A stretch of 62,010 bases of DNA from an uncultured Candidatus Peribacteria bacterium (lineage in GTDB: Bacteria; Patescibacteriota; Gracilibacteria; UBA1369; UBA12470): contig CAZRWH010000001.1 in assembly GCA_964603905.1 (NCBI GenBank), positions 3,146-65,155 of the forward strand. The letters run 5' to 3'. The notes under the pieces were generated by a model, which was not told the DNA's origin, ran no database searches, and saw only the letters and a program-made list of their open reading frames with translations. Every line of letters starts with the position of its first letter. The first letter of the stretch is position 1. Of this stretch, positions 1 through 62,010 are shown piece after piece. The position numbers and the translations under genes are program-made.

Positions 1-1845
1 GCTTGTAACTGTGAAAGTGTCTTTTCTATCGTGCATTGATGCATGTTTTCCGTTTTTCTCATGGGAAGTAAATCGTTTTTCGTTAAGCACTACTTCTTCT
101 CCTTCTTGGAAAGGCGAAAGCTCAGATCCTGTTAATTCGGTTGGTTTTGGGCTTATAATAAATCCATTTTGACACGTTGGATCGGGGCCTTGTAAATCGT
201 ATGTGTTTAGCAATTTGATTTTTGATCTCGTGCTGTTGCTTTGTTCAATTTCTCTTATGGCTTCTTCGAATTTAAATTCATCACCAAGTATTTCTAGACC
301 TTGGCTTATTTGACTGAAGTCGAAATCGTTTATGTCTACTTCTTCAGGTTTAGGTTGTCGCATTAAATGTATTCTTAGTATTTCGTACATCAAGACGACC
401 AATACTGTTGATGCGGTAACTCGAGGACATTTGCGTGTGTTCTTAAGAACGTAGTACTGTCTATGGTTTCCTGTTTCTTCATCAGGGTTGGTGTTTAATG
501 GACGGAATTTTTTGTGGTTTTTTTCTCCTGATTTTTTTGTATGGATTGTTAAATCTGGATTTATTGTTCGTAGTCTTTTATATATCCTATCGATATTCTG
601 TCTGATTCCTTGAAATGTGTAGTCTGGATTTTTGTCTAAAAATTCATTGATTATGTCGCGAGTTTTTTTCGGTGTCCCATCTTGAAACTGACTGAAAAAT
701 GCTAGCCAGTTTGTGTAAAAGCTGTTGAATCCAACTTCCATATGGCTTTGTTCTTTGAAGTTACGTCGTGTTCTTATTGTGGCCCATGCTAGTCTTAACA
801 ATTCGTCTGTTACTATAAATTTGCCGGTTTCGTGATCGCGAACTATTTGTAGCTCTGGATTGACGGTGGCTTTGTTTAGCAGGTTTGGGTTGTTGTTAGT
901 TGTTGCTTTTTTTTCTTTCTCCTGCCTATGCTCATCAAGCATTTGTCTTATGCTTGTTAGGCTTGGAATTGTTATTTCTTCTCCGAATAAATTGATTGAC
1001 CTTGGTAATTCCTCATAGGTTGTTTTGTCTATGGCGCTTGGTAGTCCGTAAGGCTTTTGACGTCGGATGTATTTGTCTAATGCGGCTGACAAAACACTAT
1101 TAATGTCTATCGATCTTGATACTGAGTAATTTGCTTGGCTTGTTACCGAAAACGATCTTTTGTCTTCGGAGACTTTTATGTGAGAAGTGTTTATTTTAAA
1201 CCCATTTTCTTCTCGATCTCTTTTTATGAAATTTCCTCCTGTGAAGTTGTTTAATCTCTTAATTGCTTCTAAAACATATCGTATCGATTTGCTTTTTGTT
1301 ATATTCCTTCCTTGTGATGCGAAAAATGCTATAGTGAACTGTTCTAATTTGGCTTTTGGGATTACCTCTCCTAATTTGAATTGCAGGAGATATCCTAATA
1401 GATAGTTTTGTAATTTCAATTTATCTGGTCTGTTGTTGCCTAGTATGTCGTCAGCTACTAAGGCTCTTAAATGGTCGTTGTCATCTATGCTTAATGTCTC
1501 TACGTCGCTTCCTAACTCCATGTGCAGTTTTTTTGTTTTTCTTGTTCCTACTCCTCTTTTTCTCGGTTCTCGAGTATCTGAAGTGACTATATTAATGCGA
1601 CCTTGGGTGGTTTGCCTCAAAGAAGATATAATTGGTTTAATTCCATTTACATGAATCCCGGTTGAGTCGGATATTTGTCGTAAAGTTGTTCCTGCTAATC
1701 CGCTACTTGCTATGATTTTTCCTACCATGAGTTGCTTTGGAGTAAGCATTGTAGGTAATCCCTCTAATTCTCTGCATATTTTTGCATATTCAGAGTCATC
1801 GTTTACGGCTGGTTGTTTGAAAGGCAGGAGATTTGTTTTGTGCAT
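1..1845 (-). CDS. hypothetical protein; 3' end runs off the window (615 codons, no stop); possible N-terminal HTH
   Basis: My own reverse-complement translation from ATG 1845..1843 (MHKTNLLPFKQPAVNDDSEYAKICRELEGLPTMLTPKQLMVGKIIASSGLAGTTLRQISD...) stays open in one frame down to base 1. It is absent from the ORF track, presumably because no stop lies in the window. No family recognised. Confidence 0.6.
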   Translation of the reverse strand, partial: MHKTNLLPFKQPAVNDDSEYAKICRELEGLPTMLTPKQLMVGKIIASSGLAGTTLRQISDSTGIHVNGIKPIISSLRQTTQGRINIVTSDTREPRKRGVGTRKTKKLHMELGSDVETLSIDDNDHLRALVADDILGNNRPDKLKLQNYLLGYLLQFKLGEVIPKAKLEQFTIAFFASQGRNITKSKSIRYVLEAIKRLNNFTGGNFIKRDREENGFKINTSHIKVSEDKRSFSVTSQANYSVSRSIDINSVLSAALDKYIRRQKPYGLPSAIDKTTYEELPRSINLFGEEITIPSLTSIRQMLDEHRQEKEKKATTNNNPNLLNKATVNPELQIVRDHETGKFIVTDELLRLAWATIRTRRNFKEQSHMEVGFNSFYTNWLAFFSQFQDGTPKKTRDIINEFLDKNPDYTFQGIRQNIDRIYKRLRTINPDLTIHTKKSGEKNHKKFRPLNTNPDEETGNHRQYYVLKNTRKCPRVTASTVLVVLMYEILRIHLMRQPKPEEVDINDFDFSQISQGLEILGDEFKFEEAIREIEQSNSTRSKIKLLNTYDLQGPDPTCQNGFIISPKPTELTGSELSPFQEGEEVVLNEKRFTSHEKNGKHASMHDRKDTFTVTS

Positions 1846-1873
1846 TTCTCTTCTTTAAAAAAAGAACCGAATT

Positions 1874-1905
1874 ATAAACAAAAACACCCGTCTTGTCAAC
1901 GGGCG
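1874..1905 (-). terminator. rho-independent terminator downstream of atpD
   Basis: The minus strand reads CGCCCGT-TGACAAG-ACGGGTG (7-bp stem including one G.U) followed by TTTTTGTTTAT. Confidence 0.6.
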
Positions 1906-1935
1906 TTCTCGATTGAAAGTTGTTTTTGTTCTCTT

Positions 1936-2556
1936 TTACGCTTCTACTTTGCTTTTGATGATCATTACGCCTACGATTGCGCTTCTTTCTCCTTCTTCCA
2001 GTTTCATGCTGATGAACTTGATTGTTTCTTTCAGTGCTGGGATTCTGTTGTGTTCAAGTGCATTTACACGTCGTCTTGTTTTTTCTGTTTCTTCAGCAAG
2101 TCTTTCCGCTTGTTTCTCAATTTGAGCCAGTTTGACTAGCAGTGGAAGCACCTCTTGGAAAGATGCTAAAGAGTAATCAAGTTCGCTTGATGTTTGATTG
2201 AAACCGTAAGAAAGTACGTTTCCTTCGATAGAGTGCTTAAAAAACGGAATATGTACACTCATAACGTTTTTTGTCTTAACGTCGAGTGTTGTCTCAGCAG
2301 AGTTGAATGTAAGCGCGCTTTCGAGCATTTTTGGCATAGTTTTTGCCGATCCGTACAGGAAGCTCTTGAACGCAGATCCTAGTTTTTCTTCAACCTCGCG
2401 ACGTAGACTTTTTGCCTCTCGGATAATTTCCATGAATTGTTGCATCAATCCATCTTGTTTATCCTTTAGAAGCTTATGTCCACGCTCGGCCGCCTTCAGC
2501 TGAACTTTCAGCTTGAGCAGCTCCATGCGGGTCGGTTTGACATCTAATTTAGCCAT
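1936..2556 (-). CDS. atpD: V/A-type ATP synthase subunit D
   Basis: 206 aa. MAKLDVKPTRMELLKLK...ERGHKLLKDKQD is the typical subunit D N-terminus. Last gene of the V-ATPase operon. Confidence 0.93.
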   Translation of the reverse strand: MAKLDVKPTRMELLKLKVQLKAAERGHKLLKDKQDGLMQQFMEIIREAKSLRREVEEKLGSAFKSFLYGSAKTMPKMLESALTFNSAETTLDVKTKNVMSVHIPFFKHSIEGNVLSYGFNQTSSELDYSLASFQEVLPLLVKLAQIEKQAERLAEETEKTRRRVNALEHNRIPALKETIKFISMKLEEGERSAIVGVMIIKSKVEA

Positions 2557-2633
2557 AGGTAGTTAATTGTTGTAGTGGTAGTTGTAGTCATTGTGTTTCG
2601 CCTTGGGCGAAACGTCTTATGTCATAAGTCTTA
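2557..2633 (-). repeat. intercistronic cassette: ATGAC-type motif, 8-bp hairpin (2595-2613), family-A G-free leader (2558-2588)
   Basis: The plus strand GGTAGTTAATTGTTGTAGTGGTAGTTGTAGT abuts the atpD ATG. The hairpin is GTTTCGCC-TTG-GGCGAAAC. No C on the plus strand across the leader. Confidence 0.7.
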
Positions 2634-4040
2634 TTATTCTTCTTCTGCTTCAACTTCTTCTTTTGCAGCTCCTTTTCCCTCCATGTATTTCTCGATATGA
2701 GCTTCTTTAACACGTTTTAGCTCTGTCTTCGGCAAGATCTTCATTAGATCCCATCCAATTTGAAGAGTTTCTTCGATAGTTCTATCTTCATACTCGTCTT
2801 GAGTGATGAATTTTGCTTCAAATTCGTTAGCGAATTGAAGGAACAGTCTATCAACGTCTTGAAGAGCAGCTTCACCAAGGATGATCGCAAGGTCACGTAC
2901 CTCAACTCCACGAGCGTACGCTGCATAAAGTTGTGCGAATACACCTTCATGGTCGTCACGAGTAACTTTTCTCGCTGTTGGCGCAAGCCTAGAAAGAGAA
3001 GGTAGTACGTTGATACAAGGATAAATTCCTTTTCTGTGGTGTTCACGAGAAAGTACAAGCTGTCCCTCTGTGATATAACCTGTAAGATCAGGAATCGGAT
3101 GAGTAATATCGTCTTCCGGCATAGTTAGGATAGGAATCTGTGTGATAGAACCGTTTCGTCCTTTTACACGACCAGCTCTTTCATAAAGTGTAGCAAGGTC
3201 AGTGTACAGATAACCTGGATAACCACGTCGTCCTGGTACCTCTTTACGAGCCGCAGATACCTCACGTAGCGCCTCACAGTAGTTTGTAAGGTCAGTAAGG
3301 ATTACAAGTACGTGCATTCCTTTTTCGTAAGCTAGGAACTCAGCAGCTGTAAGCGCCATACGAGGAGTCGCAATACGCTCAACTACAGGATCGTCAGCTG
3401 TGTTAATGAACAGAACCGCTCTTTCGATCGCTCCTGTTTTCTTGAACTCATTTGTAAAGTATTCAGCTTCTTCAAATGTTACACCCATCGCAGCAAATAC
3501 TACCGCAAAGTCTCCTGCTCCTTCAGAACGTACTTTCGCCTGACGAGCGATTTGAGCAGCAATTCGTGCATGTGGCAGACCAGCTCCTGAGAACACAGGA
3601 AGTTTTTGTCCACGTACAAGTGTGTTCAAACAGTCAATTGTTGAAATACCTGTTTGGATAAAGTCATTCGGAAAGTCACGAGAGTAAGGATTCAACGGCG
3701 CACCGTTAATATCAAGTTTCTTCTCAGGAATAATATCGGCTCCTCCATCAATTGGGTTACCTTTTCCGTCAAAGACACGTCCTAGCATGTCTTCTGCTAC
3801 AGGTAGCTCAAGTGTTTTTCCAAGGAATCTAGCTTTTGAACCGTATGTTCCAACACCTTGTGTGTTTTCAAACATCTGAACAAGTGCCATTCCTTCTTTC
3901 GCCTCAAGTACTTTACCGAGACGTGTGTCACCATTTGCGAGAGTAATCTCACAAAGCTCTTCGTATTTGATGCCCTCAACTCCTTCCACCAAGACCAGTG
4001 GTCCGGAGATCGAGGTAATGGTTTGGTATTCTTTTTGCAT
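2634..4040 (-). CDS. atpB: V/A-type ATP synthase subunit B
   Basis: 468 aa with conserved non-catalytic B-subunit sequence ([29 protein letters not shown]). Confidence 0.96.
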
Positions 4041-4080
4041 AATGATTAGTTAGTAGTGAGTAATAAGTAATGAGAAGTGG
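4041..4080 (-). repeat. family-B G-free leader filling the whole atpA-atpB spacer
   Basis: 40 nt with no C on the plus strand: AATGATTAGTTAGTAGTGAGTAATAAGTAATGAGAAGTGG. Confidence 0.65.
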
Positions 4081-5856
4081 TTAGCTTTCTACGTTAGTTG
4101 TAAGCTTTCCGATTTCTTTCTTAACTTTGTCGATTAGCTCTTGGTATTTACCAAGGTCGTCTCCTTTGATTTCTTTACATTTTGCGATTTCTTGAAGTAC
4201 AGGCAGTGCTAGAAGTCTTTCAATTTCGAATCCTTCTTGGCTTACAAGAGGAAGAGCCTCGTTGTATACCGATAGGATTGTTTTTAGCATCCAGTACTGT
4301 TTTTCAAGAGAAGTGTAGGCATCTTCTGGATCGAAAGCATTTTGGAATAGGAAGTCCTCACGAATCGATTTAGCAGATTCAAGGATCAATCTTTCTTTCG
4401 CAGAAAGTGCATCCATACCGACAAGTTTTACGATCTCTTCAAGCTTTGATTCTTCTTGTAGAAGGCTCATTCCAAGTCCTCTTACATCCATGTAATCGTC
4501 TGCAATTTCTTTCTTTGCGTAACCTTCGATGTTGTCTAGGTAAAGTGAGTAACTTGATAGCCAGTTGATAGCTGGGAAGTGACGTCTGTAAGCAAGCTTA
4601 GCATCTAGTCCCCAGAATACTTTTGTTACACGAAGTGTGTTTTGAGTAACAGGCTCAGAAAGGTCTCCACCAGGAGGAGAAACCGCTCCGATCGCTGTTA
4701 GAGAACCGATTCTTTCGTCTGATCCAAGACAGTCAACGATTCCAGCTCTTTCATAGAACTCAGCTGTACGAGAACCTAGGTAAGCAGGATAACCTTCCTC
4801 ACCAGGCATCTCTTCAAGACGTCCTGACATCTCACGAAGAGCCTCAGCCCAACGTGATGTTGAGTCGGCCATAAGCGCTACGTTGTATCCCATATCTCGG
4901 TAGTACTCAGCAATTGTGATACCTGTGTAAACAGAAGCCTCACGAGCCGCTACCGGCATGTTAGATGTGTTTGCGATAAGAATTGTACGTTTCATAAGTG
5001 GTTCACCTGTATTTGGATCTTCCAGGTGAGGGAACTCTTGAAGTACCTCAGTCATCTCGTTTCCACGCTCTCCACATCCGATGTAAACGATTACTTGAGC
5101 ATCACAGTATTTAGCCAGTGATTGCTGTGTAACAGTTTTTCCAGCTCCGAAAGGTCCAGGAATACATCCAGCTCCACCTTTCATGATAGGGAAGAGCATA
5201 TCTAGGATTCTTGTTCCTGAAATAAGTGGAACATTTGGAACTTTCTTAGTTTTTACAGGTCGTGGTTTACGGATTGACCACTTTTGCATCATTTTTAGCT
5301 CGTGTTTTTCTCCTTTGTCGTCTTCCAATGTTGCAATTACGTCTACGATTGTGTGATCTCCGCTCTTGATATCAGTGATTTTTCCACCTTGGATTGCTGG
5401 TGGAACCATGATTTTGTGACGAATCAGGTTTGTTTCTTGTACTTCACCGATTGTGTCTCCAGCTACAACTGTGTCTCCAGCTTTTACTGTTGGTTCGAAT
5501 TTCCATTTCTTCTTTTGGTCTAGAGCAGGTACCTCAATTCCACGTTCCATGAACGCTCCTGAAGCGTCCTCAAGAAGAGGAAGTGGTCTTTGGATACCGT
5601 CGTAAATTGATTCGAGTAGTCCAGGTCCTAGGTCAACCGACATAGTTGTTCCGGTTGCTTCTACCGGTTCTCCCGGTCCAACACCTGATGTTTCTTCGTA
5701 AACCTGGATTGATACTTCGTCACCGTCAATTTCGATGACCTCTCCGATCAGTCCTTTGTCCGAAACTTTCATTACCTCGTACATTTTTGCTCCCGGTAGT
5801 CCTTTTGCTACTACCAGTGGTCCTGCCACTTTGATGATTGTTCCTTTTTGTTCCAT
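4081..5856 (-). CDS. atpA: V/A-type ATP synthase catalytic subunit A
   Basis: 591 aa. Walker [10 protein letters not shown]. Non-homologous-region insertion typical of A subunits. Confidence 0.97.
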
Positions 5857-5892
5857 GATGATGAGTTATAATTTTAAGTTATATATAATTGG

Positions 5893-6249
5893 TTATTTGT
5901 CTCCCAAAATATCAGATCCAACCGCTTGTTCAACGATTTTACTGATTCTTTTTAGTCCATATCCTGTTGTTCCTTTCGGTCCTGGGATTGGAATGATTGC
6001 AGGCAGAGCTGCTGATGAAAGTTTTTTCATTTCATCGTGATTGATTCCGGTTGCTAGATCTTCGATGATGAAGATGATTGCGTATGCCGGTACTGAACTA
6101 TCTTCACTTCCGATCTTTGTTTTCACTAGTTTTTGTAGAGTTTCTAGTGCTTGTTCTGTATCCAAAGCGCTGTGTGCCTCGAGTCCCAATGCTTGGAATC
6201 CTAGGATTGCGTCTTTTGGACCTACAATTGCAATTTTGTGCTTATCCAT
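5893..6249 (-). CDS. atpF: V/A-type ATP synthase subunit F
   Basis: 118 aa. KIAIVGPKDAILGFQALGLE matches the subunit F pattern. Operon position between C and A. Confidence 0.85.
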   Translation of the reverse strand: MDKHKIAIVGPKDAILGFQALGLEAHSALDTEQALETLQKLVKTKIGSEDSSVPAYAIIFIIEDLATGINHDEMKKLSSAALPAIIPIPGPKGTTGYGLKRISKIVEQAVGSDILGDK

Positions 6250-6332
6250 TAGGTAGTAGTAGTTAGTAGTGATAGTTGTAGTGTTGTAGTTGGTGGTAGT
6301 AGTGGTAGTTTTGCGCCTTTGGTGCTGGCTTG
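6250..6332 (-). repeat. extended family-A G-free leader (63 nt) plus small hairpin 6313-6325
   Basis: 6250-6312 has no C on the plus strand (GGTAGTAGTAGTTAGTAGTGATAGTTGTAGTGTTGTAGTTGGTGGTAGTAGTGGTAGTTTT). The hairpin is GCGCC-TTT-GGTGC with a G.T wobble. Confidence 0.65.
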
Positions 6333-7376
6333 TTAGTGAGAGTCGACGTAAGATTTTGGTATTTCTTTTCTGATCATTTCTTCGTCTAGTCCGTTAAGTT
6401 TTCCTACCATAATCATTCGGATGATTTGAGCGTTTAGCTCTTTTAGCCACCAGTAATTAAGTAGTGGTTCGATTCCGAAAGGTAGGAATCTTGCTTCGTT
6501 GATCATTTTTACTAGAGCGTCTTGTAGAAGTTTTTCTAGTTTTCTGAATGATCCTGTTTCTTTGTGGTACTCAAGTCCTTTTGCAATGGCTTCTGCGTAT
6601 GGGCAGAACGAGAATACGTTTACGATTGTGTCCCAGTCTTCTTTTAGATTGTCGATGTATTTGTCATGTCTAATTGATCCTCCGATTGTCAGTGATCTCT
6701 TTAGAACGGTTAGAGGATCTCGTCCTTGTGCTTTTGCACGGCAGAAAGACATGATGTTATGAATGTCAGTTTGTGCTTTTACGTACTGTTTTAGGTATTT
6801 TGATCCAGTTTCTTTTGCGATCTTCTGTTTAACCTTTAGGAAAGCACGGTCGATATGAAGATCTACCAATGTTAGATCTTCTGTCTCTGCGTAAAGCTCT
6901 TTACCTCTCCTTACCGCACGGGCAAGTCTTGGTTTCTCATCTCCTTTCATACGAAGCTGGATTACTTCGTCTGAGAAAATATATTCTGCTAGTGCAGAAG
7001 GTTTGATTTTTCCCCAAGGGATGATTAAGTGCTCTACTTCTTCGTAAGTTTTTCCTGTTAGTTTCGCTTTTAGCATTGTTTTCGCGTTGTGTGCGTCGTA
7101 TTCATACCATGCGATGTTTAGTACCCATCTTTTTGGTGTGATGTCTCTTAATGTTGCTCTAGTGTCCGAAAGTCCAGCGTCGATTACTTCTTGGAAATCT
7201 TCAACTTTGTCGATGTCTCCAATGTGAGTTGAGTAATCTGTGTCGTTTAAGATTCTGTAAGCTTCTTTTGCATCTTTTGCACCTAGCATACGCTCAATAT
7301 CGTTGTGGTCGAGTAATTGATTTGTTAGGACCTGGGTCAAGGTCACTGCGTATATGTAGTCGTTGTTGTTTATCAT
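6333..7376 (-). CDS. atpC: V/A-type ATP synthase subunit C (eukaryotic d-like)
   Basis: 347 aa helical protein at the position of subunit C in the I-K-E-C-F-A-B-D order. Confidence 0.85.
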   Translation of the reverse strand: MINNNDYIYAVTLTQVLTNQLLDHNDIERMLGAKDAKEAYRILNDTDYSTHIGDIDKVEDFQEVIDAGLSDTRATLRDITPKRWVLNIAWYEYDAHNAKTMLKAKLTGKTYEEVEHLIIPWGKIKPSALAEYIFSDEVIQLRMKGDEKPRLARAVRRGKELYAETEDLTLVDLHIDRAFLKVKQKIAKETGSKYLKQYVKAQTDIHNIMSFCRAKAQGRDPLTVLKRSLTIGGSIRHDKYIDNLKEDWDTIVNVFSFCPYAEAIAKGLEYHKETGSFRKLEKLLQDALVKMINEARFLPFGIEPLLNYWWLKELNAQIIRMIMVGKLNGLDEEMIRKEIPKSYVDSH

Positions 7377-7413
7377 TATAATGAGAAGTGAGTAATGAGT
7401 AGTGAGAAGTTAA
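7377..7413 (-). repeat. family-B G-free leader upstream of atpC
   Basis: TATAATGAGAAGTGAGTAATGAGTAGTGAGAAGTTAA, with no C on the plus strand. Confidence 0.65.
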
Positions 7414-7968
7414 TTAGAACAAGATATTAGCTACTTTTGTTTCAAGTTCTCCTCGTAGTTTTTTCTCGATAACTGAATCAAATGTGAAGTCGTATTCAAC
7501 TTTTCCTGTTTTAAGAACGAATCCTCCAAGGAAAGTTCCTTCTTCACCAAGTTTGTATTGTGTGTTTGCAATTACTTCTTCTGTTTCAGCTTTTTTACCT
7601 TTTGCGTAAGTGATTTCACCTTCTTTTTCTGCTTCTTGTGCTTTTTTTATAGAAGACTCGATGTATTTTTTGTAGTTTGGAGAGTCAACTAGTGCGCTTA
7701 GCGTGTTGTCAAAAATTTGGTCGATTAGTTCTCGTTTTTTCGCAAGAATTTGTTTTCTTCTTTCTGCATTTGCTAGCATCTCAGTTCTTTCTTTTACTTT
7801 TGCAGCGCCGTCTACCGCTTTCTTTTCGATATTCTTGATAGATTGTGCTTTTTTCTCTGTATATTTGTCTTCTACAGCTTTCAAAGCGTTTGCTAGTTGC
7901 TTTTCCATTTCTTCTAGCTTTTGCGTTCCGATGTTTTCGATTTCAGATATTAGGTCTGTTAGTGACAT
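7414..7968 (-). CDS. atpE: V/A-type ATP synthase subunit E (peripheral stalk)
   Basis: 184 aa. N-terminal charged coiled coil plus C-terminal globular part. Operon position. Confidence 0.85.
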   Translation of the reverse strand: MSLTDLISEIENIGTQKLEEMEKQLANALKAVEDKYTEKKAQSIKNIEKKAVDGAAKVKERTEMLANAERRKQILAKKRELIDQIFDNTLSALVDSPNYKKYIESSIKKAQEAEKEGEITYAKGKKAETEEVIANTQYKLGEEGTFLGGFVLKTGKVEYDFTFDSVIEKKLRGELETKVANILF

Positions 7969-8119
7969 GTTTTTGGTAGTTAGTAGTTGATAGTGGTAGT
8001 TGTAGTCTTGGTGTCCCGCTCAGCGGGACGGAATTTATATTTTGCGCTTTTAGCCTTGCGCATTATTTCAGACTTGTAACCCCGTTCGAGCGGACTCGAC
8101 CGGGGATGAAGTCAAAAAT
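7969..8119 (-). repeat. atpK-atpE spacer: long hairpin (8083-8108), GTCCCGC hairpin repeat (8009-8029), family-A leader (7975-8006)
   Basis: TGGTGTCCCGCTCAGCGGGAC recurs at 15981-16001. GGTAGTTAGTAGTTGATAGTGGTAGTTGTAGT abuts the atpE ATG. Confidence 0.65.
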
Positions 8120-8593
8120 TTATACTTGGATTCCGAAGATCAGAAGTACACTAACAAGTAGACCAAGTACCGCGTATGTTTCTACCATCGCTGACATGAT
8201 TACCGCTTTACCTGCGTTAGCTGGGTTTTTAGCGATAACTTTTAGACCTGTAGCAGATACTTTTCCTTGGTGGATACCAGAGAAAAGAGACGCGAATCCA
8301 ACTGGAATACTTGCTCCTAGGAATTGCATTCCTGTCGAAGAAGAAAGAGAAGCAACTTCTCCTCCTAGTAGTCCGATTTGCATAAGGATCAAAAGAGCTC
8401 CTAGGAATCCGTAGATACCTTGAGTACCTGGAAGAGCTTGCATAAGAAGGATTTTACCGAAAAGTTCTGGCTTTTCAGTTGTAACTCCCGCTCCAGCTTG
8501 TCCTGCAAGACCTACACCGATACTTGATCCGATTCCTCCGCATACTGCGGCGATTGCAGCTCCGAAGACTGCTAGTGCTAGACCTGTGTCCAT
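8120..8593 (-). CDS. atpK: V/A-type ATP synthase proteolipid subunit K (4-TM, duplicated c)
   Basis: 157 aa. LPGTQGIYGF, SGIHQGKV and AMVETYAVLG align with the Enterococcus hirae NtpK motifs. Confidence 0.93.
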   Translation of the reverse strand: MDTGLALAVFGAAIAAVCGGIGSSIGVGLAGQAGAGVTTEKPELFGKILLMQALPGTQGIYGFLGALLILMQIGLLGGEVASLSSSTGMQFLGASIPVGFASLFSGIHQGKVSATGLKVIAKNPANAGKAVIMSAMVETYAVLGLLVSVLLIFGIQV

Positions 8594-8643
8594 AGTTTTT
8601 TTAGGTTAAATTGTTATGGTTATTTTAAATTTTGGCTAATTTC

Positions 8644-10617
8644 TTAGTCCTTTAGATGAGTGTATTTGCATTCACGTTTGAATGGCTCGAAGTCTTTTCC
8701 TCCACCTTCCATGAATTTCCCGAAGAACTCTACGTATTGCAGACGAGCCGAGTGGATGAAAGCTCCTAGCGTTGATAGCGCTATATTAAGTGTGTGACCT
8801 AGTATAATTACGATGAATCCAACGATGAATCCAACATAAGGAATTAGATCTACCATAATGGTTGCGATTGTATTCATTGCAAACGCGATAATTCCAGTAC
8901 CAAGACCAAGGGCCATGATACGAGAGTAAGAAAGTACGTCTGAGAAGTATCCAACTACATTATATAGAGACAGAACTCCAAGTCCGAGCTTTCCGACGAT
9001 GCTCTTTGACTTTCTTCCTTGAGTTAGGATTAGTGCAATTGTTAATCCAAGAGCAATGTTATTAGAAAGTCCAGCATAAGGTTGTAGTGGCTCGATTGCT
9101 GAAGTTGCTCCAAGGCCTAGTAGTGAAGTTAGGAAGATTATCCAAAGAAGGCTGTCTAGAAGTGCGTCCATGACCTTTCCGTCTTTGAGTTTCCAGTATC
9201 CATCAACCATTAGACCAACAAATACTTGAATAATTCCCATTGCGAATGCTAGTCCGAGGAATACAAGAGCCCCTGATCCTACAGGATTGATGATTTGTCC
9301 TTTGAATCCAAGAACGCCATTCTTCATTTCTGTTAAGAAGGCTGGTGCTTGCTCTGGAGTAAGTCCGAACCATCCACCAAGTAGTACACCTGCTACGAAC
9401 GTAACAAGTCCTCCCCACATAAGTAGTCTTAGTAGTCCTTTGCTTCCTTCAGGGATCTTTAGGAATTTAAGAGCTACAAAACAAAGTGAGAATAGCAGGA
9501 ATCCATATCCTGAGTCTGACAAACATAGTCCGAAGAATATAATAAAGAAAGCTGCCAAGAATGGTGTTGGGTCGACTTCTGTAGGAAGTGGAAGTCCGTA
9601 GATTCTTGTTACAGATTCAAACATGTTCATGAATCCTTTGTTTCGTAGTTCGACCGGTGCGCTTTCGTCTTCTTCTGGCTCTACTTCCATGATTGCGACT
9701 CCTGGAAGTTCTTTTTTTATTTCTTCTTTAAGATTAGTTAGTTCTTCTTTCTTCGCCCATCCTGTCATTACGAATGTGTACTCAGTTTCTCCTGCCATGT
9801 CTTTGTGTTCTTCTCTCACGAATTGCCATAGGTACCAATCGTGTACTATTTTCAGGCTGTCGCTGTTCTTTGCTACTTGCGTTAGTTCTTTTTCAATTTT
9901 CTCTAGTTCTTTTTGAAGTGATCCTTCTTCTTTCTTAATTTCTTTTAGGTGTTTTTTTACACCCCCTGTAGCCGTAATAAGATCAGCTTCTTGTACTCTG
10001 TACTCATTTAGCAGGGGTTGTATTTGGTCTGAATCTGAAAGCAGGTGGATTAGAGAGAAGTAAGCTTTTGATTGATCTTCTGACACTGTGTGGAAGTCAA
10101 CTTTTGCATCTAGTTTTGCAAGTGCGCTTTTGAACTCTTCGAAATCAAGCTTTCCTATTACTCCAAGCACTAGCTTTGCGTGCTTTGTCGTGTGAGGTGT
10201 ATCTAGGTGAACTCTTAGGTTTTTCCAAGGTTCTAGAGTTCGTTCTTCTTGAGTGATGTCTGATAGTCTGTTCTTTGCTTTGACCATTTTTTCTTCTAGG
10301 TCTTGGCAAAGTTTCACAACTTCTTCGTAGTTGAATGTTTTTGCAATAGACTCGATGTTGTCTGCATTTAATATGATTGGAGCAGGAAGAATTCCTTTCT
10401 TCTCATAGTCTGCAAGTAACTTGATTGCGAAGTCTAGATTTGCAAGCTTTAGCTCAAGTTCATGGTCATGCTTTTGAGCCTGAGAAACTCTTGAAGATAC
10501 TTCTTCTCCGAGATCTTTTAGCTCAAGGATATTTTTCTTTTGCAAAAGCTCCATAGCTTGCTCGAGCTTATTTCGAAGCCCGATGATCTGGATCTTTTGC
10601 ATTGGTATTACAGCCAT
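8644..10617 (-). CDS. atpI: V/A-type ATP synthase subunit I (a-like stator)
   Basis: 657 aa. Soluble N-terminal half plus a multi-TM C-terminal half ending in the conserved ...SYSRIMALGLG...HSARLQYVEFFGKF. Confidence 0.93.
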   Translation of the reverse strand: MAVIPMQKIQIIGLRNKLEQAMELLQKKNILELKDLGEEVSSRVSQAQKHDHELELKLANLDFAIKLLADYEKKGILPAPIILNADNIESIAKTFNYEEVVKLCQDLEEKMVKAKNRLSDITQEERTLEPWKNLRVHLDTPHTTKHAKLVLGVIGKLDFEEFKSALAKLDAKVDFHTVSEDQSKAYFSLIHLLSDSDQIQPLLNEYRVQEADLITATGGVKKHLKEIKKEEGSLQKELEKIEKELTQVAKNSDSLKIVHDWYLWQFVREEHKDMAGETEYTFVMTGWAKKEELTNLKEEIKKELPGVAIMEVEPEEDESAPVELRNKGFMNMFESVTRIYGLPLPTEVDPTPFLAAFFIIFFGLCLSDSGYGFLLFSLCFVALKFLKIPEGSKGLLRLLMWGGLVTFVAGVLLGGWFGLTPEQAPAFLTEMKNGVLGFKGQIINPVGSGALVFLGLAFAMGIIQVFVGLMVDGYWKLKDGKVMDALLDSLLWIIFLTSLLGLGATSAIEPLQPYAGLSNNIALGLTIALILTQGRKSKSIVGKLGLGVLSLYNVVGYFSDVLSYSRIMALGLGTGIIAFAMNTIATIMVDLIPYVGFIVGFIVIILGHTLNIALSTLGAFIHSARLQYVEFFGKFMEGGGKDFEPFKRECKYTHLKD

Positions 10618-10678
10618 GTTAGGTAGTTAGTTGTTGTAGTGGTAGTTGTAGCTATTGAGCCCTGTTGGGCCAGCTTTA
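10618..10678 (-). repeat. family-A G-free leader (10622-10651) plus weak hairpin
   Basis: GGTAGTTAGTTGTTGTAGTGGTAGTTGTAG is identical over 30 nt to the copy at 52373-52402. Confidence 0.7.
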
Positions 10679-11020
10679 TTATTTGATTTCGTTCTCGAAA
10701 CTGTTGATTACTAGGTCCATTGCTTCTTTCTTAGAAGTGTCTGCTTTTCCTGCTAGTGATTCGATTTCTCTTTGAGTGTCTGCAAGTTTGTTCTTAAAGC
10801 TCTCTTGTGCTTCTTGTTTTGCTTCAGCAATTTGTTTGTTACCTTTTGCTTTTGCTTCTTCTTCTGCAGATAGGATTTCTTTTTCAAACTTCTCTTCTGC
10901 TTCCATGATCTTGTTGCGATTTGCTTCTTCTTGCTTTGCAATCTGTTGTTTTACCTTTTCTTCTGATTGTTGAATTTGCATCAACGGATCATCGTGAGTA
11001 GTTGAATCTGTTTGAGTCAT
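10679..11020 (-). CDS. V/A-type ATPase small coiled-coil stalk subunit (G/H-like)
   Basis: 113 aa E/K/A/Q-rich coiled coil. First gene of the operon, as ntpF is in E. hirae. Confidence 0.6.
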   Translation of the reverse strand: MTQTDSTTHDDPLMQIQQSEEKVKQQIAKQEEANRNKIMEAEEKFEKEILSAEEEAKAKGNKQIAEAKQEAQESFKNKLADTQREIESLAGKADTSKKEAMDLVINSFENEIK

Positions 11021-11100
11021 TCTTTATGTAGTTAGTAGTTATAGTGGTAGTTGTAGTCATGGTGTTTTTTTGGCCAAAAAAGCGATTTTAACCTTAAAAC
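11021..11100 (-). repeat. family-A G-free leader (11028-11057) plus A/T palindrome (11065-11081)
   Basis: GTAGTTAGTAGTTATAGTGGTAGTTGTAGT lies next to the ATG. The palindrome is TTTTTTTGGCCAAAAAA. Confidence 0.6.
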
Positions 11101-11113
11101 ACACGCTTACCGG

Positions 11114-11142
11114 ATTCTAAAGATGGGGTAAAAAAAAGTCAA
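11114..11142 (-). promoter_or_regulatory. candidate sigma70-type promoter of the V-ATPase operon
   Basis: The minus strand reads TTGACT-N17-TAGAAT about 95 nt upstream of the first ATG. Confidence 0.4.
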
Positions 11143-11205
11143 TGGTAAAAACAGGCTAAATTCCTTGTCTGTAAGCCAGTTTTGTTGTTATTTGTGTGAT
11201 CAATC

Positions 11206-11367
11206 AAATTAGCGGTATATCGGCGATACCTGCTACCCAGCAGAGCTGGGCACTCTGTATAGCCGACCTTGCAGGCTTGTTTTTCGTAAATTTTGAAGCT
11301 TCATCGTACGGATAAGTACGTTTCGCTATAAAAATTTACTGCAAAACTGCGTATACCATCTAATTTT
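11206..11367. ncRNA. structured intergenic element, copy 1 (unknown family; strand unresolved)
   Basis: Aligns end to end with 59611-59771. Closing stem AAATTAG/CTAATTT. Helices 11220-29/11257-66, 11236-41/11245-50 and 11286-94/11331-39 pair in the same register as copy 2 with different sequences. Confidence 0.6.
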
Positions 11368-11392
11368 ATTGTCACACTTGATTGTTTTGTGC

Positions 11393-13474
11393 TCAGATCT
11401 GGTGTATCCGATTGTCCATCACATATGTCTTGTTTGCGGCCTTCGCGACTTTTTTCATTTGCAGCATGGCGCGTGGCATTGTGTAGGTTTTGAAGCTTTG
11501 GCCTCCAGTAATGAATGCTGCTGGTATCTTGTTTGGTGCTGAGAAGGGCGTTTGGTATATGAAGAGGGTTTTTATTTCTGGTTTGAGCATTTGCCACAGT
11601 CCTGGTGTGCCGACTAATACCGTACTTTCTGGTGATCTTTTGCTTAGGTTTTTGATTTTCCCCATTCCTCCCGATGCGTTTTGTGCCAGTACAGATATTC
11701 CTTCTTTTTGCAGAGGAAGTGCTATGTGTTGATGGAGGCTTAATGATGCTCTTTGTGAATTAATTAGTACGAACGTTGGCTTCTCTGCTTCAGGCAGTGT
11801 TTTTAACAGGTGATTACTGGCCTTCGAAGTGAACTCGTTGTCTTTTGGATGTGGCAGAAAGCTGACTAGCTCAATGTTTAGGTCTTTTTCTGATCTTATT
11901 ATTGTTTCTGTTGAGCTCGGCAGTTTGAGGAGTCTACTTAGGAATTGCCCCTGATTCTCTTCTTCTGCGTAAGTCACTGCGGTTGAGATCAATGTGTTTT
12001 GTGCTGTTTTTGACCATATTTTTTCGAACAAAAGGTCGTCTAGATTTTGAGGTATCACCTTTATAAGAGGGGAGGAGTCTTGCATTAGGCCGATTGATAT
12101 TTTGGCCAGATGTGTTTTTCCCTTTATTTTTGCTAAAAATTTCAAAAGCTGTGCTTCTTCAGATTCGGTGCTTAGTTCTGCTGCTATTTTGTCGATTAGA
12201 TCTGCGGTTTTTTTCCACTCAATTGTCGACATGTGATAGTCGTTCAGTTCTAGCTCGAATTGTTGGCCGAATTTTTCGTATAAGATTCCGATGTATCCGA
12301 ACAGTATTGTTAATCTGTCTTTTGTTTCGTCGGACAGGCTGCTTCGTAGGAATCGCTTTTGTGTGTATATGGCTGTGAAGCTTCGTTGAATGTTGTCGTA
12401 GAACTCGTCGATTTCATCTATTATTAGATGTTTTTGGTCTAAGAATCCTTCGTGGTTCTTTGCTAGTTTGGCGAGTGTTGAATGGCCTGTTATTACGGTT
12501 GTTTCTTCTAGTTTTTTGAGGATTTCCTGTGGGTATTTTTCGCAACATAGGTCCCACCACAGATTTTTGATCTCAAAAGGTATTGTTATGTCGGTTTTTG
12601 CTATTGGATGAGGTTTTCCGAGCGTGAATATTTTTAGGGCGAATGTTGTTTCTTCTGGTGTGAGGGAGTCTTTTTTTAGCATTTTCTCGAACAGCTCTTC
12701 GTCTAGGTATTGGTTTTTATCCAGGATGGTATGAATTGTTTCGTCGTTTGTTGCGACTATTGCTTGTTCATTTGCTAACGCTTGATGTTTGTATTCATCC
12801 AGTTCGATGAGTGCTGTTTTTGAATCGTGTTGTATCGGAAGAGGAGCGTGTGATACTTCTTCGTGTTTGGGGTCTCTTAATTCAACCTTCTTAAATGTTC
12901 GTGAAGCTTCTAACAATATTTGTCTCCATGGTGATTTTGATTTTTCTATTACTGGAAGGACTTCTTCAAGATTGTTTTTGGAAAAATATGTGTCTATTAA
13001 CCTGAAAAGTATGTCTATGTTGTCTTTGACATCTTTCAATGCGCGGTGTTGTCCTGTTTCTTCTACTCCAAGTTCCGATGCTATTATCTCGAGGCTGTAT
13101 GATTCTGCTTTTGGAACGGTAATGTGTGCGATGTCCATTGAGTCGAGACGAACATTTGTTGTAGGAATCCCTGCAGCTTCCAGGAAGTCCATATCGAAAT
13201 TAATGTTATGTCCCATTATTGGGTAGTCCGCAATGAACTCTTGTATTTCTGATTTTATGTTTGTCAGTCTTGGAGCGTCTACCAGCATCTCGTCGGTTAT
13301 TCCGGTCAGATGAGTGATTAGATTCGGCAGTTTTACCCCTGGAGATACGAAGGATTCAAAAGTTTTTTCTATTTCGCGTGTTTCTAAGTCCACCAAAGCT
13401 GCACCGACCTCGATAATTTTGTCGTTATCTTTGTTCAAACCTGTTGTTTCGATGTCCAGACATATGATTTTCAT
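11393..13474 (-). CDS. DnaQ-like 3'-5' exonuclease fused to a DinG-like helicase-type domain (ATPase motifs degenerate)
   Basis: 693 aa. DEDDh motifs DIETTG, GHNINFDMDF and HRALKDVKDN. The C-terminal part has a DEID box (HLIIDEIDEF) and VLVGTPGLWQ, but no N-terminal Walker A. Confidence 0.75.
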   Translation of the reverse strand: MKIICLDIETTGLNKDNDKIIEVGAALVDLETREIEKTFESFVSPGVKLPNLITHLTGITDEMLVDAPRLTNIKSEIQEFIADYPIMGHNINFDMDFLEAAGIPTTNVRLDSMDIAHITVPKAESYSLEIIASELGVEETGQHRALKDVKDNIDILFRLIDTYFSKNNLEEVLPVIEKSKSPWRQILLEASRTFKKVELRDPKHEEVSHAPLPIQHDSKTALIELDEYKHQALANEQAIVATNDETIHTILDKNQYLDEELFEKMLKKDSLTPEETTFALKIFTLGKPHPIAKTDITIPFEIKNLWWDLCCEKYPQEILKKLEETTVITGHSTLAKLAKNHEGFLDQKHLIIDEIDEFYDNIQRSFTAIYTQKRFLRSSLSDETKDRLTILFGYIGILYEKFGQQFELELNDYHMSTIEWKKTADLIDKIAAELSTESEEAQLLKFLAKIKGKTHLAKISIGLMQDSSPLIKVIPQNLDDLLFEKIWSKTAQNTLISTAVTYAEEENQGQFLSRLLKLPSSTETIIRSEKDLNIELVSFLPHPKDNEFTSKASNHLLKTLPEAEKPTFVLINSQRASLSLHQHIALPLQKEGISVLAQNASGGMGKIKNLSKRSPESTVLVGTPGLWQMLKPEIKTLFIYQTPFSAPNKIPAAFITGGQSFKTYTMPRAMLQMKKVAKAANKTYVMDNRIHQI

Positions 13475-13564
13475 GCTTGTAGTATAGGGGAGTGATGATT
13501 TCGGTTCCAGTTTTTTGGATCAAGATTTAACAAAAATTTAATATATGTGCGGTATTTTCTGGTT

Positions 13565-13960
13565 ATGAATTATATAAAAAAGTTTTTTGAATGGATTGTG
13601 TTGAAGCGCGATTTAGACAAGAAAAATCATAAACCTCCTTATGTTCCTGAAGGGGAAATATGGTGGGCGAGTATTGGAGAAAATGTGGGGGCTGAAATAA
13701 ACGGGAAGAGCCGTCTGTTTTCTAGACCAGTTATTGTTTTGAAGAAATTGTCTAAAGGGTTTTATTTTGTTGTTCCGACTACTACTCAGGTTCGAAATGG
13801 GAATTGGTATGTTGTTTTTTATGATAATAAATTTTGTGTTACTGCCTGTTTGCATCAAGCGAGGCCCGTTGATTATAGGCGTTTTTATTCAAAATTGGGC
13901 GAATTAGATAAAAGTGAGTTTGATAAACTCAAGAAGGGGTTTGAAAGTTTGTATTTATAA
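13565..13960 (+). CDS. MazF/PemK-family toxin-like protein (no adjacent antitoxin seen)
   Basis: EGEIWWASIGENVGAEINGK...RPVIVL...VVPTTTQ is the PemK fold signature. The ORF track starts at GTG 13547; the ATG at 13565 is more likely. Confidence 0.7.
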   Translation: MNYIKKFFEWIVLKRDLDKKNHKPPYVPEGEIWWASIGENVGAEINGKSRLFSRPVIVLKKLSKGFYFVVPTTTQVRNGNWYVVFYDNKFCVTACLHQARPVDYRRFYSKLGELDKSEFDKLKKGFESLYL

Positions 13961-14037
13961 AAAATGTTCCCCCCGTCTAGAACGGGGGGTCGTGGGTAAC
14001 CCCAAAGTACTGGAATTATACCTTGTGAGTTTGCTTC

Positions 14038-14349
14038 ATGTCAATTTTGCATGATAAAATATTGTCACTATATTTTGACAAATATGACATGGCTAAACCA
14101 AGAAGACTTAGACCTTTGATTCCTCAGGCGCATATTGATGCTCAAAGAGGTGTTGCTGAAAGAGCTGCTCAGAAAGATGCTGAATGGGGAGATCCTCCAA
14201 CAATTTCTGCTGACGAATTGGAGCAAATCAGATTAGAGGCCGCTGATTCTGCGCATGTCATGAGAAGGCAGAACGAAACTGCTGCTAAAGCTGCTATTGC
14301 TACTGAGCATGGCCCAGGTGTTTGTTTTGATCCACCATATGAAGGTTAG
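14038..14349 (+). CDS. hypothetical protein
   Basis: 103-aa ORF with no recognised family. An alternative start at MAKPRRL is possible. Confidence 0.4.
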   Translation: MSILHDKILSLYFDKYDMAKPRRLRPLIPQAHIDAQRGVAERAAQKDAEWGDPPTISADELEQIRLEAADSAHVMRRQNETAAKAAIATEHGPGVCFDPPYEG

Positions 14350-14594
14350 TGAGCAAATGGCAAAGAGCAGATGGCAGTTCGGAATTTTCTTTAATAAAAA
14401 ATATGTCTGAAGTAAAACAACCAAATGAGATTCCTTTAGCCAGGATTAAGGCAAGGCGCGAGATGCTTAATCGTGGTCGAGCAAAACTTCTTCAAAGTGA
14501 AGCACAAATTTATGGCCCGCGTGAAGTTTCTCAGGTTCTTGATGAACGTCGTCAGGCTGTTCGGGATCTACGAATTTTGCAAGAGCTAGCTTAG
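14349..14594 (+). CDS. hypothetical protein
   Basis: 81-aa ORF from GTG. An in-frame ATG at 14403 (MSEVKQPNE...) is more likely. No family recognised. Confidence 0.4.
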   Translation: MSKWQRADGSSEFSLIKNMSEVKQPNEIPLARIKARREMLNRGRAKLLQSEAQIYGPREVSQVLDERRQAVRDLRILQELA

Positions 14595-15865
14595 ATGGTT
14601 GGGGTAGCTATGATCTCAGCTTTTAGGTTGATTAGGTTGAGTGTTATTCGACATACCTCAGCTCGGGTGATGCTGTTACCTCCGCCGAATGTTCCATCTG
14701 CATATCCCGAAACAACCTCTGTTTCCGACGCTTCCATTAGGTATGTGTAGTACCAGTCATCTTCTGTTACGTCTGAGAATGAGTTCACCCAATCTTCTTC
14801 ATCTCCTAGGAAGACTGACGCTCCGTTTAGGTCTTCTACTCCTGATGCTTCGATTAGAATTTTTAAAGCTTCTGCTCGGTTTACCTCATTTGCTGGTGCG
14901 AAAGTGCCGTCAGGATATCCTCCAATTATTTCGTATGCATATGCTGAGTTGATGTAGTTCGTGAACCATTCTCCGTCTTCTACATCTGGGAATTGTGAGT
15001 CTGCTTCGTAAACTTCATATCCAAAAGCTTCAAGTGCAATTTTTGTGATTGCTGCTCTGTTGATGTAATCGCTTGGTCCAAAAGATCCGTCTGGATATCC
15101 TTCAACTATTCCTAGTTCGGCAAGTTCCATGATGTCGTCATATGCCCAATGTCCATCAATGTCCGAGAATGTTATTTCTACTACTTCTTCCTCTTCTTCG
15201 GTCTCGGTGTTTTCTTCCTCAGTTGTTTCTTCTTCCGGGCTAACTTCTTCTATTGTGATTGAAGTTGAAGAGCTTATGTTTCCTTCTGAATCCATCGCGT
15301 AAATATAAAATTTATTTGATGCGTTTTGGTTAAGTTCTACTTTTACAGAGAATGTTCCGCTTGATGTTACGAAATCTTCTCCAGTGTCTGCTCCTGAAAC
15401 TACTATTGTAGATCCAACCTCTGCAGTTCCTGTTAATGTGACCGCGTCTGCGTCAACAGGTGAGTCCATATCGTCTACTGTTGGTGTGTCTGGAGCTGTT
15501 CTGTCTTCTCCAGTCTCTTCTTCTGCTGCTTGTGCTTCAGCTTCGCTTTCAACAATTGTTACTGTCACGATTTCTGATGGTTGTCCGTCCTCTCCAACTG
15601 CTTGGATTGAAAAAGTGTTTGTTACTTCTTGACCAAGACTGACTGTTCTTTCCCAGTCTCCGTTATCGTCAGCATATACTGGTGAGAGCATGTAAGGTCC
15701 ACCTGTTACTGTGATTTGAGCTCCTGGCTCTGAAGTCCCAGTCAAAGTGTATTTGTCAGCATCGATTGGTGATGTTGGATCGTCTACTGTTGGTGCATCT
15801 GTTGCAATTGCTTGCAAAGGCATTAGTAGGATTGCCAAAATTGTGGCGAGTGTGAGTTTTTTCAT
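14591..15865 (-). CDS. secreted surface protein: two Ig-like repeats, acidic linker, three SLH domains
   Basis: Signal peptide MKKLTLATILAILLMPLQAIA. Repeated PTVDD..SP(I/V)DAD..TLTGT units. Three FSD/FPD...GYPDGTF...NRAE SLH motifs. Confidence 0.85.
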   Translation of the reverse strand: MKKLTLATILAILLMPLQAIATDAPTVDDPTSPIDADKYTLTGTSEPGAQITVTGGPYMLSPVYADDNGDWERTVSLGQEVTNTFSIQAVGEDGQPSEIVTVTIVESEAEAQAAEEETGEDRTAPDTPTVDDMDSPVDADAVTLTGTAEVGSTIVVSGADTGEDFVTSSGTFSVKVELNQNASNKFYIYAMDSEGNISSSTSITIEEVSPEEETTEEENTETEEEEEVVEITFSDIDGHWAYDDIMELAELGIVEGYPDGSFGPSDYINRAAITKIALEAFGYEVYEADSQFPDVEDGEWFTNYINSAYAYEIIGGYPDGTFAPANEVNRAEALKILIEASGVEDLNGASVFLGDEEDWVNSFSDVTEDDWYYTYLMEASETEVVSGYADGTFGGGNSITRAEVCRITLNLINLKAEIIATPTI

Positions 15866-16048
15866 TTTTGTTTTTGGTTAGTCGAGAGTCGAGAATCGAC
15901 AGTCGAAAGTGGTTGGTGTTTTGCTTTGCAAAACGGAATTGTTAGTGATTCCGCGGGGACCGCTTCGCTTCCCTGCGGCGTGGTGTCCCGCTGAGCGGGA
16001 CTGTTTTATTTTAATCCATACGTCATAAGTCTTATGTCATATGTCTAT
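15866..16048 (-). promoter_or_regulatory. 183-nt highly structured spacer upstream of the SLH gene
   Basis: Hairpins at 15918-15934, 15951-15978 and 15985-16001 (GTCCCGCTGAGCGGGAC). TCGAC-rich tandem motif at 15880-15910. ATGAC-type motif at 16020-16046. Confidence 0.5.
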
Positions 16049-17125
16049 TTAAAGTTTCGCTATAAACTCATCGAATAGGTAAGTCGTATCTGTTGGTCCA
16101 GGTGTTGACTCTGGATGGAATTGAACCGAGAAGAAAGGTTTTTTCTCGTGTTTGATCCCTTCGACTGTGTCGTCGTTTTGGTTTTTGAACCAAACTTTCC
16201 AGCCTTTTGGAAGTGACTTTTCGTCGATTGCGTAACCGTGGTTTTGGCTTGTGATGTAGCAACGTTTGGTTTCCAGGTCGGTGCAAGGTTGGTTTTGTGC
16301 ACGGTGTCCGTACTTGAGTTTGTATGTTTTTGCTCCAGCAGCGATTCCCATGATTTGGCTTCCTAGGCAGATTCCAAACGTTGGGATTTCTCGCTCGAAA
16401 CATTCTTTCATTGTTTCGTGAGCTTTTGATGGTTGCATTGGGTCGCCAGGTCCATTGCTGAAGAAAACTCCGTCGAACTCTTGTCCTGATTCAAAAGGGT
16501 TTTGGTCCCAAGGGAATCTTGTTACTGTGATGTCACGGTTCAGGAATTCACGGATGATGTTTGCTTTGCAGCCTGTGTCGATTAGGGCGATGTGTTTTCG
16601 TCCGCCTTTGTGTCCTGGGTAGGTGACTGGATTCTTGATTGCAACTTCGTCGACTATGTTCTCCGAATCTGGTGGGGTTACTTCTTTGTACTGCTTTTTT
16701 GTTAAAGTTATTCGTCCTAGCATTGTTCCTTTTTCACGGATTTTTTGTGTCAAAGCTCTTGTGTCGATACCTGAGATTCCTGGGACATTATTTTTCTTCA
16801 GCCATTCGCCGAGAGATTTTTCTGCGTTCCAATGGTTAAAGTTTTCTGAGTACTCTGACACGATTAATGCTCTTATGTGGACTCCGTCTGACTCGAAGTT
16901 TTCTGGCAGGTTGTCTTTGTCCTTGTTCTCTTTTGGAACTCCATAGTTTCCAACAAGTGGATATGTGAGAACCAAAATTTGTCCTCGGTATGACGGGTCG
17001 GTTAGACTCTCTGGGTATCCCATCATTCCTGTGTTGAATACAACTTCTCCTTCGGTTTCTATTTCTGCACCAAAAGATTGACCGGCAAGCTGTGTGCCGT
17101 CCTCTAGCGTAAGGTAAATATTCAT
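16049..17125 (-). CDS. carA: carbamoyl-phosphate synthase small (glutaminase) subunit
   Basis: MNIYLTLEDGT...GMMGYPESLTDPSY...CLGSQ...HGH..., the triad-type GATase. The ORF track adds 18 N-terminal codons that read through the stop-free leader. Confidence 0.93.
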   Translation of the reverse strand: MNIYLTLEDGTQLAGQSFGAEIETEGEVVFNTGMMGYPESLTDPSYRGQILVLTYPLVGNYGVPKENKDKDNLPENFESDGVHIRALIVSEYSENFNHWNAEKSLGEWLKKNNVPGISGIDTRALTQKIREKGTMLGRITLTKKQYKEVTPPDSENIVDEVAIKNPVTYPGHKGGRKHIALIDTGCKANIIREFLNRDITVTRFPWDQNPFESGQEFDGVFFSNGPGDPMQPSKAHETMKECFEREIPTFGICLGSQIMGIAAGAKTYKLKYGHRAQNQPCTDLETKRCYITSQNHGYAIDEKSLPKGWKVWFKNQNDDTVEGIKHEKKPFFSVQFHPESTPGPTDTTYLFDEFIAKL

Positions 17126-17165
17126 GTTTAATGAGTAGTGAGTAATGAGTAGTGAGTAGCAATGG
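17126..17165 (-). repeat. family-B G-free leader upstream of carA
   Basis: GTTTAATGAGTAGTGAGTAATGAGTAGTGAGTAG next to ATG 17125. Confidence 0.65.
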
Positions 17166-17273
17166 AATGCTGCGTGCAAGCTGTTTGTTTCTATTCACTT
17201 TGCGTCATTTTATGCGGAAGTCGCAAAGATTGCAATTGTGTGTTAAATTTTTCTTGAAAATAACCAATAAAAT

Positions 17274-18194
17274 ATGTTCAAACATTTGCTTTCGTCCGCA
17301 GATCTATCCCGAGATGATCTGATGGCTATTTTTGAGGAGGCTGAAAAAATGCTTCCGATTGCACGGCAAGAAGAGAGTTCTGAATTAATGAAAGGGAAGG
17401 TTTTGGCGACTCTTTTTTATGAACCGTCGACGCGAACTCGCTTTAGTTTTGAGACTGCGATGCTGAGGCTTGGAGGGTCGGTGATAAGTAATTTTCAGAT
17501 GAATGAGACCTCTTCAGCTAAGAAGGGGGAGACGTTTTTTGATACTGGTAAAGTTGTTTCTAGATTTGCAGACGTGATTGCCATGAGGCATCCTGAAAGT
17601 GGAACAGTTGCCTCTTTGGCTGAGGGGTCTGAGGTACCGGTTTTGAATGGTGGAGATGGGCCTAATGATCATCCGACGCAAGGGCTTCTTGATGTATTCA
17701 CGATTTGGCGTGAATTTGGGAAGGTTGACGGATTGACTATTGGAATGGTTGGAGATCTCAAATATGGTCGTGTTCCGCATGCACAATGTGAGCTTCTCAA
17801 GAATTTTTCAGGTTTGAAATTTGTTTTTGTTTCGCCGGAGGCTCTTAAAATGCCGGCTAAAATTGTGGAAATGCTTCGTGAAGTCGGTCATGAGGTTGTT
17901 GAAACTGAAGATCTTGATGCGGTTGTGCCTGAGCTTGATGTTTTGGCTTTGACGAGGATTCAAGGGGAGAGATTTGAATCTGAAGAAGAGTACTTGAAAT
18001 ACAAAGGAGTGTATCAAGTGGGCAGAGAGCAAATTGCAAATAGCAGAGAGGGGTTGATTGTTATGCATCCGCTTCCAAGAGTTGACGAATTGAGTACGGA
18101 CTTGGATGATGATTCAAGGTCGCGGTATTTCGACCAGGTGACGAATGGGGTTGCGGTGAGGATGGCTGTGATTAGGATGGTAATTGAGGGTTAG
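17274..18194 (+). CDS. pyrB: aspartate carbamoyltransferase catalytic chain
   Basis: 306 aa with STRTR, HPTQ and HPLPR motifs. Confidence 0.95.
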   Translation: MFKHLLSSADLSRDDLMAIFEEAEKMLPIARQEESSELMKGKVLATLFYEPSTRTRFSFETAMLRLGGSVISNFQMNETSSAKKGETFFDTGKVVSRFADVIAMRHPESGTVASLAEGSEVPVLNGGDGPNDHPTQGLLDVFTIWREFGKVDGLTIGMVGDLKYGRVPHAQCELLKNFSGLKFVFVSPEALKMPAKIVEMLREVGHEVVETEDLDAVVPELDVLALTRIQGERFESEEEYLKYKGVYQVGREQIANSREGLIVMHPLPRVDELSTDLDDDSRSRYFDQVTNGVAVRMAVIRMVIEG

Positions 18195-18232
18195 GCATGG
18201 TATGTTTTTGTCTTAAATGAAAAATTAATTCT

Positions 18233-18574
18233 ATGCAAAACCCAAATAGATTTCGAAAAAAAGACCAACCTCTTCTAGCTCTTGCTGCGGCTGTAGCGGC
18301 AGCCACTGTTTTTTTGGTGGATGCTCAGGTAATAGCGAAGGCTACAGGACGCATGGATGTTGTAGTGGCATCCGAATTGGATGTTTATCGTGGTTTGGTT
18401 TTAGGAGTAATTGACGAGATGAATGATGGGGGGAAGAAGGTTGATTATAATTCTGTGCTCGAAGAGGTGATTTTAGATACTTCTAGTTGGACAGAGGCTC
18501 ATTGCTTTGATCGAGCCAATGGAGATAAAGCTTGTCGTGTTAGCAAAGGCTGGGGAAATATCGTTAATCCTTAA
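18233..18574 (+). CDS. hypothetical protein with N-terminal hydrophobic segment
   Basis: 113-aa ORF between pyrB and pyrC. LLALAAAVAAATVFLV looks like a signal or anchor. No family recognised. Confidence 0.45.
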   Translation: MQNPNRFRKKDQPLLALAAAVAAATVFLVDAQVIAKATGRMDVVVASELDVYRGLVLGVIDEMNDGGKKVDYNSVLEEVILDTSSWTEAHCFDRANGDKACRVSKGWGNIVNP

Positions 18575-18807
18575 TATTTGTTTTTATGGCTATCGATATA
18601 CAAAATTTAAAAAGAGAAATCCCTCAAGGTAGCTTGCTGGGTGGGATTTTGGCTGGCTGAAGAGGGCTTATGATCCGAATTTCAGATCTCAATGTGGACT
18701 TATGACTGACGCTGCAGTTGCGGATGAGTTGGAAGCGACCAATCAGCATGCGATGCGGGTTTTAGATCCAGTTAGACTTTTGAGGGGGGAGTGATATTAT
18801 AACTTTG

Positions 18808-20073
18808 ATGAAAAAACTTCTTCTCAGAAATGGAACCGTCGTTAGCTCGCAGGGGATGCGGGAGGCGGATGTTTTGGTTGAGGAGGGGAGGATTATCAAG
18901 GTGGAGTCTGATATTACGGTTACTGATGACATGGAGGTAATTGATTGCGAAGGGCAGTTTATTATGCCTGGTGTGATTGATACTCATGTTCATTTGCGTG
19001 AGCCGGGGCATGAGGAGAAGGAGGATTTTGTAACAGGTTCGAAAGCGGCTGTTAGAGGTGGGGTTACAACTGTTCTTGATATGCCGAATAATAGTCCTCG
19101 GACAGATTCTGTTGAAAGGCTTGAGGCGAAGTATGAACTGGCGAATGGGCATATGGTTTGTAATTATGGGTTTTATATTTCTGCAACTACTGGTGAAACT
19201 GGTCGTAGCTGCGCTATGAAACTTTATATGGGTGCGTCTACAGGTGAGGAGGCTGAGAAGAGCATGGAGAAGTTTTTTGAAACAGAAAAAATCCTTGTTG
19301 TTCATGCGGAAGATCAGGATCGTATAAATGAACGTGCTAAGCAATTTGATTCTGACAATTCTCCAAGAATTCATTCGGTAATCCGTGACGATGAGGCGGC
19401 TTATTTGGCTGCGAAACAGGCTTTGCATTTGGCGAAGAAACACGATACGCGTATTCATATTGCTCACATGAGTACTGCGAAAGAGGTTGAGAGTTTGCGA
19501 AAATTTAAAACTGAAAAGATTACTGCTGAGGCTGCAACTCATCATTTGTTTCTAACGACTGATGCGTATGACGACCAAGGGGATTTGGTAAAAATGAATC
19601 CTCCTCTTCGAGAAGTTATAGATAAGGAAGCTCTTTGGGGTGCTCTTCGTGAAGGGCTGATTGATAATGTTGTGACTGATCACGCACCGCACTTGCTCGA
19701 AGAAAAAAACTCTGACAATGCTCCTGCAGGGGTCCCAGGTCTTGAGACTTTGCTTCCGTTGATGCTTAACGCGGTTAACAATGGGGATCTTTCGATGGAA
19801 CGTTGTTGTGAGGTCTTATGCGAGAAGCCGGCTGAGATTTTTGGCTTAGACGGCAAAGGACAGATTGCAGAAGGGTACGATGCAGACATTGTGGTTGTTG
19901 ATATGCAGCGAGAGGAGGTTGTTGGTGAAAAAGGTTACCAATCTAAGTGTGGTTGGTCTCCTTATGATGGATTGAGTCTGACCGGTTGGCCGGTTTTGAC
20001 TGTTGTGAATGGAGAGGTTGTTATGAGGGGAGGGGATATTGAAGAAAAGTTTGTGGGAAAAGCTTGTTTTTGA
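18808..20073 (+). CDS. pyrC: dihydroorotase
   Basis: About 421 aa. DTHVHLREPG metal-binding motif and VTDHAPH. The ATG at 18808 is preferred over the TTG at 18805. Confidence 0.93.
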   Translation: MKKLLLRNGTVVSSQGMREADVLVEEGRIIKVESDITVTDDMEVIDCEGQFIMPGVIDTHVHLREPGHEEKEDFVTGSKAAVRGGVTTVLDMPNNSPRTDSVERLEAKYELANGHMVCNYGFYISATTGETGRSCAMKLYMGASTGEEAEKSMEKFFETEKILVVHAEDQDRINERAKQFDSDNSPRIHSVIRDDEAAYLAAKQALHLAKKHDTRIHIAHMSTAKEVESLRKFKTEKITAEAATHHLFLTTDAYDDQGDLVKMNPPLREVIDKEALWGALREGLIDNVVTDHAPHLLEEKNSDNAPAGVPGLETLLPLMLNAVNNGDLSMERCCEVLCEKPAEIFGLDGKGQIAEGYDADIVVVDMQREEVVGEKGYQSKCGWSPYDGLSLTGWPVLTVVNGEVVMRGGDIEEKFVGKACF

Positions 20074-20103
20074 TACAGTTCCCACGGCCTAAACAAACCT
20101 ATT

Positions 20104-21030
20104 ATGAACACATCTATCGATTTCTGCGGCGTAACTTTCCCTAACCCGACTGTTCTCGCTTCAGGGATTTTGGGTGTTATTGGAGACAGCCTCAAAAATG
20201 TTGCTCGAGAAGGAGCAGGTGGAGTGACCTCAAAGTCAGTTTGGCTTGAACGTCACGAAGGTCATGCTAACCCAACAATGATGGGAACTGAGCATTTTTA
20301 TATCAATGCGGTTGGGCTTCCTGATGGTGGAATTGAAAAGGCTCGAGAAGAGCTCGGTAAATATCTTGCTTGGGAAAAAAGAGTGCCTTTGATCGGAAAT
20401 ATTGTCGCTGGGAATATTGCGGATTTTGAAGAGATTGCAGGTAAGATGGTTGAAATTGGGCCAGATATTATCGAGGTAAACATTAGTTGTCCGAATGTTG
20501 AAGATGAGTTTGGAAGACCTTTTGCTTGTGTTGTTGAGGATGCGGCTGAGGTGACTCGTGTTGTGAAAAGTGTAGTTAAAACTATTCCTGTTGCGATCAA
20601 GCTTTCGCCAAATGTTGCGAACATTGGTGAGATTGCAGCGGCTTGTGAAAAAGAAGGCGCTGATGCGATTACGGCTGTGAACACTTTCGGCCCTGGAATG
20701 GTTATCGATATTGATACTGCTGAGCCGATTTTGGCTAACAAAGTTGGTGGAGTTAGTGGTCCTGGTATCAAGCCTCTGGCGGTTAAGCGTGTTTGGGATG
20801 TGGCGAATGCTGTTTCTATCCCTGTGATTGGGATGGGAGGTGTTACTTGTGGACGCGATATTATTGAGTTCATGATGGCCGGCGCGAGTCTAGTTGGGAT
20901 TGGTGCAGGCGTTTATTATGGTGGAGTTGAGATATTTGGAAATGCGATGAAAGAGGTTGAGGAGTGGATGACTGAGAATGGTGTTACGGATTTAAATGAA
21001 ATTATTGGTAAAGCTGTTAAAAAGACTTAA
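20104..21030 (+). CDS. pyrD: dihydroorotate dehydrogenase, class 1B catalytic subunit
   Basis: 308 aa. NPTVLASG...SCPN...GGVSGPGIKP motifs. Followed by pyrK. Confidence 0.93.
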   Translation: MNTSIDFCGVTFPNPTVLASGILGVIGDSLKNVAREGAGGVTSKSVWLERHEGHANPTMMGTEHFYINAVGLPDGGIEKAREELGKYLAWEKRVPLIGNIVAGNIADFEEIAGKMVEIGPDIIEVNISCPNVEDEFGRPFACVVEDAAEVTRVVKSVVKTIPVAIKLSPNVANIGEIAAACEKEGADAITAVNTFGPGMVIDIDTAEPILANKVGGVSGPGIKPLAVKRVWDVANAVSIPVIGMGGVTCGRDIIEFMMAGASLVGIGAGVYYGGVEIFGNAMKEVEEWMTENGVTDLNEIIGKAVKKT

Positions 21031-21042
21031 GACATATGACTT

Positions 21043-21840
21043 ATGACTGACATACCAAAAGTTCTAAAAATTGCAGAAGTTCGAGACGAAAACCCTACGG
21101 TAAAAACGTATGTTTTCCGAGGATACGATTTGGGTGCTAGGCCTGGGCAGTTTGTGAATCTTTGGATGCCTCGCGTCAATGAAAAACCTTTCTCGGTTGC
21201 TTATTGTGACGAGGACGAGTTTTGGCTGACGATTGCGGCGGTTGGAGACTTTACGAAAAAGCTTCATTCTGAATTTGGTGTCGGTGACAAGCTTGGAGTT
21301 CGTGGGCCTTACGGTAAAGGTTACACAATCCCACAAGGTAAGAAGATTGCGCTTTTGGCAGGTGGGTATGGTGCGGCGCCTCTTTATTTTGTTGCGCAAG
21401 AAGCCGTGAAGAATGGATGCACAGTTGAATTTATTGTTGGAGCACGAAATAAAGATCTGCTTCTTTATTTAGACAGAATTGAGCAAGCGGAAGGTATGAA
21501 TTTGCATGTTGCGACTGATGACGGGGCTGTTGGAGAGCAAGGTTACAACACTCAAATTCTTGAGAAGTTAATTGATGATGTTGATATGGTTGCGACTTGT
21601 GGTCCTGAGATTATGATGCGAGCTGCGATGAATATTTGTGAAAAAGCTGGTAAGCCGATCGAGGTTTCGATTGAGAGATATATGAAGTGTGGATCGGGTG
21701 TTTGTGGGAACTGTTGTGTTGATGGTCTTGGTGTTCCGGTTTGTCAAAAAGGACCTGTGATGCCAGGTAAAATGGCGAGAAAAATTGAAGGATTGGCGGA
21801 GTTTCATAGGGATAATGTGGGGTTTAAGATTGTTTATTGA
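21043..21840 (+). CDS. pyrK: dihydroorotate dehydrogenase electron-transfer subunit
   Basis: 265 aa. FAD/NAD-binding fold plus C-terminal CGSGVCGNCC Fe-S motif. Confidence 0.9.
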   Translation: MTDIPKVLKIAEVRDENPTVKTYVFRGYDLGARPGQFVNLWMPRVNEKPFSVAYCDEDEFWLTIAAVGDFTKKLHSEFGVGDKLGVRGPYGKGYTIPQGKKIALLAGGYGAAPLYFVAQEAVKNGCTVEFIVGARNKDLLLYLDRIEQAEGMNLHVATDDGAVGEQGYNTQILEKLIDDVDMVATCGPEIMMRAAMNICEKAGKPIEVSIERYMKCGSGVCGNCCVDGLGVPVCQKGPVMPGKMARKIEGLAEFHRDNVGFKIVY

Positions 21841-21944
21841 TTAGTTGGCAGATTGCAAATGGCAGATAGCAGAAGTTGGTATTTTTTGTAGCAGGTGTTT
21901 TTTGTGGTAATCTGATGTCCTTTAAAAAAATAAAATTTTAAATC

Positions 21945-22229
21945 ATGAGAATAGAAGGAGTAGCTCTTAATAGGGACGATTTGTCAGATTTCTTTTGGAA
22001 TTTGAAGGAGGGCGGAGATATTCAAGTTGAATCTGTCGAAGGATTTCGAAGGGCTTTTCGCAAGAGGATCTTATGGGGAGGCATGGGATTTCAGGTTGAA
22101 TCTGATCTTAATCAAATCTCAATTCAGGTTGGCGAATTAGGGAGGGTAGTTTTGGGTAGATATACCAATGATATTCGTACAAAGGCTCTTCGGGCTATCG
22201 AAGGTTTGCGTTCTGCGGCTCGCCCTTGA
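21945..22229 (+). CDS. hypothetical protein
   Basis: 94-aa ORF with no recognised family. Confidence 0.4.
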   Translation: MRIEGVALNRDDLSDFFWNLKEGGDIQVESVEGFRRAFRKRILWGGMGFQVESDLNQISIQVGELGRVVLGRYTNDIRTKALRAIEGLRSAARP

Positions 22230-22285
22230 CAGTTTTGCCCAAAGATGTATAATGCTTTTCTGTTTTTGAATTTAACCTAAAAAAC

Positions 22286-23188
22286 ATGAAGAACCTAAAT
22301 ACAATGAATACTCTTCGAGCTGCTACAGTTGCTGTTATGGCGATGGCGTCTGGGAATGCGGTTGCTGAGGATGGAGTTTCTGTTACACCGAGATCTATCC
22401 AGGAAGCTGGATGTGTGGTCCCTACTGGTATGAGTCTTCTTGATTTGAGAGATGGTGCTGCAGCTTTAGAGCAGTCTTTTGAACATGCTGTACACGTTTC
22501 TGCACAAGATCGCGATGAGGCTTATCGTCGTGCTGTTCTTGAGTTACAAGAGTCAAAAAAATCTTTAAGTGCAGATACTGGACGATTGATTACATCTCTT
22601 TCTGTTACTGCTGATTCTGCTCGTGAATTGCTTCGAGATATCCCTGCTAATGCCCAAGCAGATGCTTTTGAAGATACTGGTAAATACGGTCTTAGGCTTG
22701 CTGAGATTGAAAAATCTTATGGTGTAAAAAAGCAACAATTCTCTGGTTTGACAGATAGGTATGACTCTTTTGAAGGTATTACTGATATCTCTGACGATGG
22801 TATTAAGCTTTATGATGTTGCTGTAGCTTTGAAAGCATGGGAAAAGTCTACAGGCATTGACTGCCCTGATAAAGTTGTTGATGCGGTGATTGCTGCTGGA
22901 ACTGTTACGATCCCTTCTTATGCTGATCCGAATGCTGTGATGCCTCTGTCTCAAGGTCTTGGTACGCGTGGAAGAGGTTCTGGTTATGGGCATCCTGACT
23001 TTTCGTCTAGGTCGGAACGAAACCCTGATGGGTCTGCATTGACTCATGAACAAAAGAGATTAAATGCTCTTTATGATTTTCTTGGCAAAGTTGAGAGGTT
23101 AGAATCTGATATTGCTAAATCTATTGAAGCTGCTGAGCAACTTCAAAAAGATGTTGATGCTTTTCAGCCACCAGCACAACGACAATAA
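22286..23188 (+). CDS. hypothetical secreted protein
   Basis: 300 aa. Signal-like MKNLNTMNTLRAATVAVMAMASGNAVA. No recognised family. Confidence 0.55.
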   Translation: MKNLNTMNTLRAATVAVMAMASGNAVAEDGVSVTPRSIQEAGCVVPTGMSLLDLRDGAAALEQSFEHAVHVSAQDRDEAYRRAVLELQESKKSLSADTGRLITSLSVTADSARELLRDIPANAQADAFEDTGKYGLRLAEIEKSYGVKKQQFSGLTDRYDSFEGITDISDDGIKLYDVAVALKAWEKSTGIDCPDKVVDAVIAAGTVTIPSYADPNAVMPLSQGLGTRGRGSGYGHPDFSSRSERNPDGSALTHEQKRLNALYDFLGKVERLESDIAKSIEAAEQLQKDVDAFQPPAQRQ

Positions 23189-23283
23189 TTTTTATTGAAA
23201 ATTTCAAAAGGGAGAGCGATTAATTTCGTCTCTCCTTTTTTTTGTGTCATAATGCGCGCGACAAATTTTTAATCTAAATCTCG

Positions 23284-23922
23284 ATGAACGAAGTATCAAA
23301 ACAAGTTGCCGGAGCACTTCTCGATGCAGGTGCTGTAAAAGTTAGTATGGATCCGCCTTTTCAATGGGTTTCAGGTATAAAATCACCTGTTTATTGTGAT
23401 AATCGAATGATGATTTCGCACGTTCAAGGACGTCAATTGATTGTTGATGCTTTTAAGAAAATTGTTGAAGAACAAAACCCTGATTACATCGGAGGAACTG
23501 CAACTGCTGCGATTCCTTGGGCCGCTTTTATTGCGCAAGAACTTGATTTGCCGATGATTTATATCCGTCCAGCGAAGAAGGAGCATGGTGCTGGCAAGCA
23601 AATCGAAGGGGATCTTAAGGCAGGTAGCAAAGTTCTTATTGTTGAAGACCTAATCTCGACTGGTGGAAGTAGCGTGAAAGCTGCAGAAGCTGTTCGTGAA
23701 GAAGGAGGATGTGAAGTGACAGATATTCTTGCAATTGTAACCTGGGAGATTCCGAAAGCGATTGCTAGGTTCGAAGATGCGAATATTAATTTAACGACGC
23801 TTACTGGATTTACAGATTTGATTGGTTTGGCTGCAGAGAGAGGTTACGTGACGGATTCACAGGCTGATATGATTTATAAGTTTAAGGAGGATCCTGCGGG
23901 GTGGTGGGAGTTAGTAGGTTAG
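23284..23922 (+). CDS. pyrE: orotate phosphoribosyltransferase
   Basis: 212 aa with the PRPP-binding loop VLIVEDLISTGGS. Confidence 0.93.
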   Translation: MNEVSKQVAGALLDAGAVKVSMDPPFQWVSGIKSPVYCDNRMMISHVQGRQLIVDAFKKIVEEQNPDYIGGTATAAIPWAAFIAQELDLPMIYIRPAKKEHGAGKQIEGDLKAGSKVLIVEDLISTGGSSVKAAEAVREEGGCEVTDILAIVTWEIPKAIARFEDANINLTTLTGFTDLIGLAAERGYVTDSQADMIYKFKEDPAGWWELVG

Positions 23923-23942
23923 CTGGGGAGTAGGCTAGTAGG

Positions 23943-24320
23943 TTAGCTGTTTTTGCCGTATCGTATTTTCTTTTGCTGGGATATTAGGCTGTTGAGCATT
24001 TTCATTACTTCATCTAATAGTTTGTCTACTTTTATGTAGTCTAGGTGTTGTGTTTTTCGGAGTTCTTTGGAGATGGTTATTTGTGTTTCTAATTCACCTC
24101 CTGATCCATAAGAATAAAGCAAGAAACGTATGAAGTTGCCAGTTGATAAAAGCATTCGACCTTCTGCGATATTTGAAGCAATTGAAACTGAAGCTCTGCG
24201 CATTTGCGATGTTAATCCGTAGACCTCTTCTTTTGGGTAATGTTCTGTAAGTTGATATACAGCTTTGACTAATTGCAAAGATTTTTTCCAAACCAATAAG
24301 TTTTTATAAGTATGCATCAT
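23943..24320 (-). CDS. four-helix-bundle protein (23S rRNA intervening-sequence protein family)
   Basis: 125 aa. YKNLLVWKKS..L...VY.LT..YPKEE.YGLTSQMRRASVSIASNIAEG is the family signature. Confidence 0.85.
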   Translation of the reverse strand: MMHTYKNLLVWKKSLQLVKAVYQLTEHYPKEEVYGLTSQMRRASVSIASNIAEGRMLLSTGNFIRFLLYSYGSGGELETQITISKELRKTQHLDYIKVDKLLDEVMKMLNSLISQQKKIRYGKNS

Positions 24321-24431
24321 ATCGAGAAACTACCACATTGATGTTAAATTTTTGTTAAATCTTATGTATACTCCCGTCGAGACATAATCTACTTCCCAGC
24401 TAAAATACTAATCTACTAATTAATTTAAAAA

Positions 24432-25361
24432 ATGAACTTCGCAGACAAGCTAAATGCAGCAATCAAAAAGACTAAGGCTCCGATTTGTGTTGGTTTAGAT
24501 CCAAGACTTGATCAGATCCCAGCTCAAATTATTACCAAAGCGATAGACGAAAAAGATCGAACACCAGAAGGCGCGGCTCACGCTTTTTTGGAGTTCAATA
24601 AAGGGATTATTGATGCGGTTTGTGATTTGGTGCCGGCTGTGAAACCTCAGATTGCTTTTTATGAGCAGTATGGCTGGGCAGGATTCAAAGCTTACGAGGA
24701 AACTTGTGCATATGCTCGTGAAAAAGGGTTGCTTGTTATTGCTGATGCGAAACGGAACGATATTGGTTCTACTGCGGCAGGTTATTCTGGTGCTTTTCTT
24801 GGAGAGGTTGATCTTTTTGGAGCGAAAGAGAAGGCTCTTGATGCGGACGCTTTGACTGTGAATGCGTACCTTGGATGGGATGGTATTAAACCTTTTGTGG
24901 AAGCTTGTGATAAACATGATAAAGGACTTTTTGTTCTAGTAAAAACTTCTAATCCTTCTTCTGGAGATTTGCAGGATCGTGATTTTTCGGATGGGATGAA
25001 GGCTTATGAATTGATGGCTCATTATGTTGAGTCTTGGGGGTCTGATTTGATTGGCGAGACTGGTTACTCAAGCATAGGTGCAGTTGTAGGGGCAACTTAT
25101 CCAGCACAGGCTAAAGTTCTTCGCAAAATGATGCCTAATTCGATCTTCCTAGTACCTGGTTATGGTGCTCAAGGTGGTGGTGCTGAAGATGTTAAGCCTT
25201 GCTTCAATGACGATGGTCTTGGGGCTATCGTTAACTCGAGCCGAGGTATTATTTTTGCTTATGAAAAGAGTGAAAATTTCAAAGCAGAAAGTTACGATGA
25301 GGCTGCTAGAGTTGCTACTTTGGAAATGATCGCAGACCTTAAATCTGCTGGCCTTGCTTAA
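24432..25361 (+). CDS. pyrF: orotidine-5'-phosphate decarboxylase (long, type 2)
   Basis: 309 aa. VGLDPR...ADAKRNDIGST...LVPGYGAQGG motifs. Confidence 0.92.
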   Translation: MNFADKLNAAIKKTKAPICVGLDPRLDQIPAQIITKAIDEKDRTPEGAAHAFLEFNKGIIDAVCDLVPAVKPQIAFYEQYGWAGFKAYEETCAYAREKGLLVIADAKRNDIGSTAAGYSGAFLGEVDLFGAKEKALDADALTVNAYLGWDGIKPFVEACDKHDKGLFVLVKTSNPSSGDLQDRDFSDGMKAYELMAHYVESWGSDLIGETGYSSIGAVVGATYPAQAKVLRKMMPNSIFLVPGYGAQGGGAEDVKPCFNDDGLGAIVNSSRGIIFAYEKSENFKAESYDEAARVATLEMIADLKSAGLA

Positions 25362-25489
25362 AAAGCTTGCCATATTCCAAAAACGGGCCCCTGCTCGACA
25401 TCGTTGGTTTTTCCTTTGTTAAAGCGGTTATTTGCGCTTTGGAGTGTTGTTTTGGTGTGGGATTAAGTGTTTTACAGGAATGAGGGGGG

Positions 25490-25518
25490 TTAACATGGAG
25501 GCTTTTTTCAGGTATAAT
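25490..25518 (+). promoter_or_regulatory. candidate sigma70-type promoter of the acidic surface-protein operon
   Basis: TTAACA-N17-TATAAT about 27 nt upstream of ATG 25545. Confidence 0.5.
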
Positions 25519-25544
25519 CATTAGATTTAAAAGCTAAGTCGAAC

Positions 25545-27368
25545 ATGTTCAATCTTCTTAACAACCTGGCGGAGAGGCTAAACATCAGGGTTTCTGTTAT
25601 TGTTTTGGTTGTTCTTTTGTTTTCTGTTTCTACTTTGCAGACGGTTGTTACAAATGGCGGATGTGCAGGGGATTGTTCAACTACGACAAGCGTAACTTTG
25701 ACTACAGACTCTACGGCACCTAATCTTCAGTTGGTTAATCCTCCAAGTGGTGCTTTGTGTGCTTCTACTTTTGAAATGGAAATTCTTTGTGAACGTCTCG
25801 CAACTGTTTATGTTAATGGTGCCAACATTGGTACTGTTCCTGGAGATGATGGGCTTATCAATCATACTGTTAGTCTTAATTATGGGATTAATTCTTTTTT
25901 GATTTACGCAATAGACTACTGGGGGAATCAAACTTCTGATTTGAATGTGTCTATTACTCGAAGATCTGATTGTGGTGATGGTGGTCCTGGAGGGGGAGGT
26001 GATGAGGGTCCTTATGGTGGAGGTGTGCCTGATCCTGGAGATGACCCTGACGATGATGACGACGATGATCCAGAGGAAGATCCTGCGGAAGAAGATGATG
26101 ATGACGAGCCTTCTTCAGATCCTGAAGAAGAGGAGGAAGAGTTGCCAGGGGACGAGCCTTCTTTAGATCCTGAAAAAGAAGATGAAGTTGTTGAAGAGGT
26201 ACAAGAAGAAGAGCCTGAAGTCGAGGTAGCTGATGAAGACCTTTATTCTTATTGGATTCCGTATTATCCAGAGGGCGAGCCTTTTGTTTATCATGATGCA
26301 GCTTCAACATGTACTGCGGGTTGTTTGGAGGCTTTGCAAGATTTGAAGCCAAAAGCTTATTTACAAGATTCTGACGATGATGGTATCTCAGATGCTTATG
26401 AGATGTTCTTGAGTTGTGGGGAGGATCTGGATGATATATCGGTTTCTGATAATGAACTTGGTTCTTGTAGTTATATTACCTATACGGACTCGGATGTTTA
26501 TGTGCGCGGACAGGCTTTGGATGAAACAACTAAGGTTGAATTTTATTTAAGTGACGATAATGGTGGATACGAATATCTTTCATCTGTTGTCCCTAATGAA
26601 AATGGCGAATTTTTCTTTAAACACCCTGCGTGGGTTGATGGAGTCTATGAGCTTGTAGCTCGAGAATATGACGAACAAAAGTTGTTGCGTGAATATGGGC
26701 ATTCAATTCGTGTTGATATAGATGAAGATGTTTATTTGGATGTTGATAATCTCCAATACGGAAAAGGGGATAATACAATTCCTATGCCACTTTTAGTTCA
26801 GACAAATGTTTTAGGAGCGGCAACACAACTCGTTTATCAAAACAATGCTAAGACATATATGATTGGAGAGACAGTTCCTATGTCTGAAGTTGTTGTTGTA
26901 TGGGATGAAGAGTCTGCTTTGATTAGCAGTGGCATTTCTGATGCTGATACTGGGCGTTTCAAAGTTGAGACACCTTCTACCTTGCCGATTGGTTTTTATA
27001 ATTCATATGTTTACAGTATTGATTTGAGTAATTGGTTTATGAGTAGCTTGGCGACAGTTCAGTTTGAGATAACAATTGTGGATAAAATAATTGGATTCTT
27101 TGTTGCTACTCAGCTTCTTTGTATTATTCAATGGATTCTTTATATTATCTTGGCTGTGTTGTTGCTTATTGAAAAAAACACAGAGCACAGGAGGCGGAAG
27201 TATACTATTGGTATTTTGACGCTGTTCTTTGTGGCATGGATTTTTTGGCCTGGATTATGGATTTGTAAGTATAGTTTGTGGCCGGTTGTTTTGGTTTTGG
27301 TTTTGTTAATTCTGAAATTTATTTATAAAAAACTTTTTAAGAAAGACCTGGATGATAAAAACAATTAA
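25545..27368 (+). CDS. membrane-anchored surface protein: Ig-like domain, poly-D/E/P tract, C-terminal multi-TM anchor
   Basis: 607 aa. N-terminal hydrophobic segment. GDDPDDDDDDDPEEDPAEEDDDDE tract. Three hydrophobic segments in the last 90 aa. Confidence 0.7.
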   Translation: MFNLLNNLAERLNIRVSVIVLVVLLFSVSTLQTVVTNGGCAGDCSTTTSVTLTTDSTAPNLQLVNPPSGALCASTFEMEILCERLATVYVNGANIGTVPGDDGLINHTVSLNYGINSFLIYAIDYWGNQTSDLNVSITRRSDCGDGGPGGGGDEGPYGGGVPDPGDDPDDDDDDDPEEDPAEEDDDDEPSSDPEEEEEELPGDEPSLDPEKEDEVVEEVQEEEPEVEVADEDLYSYWIPYYPEGEPFVYHDAASTCTAGCLEALQDLKPKAYLQDSDDDGISDAYEMFLSCGEDLDDISVSDNELGSCSYITYTDSDVYVRGQALDETTKVEFYLSDDNGGYEYLSSVVPNENGEFFFKHPAWVDGVYELVAREYDEQKLLREYGHSIRVDIDEDVYLDVDNLQYGKGDNTIPMPLLVQTNVLGAATQLVYQNNAKTYMIGETVPMSEVVVVWDEESALISSGISDADTGRFKVETPSTLPIGFYNSYVYSIDLSNWFMSSLATVQFEITIVDKIIGFFVATQLLCIIQWILYIILAVLLLIEKNTEHRRRKYTIGILTLFFVAWIFWPGLWICKYSLWPVVLVLVLLILKFIYKKLFKKDLDDKNN

Positions 27369-30300
27369 GAAAAACTTGGCGGTCTTGATGGTGCTATCCC
27401 TTGTTGTGATAGGAAGCTGTATTGTGCTTGCGAAAGGTAATGATGGTCTTAATATCGGTTTCGATGATTTGGATGATTTGGCTGAAGTTCAAGTGATTGT
27501 TCATAGTGGTTCTCAAGATCGTGTTTATGTTCGTGATGCTGTGTCTGTGACAAACCCTATTGTTTTTGATGGTTTTGATTCATTGAACAGGTTGCCGTAT
27601 TTGATCGAAGCTAATCTGTACGATTTCGATCATAATATAATTGGTTCTCATGAGAAGGTTGTAATTCCACTGAGCGAGGTCGCTATTGTGGTTGGGATTT
27701 TGATGGTGATTTTGGGGTTTGTTGCTTGTAAAGTTTGTAAATTAAGAATGTACTATGCTTTTATTTCGGGTCTTTTGGTTGTTTTTGCTGGTGTATTCCT
27801 GGTTGTGCCTGGAATTGATATCGAAGGGACAAATTATTCGGCCAATATCTCTGATTTATTGTTTATAGATGTTGTTGATGTTGAAGGTTCTATTAAAGAC
27901 CTAGAATCAGAGGAAGTTGTTGCCGATGTTGAAGTAGAAGCTGTTATTGAGGAAGTTCAGGAGGAAGAAGTTATCGAAGAAGAAGTAGTTGAAGAGGTGG
28001 TAGAGGATGTCGAAGTTTTGGATGTTCCTATAGCAGAAATAATTGAGGAAGAGAAAGAAGAGGTGATTGAAGTTGTGGATCTTGAAGAGGAAGAAGAACT
28101 TGAAGAAGAGGTGGTAGATGAAGATGAAGTTGTTTTAGAGGAAGAAGAGGTCGTGATTGAAGAAATTGAAGACGAAAAGAAAGAAGAGGAAGAAGAGGTG
28201 TTTGAGGCAAAGCTGTATGATGCTGTTGATATTGATGTGGATTCAGAAAGTCAGGCTGTGGTTGTTGCATTTACTGACGAGCAGATTGATGAGCTTTATG
28301 ACTTTGAAAAATGGGTTCCTGTATTAGAGTCGTTGGAGGATATGACGTGTTTATCTGCTTTGGATGATGCTTATGATCGTCGTGTTGCTTCAATTTTTGC
28401 TGGTGTAGAGGAGGAAACGGAGGAAGCCGTGGAGGAAGAAAATGAGGAAGAAGAGATTGAGGTTGAGGAAGTTGAAGACGAGGAACAGGAGATCGAAGAA
28501 GAAGAGGTTGAAGAGGAAGAAGAGATAGATTCTGACGTGAATTTTGAATTATGGATTCAGTGGCTTGAAGATGAAGAGGCTTGGTATACTTGGGATGATG
28601 AAGATGAGAGTTGGTATAAGTGGATTTATAATGAAGAGGTTTGGAATAGATGGAATGTAGAGGAAGAGTCTTGGGATGTTTGGAATTCTGAGCTTTTGGA
28701 ATGGATTGTTATTGAAGAGGAAGACGAACTTGAAGAAGAGGTGGCCGAGGAAGAAGAGGTTGTGATTGAAGAAATTGAAGAGGAGGAAGAAGAGGACACT
28801 CCTCAATGGCATGAATGGACTGGTGGAGGATGGGATTCTTGGCAGGAGTTGATGACAGAGGAAAAAGAGGAATTGAAAGAAGAATTGGATGAAGACGAAC
28901 AAGATGAGGAAGACGAGATCGAGGACAAAAAAACATGGTATAGATGGGGCGATCATGAAAGTTGGTCGTCATGGATTGAGCAAGAGGTTGAAGACGAGGA
29001 AGAGGAGGAGTCAAAACAATGGCATGAATGGCTAGAAGCGAAAAATGATTTAGAAGGAGATGCTGAAGAAGACGAGGAAGAGGAGGAAGAAGAGGCTATT
29101 AGGTCTTGGTATAAATGGGATGGTTCTGAGGATGCATGGTTTAGATGGAACGTTGAAGATGAGAAATGGGAGGAGATTGAAATTGAAGATACAAATAGTA
29201 TTGCCTATAAGTTAAAGAATAAGTTCTCTGCATGGGGGCAGGCTTCATTGTCCCAGTTTGACTTTAAAGGTATTAAGGACAGTGTCTTGCATCTTTGGGA
29301 TGCGTCTCAGGGGTCGGTTAGTCTTTTTGATTTCGATCTTTTGGCTGCTAGAGTTCCTTTGGAGGCAGAATTGTTTAAGAAAAATAAGGACAAAAACAAG
29401 GCAATGAATTATTTGTCGCCATGGGCTTATTCTGGTGATGATGAGGATGAAGATGATAATGATGATGACGACGATCGTGATGACGAGGAAGAAGAGAGTG
29501 AGGAGGATGAGGTTGAAGAAGTTGAAGACGAAGAACAAGAGATCGAAGAAGAGAATGAGGCTGATGAGGAGGCTGTTGTTGAGACGGAAGAATCAGATGA
29601 ACTAAATGAAACTGAGGAAGAGGTTGTTGTTACTGAGGAGAAGGACGACGATAAGCAGGATGAGGATGAAGAAGAAAAAGAAGACGAATTGGTATTGCCG
29701 ATTGTATCGATTTTTGAGCCTGAGAGTTGGGTAGTTGGCAATCTTGAATCGTTTGAGGATCTTGACTCTTCGTTTGGTGTTCTTGATGACATGGATAAAT
29801 GTATTTCTATATTCTCTTATATTTCTGAAGGGGAATACGAGGAGTTTTTGGAGAGTTGGCTTGATTCTAAGTTGTCGGCTGCTAGAGCTATTGCTGAAGA
29901 GGAAACTTCCAAAGCACAAGAAAAGAAGATCTTGGTTAGAAGTGTGGATGATATTGTTGTAGAGAACGTTGTTATTACTCCTAATAACCCTAATTTAGAT
30001 TCGACTTTGGCGCTGGATTACATTGTGACAAACGTTGATAGTCACCCTGGTCTTTCGTTTGACTACACTTGGCAGCGAAAGAATAATTCTGGTCAATACT
30101 ATGAGATGGCATATGTTAAGAGCTCTGAAATTAAGCAGGATTTGATGAAGCCTAAATTCAAAAATATTCCTTATGGTTATGATGTGAAACGATACGAGCT
30201 TGGTTTCGATTTTGAATTTTATGGAGATGTTTATAATTCAATATATATATCCCCTGAAGGCTATGCTAGTTTCCATGACTTGTCTTCTGTTTTGGACTTT

Positions 30301-31251
30301 GAAGAAGGGCAACAATCGGTTATTGCTCCTTGGATGCCTGTTGATAGTTCTAAGATAGATTTTGATAAATCTTACTACCAAGTTAAATTGTCTGACGATG
30401 AGGATGGCAACCAGGCTTTGGTTTATTGGTCTATAGCATTGCTTGATGAGAAAAAAGAGATTGAGGTATATCTTTATTTGCTTGAAGACGAAAACTTGAT
30501 GATTTTTGAATATGACACTCTTCCTGACTCTCTTGATAGCAAGGACATTTACTCAGGTGTTCAGGATTATGGTAAAAAGCTTGCTGTAGGTGATGATGTC
30601 GAGATCTCCTATTTAGGGGTTTTCTCCAAAAAGAAATCTGTTGTTATTACTCCTTATTCTCGATTTGACGATATTGTTGGTGAAAGAGGGCCGACTCTTA
30701 ATCAGTCTCTTCAGGACGGTTACACTTATAGATTAAAAGTTGTTCCTTATCTTAATAATTTCTACGGAGAGGAAGGGTATTCGCGAGAGGTTACTGTTGT
30801 TGATTATGGTGGTGATGTTGATAATGAGTCTTGCAGTGGGTATACCAATGTTTGGTATTTCTTAGGGCCGGCTAGTTTTCATACTTATCCTGATGATGTT
30901 CCTGTTGTTTCCAAGGAGTCAGATCAGATGTTGCATATGGATTTAATTGAATACTTTGGCGAAGAAGAACTAAAAAATATGTCTAGTCTTTATCTTAGGA
31001 TAGATTCATTTGATTCTCGTGACGGTGGTTATTCTTTGGATTCGTCGGCTTTTTATTTGGAAGTTGCTGGTGTTGTCGAGTCTCCTGATGTTTACCATGG
31101 CGTTAAGTATTATGAGATTGATTTAACACCATATTCGGTTTATGGATTGCCTTTGCCGACTATGGAGGTGTTTATGACTTTGCCGGCGGATGCTCCTTCG
31201 GGGGTCTATGACTTCTATGCTTATAGTAATATTTATTATATTGAGGAATGA
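27352..31251 (+). CDS. giant hyper-acidic surface protein with WxxW decapeptide repeats and a non-acidic C-terminal region of about 430 aa
   Basis: 1299 aa. Signal/anchor plus two TM segments. E/V/D repeat tracts. W-x2-W-x6 periodicity. Its start overlaps the upstream gene by 17 nt and its stop overlaps the next ATG (ATGA). Confidence 0.75.
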   Translation: MIKTIKKNLAVLMVLSLVVIGSCIVLAKGNDGLNIGFDDLDDLAEVQVIVHSGSQDRVYVRDAVSVTNPIVFDGFDSLNRLPYLIEANLYDFDHNIIGSHEKVVIPLSEVAIVVGILMVILGFVACKVCKLRMYYAFISGLLVVFAGVFLVVPGIDIEGTNYSANISDLLFIDVVDVEGSIKDLESEEVVADVEVEAVIEEVQEEEVIEEEVVEEVVEDVEVLDVPIAEIIEEEKEEVIEVVDLEEEEELEEEVVDEDEVVLEEEEVVIEEIEDEKKEEEEEVFEAKLYDAVDIDVDSESQAVVVAFTDEQIDELYDFEKWVPVLESLEDMTCLSALDDAYDRRVASIFAGVEEETEEAVEEENEEEEIEVEEVEDEEQEIEEEEVEEEEEIDSDVNFELWIQWLEDEEAWYTWDDEDESWYKWIYNEEVWNRWNVEEESWDVWNSELLEWIVIEEEDELEEEVAEEEEVVIEEIEEEEEEDTPQWHEWTGGGWDSWQELMTEEKEELKEELDEDEQDEEDEIEDKKTWYRWGDHESWSSWIEQEVEDEEEEESKQWHEWLEAKNDLEGDAEEDEEEEEEEAIRSWYKWDGSEDAWFRWNVEDEKWEEIEIEDTNSIAYKLKNKFSAWGQASLSQFDFKGIKDSVLHLWDASQGSVSLFDFDLLAARVPLEAELFKKNKDKNKAMNYLSPWAYSGDDEDEDDNDDDDDRDDEEEESEEDEVEEVEDEEQEIEEENEADEEAVVETEESDELNETEEEVVVTEEKDDDKQDEDEEEKEDELVLPIVSIFEPESWVVGNLESFEDLDSSFGVLDDMDKCISIFSYISEGEYEEFLESWLDSKLSAARAIAEEETSKAQEKKILVRSVDDIVVENVVITPNNPNLDSTLALDYIVTNVDSHPGLSFDYTWQRKNNSGQYYEMAYVKSSEIKQDLMKPKFKNIPYGYDVKRYELGFDFEFYGDVYNSIYISPEGYASFHDLSSVLDFEEGQQSVIAPWMPVDSSKIDFDKSYYQVKLSDDEDGNQALVYWSIALLDEKKEIEVYLYLLEDENLMIFEYDTLPDSLDSKDIYSGVQDYGKKLAVGDDVEISYLGVFSKKKSVVITPYSRFDDIVGERGPTLNQSLQDGYTYRLKVVPYLNNFYGEEGYSREVTVVDYGGDVDNESCSGYTNVWYFLGPASFHTYPDDVPVVSKESDQMLHMDLIEYFGEEELKNMSSLYLRIDSFDSRDGGYSLDSSAFYLEVAGVVESPDVYHGVKYYEIDLTPYSVYGLPLPTMEVFMTLPADAPSGVYDFYAYSNIYYIEE

Positions 31252-31829
31252 TTATAAAAAAATTACAATTTGGTGTGTCTTTGATTGCGGCGAGTATTAT
31301 TCTAATTATTGTGTTGTCTTCTGTGGCTACGGCGGGCACCTGTGTTGGGGCAGGGTATTTGATGATTACTTCTTCTCCTTCTGTTGAGAATTTCGATGAA
31401 AGTTTATCAACTTCTGCTGCTGACGTGATTATTGAGCACGTGTTCACAAGTCCTATTGAGGTTGAGGATTCGCGTGCTGAAACTCTTGGATTTGTATTGA
31501 GTATGCATGCTACAGATTTTCAGGATATTTCTGGAGAGACTAATGACACGATTACGGTTGATAATTTATATGTTATGACGGATTCCGATAATATCCTTGA
31601 ATATGATGACCCTTGTGATGACGGGACGGGTATATCTTTGTCTTGTAGTACTTATACTGCGTTTAGCGATTCTAATCAGGATGGCCTTTCGGATGACTTA
31701 GTCATTTTGGAAGGGGATGTAAGGGCGCGCGTTGGGTATTACACTATTTATCCTAAAATCAAATTGGTTGTGCCTGGTGGGACATTAAGTGGGACTTTTA
31801 GTACGACTTTGACTTATACTCTTATGTAA
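31248..31829 (+). CDS. WxL-like secreted surface protein (C-terminal ...TLTYTLM)
   Basis: 193 aa. N-terminal hydrophobic segment. VEDSRAETLGFVL and LVVPGGTLSGTFSTTLTYTL resemble the WxL-domain blocks, with Y in place of W. Confidence 0.55.
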   Translation: MIIKKLQFGVSLIAASIILIIVLSSVATAGTCVGAGYLMITSSPSVENFDESLSTSAADVIIEHVFTSPIEVEDSRAETLGFVLSMHATDFQDISGETNDTITVDNLYVMTDSDNILEYDDPCDDGTGISLSCSTYTAFSDSNQDGLSDDLVILEGDVRARVGYYTIYPKIKLVVPGGTLSGTFSTTLTYTLM

Positions 31830-31868
31830 AAAAAGAGCCATCACTACAATTCATGATGACTCTTTTAA
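31828..31868. terminator. bidirectional terminator between convergent surface operons
   Basis: AGAGCCATCA...TGATGACTCT (9 of 10 bp) flanked by an A-run and a T-run. Confidence 0.5.
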
Positions 31869-31887
31869 ATGTTGTAAATGTATTTCC

Positions 31888-32544
31888 TTAGTCTTTTTTG
31901 TTAGTGAAAGCGATAATCATTGCTGCAATAAGAATTATTGCGAGTGCACCTACGTACTTTGTGTAGCTTCTTTCGCTGTTTAGTTCCATTTCTTCTTCTA
32001 CTTGGTCCATTACTCCATATCGCTCTTCTTTGAATTCTTTGAACTCGTCTTCTGTTACAACTTGTATTAGTATTGTTTTCCCCATCTTTACTACTGATGT
32101 TACGCCTGATCCTGCTGTCGATCCTGTGTCTTCATTGTAATATCTTGCGAATACTCCTCCGTAATAATCTCCCAAAGGTGTATCTGCTGGGATGTCGAAA
32201 TCTAGTCTTACTACTGCCGTTTCGTTCCCACCGACGCTTACGATTTCTTCTTCAAGTTGTCCCCATAAGTTTACTTCTTTTGCAGGCTCGTCTTCATGGA
32301 CCATTGTAGGGACATTGGATATCGCGTTTAATTCTCCGGTTGAGTGTTGCAGGTTTAGATAGAAAGATTTTACTTCTTCGTCGTTGTTGCTTAATAAGAA
32401 CTCTGTATACATTGATTCCCCTGGTGCGATTTTTAGGGTCATTGGTCCCACGTCGTCATATATTGAGCTGACGCTGAAAGTACCTGCTAGTGCGGTTCCA
32501 GCTGTTAATACTGATAGCAGTAATGCTGTGAGTAATTTTTTCAT
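31888..32544 (-). CDS. DUF916-like cell-surface protein with C-terminal TM anchor
   Basis: 218 aa. Signal peptide. LWGQ...VRLDFDIPADTPLGDYYGGVF signature. C-terminal TM YVGALAIILIAAMIIAF. Confidence 0.5.
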   Translation of the reverse strand: MKKLLTALLLSVLTAGTALAGTFSVSSIYDDVGPMTLKIAPGESMYTEFLLSNNDEEVKSFYLNLQHSTGELNAISNVPTMVHEDEPAKEVNLWGQLEEEIVSVGGNETAVVRLDFDIPADTPLGDYYGGVFARYYNEDTGSTAGSGVTSVVKMGKTILIQVVTEDEFKEFKEERYGVMDQVEEEMELNSERSYTKYVGALAIILIAAMIIAFTNKKD

Positions 32545-32557
32545 TTTTTTGTTTTGG

Positions 32558-33211
32558 TTATTTTTTATTTGGGTCGTAAAGCTGCAATAGTAATATTACG
32601 ATTAAGGCCGATACAGTAGTGGTTACTATCATTAGCATATATTGTGCTGTTTTGTCGCGGTCCCAGCCTCCTGTGTATTTTGCTAGTTCATTTGGTGTTT
32701 CGGTGACAGTAATTATTACTTGGGACACCATTCTAACTTGGGATACGACTTGGCTTTTCCCTTCTTCTACTGTTGGGACGTTTGTAGTAGAGATACCCCC
32801 GTAATATTTTCCGACAGGTGTGTTTTCTGGGACTTCAATTGTGAAATTTAAAATTACTTCCTCTTTCTTTTCAAGTTCTATACTGTTTTGGTCAAAGCTG
32901 ATCCATGTGCCAACTTCTTCTGGCTTTTGTTCATTTGCATCAGGGGTGAATTTACTGTTGTCTAGTGTTGCGTCGATACCTTGTATTTCTATGTATTTTT
33001 CTGAGTCAGGTCCATTTTCGATTAATATAGAGTCTTGAATTGTTGTGCCGGGTGCAATCTCATGTATGAAGGATCTTGGTGATTCCATGTTTGGTATTGC
33101 TGGTGCTACTGCAAATCCGGTACTTATGTCAAACTTTGTTATTTCGTAATATATTGCACCTATTAGGACAAGATCTAACAGTATTAAAAGTGCTATTATT
33201 TTTTTGAGCAT
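32558..33211 (-). CDS. DUF916-like cell-surface protein with C-terminal TM anchor (paralogue)
   Basis: 217 aa. TWISF...ILNFTIEVPENTPVGKYYGGIS. C-terminal TM. Confidence 0.5.
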   Translation of the reverse strand: MLKKIIALLILLDLVLIGAIYYEITKFDISTGFAVAPAIPNMESPRSFIHEIAPGTTIQDSILIENGPDSEKYIEIQGIDATLDNSKFTPDANEQKPEEVGTWISFDQNSIELEKKEEVILNFTIEVPENTPVGKYYGGISTTNVPTVEEGKSQVVSQVRMVSQVIITVTETPNELAKYTGGWDRDKTAQYMLMIVTTTVSALIVILLLQLYDPNKK

Positions 33212-33213
33212 AA

Positions 33214-34329
33214 TTATTTAACTTTTACGTTTGGAATTATGATTGTAGTCCCTTTCATTACGAAGTATGGGGGTTTGATTTTGTTCATTTTGGATAATAG
33301 TTTCCAGTCAACTCCTTTTGATAGAGCGATATCCATTAGGTTCTCATTTTTCTTTGCTGTGTATTTTTTCCCTTCTGCAAGTAGTTTCTTCATTTTTGCC
33401 TCCTTGATGTATAAGAATGCAAATGCAATTAGGAATGCTAAGATGCTAACAATGGTTTCAACTATTGGTAGTATGATGAATGTTACGCTTTTGGACTCTG
33501 TCTTAATGGTTGATGGATCAATATCTCCTATTATTTTAGCTCTGTAGTATTCGAAGTCTATTTTTGTAGAAAGAAGACCTGCAACTGGCACTTTGTCAAG
33601 TTTTATTGACTGTATGTTCGTATCTCCAGGTGTTATTTGGCTAAGTGAATTCTCTTGCTCTCCGATTGTGAATACGAACAGGTTTTTTGTTGTTAGCTTT
33701 GCATCAAGTCCAACGTTTACATTCCCATTATTCTCTGTGTATATGTCTATAACGTGTGATCCTTCTTCGTTTTTTGAGTGTTTAATGCTTTGGATTGCAA
33801 AATCCCATACTTCTTCTCCTGTTACGGTTACGTAAAGTCTCTTCCCAATGTTAACGACACTTACTGTCCCCGAAGCAGCTATGCCGGTGCTTTCTATTAC
33901 GGCAGGTTGTATTAGTATTCCTCCGACATAATCACCAGGGCTTGCGTTTTCTGGTACTGTTATGCTGAAGCAACTTTCTATATTTGTTTCAGCTGGTACA
34001 TCTAGTATTGTTTCTTCAGTATGGAACCATGCGCCTATGTGGTTTTTTTCGTCATCTGCCTTCTCCAGCGCAAAGTTGCCACTATCTGTTATTACGCTGT
34101 CTACGCCGTCGACTTTTACTGATTGTAACTCCTCTTTAAGATTTGACAGTACAAAACAGTCCTCGATTGTTTCTCCCGGATCAAGTTCGAATGCAAATTG
34201 TGTTCCGCTTGCTCTTTCAATGTTTTTTGATGCTCCGATCCCCATTTTTTCTTGTCCGTGCGCAAGAGGTATTAGTAGGATTGAGAGCATTGTTGCAAGT
34301 GCAATGCTTGCCGTTATTTTTTTTGACAT
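33214..34329 (-). CDS. DUF916-like surface protein with TM segment and C-terminal LysM domain
   Basis: 371 aa. AWFH...CFSITVPENASPGDYVGGIL. TM FIILPIVETIVSILAFLIAFAFLYI. LysM-like YTAKKNENLMDIALSKGVDWKLLSKMNKIKPPYFVMKGTTIIIP. Confidence 0.55.
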   Translation of the reverse strand: MSKKITASIALATMLSILLIPLAHGQEKMGIGASKNIERASGTQFAFELDPGETIEDCFVLSNLKEELQSVKVDGVDSVITDSGNFALEKADDEKNHIGAWFHTEETILDVPAETNIESCFSITVPENASPGDYVGGILIQPAVIESTGIAASGTVSVVNIGKRLYVTVTGEEVWDFAIQSIKHSKNEEGSHVIDIYTENNGNVNVGLDAKLTTKNLFVFTIGEQENSLSQITPGDTNIQSIKLDKVPVAGLLSTKIDFEYYRAKIIGDIDPSTIKTESKSVTFIILPIVETIVSILAFLIAFAFLYIKEAKMKKLLAEGKKYTAKKNENLMDIALSKGVDWKLLSKMNKIKPPYFVMKGTTIIIPNVKVK

Positions 34330-34371
34330 GGTTTTTTGTTATTTGTTTTTATTTTTAAATTGAAAGAGGTC

Positions 34372-34638
34372 TTATTCGATTGTTAGCTCTAATAATGTTT
34401 GTACCCCTTGAGATTCGTATATTTCCCCTTTTTCTGGGTCCTCTGTTAGAACGAATATCTCTGTCTCAGTGTCTTCTTCTGTCTCAGTGTCAGTGACTTC
34501 GGTTGTTGTATCTTCAAAGATGTTTTGTATGTTTGTTTGTAGGTTCTCTGAAGAGTCTGTCATGCTCGCTTTGACCAATACTAGAGAAGAAAACAGTAGT
34601 ATCGATATCAGCAGGCTTAGCAGTAATGCTTTTTTCAT
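34372..34638 (-). CDS. small acidic secreted protein
   Basis: 88 aa. Signal peptide followed by a T/E/D-rich tract. Confidence 0.5.
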   Translation of the reverse strand: MKKALLLSLLISILLFSSLVLVKASMTDSSENLQTNIQNIFEDTTTEVTDTETEEDTETEIFVLTEDPEKGEIYESQGVQTLLELTIE

Positions 34639-34740
34639 GGCTGATGGTGGTTATAGGTTAAAATGCTCAGCACAGTAGATATACATGACCTGGTGGTATT
34701 TTTCAACCTAAAGTTTAGGTTTGGCATCTCTTTAAATGAA

Positions 34741-34774
34741 AAGGACACCCTGCTATAAATAGTAAGGTGTCCTT
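34741..34774. terminator. hairpin downstream of the WxL-like gene
   Basis: AAGGACACC...GGTGTCCTT (9 bp) with U-rich flanks on both strands. Confidence 0.45.
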
Positions 34775-34848
34775 TGTTTGTTTTCTAAGTTTGTCCGTCT
34801 CGTTTTTTGGCCTTAAGGCCAGTTTTGATTTACAATTAATCTTGTTGA

Positions 34849-35436
34849 CTATGCAGTAACTAGAGTAAATGTAAGAGTGTTTTGGTAAGTACCAGCTTGA
34901 GTACCACCTGGGATAGTGATTTCTAGATCAGGAGTAAGACCACAATCTACCGCACGGATAGTTGAGTCTGCAGTTACGATATCGTAAGTAGATAGGTCGT
35001 CGATTTGAACGTTTTCTGTCAATACCATTCCTGTAGAAGAACAAGAAGCTGCAGAAAGGTCTTGCCATGAAGTACCTAGACTATCGATATCGAAGTCAAC
35101 GTTAGCATCAGTAGCACCAAGAACGATTTGTTGACCTGTGCTCCAATCTGAAAATCCTTGTGGAAGAGAAACATTAACTGTGAAAGTAGATCCATCAGAT
35201 GTAAGATCCTCGATTTGGAAACTGTCAGTTGTAGCTGTAGCTGTAATTACTTGGTCAGAAGCACTTGTGCTTTGGTTAGCAAAGTTCATAGATGCAGGAA
35301 CTGTTAGAACTGGAGAAACTGCACCGTTGATTTGTACTTGAGAAGTAGTATCGTCAGCAGAAGCAAGACCGAAAAGAACTACGTTTGCTACAAGAGCAGC
35401 AGCAACTACGATTGCTGTAAGTTTTTTGTTTTTCAT
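34849..35436 (-). CDS. WxL-like secreted surface protein (C-terminal ...TLTFTLVTA)
   Basis: 195 aa. Signal peptide. LTVPASMNF, IEDLTSDG and LEITIPGGTQAGTYQNTLTFTL resemble the WxL-domain blocks. Confidence 0.6.
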   Translation of the reverse strand: MKNKKLTAIVVAAALVANVVLFGLASADDTTSQVQINGAVSPVLTVPASMNFANQSTSASDQVITATATTDSFQIEDLTSDGSTFTVNVSLPQGFSDWSTGQQIVLGATDANVDFDIDSLGTSWQDLSAASCSSTGMVLTENVQIDDLSTYDIVTADSTIRAVDCGLTPDLEITIPGGTQAGTYQNTLTFTLVTA

Positions 35437-35581
35437 TGTTTTGAATTTTTACAGTTTTACTGTTTGGTTTTTTGGTTTGAGACGGATTTTCAAAGAACTT
35501 TTTTTGATCGATTTTTTTTGTCGATCTGATCATTATAGCACTTAGATGAACTAGTGTCAAGGGGCATTACTCTGTCATGGT

Positions 35582-35609
35582 TTGTTATTTATCTGAATCT
35601 AACTAGAAT
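35582..35609 (+). promoter_or_regulatory. candidate promoter of the polytopic membrane protein gene
   Basis: TTGTTA-N16-TAGAAT about 40 nt upstream of ATG 35648. Confidence 0.35.
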
Positions 35610-35647
35610 GGTGCTTGATAGAATTTATCTTAAAAAAAGAAATAAAC

Positions 35648-38098
35648 ATGAAAAATCGTTCAAAAATCTTATGGGGTCTTGGTGCTGCATGGCTTTTTAC
35701 TGTTGTGGGTGGGTATTTTTATACTCATTTCGATGTTATAGCTACCCCTCTTCATCCATTATTTGAACTGGTTGATATAACTAGGTATTTCCTTGTTATT
35801 TTGGTTCTGGGAGTTTTGGGCTTTGTTGTTTTTAAGAAGCTTTTACCTCAAAAATTGAAGTTAAGTGCAGTTTTTTTGATTTGTTTGTATTTGTTTTCAT
35901 TGTTTTTCTTTGGGTATAGCAGGTTCTTTTTTAATGATTTTGGAGTTTATCATGGTGATTATCTTGTTCAAACTGAGGAAGGCGTGGCCTTTTATCGAGA
36001 TGTGTCGGAGGTCGATCCGAGTTTAGTTTTATTATTTGATGGAAAGATTAGTTCGGCTCCTATTGCTCAATATGGAGAGGTTTGGGATATGGTTGGTGAT
36101 AAATTTGAGTCTGTTTCACTGATTCCTGCTGCATGGTATATGGTTGTGAATTTGTTTGTACCTCTTGGTCTGTTGATTGGTCTTTTGTTGGCTGTTTATG
36201 TTTATGGTAGTTTTGTGGTTAGGAGATTGGATGTGGGAGGATTAAAGGGGTTTTTGTATTCGATGGGGTTAGGATTTATGATTATGGGGCTTGTTTTGTT
36301 AGGAGGGCTTTTTACGGGATATTATAACCCTTATGTTTTTTGGGCTGTGTTGGCCGGAATGCCACTAGTTTTGATTATTATTGATGCGGAGCATTATTGG
36401 GATATTTTGAAAGGATTTTTCAAATGGAGAAGCGCTCCTTTATCTGATATTTCGGTTTTGTCCTTTGTTTCTATTGCTTCTATTGTTGCGTTTTTTAATT
36501 GGAATTTAGTTCAGTCTTTTGCTCTTTTTCCTTCTGCTTTTGATGACTTTATTCTTTATATGTATTTGCCTCGTGAGCTTTATTTCCGAGGGGAGTTTCT
36601 ATGGGGGTATATGCCTTATGCGTTTGCGCTGGTTCAGTCTTTGGGTATTTTTATGGCTAAGAGTGCAACCTCTATTGCTCAATCTGTTACTTCCGTATGT
36701 TCGTTGTTTGCGGCTTTGGCTGCGTATGTTTTTGCTAGGAAGTACTTGTCCAAAGGTATGTCATGGTTTGTTGCTGCGTTTTTGATGTCGTTGCCTGTGG
36801 TTTTTTATCATGGTCATGTTGATTTAAAGGTAGAGATGCCTCTGATGTTTTTGTCATTTATTTCTTTATTGGCTCTGGATGATTGGTTTGATACTGGTAA
36901 GAAGAAATGGCTTTTCTTGTCATGTTTGATTGCGGGGTATATGGTCTCGGTTAAATTGACGGCTCTTCTTTTTGCGTTAGTTCTGGTGTTGGTCATTTTG
37001 ACTGTATTTTTCCGTAATCTTTATCTGGAAAGAACGAAGTATCTTAAGCAAGGTGTTATTGGGTTGATTTTATGTGCTGTGTTTATGGCAATTCCGGTTT
37101 TGCCTTGGATTGGATTGCATTCCTATTCTTATGGGCAGATGGTGACTAGTGTTGCTGAGCTTTCTCATAGTCATAATGTTGATGCAGTTTCGGTTTCTTA
37201 CGATGAGTTATTAGTTGATGCTTCACAATGTTCTTCGCCTGGTGGAGATTATATGGATTATGGCAAATATATGTCTGATGTATCTGGTGTTTGGAGTTTT
37301 GTTCAGATGCCATGGAATTATGTGATGCAAATTTCTTTGCTTTCACCTGCTACTGACCTGGGTCCTGTTTTCTTGGCTATTTTGCCTATCGGCCTGGTTG
37401 CTCTTCTTATGTTCCGTAGAAAAGAAGGTTTTGGATGGAAGGGGCTTTTATATCTTGGTGCCGGTGTTGCTTATTGGGTGATTTGGGCGTTTTTGTATAA
37501 ACAGGTTCTTTGGTATGGAATTACGGGTTTTGTTTTCTTGTTTATTCTTCTGATTGCATCTCTTTCTCTAGTTAAGAAGGATAGTATTAAAAAAGGTATT
37601 GCGATTGGTGTTTTGTCTGTGCTGGTTTTGACGTCAATTTTCTGGAGAGGTAATTGGTATGTTTCAAGAATGAACGTACAAGCTTTGTATTTGGGAGGGG
37701 AGCTAACCTTTAGTGAGTATGTTAACAATCGTTTTCATGATCATTTTTCTTCGATTGGTGTTTTGAATTCTGACATGGATTCGAAGATTTATGCTACGAA
37801 TGTTCAAACTGTTCTATTCTTTGTTAACAATGGTAATGAAAGGGTTTATGCAGATCGGTATATTGATTTCTTTAGCTGTTTGGATCAATTCCACAATGGA
37901 GATGGGGATGCAATTTTGTCTGACATGCAGGCTACAGGATTTGATTATGTTCTTTTCTATCAGCCTGTTTATGATCCTACTCTTGGAGAAGACTTGTACA
38001 ATGCAAATATGCGACTGCTTCAATTCTCTGAGGAGTATTTGTACTATGCAGGGGGTGATGGAAATTTCTTTACTTATGCTATTCCTCCAGCGATATAA
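35648..38098 (+). CDS. large polytopic membrane protein, possibly a GT-C-fold glycosyltransferase or polymerase-like enzyme
   Basis: About 816 aa from ATG 35648 (the ORF track starts at TTG 35615). More than 12 hydrophobic segments plus a soluble C-terminal domain. No catalytic motif verified. Confidence 0.6.
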   Translation: MKNRSKILWGLGAAWLFTVVGGYFYTHFDVIATPLHPLFELVDITRYFLVILVLGVLGFVVFKKLLPQKLKLSAVFLICLYLFSLFFFGYSRFFFNDFGVYHGDYLVQTEEGVAFYRDVSEVDPSLVLLFDGKISSAPIAQYGEVWDMVGDKFESVSLIPAAWYMVVNLFVPLGLLIGLLLAVYVYGSFVVRRLDVGGLKGFLYSMGLGFMIMGLVLLGGLFTGYYNPYVFWAVLAGMPLVLIIIDAEHYWDILKGFFKWRSAPLSDISVLSFVSIASIVAFFNWNLVQSFALFPSAFDDFILYMYLPRELYFRGEFLWGYMPYAFALVQSLGIFMAKSATSIAQSVTSVCSLFAALAAYVFARKYLSKGMSWFVAAFLMSLPVVFYHGHVDLKVEMPLMFLSFISLLALDDWFDTGKKKWLFLSCLIAGYMVSVKLTALLFALVLVLVILTVFFRNLYLERTKYLKQGVIGLILCAVFMAIPVLPWIGLHSYSYGQMVTSVAELSHSHNVDAVSVSYDELLVDASQCSSPGGDYMDYGKYMSDVSGVWSFVQMPWNYVMQISLLSPATDLGPVFLAILPIGLVALLMFRRKEGFGWKGLLYLGAGVAYWVIWAFLYKQVLWYGITGFVFLFILLIASLSLVKKDSIKKGIAIGVLSVLVLTSIFWRGNWYVSRMNVQALYLGGELTFSEYVNNRFHDHFSSIGVLNSDMDSKIYATNVQTVLFFVNNGNERVYADRYIDFFSCLDQFHNGDGDAILSDMQATGFDYVLFYQPVYDPTLGEDLYNANMRLLQFSEEYLYYAGGDGNFFTYAIPPAI

Positions 38099-38825
38099 GA
38101 TTCTTCCAATCTTCAATCGTTAATTCTTGAGCTCTAACGTTTGGGCTCAAGCCTAGCTGCTTCAGTTTTTCTTCTGTAAGTCCAAGGTTTTTTGAAAGCT
38201 TCTTTCGTTTGTGTGCAAAGCCTTTGTTGATTGTTTCAAAAAGCTTTTCTAGATTTTCTTCTGGTATTTGAGGAGGTTTTATTTCGATTTGTATTACCGC
38301 TGATTCAACTTTTGGGGCTGGTTTAAAATGGGATGCTGGTACTTTTGTGACTATTTTAGGTTTTCCAAAAACTTGTACTTGCAGAGCGAGTACGTTTAAG
38401 TCGCCTGGCTGTGCGCATATTTTTTTTGCAACTTCTCTTTGGATTAGAAGTGTCATTTGTTGGGGTCTTTTGCTAGCTGGCTGCTTTCTTAAGAAATGAT
38501 TGATTATAGGAGAAGTGATGTAGTAAGGGATATTTGCGACAAGCTTGTATGGTGTTTCTGGGGGAGTGAATGTTAATGCGTCGATGTTTAGGAGGTTTAT
38601 GCCTGGGAATTTGTCGCTTAATTCTGGGATAAGATCTTTGTCGAGTTCTATTGCTGTTACCTCATTGGTTCGCTTAACAAGTTCCGCAGTCAAAGCTCCG
38701 TGGCCTGGGCCAATTTCGATGACGTGGTCTTCATTAGAAATGTCCGCTGCTTTTACGATTTTGTGTAATGTGCCTCGGTTTATTAAGAAGTTTTGTCCTA
38801 GATGTTTTTTTGCTTTGATGGTGAT
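38079..38825 (-). CDS. rsmA: 16S rRNA (adenine1518/1519-N6)-dimethyltransferase
   Basis: The track ORF (38079-38693, TTG) lacks motif I. The upstream in-frame codons encode KAKKHLGQNFLINRGTLHKIV...HVIEIGPGHGALT with no ATG, GTG or TTG. The start is drawn here at ATC 38825. Confidence 0.8.
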   Translation of the reverse strand: MTIKAKKHLGQNFLINRGTLHKIVKAADISNEDHVIEIGPGHGALTAELVKRTNEVTAIELDKDLIPELSDKFPGINLLNIDALTFTPPETPYKLVANIPYYITSPIINHFLRKQPASKRPQQMTLLIQREVAKKICAQPGDLNVLALQVQVFGKPKIVTKVPASHFKPAPKVESAVIQIEIKPPQIPEENLEKLFETINKGFAHKRKKLSKNLGLTEEKLKQLGLSPNVRAQELTIEDWKNLISLEE

Positions 38826-38831
38826 AAGTTT

Positions 38832-39065
38832 TTAGTTGTCTGAGATTTTAATCAGCTTGGTTTGTTCGGATTTACCGCTGATTATTGAGATTTGAGACTT
38901 GTTGACCTCGTAATGTTTTGCGAGGAACTTTATTAGTTCTGTGTTGGCTTTTCCTTTTTCTGGCGGAGCTGCAACACGAATTTTTATCGTTCCGTCATCT
39001 AGTACTCCTTGGATTTCGGTCTTCTGGCTTTTTGGAGTTACTTTGATTTTGAAATACTGAGGCAT
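38832..39065 (-). CDS. DUF167 (YggU) family protein
   Basis: 77 aa. IKVTPKSQKTEI...IRVAAPPEKGKANTELIKFLAK...ISIISGKSEQTK is the family pattern. Confidence 0.8.
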   Translation of the reverse strand: MPQYFKIKVTPKSQKTEIQGVLDDGTIKIRVAAPPEKGKANTELIKFLAKHYEVNKSQISIISGKSEQTKLIKISDN

Positions 39066-41806
39066 AGTTTTCTGAATTCTTCAATTATGAATATGGAGGA
39101 TGATATCCCTATGATTATCGCCCATTCTTTTGGCTGTAGATGTGTTGTTCCGATTAGATTTTGGATGAAGGGGATTTCGACAAGAGCAAATACGGTTAAT
39201 GTCGATATAGCTATTGCTCCTAGCAGGAATTTGTTTTTGAAAATTCCAATTTTGAAAACTGAGGTTGTCAGGCTTCTTGCATTTAGAGCGTTCCACATTT
39301 GGATGAATACTAGAAGAACAAACGCTGTTGTTGATGCTTTGAGATAGTCGTTGCCGCTTTTTAATGTGATGTAAAACCATCCAGTTACTATGGCGCCAAT
39401 TATTAGTCCGAGGTATACGAAATGGGTTACGAACTTTCTTTGAAGTATTCTTGCTTTTGGATCCCTTGGAGGGTTTTGCATTATCTCTGGATCTGACTTG
39501 TCTACCCCCAATGCTAATGCTGGCAATACGTCTGTCCCAAGATCTACACAAAGTATGAGTATTGCTGTTAGTGGCGCAGGTATTTTGAATATTATTGCGG
39601 AGAATACTGTTACGAGTTCGCCGATGTTACATGAGAATATATAGAATATGAATTTCTTTAAATTGTTGTAAATTTTTCGTCCTTCCTCTATTGCAGTTAC
39701 GATTGTTCCGTAGCTGTCATCTGCAAGTACCATGTTGCTAGCTTCGCGGCTTACGTCTGTCCCTGTTATCCCCATTGCGACTCCTATATCGGCGCGTTTT
39801 AGTGCTGGTGCGTCATTTACTCCGTCTCCTGTCATTGCAACTATTTCGCCATGGTTTTTGAGTGTAGAAACTATCTTGAGTTTGTGTTCTGGGCTTACTC
39901 GAGAGAAGATTATTTCAGGGTTCTTTTTTATTATTTTTGACAATCTAGGCATTGATAATGTTTGCAGTTCAGATCCGGTTATGATTCTTGGATTTTTGCC
40001 TGAAACTATGCCTACTTGTTTTGCTATGGCTTCTGCTGTTGGGCCGTAGTCTCCTGTGATTATGTATGTTTTTATTCCTGCTTGATGAGTAAGTCTTACC
40101 GCTTCTTTTATCTCTGGCCTTGGAGGGTCTATCATCCCCATTAGCCCTATAAATATTAGTTTTTCTTCAGCGTGATCTTTTTTGTAGGTTTTTGTTTTTG
40201 GGATCTCTTTATATGCAAAGGCAAGTACGCGCATTGCCTTCTTGGCCATTGTTGTGTTGTTTTTTGTTATCTGCTTTTTTATCTCTGGGGTCATCTCTTC
40301 GACGTGTCCGTGGACTAGGACGTGTGTACACTTGTCTAGCAGATTGTCTGGTGCTCCTTTTGTGAATACGAATGCGTTTTTGATGTACTTGTTTTCGCAA
40401 ATTACTGACATCATTTTTCTGTCTGCATTGAAAGGTAGTTCGTCTTTTCTTCGCCAAGCTCTTGTAGATTTGGCGATGTTGAGTCCCATTTTTTCGCTTG
40501 CTGTAAGTAGCGCTCCTTCTGTCGGGTCTCCTATTATTTTCCATTGGTGATCTTCTTCGACTAAGCTTGAGTTGTTACATAGAGTTGCCGTTTGGCTGAG
40601 TATTTCTAATGTATTTGCTAGTTCTAAATTGTTTTCTGCTAACGCTTTGAAATCATAATCAGCAAAGTCATCATCTGTTTCTTCTGGGGTAGGGGAGAGT
40701 GATATTTTTGCATTTGTCCCGGTTATTTTTAAGGAGCCTTTTGGTTCGTATCCCACTCCTTGAACTGAGATGTTGTATCCTGGAATAAAAAGCTCTCTCA
40801 CTGTCATTTCGTTTTTTGTGAGTGTCCCTGTTTTGTCTGTACAGATTACTGTTGTTGATCCTAGTGTCTCTACTGAGGAAAGTTGTTTAACTATTGAATT
40901 TTTCTTTGCGAGCCTCTGTACACCGAGTGCTAGTGCTATTGTTACTGTTGCTGGTAGGCCTTCTGGTACTGCTGCTACAGCTACAGACGTTGCAAAAAGT
41001 ATCGTATCTATTAGTTCTTCTCCTTGTATGAAATACCCTGTTGCGATCAATACCCCGGATATCGCTAATGTGATTTTTCCTACAAAAACTCCTATTTTAA
41101 GTAGTTCTTTTTCAAGTGGGCTTTTGTCACTTTTTGTTGCTGTTGTTAGGTGGGCTATGTTTCCGAACATGGTGTCCATTCCTGTTTTTATAACGATCGC
41201 TCTTCCGTGACCTTTTGTGATGGTTGTTCCCATAAACACGGTATTCTGATGCTCATCCATGTTTAGGTGCTTTTTGTCGATTGACTCTGTAGTCTTTTTT
41301 ACAGGTTGGGATTCTCCTGTGAGAGTTGATTCGTTTGCTTCAAGGTCAATTTCGGTTATTAGGCGTGCATCTGCGCTGACTTGGTCTCCTTCTTCCAAAA
41401 TCAAAATATCTCCTGGTACTAGATCTCTGGCGTCAATTATTTTTTCTATGCCGTCTCGAATTACTTTGGCGTGAGGCTGGATCATGTTTTTCAAAGCTTC
41501 CAGCGCTTTTTCTGCTTTAAATTTCTGTGCGAATCCTATTATTGCGTTCAACAAAACAATGAATAATATCACTGACGCATCAACCATTTCTCCTGCTATC
41601 CCTGCAAGTACTGCTGCGATAATAAGGATTATGACCATTAAGTCTTTGAATTCCTCGAGGAACTGGATTATTAACGGTTTTCTTTTTTTTGGTTTTATCC
41701 GGTTCTTGCCGTATTTCTTTTGTCGATCTTTGATTTCTTTGGAGGAGAGTCCGCTTTCTTGGGTTTTAAACTCTTTGAAAAGTTGGGTTTTGGTCTTTCG
41801 ATGCAT
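39038..41806 (-). CDS. cation-transporting P-type ATPase (P2-type, Ca2+/Na+-like)
   Basis: 922 aa with DKTGTLT, TGDGVNDAPAL, PEGLP in TM4 and a VDLGTD TM6 motif. Confidence 0.92.
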   Translation of the reverse strand: MHRKTKTQLFKEFKTQESGLSSKEIKDRQKKYGKNRIKPKKRKPLIIQFLEEFKDLMVIILIIAAVLAGIAGEMVDASVILFIVLLNAIIGFAQKFKAEKALEALKNMIQPHAKVIRDGIEKIIDARDLVPGDILILEEGDQVSADARLITEIDLEANESTLTGESQPVKKTTESIDKKHLNMDEHQNTVFMGTTITKGHGRAIVIKTGMDTMFGNIAHLTTATKSDKSPLEKELLKIGVFVGKITLAISGVLIATGYFIQGEELIDTILFATSVAVAAVPEGLPATVTIALALGVQRLAKKNSIVKQLSSVETLGSTTVICTDKTGTLTKNEMTVRELFIPGYNISVQGVGYEPKGSLKITGTNAKISLSPTPEETDDDFADYDFKALAENNLELANTLEILSQTATLCNNSSLVEEDHQWKIIGDPTEGALLTASEKMGLNIAKSTRAWRRKDELPFNADRKMMSVICENKYIKNAFVFTKGAPDNLLDKCTHVLVHGHVEEMTPEIKKQITKNNTTMAKKAMRVLAFAYKEIPKTKTYKKDHAEEKLIFIGLMGMIDPPRPEIKEAVRLTHQAGIKTYIITGDYGPTAEAIAKQVGIVSGKNPRIITGSELQTLSMPRLSKIIKKNPEIIFSRVSPEHKLKIVSTLKNHGEIVAMTGDGVNDAPALKRADIGVAMGITGTDVSREASNMVLADDSYGTIVTAIEEGRKIYNNLKKFIFYIFSCNIGELVTVFSAIIFKIPAPLTAILILCVDLGTDVLPALALGVDKSDPEIMQNPPRDPKARILQRKFVTHFVYLGLIIGAIVTGWFYITLKSGNDYLKASTTAFVLLVFIQMWNALNARSLTTSVFKIGIFKNKFLLGAIAISTLTVFALVEIPFIQNLIGTTHLQPKEWAIIIGISSSIFIIEEFRKLCLSISKSK

Positions 41807-41866
41807 GTATGGGTTGATTTTTTCTATTTTTCAGGCATAATTATACCTTAAAATTTACGTTTTTAA

Positions 41867-42289
41867 ATGCATTCTCCAGAGACGTCTGATCCGGTCGCGA
41901 CAATACAAATGGTTCTCGATGAATACTTGGATATTTCTGGCCAATGGCAGTATTTCTTAGTGGGGATGAAATCTGTTACTGCTGGGGGGCTTGAATCTGA
42001 AATCAGAGTCCTTTGGGAAGCAATCCAAGGCTATTTTGCTTTTTATGCAGCAAGAGACTTGTATATGATTTCACTTGAGGCTGAAAATTTGGCAAATGAT
42101 TTGAGGGGATGTATAGAACAGCGTCTTTGGAGTATTTTTTATGGGCGTGGAGTTGACTATGATCGTTTAAATAGAAACCCTATTATGAAAGGGCTTATTA
42201 CTCATTGGGTATCTGTTGGTGGGTTGGTTGCCGAGGTTATTTTAGCTGATCCATTCGCCACTTTTCAATCTCAGCGTGATTCCCGCTAA
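41867..42289 (+). CDS. hypothetical protein
   Basis: 140-aa ORF filling an otherwise empty 430-nt gap. Its 3' end overlaps the trmD 3' end by 53 nt. No family recognised. Confidence 0.4.
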   Translation: MHSPETSDPVATIQMVLDEYLDISGQWQYFLVGMKSVTAGGLESEIRVLWEAIQGYFAFYAARDLYMISLEAENLANDLRGCIEQRLWSIFYGRGVDYDRLNRNPIMKGLITHWVSVGGLVAEVILADPFATFQSQRDSR

Positions 42290-42887
42290 GTAGGACTTTT
42301 GGCACTTTCATTCCACGGAATTCTTCTGGTCTAGTGTAATGAGGATACTCCTTTTTGCCTTGGAGTTTTTCACTAAAAGAGTCTTCTAGCGCCGATTCTT
42401 CGTCGTGTAAAGCTCCTGGTATGTGTCGTGTTACTGAGTCGATTACAACAGTTGCTGGTAATTCTCCTCCTGTCAGTACGTAATCTCCGATTGATATCTC
42501 TTCGTCTACTAATGTGTCGCGTACTCTTTGGTCTATTCCTTCATATCTTCCACAAAGAAGTATCATTGAATCAAGTTTTGCTAGTTTGCGTGTTTTGGAG
42601 TCTGTAAGTTTTTCTCCTTGTGGAGTTAGGAATATTACAGGGCCTTTGTTTGTCTTTTTGATGTCCTCTATCGCGTCAAATAGAGGTTGGCACTGCATTA
42701 CCATCCCAGCTCCGCCTCCGTAAGGTATATCGTCTATTTTGTTGTGTTTGTTGGTTGTGTAATTCCGGATGTCGTGTGCGTTTACTTCGATTAATCCTTG
42801 CTCGATAGCCCTTCCAATTATTGAATGTTGGAAATAAGGGTTCTCTGAGAAGAATGAAGGAAAAATTGTAAGTATGTCGTATTTCAT
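42237..42887 (-). CDS. trmD: tRNA (guanine37-N1)-methyltransferase
   Basis: MKYDILTIFPSFF...IDDIPYGGGAGMVM. The track ORF adds 51 spurious N-terminal codons. Confidence 0.92.
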   Translation of the reverse strand: MKYDILTIFPSFFSENPYFQHSIIGRAIEQGLIEVNAHDIRNYTTNKHNKIDDIPYGGGAGMVMQCQPLFDAIEDIKKTNKGPVIFLTPQGEKLTDSKTRKLAKLDSMILLCGRYEGIDQRVRDTLVDEEISIGDYVLTGGELPATVVIDSVTRHIPGALHDEESALEDSFSEKLQGKKEYPHYTRPEEFRGMKVPKVLLSGNHAEIEKWRMDQLK

Positions 42888-42999
42888 GGTTTGTATTCTA
42901 GAGGTTAGAGTGTGAACTGTAAACTGGAGATTTGTTGCTCGGGAATTGAATCTAGAATGATGAATAATGAAATAATGATGGTGGTGCGTTATACTAAGT

Positions 43000-43026
43000 A
43001 AAAACCCCTCATTCAGAGGGGTTTTT
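43000..43026 (-). terminator. rho-independent (bidirectional) terminator after rpsI
   Basis: AAAA-CCCCTC-ATTCA-GAGGGG-TTTTT. Confidence 0.65.
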
Positions 43027-43047
43027 AGGAAGGGTAACACAATGTTC

Positions 43048-43479
43048 TTAACGTTTGCTCCATTGTGGAGATCTTCTCGCTTTTCGTAGTCCTGGTTTCT
43101 TTCTTTCTTTGATTCTTGCGTCTCTTGTAATGTATCCAGCTTTTTTAAGTGCGCTTCTTAGTTCTGGGTCGAACTCTAGTAGCGCTTTTGCAATACCGTG
43201 TCTTATAGCTTCTGCTCTTCCTGTTGATCCTCCACCAACTACTAGTGCTGAAACATCAAAGTCTTTATCTTTTTTAACCAGCTTAAGAGGTGCTTTTAGT
43301 ACTCCAAGTAGTGACTGAGGCTTCAAAACTTCTTTTGAGTCTTTACCATTGATAATTACTTTTCCTGTTCCTTTGTGGAGACGTACTCTTGCGATCGCTC
43401 TTTTCCTTTTTCCGCAAGCGTAGTGGTATTTACCAGTTAGCTTGATTTGGTCAGCTTGTTTATCGTCTTTTTTAGGCAT
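43048..43479 (-). CDS. rpsI: 30S ribosomal protein S9
   Basis: 143 aa with C-terminal ...KPGLRKARRSPQWSKR. Confidence 0.95.
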   Translation of the reverse strand: MPKKDDKQADQIKLTGKYHYACGKRKRAIARVRLHKGTGKVIINGKDSKEVLKPQSLLGVLKAPLKLVKKDKDFDVSALVVGGGSTGRAEAIRHGIAKALLEFDPELRSALKKAGYITRDARIKERKKPGLRKARRSPQWSKR

Positions 43480-43490
43480 GAATAATTAAT

Positions 43491-43931
43491 TTAAAGTTCA
43501 ATTTTTTCTGGATTCTGTGCTGTGTGTGGATGTTCTTCTCCAGCATAGATCTTTAGTTTTGAAAGAACGTGTGTTCTTAGTCTGTTTCTTGGAATCATCC
43601 CTTTGATAGCTTCGAATAGAATGTTTTCAGGTTTCTTTTGAAGCATTTTCTCGGCTGTTGTAGTCTTAAGTGCTCCAGGGAATCCGCTGTGAGAGTAGTA
43701 CTCTTTTTGTTCCCATTTCTTTCCTGAGAACTTAACTTTGTCAGCGTTGATTATTACAACATGGTCTCCACAATCGATATGAGGTGAGAATGTTGGTTTG
43801 TTTTTTCCTCTTAGTATTACAGCTATCTCTGTAGCTAGTCTTCCTACTGTTTTATCTTTAGCGTCAACTAGGAGCCATTTACGGTCTTTATCGACGTCTT
43901 CAAGTTTTGGTGAGTATGTTTTGAATGTCAT
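43491..43931 (-). CDS. rplM: 50S ribosomal protein L13
   Basis: 146 aa. KWLLVDAKDKTVGRLATEIA motif. Confidence 0.95.
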   Translation of the reverse strand: MTFKTYSPKLEDVDKDRKWLLVDAKDKTVGRLATEIAVILRGKNKPTFSPHIDCGDHVVIINADKVKFSGKKWEQKEYYSHSGFPGALKTTTAEKMLQKKPENILFEAIKGMIPRNRLRTHVLSKLKIYAGEEHPHTAQNPEKIEL

Positions 43932-43932
43932 T

Positions 43933-44283
43933 TTAAATAAACTTTACGATTACCATTGGTGCTGCGTCTCCAGCTCTCATGCCGGCTTTTACGCTAGTTG
44001 TGTATCCTGACGATCTGTCTGCGTATCGAGTTGCAATCACTTCGATTAGCTTCTTTGCAGCATTCTTGTCGTTTAGGTGTTGGTTTACAGCTCTGATTGA
44101 TAGCATCTTGTCTGTTCCTTTTGCTTTGTTAATCAGTTTGTCCATAAAGCCTTTTAGAAGCTTAGCTCTTGCTTCAGTTGTTTTAATTTGTTCGTGAAGC
44201 ACAAGTGATTCTGCTAGTCCTCTCATTAGTGCTTCCCTTCTGCTCTTTGGGAGCGTCAGTCGTCTTTTTTTCTGGTGCCTCAT
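43933..44283 (-). CDS. rplQ: 50S ribosomal protein L17
   Basis: 116 aa. MRHQKKRR...L..L...I.TT..RAK pattern. Confidence 0.94.
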   Translation of the reverse strand: MRHQKKRRLTLPKSRREALMRGLAESLVLHEQIKTTEARAKLLKGFMDKLINKAKGTDKMLSIRAVNQHLNDKNAAKKLIEVIATRYADRSSGYTTSVKAGMRAGDAAPMVIVKFI

Positions 44284-44328
44284 GATATTAGAATTTGGAA
44301 TTTTGAATTATGAATTTTGAGGGTGGTT
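44284..44328 (-). repeat. family-C G-free leader upstream of rplQ
   Basis: GATATTAGAATTTGGAATTTTGAATTATGAATTTTGAGGGTGGTT, with no C on the plus strand. Confidence 0.6.
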
Positions 44329-45306
44329 TTACTCTTCTTCTGATAGATCTAGGTCTCGTTCTTGAAGTGCTGATCTTACCTCTGTCAGAGCTTTTTTACC
44401 GAATCCTCTTAGGTTGTTCAGTTTAGCCTCTGTGCATTTTGTAAGCTGTTCGATTGAACCGATTCCTCCGTTGATAAGAGAGTTTAGAGTTCTTGGTGAT
44501 AGACCTAGAATCTCAATCGGTGTGTACATCTCTTGAGCAGGTTTTTTCGCTTCTTCTGCGGCGCTTTTCTTAGCGATTGTCTCGAAGTCACTTAGGAACT
44601 CTGCTTCAACAGGTGTGTCAGCTTTGTCGAATAGCGTGAAGTAAGATTCAAGTACGTTTGCAGCGAACTTGATTGCGTCTTCAGGGTCGATTGAACCATT
44701 TGTTTCAATCTCCATGATCAGCTTGTCGAGGTTTGTCATGTTTCCTACACGAGTTGCCTCAACGTCATATTTGATTTTTTTAACGGGTGCGAATACTCTG
44801 TCTACTTCGATTAGTTCAGCGTCTTGTCCTTCTTTTTTGTCTAGAGTTGATGGTTTGTATCCAACTCCTTTTTCAAGAATTACTTCCATCTCTATGTTTC
44901 CTCCTTTGTCTAGAGTTGTGATGTATAGATCTGGATTCAGTATTTTTACGTCGCTTGGAGTTTCGAATTTCTTTGCTGTTACTTCTCCTGCTTTGTTAGC
45001 AGATAGCTTGATGATCGATGGTTCTGTTGTTTCTTTCTTTACGTCCAGTTTCTTTAGATTCAGGATGATGTCCAAAACACTTTCTTTAACCCCTTTCAAG
45101 GTTGCGTACTCGTGTGTTATACCTTTGATTTTTACTCCAGCCACTGCCGATCCTGGTAGTGACGAAAGTAGAACTCTTCTTAGAGCGTTACCTAAAGTCA
45201 TACCATATCCTGATGGTAGTGGGCTCAGAGTGATGACTGCATGAAAGTCATCCTTTTTGTCGATAACGAACTTTGGGAGTCCGATTTCTTCCTGGATAAT
45301 GTGCAT
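44329..45306 (-). CDS. rpoA: DNA-directed RNA polymerase alpha subunit
   Basis: 325 aa. N-terminal dimerisation domain plus a C-terminal domain with LGLSPRTLNSL. Confidence 0.95.
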   Translation of the reverse strand: MHIIQEEIGLPKFVIDKKDDFHAVITLSPLPSGYGMTLGNALRRVLLSSLPGSAVAGVKIKGITHEYATLKGVKESVLDIILNLKKLDVKKETTEPSIIKLSANKAGEVTAKKFETPSDVKILNPDLYITTLDKGGNIEMEVILEKGVGYKPSTLDKKEGQDAELIEVDRVFAPVKKIKYDVEATRVGNMTNLDKLIMEIETNGSIDPEDAIKFAANVLESYFTLFDKADTPVEAEFLSDFETIAKKSAAEEAKKPAQEMYTPIEILGLSPRTLNSLINGGIGSIEQLTKCTEAKLNNLRGFGKKALTEVRSALQERDLDLSEEE

Positions 45307-45353
45307 ATGTGAGAAGAATTAGGGGATGAAGAGGGAATATATAATTTTTAGTT

Positions 45354-45980
45354 TTACTTAGAGTAGAACTCAACGATTAGCTGAGTGTCGATGCTGCTTT
45401 CGCCGTCATCTGCTTCTGGCATGTTGATGATTTCTCCTTTCAGGTTTGAAAGGTCAACGTTTAGCCATTTTGGAGCTTTGAATTTCTTATTCTCTTTCGC
45501 TGGTTTGAATAGCTCGCTTCCTTGGCTTGCTTTTCGTACTTCGATCTTGTCTCCAACTTTTACTTGAATAGATGGGATGTCTACTCGTCGTCCGTTTAGC
45601 TTCACTAGTCCGTGTCCTACAGCTTGTCTTGCTTGGTCTCTTGATTCTGTAAATCCAGCTCTGTAAACAACGTTGTCTAGTCTGACTTCTAGTTGTTTTA
45701 GAAGTTCTCCACCTGTAGGTCCGTCTTTGCGGTCAGCTACAGAATAGTATTTCTTGAACTGTTTTTCTCCGATTCCGTAAATTCTTCGTGCTTTTTGTTT
45801 AGCTCGAAGCTGTTTTGCGTATTCAGATTGTTTCTTGAAAGTGTTTTTACCTACTTGTCCTGGAGCGTAATTTCTTCGAGTGATTGCGCATTTTTGTCCT
45901 TCGCATCGTGCACCTTTCAGAAAGAGTTTTTCTCCTTCTCGTCGGCATAGTTTGCATTTTGGACCTGTGTATCTTGACAT
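45354..45980 (-). CDS. rpsD: 30S ribosomal protein S4
   Basis: 208 aa. MSRYTGPKCKLCRREG Zn-type N-terminus and an S4 RNA-binding domain. Confidence 0.95.
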   Translation of the reverse strand: MSRYTGPKCKLCRREGEKLFLKGARCEGQKCAITRRNYAPGQVGKNTFKKQSEYAKQLRAKQKARRIYGIGEKQFKKYYSVADRKDGPTGGELLKQLEVRLDNVVYRAGFTESRDQARQAVGHGLVKLNGRRVDIPSIQVKVGDKIEVRKASQGSELFKPAKENKKFKAPKWLNVDLSNLKGEIINMPEADDGESSIDTQLIVEFYSK

Positions 45981-46021
45981 GATTATGTAGAATTTAGAAT
46001 TTCGTATTTAGATTATTAGCT
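45981..46021 (-). repeat. family-C-like leader upstream of rpsD
   Basis: GATTATGTAGAATTTAGAATTTCGTATTTAGATTATTAGC. Confidence 0.5.
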
Positions 46022-46396
46022 CTAGACTTTTCTTGGACGTGGTTTTCGGCATCCGTTGTGTGGGATTGGTGTTTTGTCGTAGATTGATTCGATATCTAGA
46101 CCATTTGCAACCAATGCTCTGATTGCTTGCTCTCTTCCTGTTCCTACTCCCTTAACAAAAACGTCTACTTTCTCAAGTCCGAATAGTTTTGCTTTTGTTA
46201 CTGCGTTTTCTGCAGCTACTTGAGCTGCGTAAGGTGTAGATTTTTTAGAACCTTTGAAGCCATTAGCTCCTGCGCTACTCCATGCGATCACGTCGCCGCT
46301 TTCGTCTGTGATTGTCACAATTGTGTTGTTGTAACTAGCGCTGATATATACTTGTCCTTTTGTTATACTTCTTCGTTTTTTAGTTGAAGTTGCCAT
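46022..46396 (-). CDS. rpsK: 30S ribosomal protein S11
   Basis: 124 aa. ...[14 protein letters not shown]... motif. Confidence 0.95.
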
Positions 46397-46428
46397 TATT
46401 ACTTAGTTAGTAGTGAGTGATGAGTAGT
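46397..46428 (-). repeat. family-B G-free leader upstream of rpsK
   Basis: TATTACTTAGTTAGTAGTGAGTGATGAGTAGT. Confidence 0.6.
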
Positions 46429-46809
46429 TTATTTCTTAGTTTCTTTTCTTCGTCCGCTTCCCATGGTTACTTTCTTTCCACGTCTTGTTCGTGCATTTGT
46501 CTTAGTCTTTTGTCCTCTTGATGGAAGTCTTCTTCTGTGTCGGTAGCCTCTATAAGATCCAGCGTCTTGTAGACGTTTCACGTCTAGAGCAACCTTTCTT
46601 CGAAGGTCTCCTTCTGTAGTTAGTTTGTCGATACGTTCTCTTAGCTTTGCAACATCTCCTTCTGAAAGTGCGTGCACTTTCGTGTTTCCGTTGATGTTTA
46701 GATCAGTCAAGATTTCTTGACTTACGCTTTTGCCGATACCGTGGATGTAGGTAAGGGCGATAACGATTCTTTTATCTTTGGGCAAATTTACGCCGCAAAT
46801 ACGCGCCAT
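46429..46809 (-). CDS. rpsM: 30S ribosomal protein S13
   Basis: 126 aa. [10 protein letters not shown]...YIHGIG motif. Confidence 0.95.
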
Positions 46810-46826
46810 GGTTAAATTAAGTTAAA

Positions 46827-46940
46827 TTATCCTTGCTTTTGCTTATGCTTAGGGTTCTCGCAGATGACTCTGACGATGTTACATCGCTTGATGATGCGAC
46901 ATTTTTCACACATTTTCTTTACAGATGGTCGTACCTTCAT
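46827..46940 (-). CDS. rpmJ: 50S ribosomal protein L36
   Basis: My own translation gives [37 protein letters not shown] (37 aa). It is too short for the ORF track. Confidence 0.9.
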
Positions 46941-46955
46941 GATTTTGAATGAAAT

Positions 46956-47189
46956 TTATGATTTGTGACGGAAGACGATTCGGCCTTGAGTTAGGTCATA
47001 AGGCGTTAGTTCAACTGTTACCTTGTCTCCAGGTAGGATTCGGATGTAGTTCTTGCGCATCTTACCTGATAGATGGGCTCTGATTGAATGATCCGCAGGG
47101 TAGTTAGGGTCGTCGATTTTAACTTCGAATGTCGTGCTAGGCAGACAAGTTACTACGACTCCTTCAACTTGAATTGTGTCACCACCCAT
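46956..47189 (-). CDS. infA: translation initiation factor IF-1
   Basis: 77 aa. ...[34 protein letters not shown]. Confidence 0.93.
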
Positions 47190-47299
47190 GGGAAATTTTT
47201 TATACGTCTAACCTGTAAAACAGGGCTCTGGTATACAGAGCTCTTGGATTTTATAGGAAGAGAGTCCCTATTGCAAGCCCTTTTTCGGCTTTTTTCAGA

Positions 47300-48058
47300 T
47301 TAGCTTGACAGGCTTAGTATTTCGTTGCCTAGTGGCGTTATTGCGATCGTATGTTCGACTTGTATTGCCAGAGAGGAGTCTGCGGTTATTATGGTCCATT
47401 TATCTGCTAATGTTTTCGTCTTTCTGGTTCCGACTGCGATTATTGGTTCAATTGCGAATGTCATCCCGGGTTTTATGGTAGGGCCGCTTCCTTTTTTGCC
47501 GAAATTGTTGATTGCTGGAGGTTCGTGCAGGTTTCTTCCTACTCCATGACCTGTTAATTCTCTGATTATATGGTAGCCGGCTTTATGTACTACTGACTGT
47601 ATTGCGTTCCCGATGTCTCCTATTTTGTTACCTGGTATAGCTGCGTTGATGCCATCTGCTAGTGCTTTTTCTGCTACTTTTAGTAGTCGTGCTGCTTCTG
47701 GATTTTTGTCGTTCCCGCCTACGATATAAGATATTGCTGAGTCTGTGATTAATCCTTTGTGTGTTATTCCACAGTCTATACTTACAAGATCACCTTCTTG
47801 GATAGGCTTGTCGTTTGGAATGGTGTGTACGACCTCATTGTTTACGGAAGAGCATATAGCTCCAGGAAAACCATGATATCCCAGGAATGAGGGCGTGACG
47901 TTGTGTTTTTCGCAATATTTTCTGGCTATATCATCAAGTTGCCTGGTTGTTGTTCCAACCTTGGTGGCTTTTTTGATTTTTTGAAGAAGCGTGCCTAAAA
48001 GTTTTCCTCCTTCACGCATTGCTTGAAGTTCTGCCTCAGTTTTGATGATAATCGCCAT
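47300..48058 (-). CDS. map: methionine aminopeptidase type I
   Basis: 252 aa with metal ligands in DCG..H...TD, HGVG and EP contexts. Confidence 0.94.
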   Translation of the reverse strand: MAIIIKTEAELQAMREGGKLLGTLLQKIKKATKVGTTTRQLDDIARKYCEKHNVTPSFLGYHGFPGAICSSVNNEVVHTIPNDKPIQEGDLVSIDCGITHKGLITDSAISYIVGGNDKNPEAARLLKVAEKALADGINAAIPGNKIGDIGNAIQSVVHKAGYHIIRELTGHGVGRNLHEPPAINNFGKKGSGPTIKPGMTFAIEPIIAVGTRKTKTLADKWTIITADSSLAIQVEHTIAITPLGNEILSLSS

Positions 48059-48693
48059 TAAAATAGATGTTTTATAGCTTCCTTTAGTTCTTTATCTACG
48101 TTTTCTATGTCTTGTGCGCCGTTTATTTTGATCATTTTGCCTTCTGATGCATATTTGTCGATTACTGGCATCGTTTCGTTTGTGTAAGCATGGATTCTTG
48201 TTGCGATGGCATCTGCGTTGTCATCTTTTCTTACTACAAGTTCTCCTCCACATTTTTCACACTTTTCCTCTGTGTATTTAGCTGGGTAAACCTCTTTGCA
48301 ATTGCCGCATATTCGTCGAGTTGTGAGTCTTTGCATTGCAACCTCTTCAGAGATTTCTATCAAAACTCCTGTAAATTCTCTGCCCATTTTTACCATTAAT
48401 GCATCGAATGTTTCTGACTGTTCCATCTTTCTTGGAATTCCATCAAAAAGTACATTTGTACCTTCCGGTAGATTTGCCATGAAATCTTCGATTATCTCCA
48501 TTACGATTTCATTTGAAACTAGTGCTCCAGCTTCAATGATGGACTTAACTTTTTTCCCTAGCTCTGAATCTTCTTGAGCAAGCTTTCTAAGTGCAGCTCC
48601 TGTTTCAAAAATTTGTAGGTTGTACTCTTTGGAAATAAGTTTCCCTTGAGTTCCTTTACCCGAGCCTTGCATTCCAAATAGTACTAAGTCCAT
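48058..48693 (-). CDS. adk: adenylate kinase (Zn-lid type)
   Basis: 211 aa. GMQGSGKGTQ P-loop and a CGNC...CEKCGG lid. Its stop overlaps the map ATG by 1 nt. Confidence 0.94.
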   Translation of the reverse strand: MDLVLFGMQGSGKGTQGKLISKEYNLQIFETGAALRKLAQEDSELGKKVKSIIEAGALVSNEIVMEIIEDFMANLPEGTNVLFDGIPRKMEQSETFDALMVKMGREFTGVLIEISEEVAMQRLTTRRICGNCKEVYPAKYTEEKCEKCGGELVVRKDDNADAIATRIHAYTNETMPVIDKYASEGKMIKINGAQDIENVDKELKEAIKHLF

Positions 48694-48704
48694 TTTTAGT
48701 TTTG

Positions 48705-48746
48705 ATTATGAAATAAAATAAAAGGTGTTTCATCGAAACACCTTTT
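48705..48746 (-). terminator. terminator-like hairpin between secY and adk
   Basis: AAAGGTGTTTC-GAT-GAAACACCTTT followed by TATTTTATTTC on the minus strand. Confidence 0.5.
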
Positions 48747-48785
48747 AGCATGTAATTAACTTAGCTTCAACTAAGAAATGACTTT

Positions 48786-50084
48786 TTAATAGAATTTCTC
48801 GTAATTGTGCATGATCAGTTGAGAGTTAACTTGTCTAATTAGCTCAAGTACAACTCCTACAACGATAATCATTCCCGCTCCACTAATTAGCATTGGCACA
48901 GATCCTCCACTTGTTCCAGAAAGCATTTGTTGCATCAGGATAGGGGATACAGCGATGAATGCTAGGAATGTTCCACCGAAAAGATTTAGCCTGTCTGACA
49001 CCTTTGCAAGATATTCAGCAGTTTGTTTCCCCGGTCGAATTCCTGGGATGAATCCTCCACGTTTTTGAATGCTATCTGCAATTTTAGTAGGGTCAAAAGT
49101 GATTGATACATAGAAGAATGTAAATCCAATGATTAGGAGGAAATATGTAACCATGTATAGAGGCTCTCCAACCATGAATGCTGTTTGCATCCATTCTCCT
49201 AGTGAAACTGTCCATCCTGACTCACCATTTGCCATAAATTGTCCAAGTACAGAAGGGAAGGTGATCATTGAAACTGCGAAGATGATAGGGATCATTCCCG
49301 CTTGATTGATTCTTATTGGTAGTGATGCTTGTTCTCCTTTGTTTGATTTTCTGTGTCCTGCGTATGTAATTGGAATTCTTCTTTGTCCTTCACCTACCAT
49401 TACGATAAGGATAGTTAGGATAACTGTTCCAATTACTCCTGCTACAAAAGAAATTAGCTTTGTAGGATCTTCTGATGCAAGTGCTAGTGATTGACCAGCT
49501 ACTCCTGGTACCGCTGATAGGATACCTGCGAAGATAAGAATTGATATACCGTTAGAGATTCCTTTCTCTGTCATTATTTCACCAAGCCACATCATCAAAA
49601 CTGCTCCAGCTGATATTACTACCATTATAGGAAGTATAACCAATGGATCGTGAATGTTTGTGATTATGTCAGCTTGTGCTTGTGAATTGATAAGCAAGAT
49701 CATTCCGTAAGATTGCAGGAACGCAAGAGGGAAGGTAAGCCATCGTGTGTAAGATGTTATCTTTTGTCTTCCTTGTGCTCCTTCTTTCGAAAGTTGATCT
49801 AGTTTAGGAACGATTACTTGAAGTAGCTGCATGATGATAACAGCGTTGATGTAAGGAGATAGTCCCATCAATACGATTGAGAAATTCCTTGCACTTCCAC
49901 CTGTAAGTAGGCTGAAAGCTCCAAGTATTTTATTCCTGTCGAATACAGCTTGTAACGCTTCAAGATTTACTCCTGGGATAGTTACATGAGCCAGTAAACG
50001 ATAGATTACTATTGCGAATAAAGTGAATAGGATTTTTTGTCTAAGATCCTTTGCTTGCCAGATTTGGCCGATGTATTTGAACAT
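48786..50084 (-). CDS. secY: preprotein translocase subunit SecY
   Basis: 432 aa, 10-TM pattern, conserved GISNGISILIFAGI. Confidence 0.96.
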   Translation of the reverse strand: MFKYIGQIWQAKDLRQKILFTLFAIVIYRLLAHVTIPGVNLEALQAVFDRNKILGAFSLLTGGSARNFSIVLMGLSPYINAVIIMQLLQVIVPKLDQLSKEGAQGRQKITSYTRWLTFPLAFLQSYGMILLINSQAQADIITNIHDPLVILPIMVVISAGAVLMMWLGEIMTEKGISNGISILIFAGILSAVPGVAGQSLALASEDPTKLISFVAGVIGTVILTILIVMVGEGQRRIPITYAGHRKSNKGEQASLPIRINQAGMIPIIFAVSMITFPSVLGQFMANGESGWTVSLGEWMQTAFMVGEPLYMVTYFLLIIGFTFFYVSITFDPTKIADSIQKRGGFIPGIRPGKQTAEYLAKVSDRLNLFGGTFLAFIAVSPILMQQMLSGTSGGSVPMLISGAGMIIVVGVVLELIRQVNSQLIMHNYEKFY

Positions 50085-50104
50085 TTATTTGTTTAGTTAG
50101 GTGG

Positions 50105-50629
50105 TTAGCCTTTTTTAGAATTTTTAGCGTTCTTTGCTTTTGCTTCTTCTTTTTTCTTAATCAGCACTTCTTTACGTTTTCTGTTTGGATTTCCAAGTGC
50201 TTCTACTGTACCACCTGCTTTCTCTATTTTTGCTTGAGCAGCTTTAGATACGCTTTCAACTGTTATTGTGATTTTTCTTGTGATTTCTCCTTGGCTAAGT
50301 ACTTTCACAGGTTTGTCTGCGTGATCGATTAGACCAGCTTTTTTAAGAGCGTCTTTGTCGAATTTTGCACCTTTGATCTCTTCAAGTTGGCTTAGGTTGA
50401 CAACTTGGTATCGAACTTTGTTCGGGTTTTTGAAACCTTTTAGCTTTGGCATTTTTCGGATCAGAGGTGTTTGTCCTCCTTCGAATCCTGGCCTTCTTTT
50501 TCCTCCACTTCTAGAAGATTGTCCGTTCATTCCTCTTCCTGAGTAGGTTCCTCGTTGAGACCCATTGCCGCGACCAACTCTTTTTTTGGTCTTTTGTGTA
50601 GCCGGCTTTTTAAGTGTGTTTAGTGCCAT
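50105..50629 (-). CDS. rplO: 50S ribosomal protein L15 (with K-rich C-terminal tail)
   Basis: 174 aa. GRGNGSQRGTYSGRG...GGQTPL motif. Confidence 0.94.
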   Translation of the reverse strand: MALNTLKKPATQKTKKRVGRGNGSQRGTYSGRGMNGQSSRSGGKRRPGFEGGQTPLIRKMPKLKGFKNPNKVRYQVVNLSQLEEIKGAKFDKDALKKAGLIDHADKPVKVLSQGEITRKITITVESVSKAAQAKIEKAGGTVEALGNPNRKRKEVLIKKKEEAKAKNAKNSKKG

Positions 50630-50669
50630 ATTAGGTAGTTGTAATTATTAGTGGTAGTTGTAGTACTAA
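50630..50669 (-). repeat. family-A G-free leader filling the rpsE-rplO spacer (no rpmD)
   Basis: ATTAGGTAGTTGTAATTATTAGTGGTAGTTGTAGTACTAA. The 40-nt gap leaves no room for L30. Confidence 0.65.
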
Positions 50670-51347
50670 TTAATTTTTAGTAGTAGCTTTTTCTTCTTTT
50701 TTAGTTGCTTTTGGAGCTGCTTTTTTTGCAGCAGGTTTCTTTGTCTCTTCTTTCTTCTCTGCTTTTTTTGGTGCGGCTTTCTTTGGTGCCGGCTTTGCAG
50801 CAGGTTTTTTCTCTGTCTTTGTTGGAGCTGCTTTCTTTGCTTCCTCCTCTTTTACCTTCTTATTTGGATCTTCTTTGTATCGTAGTTTTGATAGTGCTTC
50901 GTGAACTGCTTTTACACAGTTTAGTTTGTTGTTTGAACCTAGTGATTTACTTAGGATGTTGTGAATTCCTGCTAGTTCAACAACTTTCCTTACAGGTCCT
51001 CCAGCAATAATACCAGTACCTGGTCCCGCAGGGATTAGTAGAACCTCTGCACTTTTGAATTTGTGTTGGATTCTGTGAGGGATTGTGTCTCCGTATAGGT
51101 TTACCGTGATAAGGTTTCTTTTAGCTTTAGCTACCGCTTTTTTAATTGCTCCTTGTACCTCTACAGATTTTCCAGCTCCTACTCCTACTTTTCCTTTTCT
51201 GTTTCCGATTACTACTGTTGCTCGGAATCGTAGCCTTCGACCACCTTTAACTACACGTGTTACACGGTCGATTTGTATTACTTCTTCGTCGAACTCTTTT
51301 GGTTCTGCTTTGCGTCCTCGTCTTTTGTTGAAAGGTTTTTTAGCCAT
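50670..51347 (-). CDS. rpsE: 30S ribosomal protein S5 with K/A/P-rich tail of about 60 aa
   Basis: 225 aa. S5 core (RVTRVVKGGRRLRF..) followed by AKKAAPTKTEKKPAAKPAPKKAAPKK... Confidence 0.94.
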   Translation of the reverse strand: MAKKPFNKRRGRKAEPKEFDEEVIQIDRVTRVVKGGRRLRFRATVVIGNRKGKVGVGAGKSVEVQGAIKKAVAKAKRNLITVNLYGDTIPHRIQHKFKSAEVLLIPAGPGTGIIAGGPVRKVVELAGIHNILSKSLGSNNKLNCVKAVHEALSKLRYKEDPNKKVKEEEAKKAAPTKTEKKPAAKPAPKKAAPKKAEKKEETKKPAAKKAAPKATKKEEKATTKN

Positions 51348-51445
51348 TTATAGTTTGAATTTAGAATTTAATATTTGATGATTGATTGTGGAGCTCTTCG
51401 AGCAAGTTATTGATGCCGCTAGGACCGCCTTGCTTCCTTGCGGTG
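51348..51445 (-). repeat. family-C-like leader plus 10-bp hairpin (51418-51449) upstream of rpsE
   Basis: TTTATAGTTTGAATTTAGAATTTAATATTTGATG. The hairpin is CTAGGACCGC...GCGGTGCTAG. Confidence 0.5.
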
Positions 51446-51790
51446 CTAGAATTTTAGGCCACTTTCTCGTGCGCCTTCGGCAATCGCTTTTACGCGACCG
51501 TGGTATTTGTATCCGTTTCTGTCGAATACGCATTCTTTGATTCCTTGGTCTACTGCTAGTTTCCCGATTTCAAGTCCAATTTGTTTTGCTTTTTCGATCT
51601 TTGTTCCTTCTTTTATCTTCAAGTCTGAAGCTGCACATAGCGTTACTCCCTTAGAATCGTCGATTAGTTGTACGTAATTAGCGTTTAGGCTTCGAAATAC
51701 GATTAGACGTGGCCTTTTCGATGTTCCAGACAGTTTGGCTCGAATTTTGCCGTGTCGTTTAAGTCGTTTAGTTGTTTTTTCTGAAGTCAT
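51446..51790 (-). CDS. rplR: 50S ribosomal protein L18
   Basis: 114 aa. ...RPRLIVFRSLNANYVQLIDD... motif. Confidence 0.94.
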   Translation of the reverse strand: MTSEKTTKRLKRHGKIRAKLSGTSKRPRLIVFRSLNANYVQLIDDSKGVTLCAASDLKIKEGTKIEKAKQIGLEIGKLAVDQGIKECVFDRNGYKYHGRVKAIAEGARESGLKF

Positions 51791-51817
51791 TTCTTAAATA
51801 TGGTTATTTTTAATGGT

Positions 51818-52366
51818 TTAGCTTGCCGCTGTTTTACCTGCTTTTCTTCTTACATATTCTCCTTGGTATCGGATTCCTTTCCCTTTGTAAGGTTCCGGTT
51901 TCTTGTATCCTCGGATGATTGATGCAACGTGTCCTACAACCTCTTTGTCGATTCCTTTTACTGAAAGAATGTTTTTCTTGTCCTGGTCGATTTCGATTTC
52001 AATTCCTGCTGGTGGTGTGTATTCAACTGGATGAGAGAATCCTAGGTTGAGTACAAGTTTTTTACCTTGCATTTGAGCTCTGTAACCAACTCCTATGATC
52101 TCTAGTTTCTTTTCAAACCCTTCAGATACACCTGTTACAAGGTTTTGAAGTAGAGATCTTGTAAGTCCGTGGAGACTTCTAGAGAATTTATCTTCCTCTT
52201 TTCTTGTTACGACGATTTCGTTTTCTGTTATTTCAACGTTCACTTTTTCATGTGGTGTCATCTTTAGTTCACCTTTTGATCCTTTTACTGTTATTTCACC
52301 GTTTGCGTCTTGAGTGACAGTTACGCCATTTGGGATGTTAACGGGTTGTCTTCCTATTCGTGACAT
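51818..52366 (-). CDS. rplF: 50S ribosomal protein L6
   Basis: 182 aa. MSRIGRQPV.IP.GV motif. Confidence 0.95.
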   Translation of the reverse strand: MSRIGRQPVNIPNGVTVTQDANGEITVKGSKGELKMTPHEKVNVEITENEIVVTRKEEDKFSRSLHGLTRSLLQNLVTGVSEGFEKKLEIIGVGYRAQMQGKKLVLNLGFSHPVEYTPPAGIEIEIDQDKKNILSVKGIDKEVVGHVASIIRGYKKPEPYKGKGIRYQGEYVRRKAGKTAAS

Positions 52367-52428
52367 ATTTTAGGTAGTTAGTTGTTGTAGTGGTAGTTGT
52401 AGTAATTGTGCCCTTTGGGCAGATTATT
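52367..52428 (-). repeat. rpsH-rplF cassette: 5-bp hairpin (52409-52421) plus family-A leader (52373-52403)
   Basis: GGTAGTTAGTTGTTGTAGTGGTAGTTGTAGT. The hairpin is TGCCC-TTT-GGGCA. Confidence 0.7.
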
Positions 52429-52812
52429 TTAATAAATTTCACAGATTAGTTCTCCTCCTACTTGGTTTTTTCTAGCTTCTTTGTCGTCCATCAAACCTTT
52501 TGAAGTAGAGATGATTGCCATTCCAAGTCCGTCTAGAACTCTTGGGATATCATTTTTACCTACGTAGATTCTTTGTCCTGGCTTTGAAATCCTTTTTAGG
52601 TTTAGCGTTTCTTGTGTTTCTGGTAATGAAACTTCAAGAGATCTCCATCGTCCGTTTTTAACAACTTTGATATCTGTTACATAACCGTTTTTCTTCATTA
52701 TTTTCAAGATTTCATTCTTCAGGTTCGAGTAAGGGACGTGTAGTGTCTCCTTTGAAGCCATTGAAGCGTTTCGTATTCTTGTTAGTAAATCTGCTATTGG
52801 ATCTGTGTTCAT
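52429..52812 (-). CDS. rpsH: 30S ribosomal protein S8
   Basis: 127 aa. MNTDPIADLLTRIRNA motif. Confidence 0.95.
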   Translation of the reverse strand: MNTDPIADLLTRIRNASMASKETLHVPYSNLKNEILKIMKKNGYVTDIKVVKNGRWRSLEVSLPETQETLNLKRISKPGQRIYVGKNDIPRVLDGLGMAIISTSKGLMDDKEARKNQVGGELICEIY

Positions 52813-52857
52813 ATTATTTAGTGAGTAATGAGTAGTTATTAGTGAGTAGTGTTTGGC
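52813..52857 (-). repeat. family-B G-free leader upstream of rpsH
   Basis: ATTATTTAGTGAGTAATGAGTAGTTATTAGTGAGTAGTGTTTGG. Confidence 0.65.
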
Positions 52858-53082
52858 TTACCAAGATGATTTTCTTACACCCATAATTTCTCCTTTTTGG
52901 GCTAGTTCTCGGAAACAAATTCTACATATTCCGAATCGTCTCATATATCCTTTTGGACGTCCGCATTTTGTACATCTGTTGTATGTTCGTGTCGGCATCT
53001 TTGGTTTTCTGCCAGCTTTAACTGCTCTTGTATGAGCTTTCTTTCTCTTTAGACACTTTGTTATGAGTGATGTTTTAGCCAT
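52858..53082 (-). CDS. rpsN: 30S ribosomal protein S14 (Zn-binding type)
   Basis: 74 aa. [10 protein letters not shown]...CRICFRELA CxxC pairs. Confidence 0.92.
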
Positions 53083-53103
53083 TTGTAATTAGTTTGTAGT
53101 AAA

Positions 53104-53676
53104 TTATTTAGTTTCTGGCGCTTTTACTTCGTCTTTGAAAGGGAAGCCTAGGCCTTTTAGTAGTAGATATCCTGAGTAGTTATCTTTTGCGTTTGTTTTG
53201 ACTGTGATTTGCAGTCCGTGTGGTCTGTCTAGGTTCTCAGGTTTGATTTCTGGAAAGATGCTACAATCTTTGATTCCTAGTGAGAAGTTCCCATTCCCGT
53301 CGAATCCTTTGACTGTGATACCTCGGAAGTCTCTTGTTCTTGGTAGTACTACGTTTACTAGTTTGTTAACGAAGTCGTACATCTTCTTTTCTCTTAGAGT
53401 TACAGTGATTCCTACTGGCATTCCTGCTCTTAGTTTGAAGTTAGATATCGCTTTTTTAGCATTTTTTACTACAGGTTTTTGACCTGTGATAGCTGCGATG
53501 TTCTCAATAATTGGAGAGAAGTCTTTACCTCCTGACTTGATATAAGTTCCAATACCAACGTTTAGCTGTACTTTCTCTAGCTTTGGTGTGGCCATTGGAG
53601 TTACTCCAAGTTCTTTCATTAGTGATGCACTAATCTTTTTTTCGTAATCTTCTTGTAGAGTTGATTTAGTGGACAT
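53104..53676 (-). CDS. rplE: 50S ribosomal protein L5
   Basis: 190 aa. ...PKLEKVQLNVGIG... motif. Confidence 0.95.
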   Translation of the reverse strand: MSTKSTLQEDYEKKISASLMKELGVTPMATPKLEKVQLNVGIGTYIKSGGKDFSPIIENIAAITGQKPVVKNAKKAISNFKLRAGMPVGITVTLREKKMYDFVNKLVNVVLPRTRDFRGITVKGFDGNGNFSLGIKDCSIFPEIKPENLDRPHGLQITVKTNAKDNYSGYLLLKGLGFPFKDEVKAPETK

Positions 53677-53710
53677 ATTAGAATTTTAGAATTTTAGTTG
53701 TTTAGATTGC
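53677..53710 (-). repeat. family-C G-free tandem leader upstream of rplE
   Basis: ATTAGAATTTTAGAATTTTAGTTGTTTAGATTGC. Confidence 0.65.
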
Positions 53711-54052
53711 TTATTTCTTCTTCTTAGATTTTGCTTCTACTGGTTGGTCTAGAGTAGTGTTGCATTTCTTACACATTCTTCGTTTTTTCTTGTCGTCTCC
53801 GATTTCGTATCCAACTCTTGTTGCCTTTTTACAGTGTGGGCATACTACTTTTGCGTTGGATGCATCGATTGGTGCTTCGAAGTGGATAATATCTCCAGCT
53901 CGAGTTGTTGTTTTCTTGATGTGTTTTTTCTTAACATTTACTTTCTCGACTACAACAGCGTTTCTTTTTTTCATAACACGCATTACTTTTCCGGTTTTAC
54001 CAGAATCTTTGCCTTGTATGATTACTACGTTGTCACCTGTTTTAATTTTCAT
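53711..54052 (-). CDS. rplX: 50S ribosomal protein L24 (with CxxC...CxxC pair)
   Basis: 113 aa. KIKTGDNVVIIQGKDSGKTGKV KOW motif. CPHCKK...CKKC. Confidence 0.93.
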   Translation of the reverse strand: MKIKTGDNVVIIQGKDSGKTGKVMRVMKKRNAVVVEKVNVKKKHIKKTTTRAGDIIHFEAPIDASNAKVVCPHCKKATRVGYEIGDDKKKRRMCKKCNTTLDQPVEAKSKKKK

Positions 54053-54073
54053 TATATGAGATAGTTAGTTGGT

Positions 54074-54442
54074 TTATAGTACGTCTGGTGCTAGAGAGAT
54101 GATCTTTTGGAATCCTTTTTCTCTTAGCTCTCTTGCAACTGGCCCGAATACACGTGTTCCTTTTGGCTGGTTCTCTTTGTTGATGATTACTACTGCGTTG
54201 TTGTCGAATCGGATTGATGATCCGTCTTTTCTTCCTTGTGCTTTTCTTGTTCTTACAATAACCGCTCTCTCGATAGCTTTTTTCTTAACAACACCTTTAG
54301 GAGTTGCTTTTTTTACTGCTACTACGATTACGTCTCCTATACCTGCGTATCTTCTTTTAGATCCTCCTAGGACCTTGATACACATGACCTCTTTGGCCCC
54401 GGTGTTGTCGGCTACTTGTAGTAATGTTTGTGCTTGAATCAT
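54074..54442 (-). CDS. rplN: 50S ribosomal protein L14
   Basis: 122 aa. [19 protein letters not shown] motif. Confidence 0.96.
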
Positions 54443-54487
54443 TTTATTAAAGTGTAGATTTTAAAGTGTAGATTGTAGGAAATTGTT
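54443..54487 (-). repeat. tandem-duplicated leader (AAAGTGTAGATT x2) upstream of rplN
   Basis: TTTTATTAAAGTGTAGATTTTAAAGTGTAGATTGTAGGAAATTG, with no C on the plus strand. Confidence 0.6.
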
Positions 54488-54733
54488 TTATTCAGTCTCT
54501 GTTACTCCTTCTGGCTTAACGACTGTCCATCTTTTTAGCTTTGAAAGAGGTTTTGTCTCGTAGATAGTTACAGTGTCTCCTTCTTGGATTGTGTTGCCTG
54601 GGTCGTGTGCGTAGAATTTTTTCGTAGTTCTATATTTTTTCTTGTACTTAGGGTGTGATTTGTATGTATGTACAGTCACGACGACCGTGTCTTTCATTTT
54701 GTTACTTGTGACTGTTCCTGTTTTAGTTCTCAT
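54488..54733 (-). CDS. rpsQ: 30S ribosomal protein S17
   Basis: 81 aa. ...KMKDTVVVTV....HPKYKK motif. Confidence 0.94.
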   Translation of the reverse strand: MRTKTGTVTSNKMKDTVVVTVHTYKSHPKYKKKYRTTKKFYAHDPGNTIQEGDTVTIYETKPLSKLKRWTVVKPEGVTETE

Positions 54734-54770
54734 AGAATTAGTGAGTAGTGAGTAATGAGTAATGAGTAGT
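54734..54770 (-). repeat. family-B G-free leader upstream of rpsQ
   Basis: AGAATTAGTGAGTAGTGAGTAATGAGTAATGAGTAGT fills the spacer, with no C on the plus strand. Confidence 0.7.
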
Positions 54771-54980
54771 TTATGATTCTTGTGGTTCTGCGCTTGCTAG
54801 CTCTCTTTTGATCGTTAGGATTTGTGCGCAGTATCTTTTTAGTTCCTTTGCCATGTGCGATTTCCGGTCTTTACCTGTTTTTAGCACGATTTCTGCTTTT
54901 GTAAGGTTGATTCGTGCTTTTTTAAGCTCTTTGTCTAGGTCTTCAGCTTTGAGTTTTCGTAGTTCTTTTATTGAAAGCAT
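54771..54980 (-). CDS. rpmC: 50S ribosomal protein L29
   Basis: 69 aa helical protein at the L16-L29-S17 position. Confidence 0.9.
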   Translation of the reverse strand: MLSIKELRKLKAEDLDKELKKARINLTKAEIVLKTGKDRKSHMAKELKRYCAQILTIKRELASAEPQES

Positions 54981-55001
54981 GTTGTTCTACTTGTTAGTGT
55001 G

Positions 55002-55424
55002 TTAGTTAAGTTCTGTTGCTGTCAGGAATTTAGTTTTGACAGGCAGTTTGTGTGATGCCAGCCTCATAGCTTCTCTTGCAATATCTTCTTCAACTCCTTC
55101 CATCTCGAATAGTACAGTTCCTGGTTTTACTAGTGCTACGTACTTCTCAACGTTACCTTTACCACTTCCCATAGGTACCTCAGCAGCTTTTTGAGTGACA
55201 GGTTTGTGAGGGAAAACTCTGATCCAGATTTTTCCACCCCTCTTGATGTATCTTGTCATTGCTCGTCTGGCAGCCTCGATTTGTCTTGAAGTGATTTCTC
55301 CAGTTGTTTGTGCTTTGATTGCGTAAGATCCAAATGCGATTCTGTGGCCTTTTTGAGCTACGCCTTTGAAAGCTCCTCTTAGCCGATGACTTTTTCTATA
55401 TTTTTGCTTCTTTGGTAGTAACAT
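55002..55424 (-). CDS. rplP: 50S ribosomal protein L16
   Basis: 140 aa. [14 protein letters not shown] motif. Confidence 0.96.
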
Positions 55425-55452
55425 TGTTTTTAACTTGTTATGTAGTTAGTGA

Positions 55453-56199
55453 CTAAGCCGCTTTTTTTGCAGCAGGTTTTCTTTTTGGTGCTGTTTTCTT
55501 AGCCTCTTTAGGCTCTTCTTTTTTCTCAGCTAGTGGTTTTGAGAATGGATTAACTGTTGTGCTTAGGTTCTTTTTGAACACATCACCTTTATAAATCCAA
55601 ACTTTGATTCCAATTACTCCGTAAGTTGTGTTTGCTCTTGATGTTGCGTAGTCGATATCTGCACGGAATGTATGTAGAGGGATTTTCCCTTGTGTGAAGA
55701 ACTCACTTCTTGAGATCTCTACTCCGTTTAGACGTCCTCCAGCTTGTACTTTGATACCTTTTGCACCTGACTCCATAGCTTTTTGTACTGCCATTTTTGC
55801 CGCTCTTCTGTAAGAAATTCTTCTTTCGATTTGTTTCGCTACAGAATCTGCAACAAGTTGTGCGTCTAGGTCAGGTTTTTGAATCTCTGTTACATTGATG
55901 TGGAACCTGTTTCCAAATTTCTTTTCTAGCTCTGTCCTGAATCCGTCGATTGACTCTCCTTGTCGTCCGATAATAACACCCGGTTTAGAACTGTGGATGT
56001 TGATAGTTGTCTCGTTCGCGCTTCTTAGGATTTGGATTGTTGATACTCCGCAATCTTTTAGCTTGTCTTGTACGTATTTTTTAAGCTTAAGATCTTGGTG
56101 GAAAGTAGCAGTGTACTGTTTTTTTCCTGTGTACCAACTAGAATCCCATTGCTTGATGATTCCTATTCTCTGGATTTTTGGATTAACTTTTTGTCCCAT
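55453..56199 (-). CDS. rpsC: 30S ribosomal protein S3 (K/A-rich tail)
   Basis: 248 aa. MGQKVNP.I.R.G KH-domain core. Tail ...EKKEEPKEAKKTAPKRKPAAKKAA. Confidence 0.95.
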   Translation of the reverse strand: MGQKVNPKIQRIGIIKQWDSSWYTGKKQYTATFHQDLKLKKYVQDKLKDCGVSTIQILRSANETTINIHSSKPGVIIGRQGESIDGFRTELEKKFGNRFHINVTEIQKPDLDAQLVADSVAKQIERRISYRRAAKMAVQKAMESGAKGIKVQAGGRLNGVEISRSEFFTQGKIPLHTFRADIDYATSRANTTYGVIGIKVWIYKGDVFKKNLSTTVNPFSKPLAEKKEEPKEAKKTAPKRKPAAKKAA

Positions 56200-56249
56200 A
56201 TTAGGTAGTTGTAGTTATAGTTATAGTAGTAGTTGTAGTATTGTAACTA
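56200..56249 (-). repeat. family-A-like G-free leader filling the rplV-rpsC spacer
   Basis: ATTAGGTAGTTGTAGTTATAGTTATAGTAGTAGTTGTAGTATTGTAAC. Confidence 0.6.
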
Positions 56250-56669
56250 TTATTTTTTAGTAGTTGCCTTCTTAGTTGGGCTTTTCTCTTCCTTTGCTTC
56301 TTCTTTTTTCTCAGCCTTTGGCGCTTGTTTCTTCTCTTCTTGCTCTTTTACGTCGACTTTTACTGTGATGTGAGAGTTTCTTTTTCTGATTGGGTGCATT
56401 CTTCCTCTTGAACAAGATGTACTTCTTTTGTAAGTGATTCCCTCGGTGACAATGATTTCTTTGATGTAAAGATTGTCTAGAGCTTGTTTGAAGTTTGTCT
56501 CTGCGTTTGATGCTGCTGATTTGACCACTTTGTAAAGTATTTGTGCTCCTTTCTTAGGAGTGAACTTTAGTATGTCTAGAGCATCTTGAACGTCTTTTCC
56601 ACGCACCAATCCAGCTACTAAGTTAGCTTTTTTTGGTGATATCCGTGTTTGTCGTAGTACTGCTTTCAT
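56250..56669 (-). CDS. rplV: 50S ribosomal protein L22 (K/E-rich tail)
   Basis: 139 aa. RISPKKANLVAGLVRGK motif. Confidence 0.94.
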   Translation of the reverse strand: MKAVLRQTRISPKKANLVAGLVRGKDVQDALDILKFTPKKGAQILYKVVKSAASNAETNFKQALDNLYIKEIIVTEGITYKRSTSCSRGRMHPIRKRNSHITVKVDVKEQEEKKQAPKAEKKEEAKEEKSPTKKATTKK

Positions 56670-56699
56670 TATTTAGTTAATAGTGAGTAATGAGTAAGT
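56670..56699 (-). repeat. family-B G-free leader upstream of rplV
   Basis: TATTTAGTTAATAGTGAGTAATGAGTAAGT. Confidence 0.6.
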
Positions 56700-56963
56700 T
56701 TATTTCTTGCCGGCGTGGCTTTTGAATTTTCTAGTGAAAGAGAATTCTCCTAGCTTATGTCCGACCATGTTCTCTGATACAAAGACAGGTACGTGCTCTT
56801 TTCCGTTGTGGACAGCAAATGTGTGTCCTACGAAGTCAGGAGCGATTACTGACGACCTTGCCCATGTTTTGATGACCTGTTTACTTCCTGATGCGTTCAT
56901 CTTCTCAACCTTTTTCATCAGTTTTGGATCTATAAATGGTCCTTTTTTTGAACTTCTTGACAT
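56700..56963 (-). CDS. rpsS: 30S ribosomal protein S19
   Basis: 87 aa. [12 protein letters not shown] motif. Confidence 0.95.
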
Positions 56964-56986
56964 ATTTCTTTAGCTTATTAGTTGAT

Positions 56987-57838
56987 TTATTTAGAGATTA
57001 CGTCACGACCTTTTCTATCTTTTACCCTCCATCTGTTGGTCGTTTTTCTTTTTCTTGTTTTGAATCCTAGAGCAGGTAGTCCCCATGGAGTTTTTGGGTG
57101 CTTCATACCAATTGAAGCTCCACCTTCTCCACCACCATGTGGGTGATCACAAGGGTTCATAGCTTTACCTCTTACTTGAGGTCTTTTACCCATCCATCTT
57201 TTTCTTCCAGCTTTACCAATTTTTAGGTTGCTGTGCTCTGAATTACTTACTTGTCCTATTGTTGCGTAGCATGCTTTTGGAACGTATCGAACCTCTTTTG
57301 AAGGTAGTTCTACTTGTGCGTATTTACCTTCTAGAGAGACAACTTTTCCGCTTGATCCAGCAGTTCTACACATTTGTCCTCCTTTTTTCTCAAACATTTC
57401 TACGTTGTAAATTGAGAATCCAGGTGGGATGTTTTTAAGTTGTAGTCTGTTTCCAACTTTTGCTTTTGTTCGCTCTGCACAGATTATCGTGTCTCCTTCT
57501 TGGATTTTACCTGGAGCGATGTGGTATCTCTTGTCACCATCTTTGTATGTTACCAACATGATGTAACATGTTCTGTTTGGATCATACTCGATTGAAGTAA
57601 CTTTACCTTCGATGTTCAGCTTAGCTGTTCGGTCGAAATCGATAACTCTGTATTTTCTCTTGTGGCCTCCACCTCTGTGTCTGACCGTAAGTTTACCTTG
57701 TGAATTTCTTCCAGCGTTTTCCTTTTTCGCTCGTAGAAGTCTCTTCTCAGGTTTTTTACCTTTTGTTAGTTCTTCAAAGGTATATTTACTGTAGTTTCTT
57801 CTAGCGTTTGATACTGGTTTTACTTTTTTAACTGCCAT
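56987..57838 (-). CDS. rplB: 50S ribosomal protein L2
   Basis: 283 aa. ...NPCDHPHGGGEG... motif. Confidence 0.97.
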   Translation of the reverse strand: MAVKKVKPVSNARRNYSKYTFEELTKGKKPEKRLLRAKKENAGRNSQGKLTVRHRGGGHKRKYRVIDFDRTAKLNIEGKVTSIEYDPNRTCYIMLVTYKDGDKRYHIAPGKIQEGDTIICAERTKAKVGNRLQLKNIPPGFSIYNVEMFEKKGGQMCRTAGSSGKVVSLEGKYAQVELPSKEVRYVPKACYATIGQVSNSEHSNLKIGKAGRKRWMGKRPQVRGKAMNPCDHPHGGGEGGASIGMKHPKTPWGLPALGFKTRKRKTTNRWRVKDRKGRDVISK

Positions 57839-57875
57839 TTATGTAGAGTTTTAGAATTTTAGAATTTTAGAATCT
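57839..57875 (-). repeat. family-C G-free tandem leader upstream of rplB
   Basis: TTATGTAGAGTTTTAGAATTTTAGAATTTTAGAATCT. Confidence 0.65.
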
Positions 57876-58175
57876 CTATTTAACCTCTTTGATCTTGTTG
57901 AAGTCGAATTTTTGTCCTGGTTTAAGAGTGATTACGACTTTTTTGCTAACTGGTCGTTTAACGATTGGTCGTCGTCCTTTTCCTAGACGTGTTTTGCTAG
58001 GAGTCTTGATTGTATTCACAGACACGACTTCTACTCCGTAAAGAGTTCGGAAAGCGTTCTTGATGTCGATCTTTGTTGCTTTTGAGTGAACAACAAATGT
58101 GTGTTTATTTAGTTGCTCTGTTAGCGAACTTTTCTCTGTGATTACCGGTCTTTTGATTACTTTTGAAAAATCCAT
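57876..58175 (-). CDS. rplW: 50S ribosomal protein L23
   Basis: 99 aa. ...VIKRPVITEKS... motif. Confidence 0.94.
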   Translation of the reverse strand: MDFSKVIKRPVITEKSSLTEQLNKHTFVVHSKATKIDIKNAFRTLYGVEVVSVNTIKTPSKTRLGKGRRPIVKRPVSKKVVITLKPGQKFDFNKIKEVK

Positions 58176-58196
58176 AATTTAGTAAGTAGTGAGAAG
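58176..58196 (-). repeat. short family-B leader upstream of rplW
   Basis: AATTTAGTAAGTAGTGAGAAG. Confidence 0.5.
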
Positions 58197-58856
58197 TTAG
58201 TTTTCTTCTGCTGGTGTAGCAGTAGCTTTTTTCAGAAATGTGTCTTCAAGTGCGCTGAAAGCGTCTCCTACAAACAAAACACTTCGATATCGAAGTACTT
58301 TTTCTGTGTTTAGGTTCCTTGCTGAAACAGTTTCTGTGTATTGAATATTTTTTGCAGCTCTTGAAACATCTCCGTTGTCTTCTTTTGTGACGATCAAGAA
58401 AGTTTTATCTAGAGGAAGTTTCCCTAGCATTTCTTGCATTGATTTTGTCTTTGCCCCTTTGTCGTAACTGTCTACTGCTAGAATCTTCCCGTCTTTTGCC
58501 TTAAGTGAAAGCGCTGAGAACAAAGCTGCTCTGCGTTGTTTCTTAGGCATGTTCTTAGAGAAGTTACGAGTGTTCCTAGGTCCGAAAACTACACAACCAC
58601 CTTTGTGGTGTACGTTTGTTCTAGAACCTTGTCTTGCTCGTCCTGTTCCTTTTTGTCGGAAAGGTTTAGCTGTTGTAGACTTGATTTCCCCTCGAATTTT
58701 AGTGTGAGCTATAGGATGTCTTCGGTTGGCTTGAATCATTACTACTGCTTGATGCATTAGGTCTTCATTGATCTTTGCCTCAAAGATATCTTTATTCAGA
58801 GTAATATCTCCTTTTTCTGCTCCATTCTGACTGTATAGTTTTACTTTTGTTGCCAT
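58197..58856 (-). CDS. rplD: 50S ribosomal protein L4
   Basis: 219 aa. ...KPFRQKGTGRARQGS... motif. Confidence 0.95.
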   Translation of the reverse strand: MATKVKLYSQNGAEKGDITLNKDIFEAKINEDLMHQAVVMIQANRRHPIAHTKIRGEIKSTTAKPFRQKGTGRARQGSRTNVHHKGGCVVFGPRNTRNFSKNMPKKQRRAALFSALSLKAKDGKILAVDSYDKGAKTKSMQEMLGKLPLDKTFLIVTKEDNGDVSRAAKNIQYTETVSARNLNTEKVLRYRSVLFVGDAFSALEDTFLKKATATPAEEN

Positions 58857-58858
58857 GA

Positions 58859-59443
58859 TTATGAGTTTTTCCTTATGATTACTAGATTGTTTTTCCCGCC
58901 TGGGACAGGTCCTTTGATACCGATGAGGTTTTTCTCAGCGTTTACGTATGCGATCTTAGCGCTTCGTAGTGTAACTGCTGCGTTACCCATTCTTCCCGCC
59001 ATCTTCTTACCTTTGTGTACTCTTCCAGGTTTCGCACAGGCTCCGATAGATCCTGGTTCTCTTTTGTGGTGTGAACCGTGAGTCATTGGACCTCTGCTGA
59101 AGTTGTGTCTCTTGATTGTACCTTGAGTACCTTTACCTCTTGAAGTTCCAGTCACTTTTACAGTGTCATCTTCTTCAAAAAGATCTACCTTTACTGCATC
59201 CCCTGTATTGAGGGCGTCGTCCTCGCTTACGCGGAACTCCTTAAGGTAGTGATATTTTTTAGTCTTCGTAGGTCTTTTCATTTTTCCAAGACCTAGAACT
59301 ACCGCCGGATATCCATCTTTCTCAACCGTTTTGACTTGAACCACTTCGTTAGGTTCGCATTCAATGATTGTAAGAGGGATCACGCGACCATCGTCTTTAA
59401 TCAGACGTGTCATGCCGATTTTCTTGCCTAATATTCCAGGCAT
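58859..59443 (-). CDS. rplC: 50S ribosomal protein L3
   Basis: 194 aa. MPGILGKKIGMTR and ...GKGTQGTIKRHNF... motifs. Confidence 0.96.
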   Translation of the reverse strand: MPGILGKKIGMTRLIKDDGRVIPLTIIECEPNEVVQVKTVEKDGYPAVVLGLGKMKRPTKTKKYHYLKEFRVSEDDALNTGDAVKVDLFEEDDTVKVTGTSRGKGTQGTIKRHNFSRGPMTHGSHHKREPGSIGACAKPGRVHKGKKMAGRMGNAAVTLRSAKIAYVNAEKNLIGIKGPVPGGKNNLVIIRKNS

Positions 59444-59559
59444 AATAGTGATAGGTTAGTAGCTATTAATATTTATCCTTAGCTAGCAGGGGATAGGTCT
59501 TAATTCCTTCGAGAGGAGCCGCTCCCTGTTCTAACGTACAGATTTTAATGTGCGACGGC

Positions 59560-59588
59560 AGTCTATAGATTAGATTGCCCTTCGTCAA
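59560..59588 (-). promoter_or_regulatory. candidate internal promoter between rpsJ and rplC
   Basis: The minus strand reads TTGACG-N17-TAGACT about 115 nt upstream of the rplC ATG. Confidence 0.35.
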
Positions 59589-59610
59589 GCCAATTTTAAA
59601 GAAATTATAT

Positions 59611-59771
59611 AAATTAGCGAGCTGTTAACTTGGCCTGCTTTCTAGCAGAGCTAGAAACTCTGCCAAGTTAACCTGTTAGGCTTGTTCTTCGATAGCCCTT
59701 ATAACTCGCCGTACCATTAGTACGTCTCGTCATAAAGAGGCTATCTGTGAACTGCGTATCTCATCTAATTT
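59611..59771. ncRNA. structured intergenic element, copy 2 (unknown family; strand unresolved)
   Basis: Same architecture as 11206-11367. Closing stem AAATTAG/CTAATTT. Helices 59624-34/59662-72, 59639-46/59650-57 and 59691-97/59739-45. Shared CGTAC/GTACG hairpin. Confidence 0.6.
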
Positions 59772-59801
59772 TTACAATTTCTTGTTAAAATTGTTTGCAG
59801 T

Positions 59802-60125
59802 TTACTCTGAAGCGATCATCTTAATCTCGATGTCTACACCTGCAGGAAGTGCAAGGCTAGATAGTGATTCGATTGTTTTTGGTGTGCTTTCGCGGATGTC
59901 GATTAGTCTTTTGTGTGTTCTGATCTCGTATTGGTCTCGAGCGTCTTTGTTTACGAAAGTAGAGGTGTTAACTGTGAATTTCTCAATTCTTGTTGGAAGA
60001 GGGATTGGTCCAGCAATGATTGCACCTGTTCTTTCTGCTGTCTCGATGATTAGCTTTGCAGCTTCGTCAATGATCTTGTGATCGAATGACATGATTTTGA
60101 TTCTAATCTTTTGGTTTGTTGCCAT
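59802..60125 (-). CDS. rpsJ: 30S ribosomal protein S10
   Basis: 107 aa. ...[18 protein letters not shown]...GPIPLPT motif. Confidence 0.96.
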
Positions 60126-60275
60126 TTCTTTAGTTGTTAATGATTAGTTGTAAATTTCTTAAGCCACCCGGAGGGAACCCCGGGTGCATTTCTTTAGCAC
60201 CTAATTAATATAAATGGGATTTCCCTTGTGGGGCCAAGGCGTTAAAAGCAACGGCTTGGACTTTCTTTCTGGCTT

Positions 60276-60306
60276 GAAAACCTGGGCAAACGGGCGCTTG
60301 CCCAGG
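60276..60306 (-). terminator. rho-independent terminator after tuf
   Basis: The minus strand reads CCTGGGCAA-GCGCCCGT-TTGCCCAGG followed by TTTTC. Confidence 0.6.
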
Positions 60307-60324
60307 CAATTTAAATCAAAAAGA

Positions 60325-61515
60325 TTATTCGTGGATTTTTGTTACAACTCCAGCACCAACTGTTCGTCCACCTTCACGAATCGCGAAACGTGTTCCTTCG
60401 TCAAGAGCGATAGGAGCACCTAGTACGACGTCCATTTTGATGTTGTCTCCAGGCATAACCATCTCAACTCCAGCTGGAAGTTCGATAGAACCTGTTACAT
60501 CAGTTGTACGGATGTAGAATTGAGGTTTGTATCCTTTGAAGAAAGGAGTGTGTCGTCCACCTTCTTCCTTGCTTAGTACGTATACCTCACATTCGAATTT
60601 AGTATGTGGAGTGATTGATCCAGGTTTAGCAAGAACTTGTCCTCTTTCAATCTCTTCACGCTCGATACCTCTAAGTAGGATACCAACGTTGTCTCCAGCT
60701 TGACCTTGGTCAAGAAGTTTTCGGAACATCTCAACACCAGTAACAACAACTTTTCGAGTTTCTTTGATACCGACGATTTCGATTTCTTCGTTAACTTTGA
60801 TGATACCTTGGTCAACACGACCTGTAGCAACAGTTCCACGTCCTTTAATTGAGAATACATCCTCAACAGGCATTAGGAATGGTTTGTCTAGTGGTCGCTC
60901 TGGCATTGGAATGTACTCATCTAGAGCTTTTAGAAGTTCTACGATTGGCTCTGCGTCTGCTCCGTTTGGATCTTCCATAGCTTTAAGAGCTGAACCTTTG
61001 ATCACTGGAATATCGTCTCCAGGGAATTCGTATTTTGTTAGAAGTTCGCGTACCTCCATCTCTGAAAGTTCTGCGATTTCTGGATCTGCAATATCCATCT
61101 TGTTTAGGAAAACAACGATGTAAGGTACGTTTACCTGACGTGCAAGAAGGATGTGCTCTCGTGTTTGAGGCATTGGTCCATCAGCTGCAGATACTACAAG
61201 AATAGCACCGTCCATTTGAGCTGCACCTGTAATCATGTTTTTGACGTAGTCAGCATGTCCAGGACAGTCAACGTGAGCGTAGTGTCTTGTTTCTGTCTCG
61301 TACTCTTGGTGAGAAGTGGCAATTGTGATACCTCTTTCTCTTTCTTCTGGTGCGTTGTCGATTTGATCGAAAGCAACGACTTTGTTGTTACCGCCCATCT
61401 TTGTTGCGGCTACAGTTGTGATTGCAGCTGTCAATGTTGTTTTACCATGGTCAACGTGTCCAATAGTACCAACATTTACGTGTGGTTTGCTGCGATCAAA
61501 AGTTCCTTCTGCCAT
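60325..61515 (-). CDS. tuf: elongation factor Tu
   Basis: [27 protein letters not shown]..., 396 aa. The track ORF adds 19 codons from the stop-free leader. Confidence 0.97.
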
Positions 61516-61653
61516 ATTGTTTATTGGGTTAGGGTTAGAACTTGATATTTTAAAATTTGCATTTTTAAACACAAGCGCGGAAGATTCTAGATTATATCCG
61601 TTTTGAATGCAAGAGTATTTCTGTTGCGTATGTTTGTGTTTGTTATGATACGC

Positions 61654-62010
61654 TTAAGGGAATAATGCGCGGAGTTGTAATATCAGGTACTTGGTGCCCT
61701 CTATGTCGCGTTCTGCGATTGTTGTTTTCATTTGTTCAAGTATTGCGTCGGCTTGTGCAACCATCTCGGGGTTGCTGGCTTCTAGGACTTCTGGTTCGTC
61801 TGCGTATCTCTCTGAATAAGTTTGGATTGGTACTGTTGTGTGTCTCCTGAAATAAAAGTTCCAATCGAATGGCTCTTCTCTTCTTGCGCTAGATGGGGTT
61901 AGGTCGGGTGCAACACCAAGTATGTGGCGTGATAGTCCCTGCATTCTTGCTCCTATTACGCAATAGTTTGTTCTTTCTGGTTCTCCTGATGGGGTGTTTG
62001 GTGGCATAGG
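61654..62010 (-). CDS. hypothetical protein (5' end may lie beyond the window)
   Basis: 117-aa ORF from ATG 62007. The frame is still open at the window edge. No family recognised. Confidence 0.4.
   Translation of the reverse strand, partial: PMPPNTPSGEPERTNYCVIGARMQGLSRHILGVAPDLTPSSARREEPFDWNFYFRRHTTVPIQTYSERYADEPEVLEASNPEMVAQADAILEQMKTTIAERDIEGTKYLILQLRALFP

Follow-up and report, generated by a model that had tools for sequence, protein, structure and literature searches.

The window, by which we mean the whole 62,010-nt stretch of DNA analysed here, is part of a 1.31-Mb assembly in 67 contigs from an uncultured Candidatus Peribacteria bacterium. The nearest relatives of its RplF protein (58-62% identity) come from MAGs labelled Candidatus Altimarinota, Peregrinibacteria and Peribacteria, and Ca. 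Peribacter is among the organisms listed as Shine-Dalgarno (SD)-scarce (PMC10783764). On the minus strand of the window, eight genes are preceded by an array of ACTACM hexamers, which we call Family A; each is G-free on the mRNA strand and runs into the ATG. A preliminary description of this DNA had reported a near-identical G-free leader before eight ATGs, and the observation holds: all eight arrays are G-free and abut the ATG, the one at the putative stalk gene lying 2 nt before it.

At rplF (ATG at 52364-52366), the G-free run containing the array covers 52365-52410 and includes the 31-mer ACTACAACTACCACTACAACAACTAACTACC exactly at 52373-52403; a 5-bp hairpin, TGCCC-AAA-GGGCA, lies directly 5' of the array at 52409-52421, also on the minus strand. 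Other copies of the 31-mer were found at 2558-2588 (one mismatch), 10622-10652 (one) and 11027-11057 (three); four copies are thus alike to within three mismatches, and 100 dinucleotide shuffles gave no match. All three further copies are minus-strand leaders with a minus-strand hairpin. The atpD leader (2555-2588) adjoins the atpD ATG (2554-2556) and is connected by the linker ACAATG (2589-2594) to an 8-bp hairpin, GTTTCGCC-CAA-GGCGAAAC, at 2595-2613. The atpI leader (10616-10651) adjoins the atpI ATG and has a 4-bp hairpin, GCCC-AACA-GGGC (10659-10670), beyond the linker TCAATAG. The leader of a 113-aa protein, the putative stalk subunit (11023-11057), has a 6-bp A/T hairpin, TTTTTTGGCCAAAAAA (11066-11081), beyond the linker ACACCATG. 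We also observed that TCAATAG (10652-10658), taken with the stem base at 10659, is a minority linker variant, CTCAATAG, found as well in contigs C13, C2 and C11 of the host; the variant is perhaps akin to BoxC-like RNA, which in M. tuberculosis is bound by the KH domains of NusA.

The remaining four arrays, at 6248-6313, 7967-8006, 50628-50665 and 56198-56246, are looser and have 27-31 of 31 positions in common with the rplF copy in gapped alignment. The first is a 66-nt G-free array of the ACTACM type that adjoins the atpF ATG, with no hairpin found; its extent had previously been given as 63 nt (6250-6312), and 66 nt is the corrected figure. No other leader is as long, although a longer C-free run exists on the window's plus strand. 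The second adjoins the ATG of a 184-aa protein and is linked by ACCAAG to a 7-bp hairpin, GTCCCGC-TGA-GCGGGAC, at 8013-8029; on the plus strand this hairpin is followed by GAATTTATAT, and 8012-8030 is flagged as terminator-like by program prediction. The third and fourth fill the spacer up to the rplO ATG and the rplV-rpsC spacer up to the rpsC ATG, and neither of these tight operon spacers contains a hairpin, GC-rich or otherwise.

Tandem Repeats Finder (TRF) reports period 6, with the plus-strand unit GTAGTT, at five of the eight sites (2569-2588, 10623-10651, 50635-50664, 52374-52403 and 56205-56239); at the other three the periods are 3, 8 and 27 (atpF), 7 and 13 (the 184-aa gene) and 12 (the 113-aa gene). 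Six of the eight gene names were confirmed by Pfam: atpD (ATP-synt_D), atpF (ATP-synt_F), atpI (V_ATPase_I), rplO (Ribosomal_L27A/L15), rplF (Ribosomal_L6) and rpsC (Ribosomal_S3_C). The names 'atpE' and 'stalk', given to the 184-aa and 113-aa proteins, are by position only, as neither protein has a Pfam match. The starts of rplF, rpsC and rplO are backed by orthologue alignments, and that of rplF is kept in seven relatives.

Other short repeats occur in the same DNA. TRF detects period-7 and period-8 arrays in other spacers of the window, and two further G-free leader families, with units ACTCAYT (period 7) and ATTCTAAA (period 8), alternate with Family A in its operons (sites at 4041-4080, 7377-7413, 52813-52857, 54734-54770 and 57844-57873). 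A heptamer family, GACTTAT/GACATAA/CATATGT, at 2614-2632, 16017-16045 and 21024-21048, forms near-palindromes such as CTTATGACATAAG and often lies just 5' of a hairpin. Finally, the minus strand at 1871-1911, 5' of the ORF at 1-1845, has a perfect TTGACA-17-TATAAT promoter that shares positions with a terminator-like hairpin of 14 bp, so the host genome does contain canonical sigma-70 promoters.

Family A and its hairpin across the host genome

We surveyed the host using about 1000-1100 ORFs from a simple ORF caller, and compared eight genomes of its family, designated G000-G007, of which G000 is the host and the relatives belong to other genera. The 17-nt head of the array, ACTACAACTACCACTAC, has 63 copies in the host genome at no more than one mismatch; two other genera of the family have 10 and 5 copies, and the rest of the order about none. 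Genome-wide there are 82 G-free arrays of the ACTACM type, and Family A (unit ACTACM, period 6) is the commonest type of short tandem-repeat array in the host. Fifty of the 82 adjoin the start codon (43 ATG, 6 GTG, 1 TTG) of an ORF that is 60 aa or longer, reaching exactly to this codon in about 45 cases. A long open frame on the opposite strand runs into 20 arrays, and 12 adjoin no ORF of at least 60 aa. About 27 arrays sit in inverted orientation at the 3' end of a gene, and two are next to tRNAs of the rRNA operon; by context the tally is 39 '>E>', 11 '<E>', 13-16 '<E<' and 10-11 '>E<'. Seen from the genes, arrays within 45 nt of starts are sense in 41 cases and antisense in one, whereas at stops there are 11 sense and 18 antisense. 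Directly before start codons the array always shows its G-free strand, bar one doubtful ORF call.

The genes led by Family A include rpoB, fusA (an EF-G-type GTPase), nusA, dnaE, uvrA, lgt, def, purE, mraY and glyA, together with r-protein and V-ATPase genes, and we found no regulon and no functional or expression class among them. A link to high expression or to a regulon was rejected, given that dnaE, uvrA and priA-like genes share the leader with r-protein genes.

Between about 34 and 45 of the arrays are joined to a small hairpin, usually GTTTYNGC-N3-4-GCNRAAAC (GTTTYGC..GCRAAAC), by a 6-nt linker, WCCAWG, placed between the hairpin and the first ACTAC. A stem at a fixed distance 5' of the array has at least 5 bp in 34 of 76 arrays and at least 7 bp in 26 of 76. 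The stems vary between copies yet stay paired (GTCCCGC/GCGGGAC, GCCTGCC/GGCAGGC, ATTCCGC/GCGGAAT). A genome scan for a generic hairpin and linker was noisy, with 93 matches against 68 in a reversed control, and the GTTT-type subset alone was used. At rplF, atpI, atpD and glyA, identical arrays stand beside different hairpins, so there was no recent duplication of the element as a single unit. Rfam gave no match at the gathering score anywhere in the window, and on this ground a known RNA family was rejected. As a separate observation, a palindromic composite of inverted array, linker, hairpin, linker and array lies at G000:C17:17470-17580; if it were read into a single transcript, the leader downstream would be enclosed in a long stem as far as its ATG.

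The array had been described as a dispersed module dedicated to initiation. We do not retain this part of the description, because the array belongs to a repeat of hairpin, linker and array that is also inverted behind genes and flanks tRNAs, and is hence a general gene-boundary repeat. That about one third of the arrays are not leaders at all counts against reading them as such.

The hairpin might instead mark an expression or processing cassette, in which an A/T box would serve as the -10 element of a promoter or as an RNase site, transcripts would start or be cut at the hairpin, the hairpin would shield the mRNA 5' end and the array would be the 5' UTR. An A/T-rich box does occur 1-6 nt before the hairpin in three genera (TATAAAT and AATAAAC; TACTAT in G001; TATCAA in G002), and the hairpin covaries, with 6 of 7 pairs changed on both sides and 97.7% of cells paired, a percentage that is circular and not an independent test, since the set was chosen for having a stem. 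The box, however, is a run of A at -9..-3 upstream of the hairpin on the array strand, that is, the T tract of a terminator on the other strand, where a GC-containing stem-loop followed by a run of T has the shape of an intrinsic terminator; where the unit is inverted behind genes, hairpin and T tract look like an ordinary terminator. Position -35 carries no information content, and weak sigma-70 matches occur in 11 of 36 modules at distances scattered from 2 to 35 nt, for which reason a sigma-70 promoter inside the module was rejected. Copies in tight operons, and inverted copies, would moreover fire into nothing, and we regard the cassette as improbable.

Start regions and leader units in the host and its relatives

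On the side of the preliminary description, the host genome does not use SD and avoids G before its starts. Upstream of starts G falls from 20-22% to 9-10% at -16..-1 and A rises to 42-48% at -14..-1, while SD 4-mers are depleted, being present in 6.3% of genes at -20..-4, as against 10.7% at -70..-54 and 16.8% in coding sequence. The run directly before the start is G-free for at least 20 nt in 277 genes and for at least 25 nt in 173 of 1113, compared with 40 and 22 genes, respectively, for C-free runs. This depletion of G is found across the genome and reaches well beyond the repeats. By inspection, a leader without G cannot hold AUG, GUG, UUG or an SD-like run, in agreement with the earlier statement that the leaders contain no SD. 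From -35 to +20 the mean folding energy is -1.6 kcal/mol for Family A genes and -4.5 kcal/mol for other genes (p = 9e-12), with random genomic 55-mers at -7.5 and reverse complements at -6.2 kcal/mol. The claim of unstructured, SD-independent leaders is thus supported, by the nearly unfolded initiation regions as well as by the strand bias at starts.

The translation apparatus was inspected for corresponding features. The single 16S rRNA gene has a 3' end that reads GGAATACCTCCTTTCT; loss of the anti-SD, a possibility raised earlier, was rejected because the core CCUCC is kept. Complementarity of the leaders to 16S rRNA extends to 7 nt at most, no better than for shuffled leaders, and the 3' tail lacks GGUAGU; leader pairing with 16S rRNA was rejected on these grounds. 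An S1 protein with four S1 domains is encoded in a 388-aa frame (G000:C22:21759-22751). Searches for Ribosomal_S21 gave no match in any of the eight family genomes, in agreement with an earlier report that bS21 is absent in Peregrinibacteria (PMC9297842).

In the S10/spc operon of seven relatives, nearly every orthologous spacer is G-poor and built of repeats, with units that are the genome's own. Arrays of GCCTAAN number 49 in G001, one in G007 and none in the other six family genomes; arrays of CCCTAYA number 34 in G006 and 14 in G003, which are of one genus, one in G002 and none in the other five. The use of other genome-specific G-poor units by relatives argues that composition persists and sequence does not. 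G-containing arrays also adjoin starts in G001, so that freedom from G is not an absolute requirement. Because the unit is not conserved in sister genera, which fill orthologous spacers with other units, the near-identity of the copies points to homogenisation within the genome, and the earlier proposal of selection for the 30-mer itself is not upheld. Nevertheless, an ACTAC-type leader is kept across genera at rplF (G003 and G006) and lgt (G003), and at the G003 rplF, whose protein is 82% identical, it comes with a hairpin; this could reflect some selection on the sequence itself. In G001, one strand of a 30-kb stretch (C1:33000-62000) carries 36 of the 49 GCCTAAN arrays, and the compared part of this stretch (C1:35500-47500) holds ribosomal-protein genes; the clustering suggests regional homogenisation of leaders.

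The pattern of hairpin plus linker was found 32 times in G001, 16 times in G002, 10 times in G000 and once each in G003 and G004, with no occurrence in 33 genomes of other families and none in controls. It is thus limited to some genera of one family, and its stems are genus-typical. Tandem units other than ACTACM follow the hairpin in G001 and G002 (CTGCAAG, CTAGGTA, CCTAAAG, CTATGAT). We also observed in G002 a 74-nt unit consisting of GGAAGCGAAGCGATCCCC..CTATCAATCAAGCC, the hairpin GTTTCCGCGTTAGCGGAAAC and ACCAT, tandemly repeated at C39:1-400 (locus L125), and a GGAAGCGAAGCGRTCCC piece that precedes several hairpins in that genome.

As a rival account, the unit of hairpin, linker and array would be an interspersed repeat like REP, MITE or STRR elements, selfish or neutral, that spreads or expands in spacers without any role in translation and whose strand bias would be left by selective removal of the G-rich strand before starts or of the terminator-active strand in operons. 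The composite unit with its fixed linker and conserved head, the restriction of genus-typical hairpins to a few genera, the turnover of units between genomes, the inverted copies at gene 3' ends and the tandem repetition of an entire 74-nt unit in G002 all speak for this account, and the excess of 39 '>E>' over 13-16 '<E<' contexts fits a filter against polar termination. Against it, we saw neither terminal inverted repeats nor target duplications, a hairpin is missing from many arrays (just 34 of 76 show, at the fixed spacing, a stem of 5 bp or more), arrays run to the very start codon in about nine tenths of start-adjoining cases, and the depletion of G before starts is not confined to the repeats. 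The Y1/RAYT transposase (PF01797) is present in G002, G006 and G007, unrelated to copy number, and absent from the copy-rich G000 and G001, and a RAYT-driven REPIN model was rejected for this reason. We consider a purely selfish or neutral origin possible but doubtful.

A sequence-specific reader was the other account to be weighed. Here the ACUAC repeats would be read by a co-evolving trans factor, with S1, a Csp or KH protein or an antisense RNA as candidates, in a post-transcriptional network of the kind proposed for the TAACTGA repeats (PMC4679880). The head is near-identical at about 60 loci whose flanking hairpins differ, each genome has its own dominant unit, and at rplF and lgt an ACTAC-type leader persists from genus to genus. 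An antisense partner can be pointed to in the rRNA operon, in the 109-nt spacer between tRNA-Ile and tRNA-Ala (L137:496-604, corresponding to G000:C27:13145-13253), where an inverted G-rich array directly follows tRNA-Ile and a sense array directly precedes tRNA-Ala; the G-rich arm, AGUAGUGGUAGUUGUAG, is perfectly complementary to the conserved leader head of Family A. In G002 a tRNA is flanked by arrays in a comparable arrangement. The two arrays of the host spacer, however, pair with each other into a long stem (-31.2 kcal/mol, z = -3.7), so that the antisense arm is occupied in cis. The genes served also lack functional coherence, Families A, B and C alternate inside one operon, the leaders match 16S rRNA no better than shuffled ones do, and no candidate factor was found. 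Taken together, these points make a sequence-specific reader unlikely.

A bolder version of the same idea is that each family genome has its own 'leader code', in which the dominant unit co-evolves with a trans-acting reader, the host's reader being a candidate RNA that would be released from the rRNA operon with AGUAGUGGUAGUUGUAG antisense to about 60 leader heads. If this were true, translation of about 50 housekeeping genes would be tied, through the spacer-derived RNA, to the transcription of rRNA; we mention it as a highly speculative idea to which we give very little credence.

A proposed role in initiation, and known systems

We hypothesize, with a probability of roughly 55%, that the arrays are repeat-built, unstructured leaders, free of start codons, that serve SD-independent initiation and are alike through the concerted evolution of a gene-boundary repeat family. 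According to this proposal, a sense array fills the gap between the upstream stop codon, or the small conserved hairpin, and the AUG. Since a G-free stretch of mRNA would be unable to fold stably, it would present an open tract before the AUG, and the leader would act as a landing pad for the ribosome, probably with help to the 30S subunit from the four-domain S1 protein. As the tract, having no G, offers neither an SD-like run nor AUG, GUG or UUG, the true start codon would be the first one that the 30S subunit meets on the open stretch. The best-supported useful property of the arrays is accordingly their composition: no G, no structure and no competing start codon. We infer that it is concerted evolution, through slippage, conversion or spacer-to-spacer copying, that has made the copies nearly identical, and not recognition of an exact sequence.

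How start codons are chosen without SD pairing is still unsettled, and in one quarter of the genes of the host lineage the start is preceded by 20 or more G-free nt. Leaders that are built from interchangeable, genome-specific units offer a natural experiment that separates composition (no G, structure, upstream start codon) from sequence. They also provide a second compact system, besides Beggiatoaceae and cyanobacteria, for the question of why short tandem repeats gather at gene boundaries, and they are a warning for gene callers that CPR genomes need non-SD start models.

In Flavobacterium, bS21 helps to sequester the anti-SD together with bS18 and bS6. Flavobacterium johnsoniae keeps the anti-SD while its mRNAs lack SD sequences, and low structure and A-rich positions before the start tune translation (Baez et al. 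2019, PMC6847099). In its sequence features the host is similar, with a retained anti-SD, no SD enrichment, and low structure and A-richness at starts. Its leaders, unlike those of F. johnsoniae, are long (25-66 nt), G-free and built of repeats, bS21 is absent family-wide, and the mode of initiation is predicted from sequence. For E. coli, initiation at the correct sites without SD pairing has been reported (PMC7043885).

Like the REP and REPIN elements of Enterobacteria and Pseudomonas, the host has a small GC hairpin in many intergenic copies, sometimes as inverted doublets; GTAG 5' of the hairpin on one strand is a possible further likeness. Unlike in those elements, no RAYT gene accompanies high copy number, many arrays have no hairpin, and the GTAG lies 7 nt from the stem, inside the tandem array only. 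The STRR heptanucleotide repeats of heterocystous cyanobacteria are intergenic tandem arrays of 6-8-nt units, with several families per genome and rapid turnover. The host arrays share the intergenic position, the short units, the presence of several unit families and the rapid turnover; they differ in being strand-locked to start codons and linked to hairpins.

The closest published analogue of Family A is the TAACTGA heptamers of marine Beggiatoaceae, forward direct repeats that lie a few nucleotides from start codons and overlap the expected ribosome-binding site (MacGregor 2015, PMC4679880). They occupy SD-poor spacers, including those of r-protein operons, with no functional pattern downstream, and S1, Csp and Csr have been discussed as their readers (PMC4679880). 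Family A resembles them in its tandem 6-nt units, in its forward orientation at starts (50 of the 82 arrays), in its presence in r-protein operons and in the missing functional pattern. It differs in its units (ACTACA/ACTACC, with ACTCAYT and ATTCTAAA in other spacers), in a period of 6 and strict freedom from G, in the attachment of arrays to a conserved hairpin, in the inversion of one third of the copies at 3' ends, and in the change of unit type between sister genera; its host, moreover, is a CPR bacterium with genome-wide SD avoidance. Novel features are the complete lack of G over 25-66 nt, arrays coupled to a covarying hairpin, copies lying inverted at gene 3' ends and next to tRNAs, and, at orthologous spacers, a replacement of units that is specific to the genus.
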